In this document: in pieces, positions 1 to 15,007 of the stretch
How the letters are laid out: every line of letters starts with the position of its first letter
Position numbering within the stretch: position 1 is the stretch's first letter
DNA from: an uncultured delta proteobacterium
GTDB taxonomy: Bacteria; Myxococcota_A; Polyangia; Fen-1088
Direction: 5' to 3'
Length of the DNA: 15,007 bases
NCBI GenBank assembly: GCA_963737265.1
Contig: CAVTRY010000005.1
Location: 1 to 15,007 of the forward strand
Made by a program: the position numbers and the translations under genes
The notes under the pieces: generated by a model
What the model saw: only the letters and a program-made list of their open reading frames with translations
Database searches by the model: none
Told to the model about the DNA's origin: nothing

Positions 1-2399
1 TCATCGGCGGCCGGCTCGACCGGTAGGTGCACGCGCACCACCTTCGCCTTACGGGCCAAGGCATGGCCGCGTCCGCCGCGTGCGCTGACATGGTATCGCC
101 CGGGTCCGACCGAGATCTTCTTGCCGGTTTCGAGCTCGGCAATCAGGACCTCTTCTTCCTTCGCTCTGCCCAAGGCAAAGCCAGCCACACCGTCATCGTC
201 GCCGACCTTGATGATGGTCACGCCGCGGCCGGGGTTGGCCAGCAGGGCGGCCTCATCGGCCGCGCACACCACAGCGCGTGCATCGCCGGTGACGACGCAC
301 AGGATGTCCTTGGCAGCGACCGGCAGAACGCCCACCACTTCGTCGCCCTCGGCCAGCTTGGCAAAACGCCTTCCCGCGCGTGTGGATAGCTCGCGGTGCG
401 GATCGAGGCTGAAGCGAAAGCCAAACCCCTTGCGCGTGACAGAAATCGCCAGCGTGTCGGCGGGAATGGCCGCAGGGCCGCTGCCCAAAGTCACCAGCCC
501 GGCGACGACGCGCTCGCCGTCGCGGAAGTTGAGCAACTTCTGCACCGGCTCGCCGTAGCCCGTGGACGCCGGTACGTCGTTGATGCGAATGACGTAGCAA
601 CTGCCCAAATTCGAGAAGATGGCCAGCGAATCCTTGGTCGAGCCACGCAGCGCCGCCAGCACGGCGTCGCCTTCGCGCAAACGCGTGGCCGACAAGTCCT
701 TGACCTCGCGCACACGCTTGAGCCAGCCGTCGCGCGACAGAATGACCGTCACCTCCTCGTCGAGAATGAAATCCTCGGCCTGGAATTCCACGTCGTCCCC
801 GCCCCCGCCGCCTACCTTGGTGCGCCGCTTGTCGGTGAACCTCCTGGCGATGTCATCGAGCTCGCCGCGAATGACCTTCCACAGCTTGCGCTCGTCCTTG
901 AGAATGGCCTCGATCTCCTTGGCGCGCCCGCGCTTCGCCGCCAGCTCTTCGAGGATGATTTGGATCTCCAATCGCGCCAGCTTGTACAGCTTGAGCTCGA
1001 GGATGGCGTCGGTCTGCTCGTCGTCGAGGCCGAAGCGCTTGATGAGCTTGCCCGCGGCGTCGGCCTTACCCTCCGACTTGCGAATGATGCGGATCGCCTC
1101 GTCGAGCGCATCGAAGATGATGGCGAAGCCTTCGAGGAGGTGAATGCGCCGCTTGAGCTCGGCCAGCTCGTATTCGAAGCGGCGGGTAACGACTTCCTCG
1201 CGAAAATCGAGAAACTCGCTCAAGATCGAACGCAGGTTAAGGCGCATCGGCCCCGCCACCTCGCGGTTCTGCGTGGGCACGAGGCAGGTCATGTTGACGT
1301 GGAAGGAAAGCGCCAGCGGCGTGTGCTTGTAGAGATACGCCATCACCAGCGCGGGATCCGCGCCCGGCTTGAGCTCGAGCACAATGCGCACGTCACGCGT
1401 GGATTCGTCGCGCACATCGACCAACTGGGGCAGCTTCTTGTCGATGATGACGCCCGCGATGCGCTCGACCAGGTCGGCCTTGGAGACGTTGTAGGGAATC
1501 GACGTGACGACGACAAGGGAGGCGCCCTTCTTGCTCTCCTCGGTCTTCCATTCGCCGCGCAGATGGACGGGCCCTTGGCCGGTCTCGTACATCTCGCGCA
1601 GTTCCTTCTTGGAATTGGTGCACTGGCCGCCCGTCGGGAAATCGGGCCCCTTGATGTACTTGAGCAGATCCTTGCACTCGAGCTTGGGATCGTCGATGAG
1701 CGCGATGGCCGCCTGGCACACCTCCGACAAGTTGTGCGGCGGAATGTTGGTGGCCATGCCCACCGCGATACCGGTGCAGCCGTTGGTAAGCAGCTGCGGC
1801 ACGCGCGCCGGCAGCACGATGGGCTCTTCCACCGTGCCGTCATAGTTGGGGCGAAAGTCGACCGTGCCTTCCTTGATCTCGTCCAGCAGCTCCATCGCCA
1901 GCGGCGCCAAGCGCGCCTCGGTGTAGCGATAGGCTGCGGGCGAATCTCCGTCGAGCGAACCGAAATTCCCGTGACCGTCAACCAGCGGATAGCGCAGGGA
2001 AAAGTCTTGCGCCATGCGCACCATGGCGTCGTAGCAGGCAGTATCGCCGTGCGGGTGGTACTTGCCGATGACCGTGCCCACGATATTCGCGGACTTGCGG
2101 AACCTGCCGTCGGGATAGAGGTGCAGGTCGTTGTGCATGGCGAACAAGATCCGCCGCTGTACGGGCTTGAGGCCGTCGCGCACGTCGGGCAGCGCGCGCG
2201 AGGTGATGACGCTGACCGCGTAGTTGAGATAGCGGCGCTGGGCCTCATCGACCAGCGACGCCTCGGCCGGCTCGGGCGGCAGCGATCCGCCGCCACCGTC
2301 GGTACCTCCTCCGCGCCCGCCGCCGCCCTTGCCTCGCTGGGGCGGGACGGTGGCTGTGTTTCCATTTTCGTCGAGCAGATCGAGCTGTTTACCGGACAT
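1..2399 (-). CDS. parC: Type IIA DNA topoisomerase subunit A (GyrA/ParC family), probably topoisomerase IV subunit A; 3' end runs off the left edge
   Basis: Manual translation from ATG 2399: [11 protein letters not shown]...[29 protein letters not shown]...[53 protein letters not shown] (catalytic Tyr). The segments I translated at both ends share one frame (about 799 codons in the window). The CTD start ([19 protein letters not shown]) lacks the QRRGGKG GyrA-box, favouring ParC. Confidence 0.93.
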
Positions 2400-2432
2400 G
2401 ATGCTTGGAAAAGCGCTGGCTTCCTCCGCCCC

Positions 2433-2461
2433 AAGCTACGAGAGCGATGCCAAGAGATCAA
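2433..2461 (-). promoter_or_regulatory. Candidate sigma70-type promoter for parC
   Basis: Minus strand TTGATC (2461-2456), 17-nt spacer, TAGCTT (2438-2433), 33 nt upstream of the ATG. Confidence 0.5.
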
Positions 2462-2486
2462 GAAAGCAAACCAAACGCTGGATCCG

Positions 2487-2649
2487 ATGGTTAGTGCCTA
2501 CTTCAAAAACGGGGCCAGACGCGCACCCTCATCCAGCTCATTCAAGATCGCAGCGCGATCTGGAGCTGCAGGAGGTGCTCATCGGTACTCCCACCAGCGG
2601 CGTCGCGGGCGGCCCCATCGAGCAAATATTGGTCCGGCTGAGGGCCTGA
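2487..2649 (+). pseudogene. Possible decayed gene fragment of unknown family
   Basis: Short GC3-rich, protein-like runs in three successive frames (MVSAYFKNG / QTRTLIQLIQDR / RDLELQEVLIGTPTSGVAGGPIEQILVRLRA*), ending in TGA at 2649. No homology recognised. Confidence 0.2.
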
Positions 2650-2665
2650 AGCTGGTCCGCATACT

Positions 2666-2695
2666 CGACTTGGTTCCTACCGACTTGGTTCCTAC
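2666..2695. repeat. Perfect 15-bp tandem duplication (CGACTTGGTTCCTAC x2)
   Basis: 2666-2680 and 2681-2695 are identical. Confidence 0.9.
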
Positions 2696-2701
2696 CCGCC
2701 C

Positions 2702-2746
2702 ATCATTGACGGACTTACTCATATCAGTCACACTCATGTCAATGAT
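2702..2746 (+). promoter_or_regulatory. TA operon promoter with a palindromic candidate operator
   Basis: TTGACG (2706-2711), 17 nt, CACACT (2729-2734). A perfect 9-bp inverted repeat ATCATTGAC (2702-2710) / GTCAATGAT (2738-2746) overlaps the -35 and the start codon. Confidence 0.6.
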
Positions 2747-3038
2747 TACGACCGAGAAAGTCGAGACCGTTCGATTCACCACGAAGGGTCAGGTGGTCAT
2801 CCCGTTGCGACTGCGCAAGCAGTTTCACATCGAGGACGGCACCAAAGCCGTGTTGCAGGCCACGCCCGAGGGCATCTTGCTGAAACCGGTGACCGCGGCC
2901 AGCATCCGCAGGCTACGCGGCATCCTAGTGCGAAAGCCCGGCGGCCAGTCCTTTGCCGAGGAATGGGTTGAGCACAAGCGTGAAGAAATAGCCCTGGAGG
3001 AAGCCGAATATGTCCGCACCACAAGTGGCCCTCGATAG
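2742..3038 (+). CDS. AbrB/MazE/SpoVT-family DNA-binding antitoxin (VapB-like)
   Basis: MITTEKVETVRFTTKGQVVIPLRLRKQFHIEDGTKAVLQATPEGILLKP matches the AbrB swapped-hairpin pattern (KGQVVIP..LR....I..G). Acidic C-terminal tail; overlaps the downstream PIN gene by 29 nt. Alternative start at 2736. Confidence 0.9.
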   Translation: MITTEKVETVRFTTKGQVVIPLRLRKQFHIEDGTKAVLQATPEGILLKPVTAASIRRLRGILVRKPGGQSFAEEWVEHKREEIALEEAEYVRTTSGPR

Positions 3039-3417
3039 CCACGCACTGCTAAAGCTCCTGCGGGACGAGCCCGGAGCGGAGACGGTTTCTCGGCTCCTCG
3101 AAAAGGCGGGCGAGCACGACCAACCGGTCCACATGACCGAGGTCAATTATGCCGAGGTGCAATATATCGTTCGGCGAAAGGATGGCGCCGCGGTTTGGAC
3201 AAGCCTCGCCGGCGAGCTGAGGGCCGCCCCCATCGAATTCCATCCCGCCACTCGCCCTCTGGCCGATATCGCCGCCGATTTCAAAGCCCGTTTCAAGATG
3301 AGTCTCGCCGACGCCTTCGCTGCGGCGCTGGCGAAGGAAATGGAAGCCGAGCTGGTCACTGGCGACCCAGAATTCAAGGCGTTGGAAAAGGAAATCAAAA
3401 TCCGTTGGCTGAAGTGA
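3010..3417 (+). CDS. vapC: Type II TA system VapC family toxin (PIN-domain RNase)
   Basis: PIN acidic residues in ALDSHALL, EVNYAEV, SLADAFAAALA and LVTGD; 135 aa; directly downstream of an AbrB-type gene. Confidence 0.92.
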   Translation: MSAPQVALDSHALLKLLRDEPGAETVSRLLEKAGEHDQPVHMTEVNYAEVQYIVRRKDGAAVWTSLAGELRAAPIEFHPATRPLADIAADFKARFKMSLADAFAAALAKEMEAELVTGDPEFKALEKEIKIRWLK

Positions 3418-3459
3418 AGCCCCGACTCGCGCGGCCGAAACTTTGTAGCTCTTCTGACG

Positions 3460-4179
3460 CTAGCTCTCTGGATCCTTGCGCTTGAAGCCGCGGGGAAGCT
3501 TGCGGTCGGCTGCGTCGGGATTGGAGCGGGAGTAGTCGATCCAGCGGTAGCTCGGTGGCTGGCGGACATCGACGTGCACGAAGCCGACCTTGGGGTAGTA
3601 GCCCACGCCCATGCCACCCGCATCGAGGGTTTCCACATAAGCCCGGACTTTGCGCGGGTCGATACCGGGAACGCGAATGTCGGCGGCGGCGCCGTGGAAG
3701 TGGTTGCTGGTGGTACGGCGCTGGAAACGGTACCCGGACAAAAGCTCCAATCGCCGTTCGCCAAAGTGATCGTAGACATGGGAAAGAATCGTCACCAGGC
3801 GCGTATCGATGTCGTGCTCAAGGCCGCTGCGCCGGCACTTGAAGATATGATTGATCTCGGCGAGCGCCTGGACGTTGAAGGAGCCGTCTTCATTGTAGAG
3901 ATTGACGTCAGCCTCGGTCTTGTACGACACCGAGTAGATATGCAGCTTCCCCGACGGTGGCGAGGGAGGCTCCGGCAGCAGATCCTTCTCGGGGACCGCC
4001 CAACCGAGCGGCTTGCCGGCGCGCCTACCGCGCCCCTTGACCGCACGCCTTTCCCATCTCCGTGCGCTGGAAACCTTCGCGCTGTGGGCGGACGACGGCC
4101 AACCCAGGGCGCGTTCGTCAGCCCCCGCGGCCTGAGTGCCGGCCATGACGGTCAGCAGCATCAACGACAACCGCAGCAT
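3460..4179 (-). CDS. YcbK/DUF882 family peptidase M15 (MepK-like peptidoglycan endopeptidase), secreted
   Basis: SGYR...SNHFHGAAADI...GVGYYPKVGFVHVD (LAS-type Zn ligands H, D, H); N-terminal hydrophobic signal peptide. Confidence 0.88.
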   Translation of the reverse strand: MLRLSLMLLTVMAGTQAAGADERALGWPSSAHSAKVSSARRWERRAVKGRGRRAGKPLGWAVPEKDLLPEPPSPPSGKLHIYSVSYKTEADVNLYNEDGSFNVQALAEINHIFKCRRSGLEHDIDTRLVTILSHVYDHFGERRLELLSGYRFQRRTTSNHFHGAAADIRVPGIDPRKVRAYVETLDAGGMGVGYYPKVGFVHVDVRQPPSYRWIDYSRSNPDAADRKLPRGFKRKDPES

Positions 4180-4187
4180 GTCTATCT

Positions 4188-4216
4188 AGACTTAGCCAGG
4201 ATTGCGAATCTGTCAA
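4188..4216 (-). promoter_or_regulatory. Candidate sigma70-type promoter for the YcbK-like gene (possibly leaderless)
   Basis: Perfect TTGACA (4216-4211), 17 nt, AAGTCT (4193-4188), 8 nt, ATG at 4179. No SD visible. Confidence 0.5.
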
Positions 4217-4230
4217 CTCTCACGAGCAGA

Positions 4231-4677
4231 TTAAGTTGAGGCTGGTGTCTGTGCGATTTGTAGGTGAACCAGCTCGATCTGCAATCGCTGGGCAACCTGG
4301 AAGATGCGATCATCGCGGTAGAACTCGCCGTAGACAACTCGGCGAAGGCCGGCGTTGGCGATTTGTTTGAAGCAGTTCCAGCACGGACTGGCCGTCACAT
4401 AAACCGTGCCGCCGTCGATCATGACGCCGTTCTTCGCGGCCTGCAGAATCGCGTTGCTCTCAGCGTGAATGGTCGCCACGCAGTGGTCGTTCTCCATCAT
4501 GTGGCCGACTTCCGTACAGTGGGGCATGCCGCGAATCGATCCGTTGTAGCCGGTCGACAGAATGGTCTTTTCGCGCACGATTACCGCGCCCACGAATTTG
4601 CGCTGGCAAGTCGAGCGCGATGCCACGACGCTCGCGATGTTCATGAAGTACTCGTCCCAGGAAGCTCGTTCGGCCAT
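4231..4677 (-). CDS. dCMP deaminase (cytidine/deoxycytidylate deaminase family, ComEB-like)
   Basis: WDEYFM..A..VA.RSTC, VGAVIV, STGYNG, HAESNAI and PCWNC zinc motifs. Confidence 0.93.
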   Translation of the reverse strand: MAERASWDEYFMNIASVVASRSTCQRKFVGAVIVREKTILSTGYNGSIRGMPHCTEVGHMMENDHCVATIHAESNAILQAAKNGVMIDGGTVYVTASPCWNCFKQIANAGLRRVVYGEFYRDDRIFQVAQRLQIELVHLQIAQTPAST

Positions 4678-4682
4678 GGGGG

Positions 4683-4821
4683 ATTTCTAGCAAGAAATTG
4701 GCTGACGAACTGTCCAAGAATTGGATAGTTCATCAGCAGCCGAGCCAAGGGCTCGGCCGCAGGTGGGGTGAAGTCCGCGAATTTACTTCGCGGACGAGGG
4801 AAGCGCCGCGGCCCTCCCCTC
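4683..4821. repeat. Cluster of consecutive inverted repeats (REP-like or structured RNA)
   Basis: ATTTCT/AGAAAT (4683-4698); 17-bp IR with 2 mismatches (4701-4737); GCCGAGCC/GGCTCGGC (4739-4757); GTCCGCGAA/TTCGCGGAC (4773-4795); GAGGG/CCCTC (4796-4821). Confidence 0.7.
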
Positions 4822-5096
4822 AACAATCTTCAAGACGGGTCCATTTATGGACACGTCTTGAGTGCAGGCTGCCATTCGCTCCACGCATGATGTGTGTGTC
4901 AGCGCACGCCAGAAGCTACCTGACGCGCACTGCTATGACGGTAAAGCGCGCCTGCAATGGATTGTTGTTTCGAGTCTTGCTGGTTCTTGCTAATCATTGA
5001 TGCGACGTGGGCGGCGCCCTGCCCGCGCAAACGCCGCGAACCATGCGCGAAGGACCAAAGTTGGTGTGCCAATGACGGGCGCGAGGAGTGACAGCC

Positions 5097-7115
5097 ATGC
5101 GATCATATTCAGTCGGTATCGAAGACTTCGCGGGGTCGATTGCGTCGCCCCGGTCGTTGATGAGCGGGCTGGCCGTGAGCCTTTGTTTGGCCCTCGGCGC
5201 GTGTAACTCCAACCCCGGCACCCTTGGCGCGGGCGGCTCGGGTGCCCTCGGCGGAAGCGGGGGCACGGTTGCTGGCCAGGATCTTCCAGTCATCACGCTG
5301 CCTGATTCGGGCCCCGGTGGCGACGGCGCACAGACGGTTTGCGTTCCCACCTCGCCCGGATCTTGTTGCGGCAACAGCAGCATCGATCCCGGCGAGGAGT
5401 GCGACGACGGCAACGCGAGCTCGGGGGATGGATGTTCGTCCACCTGCCGGCTGGAAACCGACTGGGCCTGCCCCGTTGTCGGCCAGCCATGCGTCTCGAC
5501 CGTGGTGTGCGGGGACGGTCGCATCTCGGGCAACGAAGTTTGTGACGACCACAACACCACCGACGGCGACGGTTGCTCGGCCGATTGCTCGCAAGTTGAG
5601 GTGGGCTGGGTCTGCACCGCGGCCGGGCTTCGCTGCCAGCCCAAGTGCGGTGACGGCCTGCTGACAGGGTCGGAGGAATGCGACGACGGCAACCTGGTAG
5701 CCGGCGACGGCTGCAGCGCGGCCTGCAAGGTCGAGTCAGGTTGGGCCTGTTCGGCCACGGGAACGGACTGTCATCTGACCGTCTGCGGCGACGGCATCCG
5801 CGAAGGGAGCGAGTCGTGCGACGACGGTAACTTGATTCCGGGCGACGGCTGCTCTCCCGATTGCAAGGCGGAGCCGGTGTGTACGGGGACCAGCGGCTGC
5901 ACCTCGCCCTGCGGTGACGGGCTCAAGCTACCCAACGAAGAGTGCGACGATGGCAACACGCGGTCCGGCGACGGCTGTTCGTCCGATTGCAAGCTGGAGC
6001 CGAACTGGAACTGCACGGTAGTCGTCGACGGCGCCAACACGGATCTCACCGTTCCCATCATCTACCGCGACATGATCCCCTCGACCGCGCCGGCCACCCT
6101 CACGCCACCCCCGCATCCTAATTTCGAGCTCATCCCGACCCCCACCGCCGGTGCCCTGTGCACCGACATGGTCATGCCCACCCTCGGCCCCGATCGCAAG
6201 CCGGTCTACAACCCAGACGTCAGCAAGATCGCCTCCAGCACCACCAACGCGACGGACTTCAATGCCTGGTATCACGACAACACCCCGTACACGAAGATGG
6301 TGCTCGACACCCTCACGCTGGTGAAACAGGCGAACGGAACCTTTCTTTACAACCACGGCGGGACGCAGCCCGGGAGCACGAACCCGCCGCCGTTCTTCCC
6401 GCTCGACAACCGCGGCTGGGCCATCCTCCCGGACGGGCCCGAGATTCCATACCTCGGAGCCGACGGGGCGGGGGTAAAACACAACTTCTCCTTCACCAGC
6501 GAGGTGCGCTACTGGTTTGAGTACCAAGGTGGCGAATCGCTGAACTTCATCGGCGATGACGACGTGTGGGTCTTCGTCAACGGCCAACTGGCCGTCGATA
6601 TCGGCGGCATCCACGGAGCCATCGCGGGCAGCGTGACGCTCAACGCCGCCGGGGCAACGACGTATGGGCTGACCGTCGGTCAGGTCTACGAGATTGTGGT
6701 TTTCCAGGCCGAGCGGCACGTGACCCAATCCAGTTACAAGCTGACGCTCGGTCAGTTCAATCGAACGCACACCGTGTGTACCCCGACGTGCGGCGACGGC
6801 ATCGTCAACGGCACCGAGGAGTGCGACGACGGGCCGAACAACTCCGACACGGCCTACGGGGGATGCACCACCCAGTGCACCCTCGGGCCCTATTGTGGCG
6901 ACGGCAAGGTCGACTCCGCATTCGGCGAACAGTGCGACGACGGCGTCAACCAATCGCCGACCTACGGCGTGACGACGGGCTGCGCTCCGGGATGCCGAAA
7001 GCCGGCCTACTGCGGGGACGGCAACATCGACAGTCAAAACAACGAACAGTGCGACGACGGGGCTACGAACGGCACAGGCCTGTGCACCATTGACTGCATC
7101 ATGAACCCCCCGTAG
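5097..7115 (+). CDS. Fibro-slime (PA14-like) domain lipoprotein with myxobacterial Cys-rich (DUF4215-type) repeats
   Basis: GAGGAG SD at 5083-5088, ATG 5097. Lipobox-like LALGAC. Five CGDG..EECDDGN...GDGCS..C repeats, then HNFSFTSEVRYWFEYQGGESLNFIGDDDVWVFVNGQLAVDIGGIH (fibro-slime), then three more CGDG..CDDG repeats. Confidence 0.9.
   Translation: MRSYSVGIEDFAGSIASPRSLMSGLAVSLCLALGACNSNPGTLGAGGSGALGGSGGTVAGQDLPVITLPDSGPGGDGAQTVCVPTSPGSCCGNSSIDPGEECDDGNASSGDGCSSTCRLETDWACPVVGQPCVSTVVCGDGRISGNEVCDDHNTTDGDGCSADCSQVEVGWVCTAAGLRCQPKCGDGLLTGSEECDDGNLVAGDGCSAACKVESGWACSATGTDCHLTVCGDGIREGSESCDDGNLIPGDGCSPDCKAEPVCTGTSGCTSPCGDGLKLPNEECDDGNTRSGDGCSSDCKLEPNWNCTVVVDGANTDLTVPIIYRDMIPSTAPATLTPPPHPNFELIPTPTAGALCTDMVMPTLGPDRKPVYNPDVSKIASSTTNATDFNAWYHDNTPYTKMVLDTLTLVKQANGTFLYNHGGTQPGSTNPPPFFPLDNRGWAILPDGPEIPYLGADGAGVKHNFSFTSEVRYWFEYQGGESLNFIGDDDVWVFVNGQLAVDIGGIHGAIAGSVTLNAAGATTYGLTVGQVYEIVVFQAERHVTQSSYKLTLGQFNRTHTVCTPTCGDGIVNGTEECDDGPNNSDTAYGGCTTQCTLGPYCGDGKVDSAFGEQCDDGVNQSPTYGVTTGCAPGCRKPAYCGDGNIDSQNNEQCDDGATNGTGLCTIDCIMNPP
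5367..5990 (+). repeat. Five intragenic Myxococcus-type cysteine-rich repeats
   Basis: Recurring TGCGACGACGGCAAC...GACGGCTG-type DNA; protein consensus CG(D/N)...E(E/V/S)CDD(G/H)N...GDGCS..C. Confidence 0.85.
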
Positions 7116-7124
7116 CTGCTGCGG

Positions 7125-7427
7125 ATGACAACCCCACAGCCTCGCAATCCGCTGCACGGAATCACCCTTGAGATGATCCTGGCCGAGTTGGTCGGCTACT
7201 TCGGCTGGCCGGAGCTCGGCCAACGGATCAACGTTCGATGCTTCGCCAGCAATCCAAGCCTTGCATCAAGCCTGAAGTTTCTGCGCCGGACGCCGTGGGC
7301 TCGGGAGAAAGTGGAAAGCTTGTATCATTCATGCTGCGTGAACGGGCACGCCAGGCTCAACGCGATTCCGCCGAAATCGCGTAAAAGCAGGCTCTTGAAG
7401 GGCCAACCCTGCCGTGCGTTCTGCTAG
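7125..7427 (+). CDS. VF530 (DUF2132) family small DNA-binding protein, with a probable frameshift near the 3' end
   Basis: [50 protein letters not shown] is the family signature. After Tyr (7323-7325) a protein-like tail [18 protein letters not shown] lies in another frame, ending TAA 7382-7384. Confidence 0.85.
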
Positions 7428-7430
7428 TAT
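7422..7430 (+). promoter_or_regulatory. Candidate extended -10 promoter for the ileS operon
   Basis: TG-C-TAGTAT (7422-7430), 10 nt before GTG 7441. No SD or clear -35. Confidence 0.4.
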
Positions 7431-7440
7431 GCGCGGCTTC

Positions 7441-10290
7441 GTGGACTGGAAAAACACACTCACTCTGCCCAAGACCGAATTCCCCATGCGCGCCGACCTG
7501 GCCCGCCGCGAGCCGCTGTGGCTCAAGCGCTGGGCCGACGACAAGCAGTACGAACGCGTGCTGGCCGCGCGCGAAGCCGCCCGTGCCGAGCCCTACGTGC
7601 TGCACGACGGGCCGCCCTACCCGACCGGCGGCATCCACTACGGCACGCTGTTAAACAAGGTACTCAAGGACATCATCGTCCGCTCGCGCCTGCTCATGGG
7701 CAAAGCGGCGCGCTTTGTGCCGGGTTGGGACTGCCACGGCCTGCCCATCGAACAGCAGGTGGAAAAGCAGTTCGGCTCCAAGGCCAAGCAGGACACGCAA
7801 AGATTCCGCCAGCTCTGCGAGGCGCACGCACGCAAGTTCGTCGACGTCATGCGCGCCGATTTCCGCCGCCTGGGCTGCGTCGGCACCTGGGACGAGCCCT
7901 ATCTGACGCTGGACAAGGAATATGAAGCCACCATCGTGCGCGTGATGGCATCCTTCGCGACCAAGGGGCTGCTTTACCGGGCGAAGCGCCCGGTGCATTG
8001 GTGCACGACGCACCAGACGGCGCTGGCCGAGGCCGAGGTCGAGTATGCGGATCACAGCTCGCCATCGATCTTCGTGCGCTTTCCCGTCGTGCCGGGTCAG
8101 GCGGCGCTGGAGGCGATTCTTGGCAAGTCGCCCGCGGCGCTGGTCATCTGGACCACCACGCCGTGGACCTTGGCCGCCAACCTGGCCATCGTGGCCAATC
8201 CAGATCTGGCGTACGTTGCCGTTCCCGTCGAGCGGGCCGGACAGCCGCGCGAGTTTCTCATCGTGGCGCGCGAGCTGGCCGACGGCTTTCTCGCCGCGTG
8301 CGGAATCTCGGCCGAAGCAAAAGAAACGTGGATTCCACTCACGGGCGACAAACTGCGCGGCCTGCGCGGGCTGCGCTACCAACATCCCTTCATCGCCGCG
8401 CCCAAGTCGGACAAGGACTTCCGCCTGACCTTCGCCTCGCACGCGACGCTCGACGCCGGTACTGGCCTGGTTCACACGGCGCCCGGTCACGGTGCCGACG
8501 ACTACGCCGTGGGCCGCGCCGAAGGGCTGGACGTGTACGCGCCGGTGGACGGCTACGGGCGCTACACCGAGGAAGTTCCCCTGTGGGCCGGCCTGAAAAT
8601 TTTCGAGGCCAACCCTAAAATCGTCGCCCACCTGGCCGAGACCGGCTACCTCCTCAACAAGCCCGGCGAGCAAATCAAGCACCAGTATCCGCACTGCTGG
8701 CGCTGCAAGAACCCGGTAATTTTCCGCGCCACCAGCCAGTGGTTCGCGCGCCTCGGCGAGCTTGGCGACAAGAGCAGCCTGCGCCAGCAAGCGCTGGACG
8801 AAATCGATCGCACCGAGTGGATTCCGGCGTGGGGCCGCGACCGCATTCGCGGCATGATCGAGGTGCGCCCCGATTGGTGCCTGTCGCGCCAGCGCGTGTG
8901 GGGCGTGCCCATTCCCGCCTACCTTTGCAAGACGTGCGACGAGCCCTTTCTCGATGCGCGCGCCATGGAGTTTGTGGCGAACATCTTCGCCACCGAGGGC
9001 GCCAGCGCCTGGTTCAGCCGGCCGGTGAGCGAGCTTGCGCCCGCGGGCACCGCCTGTCCGCGCTGCCACGGCACCGATTTCGACAAAACCCACGACATCG
9101 TCGACGTGTGGTTCGAATCGGGCGTGTCGTGGGCGGCGGTCGCCGACGGCAAGCTCGTGCCCGAAGGAGCGAAGGTCGACCTCTACCTCGAAGGCGCCGA
9201 CCAGCACCGCGGCTGGTTCCACTCCTCGCTGCTTGCCGCCGTCGCCGCCCGCGGCACCGCTCCTTACAAGGCGGTGCTGACCCACGGTTGGGTGCTCGAC
9301 GAGCGGGGCAAGGTCTATTCCAAGTCCGAAATCGAGCGAGCGCGCGCCGCGGGAGTCAAGACCGACTACGTCGAGCCCAGCATCTGGATGGAAAAGAACG
9401 GCGCCGAGCTGCTGCGCCTGTGGGCTGCCGCCGCCGACTACCAGTCGGATGTCGTGTTCTCGAAGACCATTCTCGATCAGCTGGGCGAGTCGTATCGCAA
9501 GATCCGCAACACCTGCCGCTTCCTGCTGTCCAACCTGTATGACTTCGTGCCGGCGCGCGACCTTCTTCCCGACGAAAAGTTGCGCGAGCTCGATCTTCTG
9601 GCGCTGACCGTGCTGCGCGCCCGCGACCGCCAGATATTCGAGGCCTACGAGAGCTACAGCTTCCACGACGCCGTCCGCCTCGTCGTCGACTACCTCGTCA
9701 CCGTTTCGGCTGAATACCTCGGCCCGATCAAGGACGCGCTTTACTGTGAAGGCGCGAGCTCGCCCGAGCGGCGGAGCGTACAAACGGTGCTTTACGAAAT
9801 GGTCAGGACCGTTGCGACCTGGATTGCGCCGGTCATGAGCTTTTCGGCGCAAGACGTGGCCGACGAGCTTGAGCGGCAGACCGGGACGCCGTTCGATGTC
9901 CACGGACAGAATTGGCAGCCGCAGGCGGGCAGCTCGACCGACCGTTGGGAACGAGACCTGCGCCCACGCCGCGCGGCAGTGCTCGGCAAACTGGAGGCCT
10001 TCCGCGCCGCCGGCCACAAAGCCCTCGAAGCGCACGTCACGGTGACGCCGGCTGCGAGCGAGCGAGCGGCGTGGCAGAAGGATCTCGCGCAACTGACCGA
10101 GCTGTGCGAGGTATCACGCCTCGAGCTCTCGCCCGGCGATGCAGCGGCAACAGATATCGTTGCAACCGAGGCCGCCAGTCCGGAATGTCCGCGTTGCTGG
10201 CGCCGCACCGGAGCCGCGTCCGGCCACCCTCAGGATGCCAACCTTTGCATCCGCTGCGCATCCGTGGTCAGATCCCTGAGCTCGCCGTGA
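7441..10290 (+). CDS. ileS: Isoleucine--tRNA ligase (type 1 architecture, C-terminal Zn finger)
   Basis: DWKNTLTLPKTEFPMRA N-terminus, HDGPPY, PGWDCHGLPIE, WTTTPWTL and GTGLVHTAPGHG.DD (CP1 editing), DWCLSRQR.WG, EGADQHRGWF, CPRCW...LCIRC. Start GTG 7441 chosen by family N-terminus; ATG 7429 is an alternative. Confidence 0.97.
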   Translation: MDWKNTLTLPKTEFPMRADLARREPLWLKRWADDKQYERVLAAREAARAEPYVLHDGPPYPTGGIHYGTLLNKVLKDIIVRSRLLMGKAARFVPGWDCHGLPIEQQVEKQFGSKAKQDTQRFRQLCEAHARKFVDVMRADFRRLGCVGTWDEPYLTLDKEYEATIVRVMASFATKGLLYRAKRPVHWCTTHQTALAEAEVEYADHSSPSIFVRFPVVPGQAALEAILGKSPAALVIWTTTPWTLAANLAIVANPDLAYVAVPVERAGQPREFLIVARELADGFLAACGISAEAKETWIPLTGDKLRGLRGLRYQHPFIAAPKSDKDFRLTFASHATLDAGTGLVHTAPGHGADDYAVGRAEGLDVYAPVDGYGRYTEEVPLWAGLKIFEANPKIVAHLAETGYLLNKPGEQIKHQYPHCWRCKNPVIFRATSQWFARLGELGDKSSLRQQALDEIDRTEWIPAWGRDRIRGMIEVRPDWCLSRQRVWGVPIPAYLCKTCDEPFLDARAMEFVANIFATEGASAWFSRPVSELAPAGTACPRCHGTDFDKTHDIVDVWFESGVSWAAVADGKLVPEGAKVDLYLEGADQHRGWFHSSLLAAVAARGTAPYKAVLTHGWVLDERGKVYSKSEIERARAAGVKTDYVEPSIWMEKNGAELLRLWAAAADYQSDVVFSKTILDQLGESYRKIRNTCRFLLSNLYDFVPARDLLPDEKLRELDLLALTVLRARDRQIFEAYESYSFHDAVRLVVDYLVTVSAEYLGPIKDALYCEGASSPERRSVQTVLYEMVRTVATWIAPVMSFSAQDVADELERQTGTPFDVHGQNWQPQAGSSTDRWERDLRPRRAAVLGKLEAFRAAGHKALEAHVTVTPAASERAAWQKDLAQLTELCEVSRLELSPGDAAATDIVATEAASPECPRCWRRTGAASGHPQDANLCIRCASVVRSLSSP

Positions 10291-10880
10291 CTGAAGAGAT
10301 GACTGAAGAGCTCACCATGACTGAAACAACCTCCGATACGCCATCCACCAAAATGCGTAACCTTCTCTTCGGCGGTGGCGCCGTGCTCTCCCTCGTGCTC
10401 GATCAGTGGACCAAGGTTCTGGCCCGCACGTGCCTGCAACCGCTCGGTCCGTGGAAAAGCAAGGTCATCGTCGAGAACTACTTCGACCTGCGTTTTTCCG
10501 AAAATACCGGCGTGGCATTCGGAATGTTCCAGCAATTGCCGGGCGGTCGCATCTGGCTGACCGTCGTCGCGCTGGCGGCGCTGCTCCTGGTGGGCTACTA
10601 CCTGGTTCGCAGCAATCCACGCCAATCGCGCCTGCATCTTGCCTTGGGGCTCGTGGGTGGCGGCGCCGTCGGCAACCTGGTCGACCGCATCGCCTTCGGC
10701 CGCGTGACCGACTTCATCGTGTGGAAGGTGGGACCGCACGAATGGCCCGCGTTCAACATCGCGGACGCGGCCCTGGTCGTGGGCGTCGTGCTCATGGCCC
10801 TCGACATGCTTCTCGACAAGCGAGGGCAATCAGCCACGGCGTCGGCGCCCCCCGGACCGGCCGGCAGCGGAGACCGCTAA
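10287..10880 (+). CDS. lspA: Lipoprotein signal peptidase (signal peptidase II)
   Basis: LDQWTK, NTGVAFG, GGAVGNLVDR, VTDF, PAFNIAD. GTGA overlap with the ileS stop; alternative ATGs at 10299 and 10317. ileS-lspA is a well-known linkage. Confidence 0.95.
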   Translation: MTEEMTEELTMTETTSDTPSTKMRNLLFGGGAVLSLVLDQWTKVLARTCLQPLGPWKSKVIVENYFDLRFSENTGVAFGMFQQLPGGRIWLTVVALAALLLVGYYLVRSNPRQSRLHLALGLVGGGAVGNLVDRIAFGRVTDFIVWKVGPHEWPAFNIADAALVVGVVLMALDMLLDKRGQSATASAPPGPAGSGDR

Positions 10881-10907
10881 ACGAGAATCGGCAGGGAGCA
10901 ACGGACA

Positions 10908-11876
10908 ATGCGCCCTGTACTCATCGATTTCGGCATCGACATCCCGCTTTTTGGACACCTCGACCTGCCGTCGTACTTCGTCCTGCTCACCCTGAGCTTC
11001 GTCGTCGGCGCGTGGATGACCCGTCGCGAAGCGCCCCAGCTGGGGCTCGACCGTGAGCGCGTGCTCGACCTCGACATCTACATCGTTGTTTGGGCCATCG
11101 TGGGCGCCCGGGTTCTCCACGTCATTGCCGACGGTCACTTCCACGACTACGTCAATCTTTGCGTGGACAACTTCAAGGTCGCCGCCACCGAGGCCAAGGT
11201 GAGCTTCTGCAACGCCAGTAGCGAGTGCGGCTGGGACTACGTCTGCAACCTGGCCGCCCATACCTGCCACCCGCCGCGCGATTGCTTTGCCGCCCTCGAG
11301 GTCTGGCGGGGCGGACTCACGTTCTACGGCGGCTTTATTTTCGCCACCGCCTTCGGCCTCTATTTTGCCCGTAAACACCACATGGGCATGTGGAAGGTCG
11401 CAGACCTGTGTGCTCCTTGGATCGCCTTCGGCCTCGCCCTTACGCGGGTTGGGTGTTTTCTCAACGGCTGCTGCTTCGGCAAAGTCACCAACGTGCCGTG
11501 GGCCGTGCACTTCCCCATCGGTAGCCCAGCGTGGGAAGCGCAGCACGACGCTCGCCTGATTGGCAATGGCGCTGCCACGCTACCGGTGCATCCGACTGAA
11601 ATCTATCTCGCCATTCTCAATCTGCTGACCTTTGTCGCGCTGTATTTCGTCATCCGCCGACGCAAGCGGTTCGACGGCCAGGTATTCGCCTGGTTGCTCA
11701 TCATGAAAGGCATTTTTCGATCCTTCGTCGAGATCTGGCGCGATGATGATCGGGGCGTGTTCTTCGGCTGGCTGTCCACATCGCAGATCATCTCGCTGCC
11801 TCTCGTCGCCCTCGGTATCTACATGCTGTGGCGCCACCGGCGGAGTTTGGCGTCGGCCCCCGAAGCGACGGCATGA
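10908..11876 (+). CDS. lgt: Prolipoprotein diacylglyceryl transferase, paralogue 1, with a Cys-rich loop
   Basis: M.PVL, GARVLHV, WRGGLTFYGG, RVGCFLNGCCFG, PVHPTEIY, RSFVEIWRDD, STSQIIS; multiple TM segments. Confidence 0.9.
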   Translation: MRPVLIDFGIDIPLFGHLDLPSYFVLLTLSFVVGAWMTRREAPQLGLDRERVLDLDIYIVVWAIVGARVLHVIADGHFHDYVNLCVDNFKVAATEAKVSFCNASSECGWDYVCNLAAHTCHPPRDCFAALEVWRGGLTFYGGFIFATAFGLYFARKHHMGMWKVADLCAPWIAFGLALTRVGCFLNGCCFGKVTNVPWAVHFPIGSPAWEAQHDARLIGNGAATLPVHPTEIYLAILNLLTFVALYFVIRRRKRFDGQVFAWLLIMKGIFRSFVEIWRDDDRGVFFGWLSTSQIISLPLVALGIYMLWRHRRSLASAPEATA

Positions 11877-12793
11877 AGCCCACGCTATTTTTCATCGGCT
11901 CGGGGCCGCACGCCTTTGCGGTTCACTCCTACGGATTTCTCATCGCCCTCGGCTTGGTGGCGGGCGTTGTCGTTGCCGTTCGGCGCGGCCGCACCGTCGG
12001 CATCGAAACCGGCGCCACGCTCGATCTGACTTTTTACGCCATCGTCGTCGGAATGGTCGGCGCGCGCCTACTCTATGTGATCATGCACGCTGGCGACTAT
12101 GGCCGCCTGTGCGTGGGCTCGGGCGCCCCGCGGACGCTGGGCCAAGTCCTATCGGATTGCAGCGCGGCGGTGCGCTTCTGGCAAGGCGGCCTGGTGTTTT
12201 TGGGCGGAGCCATTCTCGCCGCAGCGTCCACGCTCCTTCTCGCACGCCGCAAGGGACTCGGCCTCGGCGAGGTCGCCGACGTGCTCGCGCCGTCCGTCAG
12301 TCTGGCCCACGTCTTCGGCCGACTCGGCTGCTTTATGGTCGGCTGCTGCTACGGCAAGCCCTGGTCGGGCGGCGTCCACTTCCCGCCCGACAGCGTCGCC
12401 TACTCGGAACTGCTGGGCGAACGAGCCATCGTGGTGGGTGCCGCCAGCACGCCCGGCCTTCACCCCACACAACTTTACGAAGCCGGGGGTGAGCTTCTTA
12501 TTTTCCTCGCTCTGCTTTGGCTTTGGCCGCGCCGGAGATTTTCCGGCGCCATCGCGCTCACCTATGCTTTCGCTTATGGCGTTCTTCGCTTCGCCATCGA
12601 GATCTTTCGCGGCGATGACCTGGGTGCCTTCATTGTCGAAGCTCGTGTGCCCAGCCTGGCCCGTGTCCTTGGTTTCTCGCCGACAACACCACTGTTTCTC
12701 TCCTCCGCGCAAGCGACCGCGCTGGTGCTGGTGGCGGCGGCTTCGATCACCTATGCGTTGCTTCGCCGGCGCCACACTGCGAATCTGGAATAG
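11873..12793 (+). CDS. lgt: Prolipoprotein diacylglyceryl transferase, paralogue 2
   Basis: ATGA overlap with the lgt1 stop. MKPTLF, SYG, GARLLYV, WQGGLVFLGG, GRLGCFMVGCCYG, HPTQLYE, RFAIEIFRGD. Confidence 0.88.
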   Translation: MKPTLFFIGSGPHAFAVHSYGFLIALGLVAGVVVAVRRGRTVGIETGATLDLTFYAIVVGMVGARLLYVIMHAGDYGRLCVGSGAPRTLGQVLSDCSAAVRFWQGGLVFLGGAILAAASTLLLARRKGLGLGEVADVLAPSVSLAHVFGRLGCFMVGCCYGKPWSGGVHFPPDSVAYSELLGERAIVVGAASTPGLHPTQLYEAGGELLIFLALLWLWPRRRFSGAIALTYAFAYGVLRFAIEIFRGDDLGAFIVEARVPSLARVLGFSPTTPLFLSSAQATALVLVAAASITYALLRRRHTANLE

Positions 12794-12805
12794 CTGCCAC
12801 GCGTG

Positions 12806-14184
12806 TCAGGTCCCTGCGACCGTCACGCGCGCCACACGAAAGGTCGGGCACTGCACGGAGGAGCGACGATCGATGTCGCTGGCGACGGCGTCGATGCCCT
12901 TCCACAGGTCGTCGAAATTCACCGAAATCGTGACCTCGCTGACGGGGAAGGCGCACTCGCCGTTTTCGATCCAGAAGCCGGCGGCTCCTTGGGAAAAATC
13001 GCCGGTGACGGCGTTGAAGCCGAAGCCCATCAGCCCTGTAACGTAGAGTCCTTGCGCGATACGCATCACTTCCTCGGCGCTGCTCTTTCCGGGGCGCAGA
13101 ATGAAGTTCGAGGTGGTCACGTGCGGGCCGCCGCCGACCGAGCGGCCGGCGCAGCCGCTGGAGGTGCGCCCGAGCTTGCGCGCCGAATAGGTGTCGAGCA
13201 GGAAGGTGCGCAAGACGCCGTCGGAAACGACGACGTTGGGGCGCACGGCCAAGCCCTCGCCGTCGAAGGGGCGCGAACCGGGCGCGCGCGGAACGAGTGG
13301 ATCGTCGACGATGCTCACCAGCGGCGAGGCGACCACGGTGCCTTCGCGCTCGGCCAGGTAGGTGCCCTTGCGCCAGACCGCGCCGCCGGAGATCACGCCG
13401 GCGAACTGGCCCAGCAGCGAACGGCCGGCCTCGGGTGAAAACACCGCGGGAACTTGGCACGTGGCCACCTTGCGCGAGCCGAGCTTGGCGACGGTCCGCC
13501 GCGCGGCCTCGACGCCGACTTCCTCGGCGGACTGCAGGCCGGAGGCGAACCGGCAAGTGGTGTAGTGAAAGCCGTTGCGCTTCTTGCCCTCGGCGTCGTC
13601 GCACACCGGCTCGACCACGAACGAAACGTTGCTACCGCGATAGGCGCCGGCAAAACCGGCGGAGCTGGCGAAAGCCACGGCGCCCACGGAGCGGCCAAAA
13701 GTGGCGCCTTCCGAATTGGTAATGCGCGGATCGAATTTCAGGGCGGCCGCTTCGCCAGCCTTGGCCCACTTCATGGCTTCGGCGACGTCGATGGACAACA
13801 CCGAGTCGTCCCACAGGTCGAGATCGGGAAGAGCGCGCGCCATGTCCTCGCCAGCGGGAAGCGCGGCCTGCGGCTCGGGCTCTGCCAGGCGGCAAAGCTC
13901 GACCGACTCGCGGGCAAAGCTCTCCATCGCGTTCGGGGCGAAATCAGAGGTGTAGGCGACTGCAGCCCGCTGATCCTTGAGCACGCGCAGACCGAGCCCA
14001 CGGCTTCCCGCCTCTTTCACCAGCTCGGGTTCGCCCAGGCGCAGCTTCACTTGCAGCTCGGCGCCGTCGCGCACCAGCACCTCGGCGCCATCGGCGCCCG
14101 CGCGCAAAGCGAGGGACATCATCTGTTCGGCCAGCTCCTGACAAGCCCGGGGATCCGCGATGATGCGCTTTGCCTGCTCCGTGC

Positions 14185-14188
<4 letters not shown>
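12806..14188 (-). CDS. pmbA: TldE/PmbA family protein (non-catalytic partner of TldD)
   Basis: ATG 14188 overlaps the tldD stop (ATGA). [52 protein letters not shown]; no HExxxH. Confidence 0.92.

Positions 14189-15007
<819 letters not shown>

Follow-up and report, generated by a model that had tools for sequence, protein, structure and literature searches.

A type 1 isoleucyl-tRNA synthetase with an HYGT motif and a changed KMSKS loop from a myxobacterial family

The ileS gene at 7441..10290 (+) of the window, by which we mean the whole 15,007-nucleotide stretch of DNA analysed, encodes a type 1 isoleucyl-tRNA synthetase (IleRS1) whose HIGH motif reads HYGT. We put at about three in four the probability that it is a working housekeeping IleRS of a myxobacterial family in the class Polyangia, with a compensated, lineage-wide repacking of its motif anchors. 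The reading is based on sequence, conservation, distribution and fold, from which we infer activity, compensation and drug response. HYGT, the feature singled out by the first-pass annotation of this DNA, is a real, inherited variant. Judged by the sequences compared, however, the more unusual feature is not HYGT but a changed KMSKS loop that is common to Polyangia.

The gene, its product and its neighbours

The ileS open reading frame ends at 10290 and has alternative starts at 7414, 7429 and 7441. GTG 7441, which gives 949 aa, is the likely start because GTG or TTG is found at the same place in 18 of 18 host-family loci compared; residue numbers are nevertheless counted from ATG 7429. The product had been called a type 1 enzyme in the first-pass annotation, and every line of evidence agrees with that assignment. 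In profile searches it scores 765.8 bits with TIGR00392 (cut-off 621.4), and only 300 and 253.6 bits with the MupA and MupB models, where the cut-off is 1900. Its best PDB sequence match is PmIleRS1 8C9E (E 1.2e-208), with only 7.5e-91 for the IleRS2 8C9D, and the predicted structure (mean pLDDT 95.9) has a TM of 0.87 to PmIleRS1 8C9E versus 0.74 to PmIleRS2 8C8V. It is nested among IleRS1 in a FastTree tree; in sequence, fold and tree alike, IleRS2 and IleRS-A are more distant from it than IleRS1.

The enzyme resembles the IleRS1 of P. megaterium (8C9E, 8C9G) and S. aureus (1FFY, 1QU2) in domain order, zinc domain and editing motifs, shares with them the first His and the Gly of HIGH and the second Lys of KMSKS, and is about 39% identical to 8C9E. 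It differs from them in having HYGT for HMGH, PYPTG for PYANG, HGW for HGF, and VYSKS for KMSKS followed by a 10-residue insert. In the editing domain, the Thr-rich motif WTTTPWT (8149..8169, +) has a T, T and W that are invariant in 121 aligned sequences, as is the conserved Asp358 of GTGLVHTAPGHGADD (8458..8502, +); the roles of both are those usual in class Ia synthetases. The ribose- and Ile-binding segment EGADQHRGWF (9190..9219, +) aligns with EGSDQYRGWF of the PDB IleRS1. The C-terminal zinc-binding domain, CPRCW...CIRC (10186..10257, +), aligns with S. aureus CERCW and has both the Arg (Arg922) and the Trp (Trp924) expected of IleRS1; in the S. aureus enzyme, G34 is read by Arg888 and Trp890 (PMC11685878).

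The gene stands first in the order ileS-lspA-lgt-lgt. The lipoprotein signal peptidase gene lspA (10230..10880, +; start not fixed) scores 107.5 bits with TIGR00077 (cut-off 73.95), the first lgt copy (10908..11876, +) scores 121.5 bits with TIGR00544 (cut-off 118.9), and the lgt-like second copy (11828..12793, +) falls just below the same cut-off at 114.9 bits. lspA adjoins ileS in 22 of 28 related loci. The window also encodes a myxobacterial Cys-rich repeat protein. Between the host and its genus relatives the dN/dS of ileS is 0.13-0.19 (8 of 8 tested), and tRNA-Ile(GAU) genes are present in the assembly. Searches of the assembly by tblastn, phmmer and genome search found no second ileS, the other matches being two halves of valS. 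leuS was not found either, in an assembly rated 99.5% complete, so a second ileS could likewise be missing from it, and a single copy is probable rather than certain.

HYGT and threonine at the fourth HIGH position

The HIGH loop GPPYPTGGIHYGTLLNK lies at 7609..7659 (+). It has Thr66 where Asn is usual, His70, Tyr71 and Gly72, Thr73 in place of the fourth His, and a retained Asn76, and each of these six residues occurs in 27 of 27 host-family sequences. Codons 7636-7647, CAC TAC GGC ACG, do encode HYGT as first reported, and the four residues align with HMGH in the IleRS1 of P. megaterium and S. aureus. All 21 host-family loci that cover the N-terminus, our own included, carry HYGT (the set leaves out one locus without the region and one IleRS2), with the Thr encoded by ACG, ACC or ACT. 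Because HYGT is shared by all of these loci with three different Thr codons, it is not the result of error or chance. A DNA pattern for HDGPP[YF]xxGxxHYGT matched in 66 of 71 other host-family genomes, and its reversed control in 0. Beyond the host family it matched in 5/6 genomes of family f6, 2/2 of f24, 1/67 of f15 and none of the remaining families, which makes 75 of 401 genomes overall. As for the five host-family misses, a contig end cuts the gene in G005, G389 reads HPGT, an IleRS2 is the only IleRS seen in the bases examined of G014, and G211 and G325 have only fragments or frame-broken pieces. The same loop is carried by a close relative named Kofleriaceae; the placement of the host in Polyangia is deduced from this relative, and its myxobacterial origin also from the Cys-rich repeat protein of the window. 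Family-wide conservation and the pattern matches thus rule out a sequencing error as the source of HYGT, which the first-pass annotation had considered unlikely from the number of base changes needed.

To see how common Thr is at this position, we used a metagenome scan in which position 4 was left open; its loci were not selected for Thr and were not de-duplicated. Among the matches listed, 118 IleRS1-type loci, position 4 was His in 79, Thr in 38 and Gln in 1, and H[ILM]GH, which the annotation rightly gave as usual for IleRS1, was read in 72. The exact word HYGT occurred in one of these 118 listed loci, and that locus groups with the host family. Thr4 was also found in 21 of 138 scorable IleRS1 among 150 representatives of 50% clusters, and a GTDB scan with DGPP[YF]xxGxxHxGT gave at least 120 loci, all 120 of which translate to the motif; the 80 with titles come from Alphaproteobacteria, Verrucomicrobia, Acidobacteria, Clostridia, Deltaproteobacteria and archaea. 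Outside the class the exact word HYGT is therefore rare, but HxGT is common and widespread across phyla. On a FastTree tree with the motif columns left out, and with a sample enriched for HxGT by design, there are at least 37 His/Thr exchanges at position 4 among 327 scored IleRS1, four of them within the class. Thr73 is thus a common replacement that has evolved many times over, at the HIGH position under the least constraint, and alone it would change little.

Three other class I enzymes of the same genome have the motifs HVGT, HLGN and HVGS; by the motifs usual for each, these would be GluRS, TrpRS and TyrRS. The present enzyme does not have the literal HXGH and KMSKS consensus, with HYGT and VYSKS instead, but this consensus does not define IleRS1 because 39 of the 118 loci (among the matches listed) are without His4 and because in PMC13752280 the motifs serve as labels for groups. 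PMC10485003 gives HXGH in all 158 IleRS1 sampled (Fig. 2 legend) and regards fourth-position changes as likely costly for catalysis; under wider sampling both statements fail for Thr, and later archaeal enzymes from the same group (PMC13752280) already carry Thr4. HxGT strings are absent from three text supplements of PMC10485003, whose figures and source-data alignment may hold some. In the literature searched we found no characterised bacterial IleRS1 with HxGT. Whole-word searches for the motif strings gave nothing relevant among the matches listed, mupirocin with myxobacteria gave only unrelated-looking matches, and IleRS with Myxococcota gave no paper combining both among the matches listed.

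Tyr at position 2 also occurs in other IleRS1. The first-pass annotation had taken HYGH as typical of type 2, but HYGH is present in 30 of the 57 IleRS1 of the class from outside the host family, and HHGH in 30 of 35 matched IleRS1 from other classes of the phylum. With HYGH or HHGH the norm in class and phylum, and the enzyme itself nested in IleRS1, an IleRS2 origin for the HYG part was rejected.

The KMSKS loop and the hydrophobic anchors

The KMSKS equivalent, VYSKS at 9313..9327 (+), has its first Lys and its Met replaced but keeps Ser631, the catalytic Lys632 and Ser633. It is followed at 9328..9369 (+) by EIERARAAGVKTDY, which replaces the usual LGN with a net gain of 10 residues, and in the alignment the distance from the motif to the next conserved block is 24 residues versus the usual 14. 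A helix is predicted at Lys632-Ala640 (model residues 628-636), that is, starting from the catalytic Lys632, in a block with pLDDT 86-90. The net charge of the insert is 0 in the five host-family sequences compared, which makes a basic tRNA-binding helix a weak candidate. Upstream, HGWV (9283..9294, +) has His619 and Val622 aligned with S. aureus His585 and Val588, and Trp621 for Phe; the Phe at this position stacks on adenine and mupirocin (PMC10485003, PMC7191050). Trp621 is found in 27 of 27 host-family sequences versus 2 of 57 others of the class. No description of VYSKS plus helix was found in the literature searched, the figures and source alignments of PMC10485003 and PMC13752280 being outside its scope.

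To place these changes we compared 84 IleRS1 of the class, 27 from the host family and 57 from other Polyangia. The KMSKS Met is absent from all 84, with Tyr in 68, Leu in 9, Phe in 6 and Trp in 1, and HIGH position 2 is Tyr, His or Phe in 83. None of the 84 departs from His1, Gly3, the first Ser or the second Lys. The insert is present in 58, absent from 23 and unscorable in 3. As shown in PMC10450160, the residue at HIGH position 2 and the Met of KMSKS pack into a single buried nonpolar cluster within the anticodon-binding domain, and so couple the two motifs. The LeuRS 'Enforcer' packing discussed there involves the Val of HVGH and the Met of KMSKS, the same two positions that are changed in the class; it is described for Val/Met, whereas the pair in the host IleRS1 is Tyr/Tyr, a pair we did not find reported for IleRS1 in the literature searched.

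The two anchors vary together across IleRS1, in that a non-Met KMSKS accompanies Tyr, His or Phe at position 2 in 98 of 99 sequences and other residues in 39 of 230 (329 in total). On independent pairs the changes go the same way in 4.7 and the opposite way in 0.2 (median p 0.125), which is not significant and comes mostly from one clade. Under the thresholds used, positions 558 and 630 are the only class-diagnostic columns, and so no compensating partner residue in the anticodon domain came to light. We suggest that older, lineage-specific remodelling took place at the hydrophobic anchors Tyr71 (HIGH position 2) and Tyr630 (KMSKS Met), that these were most likely repacked together so that both loops would stay coupled to the anticodon-binding domain, and that the KMSKS loop came to be followed by an additional short helix. 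The first-pass proposal of a remodelled adenylate pocket holds to this extent; what is specific to the lineage, though, is Tyr71, Trp621 and VYSKS with its insert, a set of changes that it had overlooked.

The order of events is most simply read from the sequences as position 2 turning polar or aromatic early in the phylum, followed by an aromatic residue for Met in the class, with Thr4 arising later several times and Thr66 and Trp621 on the family stem. Between Thr4 and a KMSKS motif that has lost its Met there is no signal of coupling (32 pairs, median p 1), and on independent pairs the coupling of Thr4 with Trp621 is unsupported (median p 0.625). One of seven tests, uncorrected, gave a median p of 0.03 for Trp621 together with a missing first Lys, and this link is only a lead. 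Thr66 occurs only alongside Thr4 (35 of 35, with 3 changes). PYPTG, HLGT and HGW have also arisen separately in an unrelated acidobacterial clade; transfer from it is unsupported, as the clades lie apart in the motif-free FastTree tree.

Mupirocin response and competing explanations

If the main reading is correct, Ile would be activated with ATP through His70 and Lys632, acting on the transition state, and the EGxDQ ribose site; Gly72 would leave room for adenine, Val would be edited, and the zinc domain would read the anticodon. The response to mupirocin would then probably be that of an IleRS1, i.e., sensitive. The named mupirocin contacts of PmIleRS1 and SaIleRS, namely Pro56, Asn70, His585, Val588 and the second Lys, have identical counterparts in the alignment, as do Gly593 and Val631. 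Because Trp takes the place of the stacking Phe and the second-Lys loop is extended, affinity might go up or down. Two observations count the other way: Trp621 and the insert lie where the enzyme touches mupirocin, and MaIleRS-A (PMC13752280) shows that enzymes with a HUP-1 catalytic domain and Thr4 can be resistant.

Intrinsic resistance is the strongest of the alternatives, though an unlikely one. Here VYSKS with its helix, Trp621 and Thr73 together would alter the HIGH-KMSKS channel, where the nonanoate binds, and so lower mupirocin affinity. According to PMC10485003 and PMC7191050, nonanoate binding requires a suitable conformation of the KMSKS loop and involves the second Lys through its backbone NH; it is at this Lys that the modelled helix begins, and Trp replaces the mupirocin-stacking Phe. 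The unexplained resistance of MaIleRS-A points the same way, as does the joint recurrence of Thr66, Thr73 and Trp621 in the acidobacterial clade, with Thr66 always beside Thr4. Against this, the changes are old and class-wide, most named drug contacts are kept, and the Trp-Thr4 link is unsupported. Since the gene, moreover, lies in a housekeeping cluster and the assembly has no match to HMG-CoA synthase (PF08540, a beta-branching marker), there is no contextual sign of drug selection. Self-resistance to a beta-branched polyketide of the host's own was rejected on the same PF08540 result, and a single ileS in a housekeeping cluster does not look like a producer's resistance copy, as far as an incomplete assembly can tell. 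An IleRS2-like match was found in 2 of 25 host-family genomes searched; in G021 an IleRS2 accompanies the HYGT IleRS1, and G014 showed an IleRS2 alone, which argues weakly against an IleRS1 with high resistance of its own. The extra IleRS2 in one family genome is a further basis for seeing no sign of drug selection. A stronger form, somewhat less likely again, is that the anchors swapped to Tyr and the helix at the catalytic Lys reset KMSKS-loop dynamics and, with Trp621, Thr66 and Thr73, would yield a strongly mupirocin-insensitive, still-active IleRS1. If true, the enzyme would have something that the literature, as represented by the parts used here, treats as unavailable to IleRS1.

A remodelling of the pocket by the His4-to-Thr change in itself, with a strong shift in sensitivity to mupirocin or Ile-AMP mimics, is improbable. 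The contact that the first-pass annotation ascribed to the fourth His is borne out by C. albicans IleRS, where it hydrogen-bonds the adenylate phosphate (PMC7191050), and His-to-Gln at position 4 was found in laboratory-selected resistant S. aureus (PMC10485003 and PMC2721991). HIGH variants with IleRS2 hyper-resistance do exist as had been claimed, but according to PMC10485003 this comes from a swap of positions 1 and 3 and requires His at position 3, not loss of His4; the first His is described there as stabilising the transition state. The G/AXHH IleRS2 of D. radiodurans and S. griseus are, like the present enzyme, a natural departure from HIGH in a housekeeping IleRS, but they belong to another clade with another C-terminus, and their His3 clashes with the drug. 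Here His70-Tyr71-Gly72-Thr73 has a canonical His1 and Gly3 with no swap, and neither the catalytic domain nor the C-terminus is type 2.

The archaeal enzymes of PMC13752280 bear on this most directly. WaIleRS-A and MaIleRS-A share with our enzyme a HUP-1 catalytic domain and a natural HxGT, the wild types HIGT and HVGT being deduced from their swap mutants GIHT and GVHT; they differ in that their C-terminus is of type 2 and lacks the zinc domain, and in that position 2 is aliphatic. Both are active; 1 uM mupirocin inhibits WaIleRS-A almost fully, and MaIleRS-A is uninhibited at 50 uM, so Thr4 permits catalysis and is no predictor of the response to the drug. The first-pass annotation had named, as what would overturn its inference, HYGT being common in characterised IleRS1 with normal kinetics and sensitivity; the active, sensitive HIGT enzyme goes most of the way, although it is archaeal. 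Thr4, moreover, occurs in about 15-32% of sampled IleRS1 (partly among the matches listed) and flips often. Least credible is a degenerate or catalytically weak paralogue with a canonical ileS elsewhere: both signature motifs are off consensus and the assembly is incomplete (leuS not found), but it holds no second ileS, just 2 of 25 family genomes have an IleRS2-like match, and the gene is under purifying selection in a conserved operon with editing, zinc and catalytic residues intact.

We conclude that HxGT is a common state of IleRS1 and is unsuitable as a resistance marker. The Polyangia enzymes, which have Tyr/Tyr anchors but vary in whether they carry the insert and in whether position 4 is His or Thr, form a natural series on HIGH-KMSKS coupling, and the same series could address why some HUP-1 enzymes resist mupirocin.

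Genes and start region around ileS

The gene directly upstream of ileS encodes a VF530 DNA-binding protein (window 7125-7427), follows a gene for a Cys-rich myxobacterial repeat and fibro-slime protein (window 5088-7115), and was not seen upstream of ileS in the 28 related loci that we examined. Downstream, two tandem lgt paralogues lie 3′ of lspA (window 10908-12793). Farther upstream, a PIN-domain gene is preceded by a short ORF that has no Pfam match and that, judged by eye, resembles an AbrB-type antitoxin. These two genes (window 2820-3417) are likely to form a toxin-antitoxin pair.

There is no clear ribosome-binding site before the likely GTG start of ileS (window 7420-7443), and a TAGTAT-like hexamer is located about 10 bases upstream of this start, with similar letters in genus relatives. 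The hexamer is possibly a promoter −10 box, in which case the ileS mRNA would be nearly leaderless.

Other synthetase genes in the source assembly

We found no leuS in the whole source assembly, although its completeness figure is 99.5%, and valS is split, with its parts on contigs C3 and C17. On contig C7, a class I synthetase gene (194887-196836), which from its motifs we presume to be metG, is spread over two reading frames, the longer of which contains KISKS; the two-frame state is possibly an assembly indel.

IleRS variation in other lineages and within the family

An acidobacterial clade of IleRS1 enzymes (L037, L087, L094, L101, L175, and L203) has PYPTG, HLGT, HGW, and PMSKS, and its PYPTG/HLGT/HGW combination is convergent with the source myxobacterial family. 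Five other IleRS1 loci, mostly from Verrucomicrobia (L043, L060, L068, L086, and L095), combine HxGT with KISKS and have inserts of their own at the same site 3′ of the KMSKS-equivalent motif.

Within the family, one member (L359, genome G389) has HPGT where the family has HYGT, a difference that may be natural or an error, and it reads AYSKS at the KMSKS site and retains the insert. Genome G021 contains an HYGT IleRS1 together with an IleRS2 (L013 and L355), and in G014 (L030/L358) IleRS2 is the only IleRS found, possibly through gene replacement.
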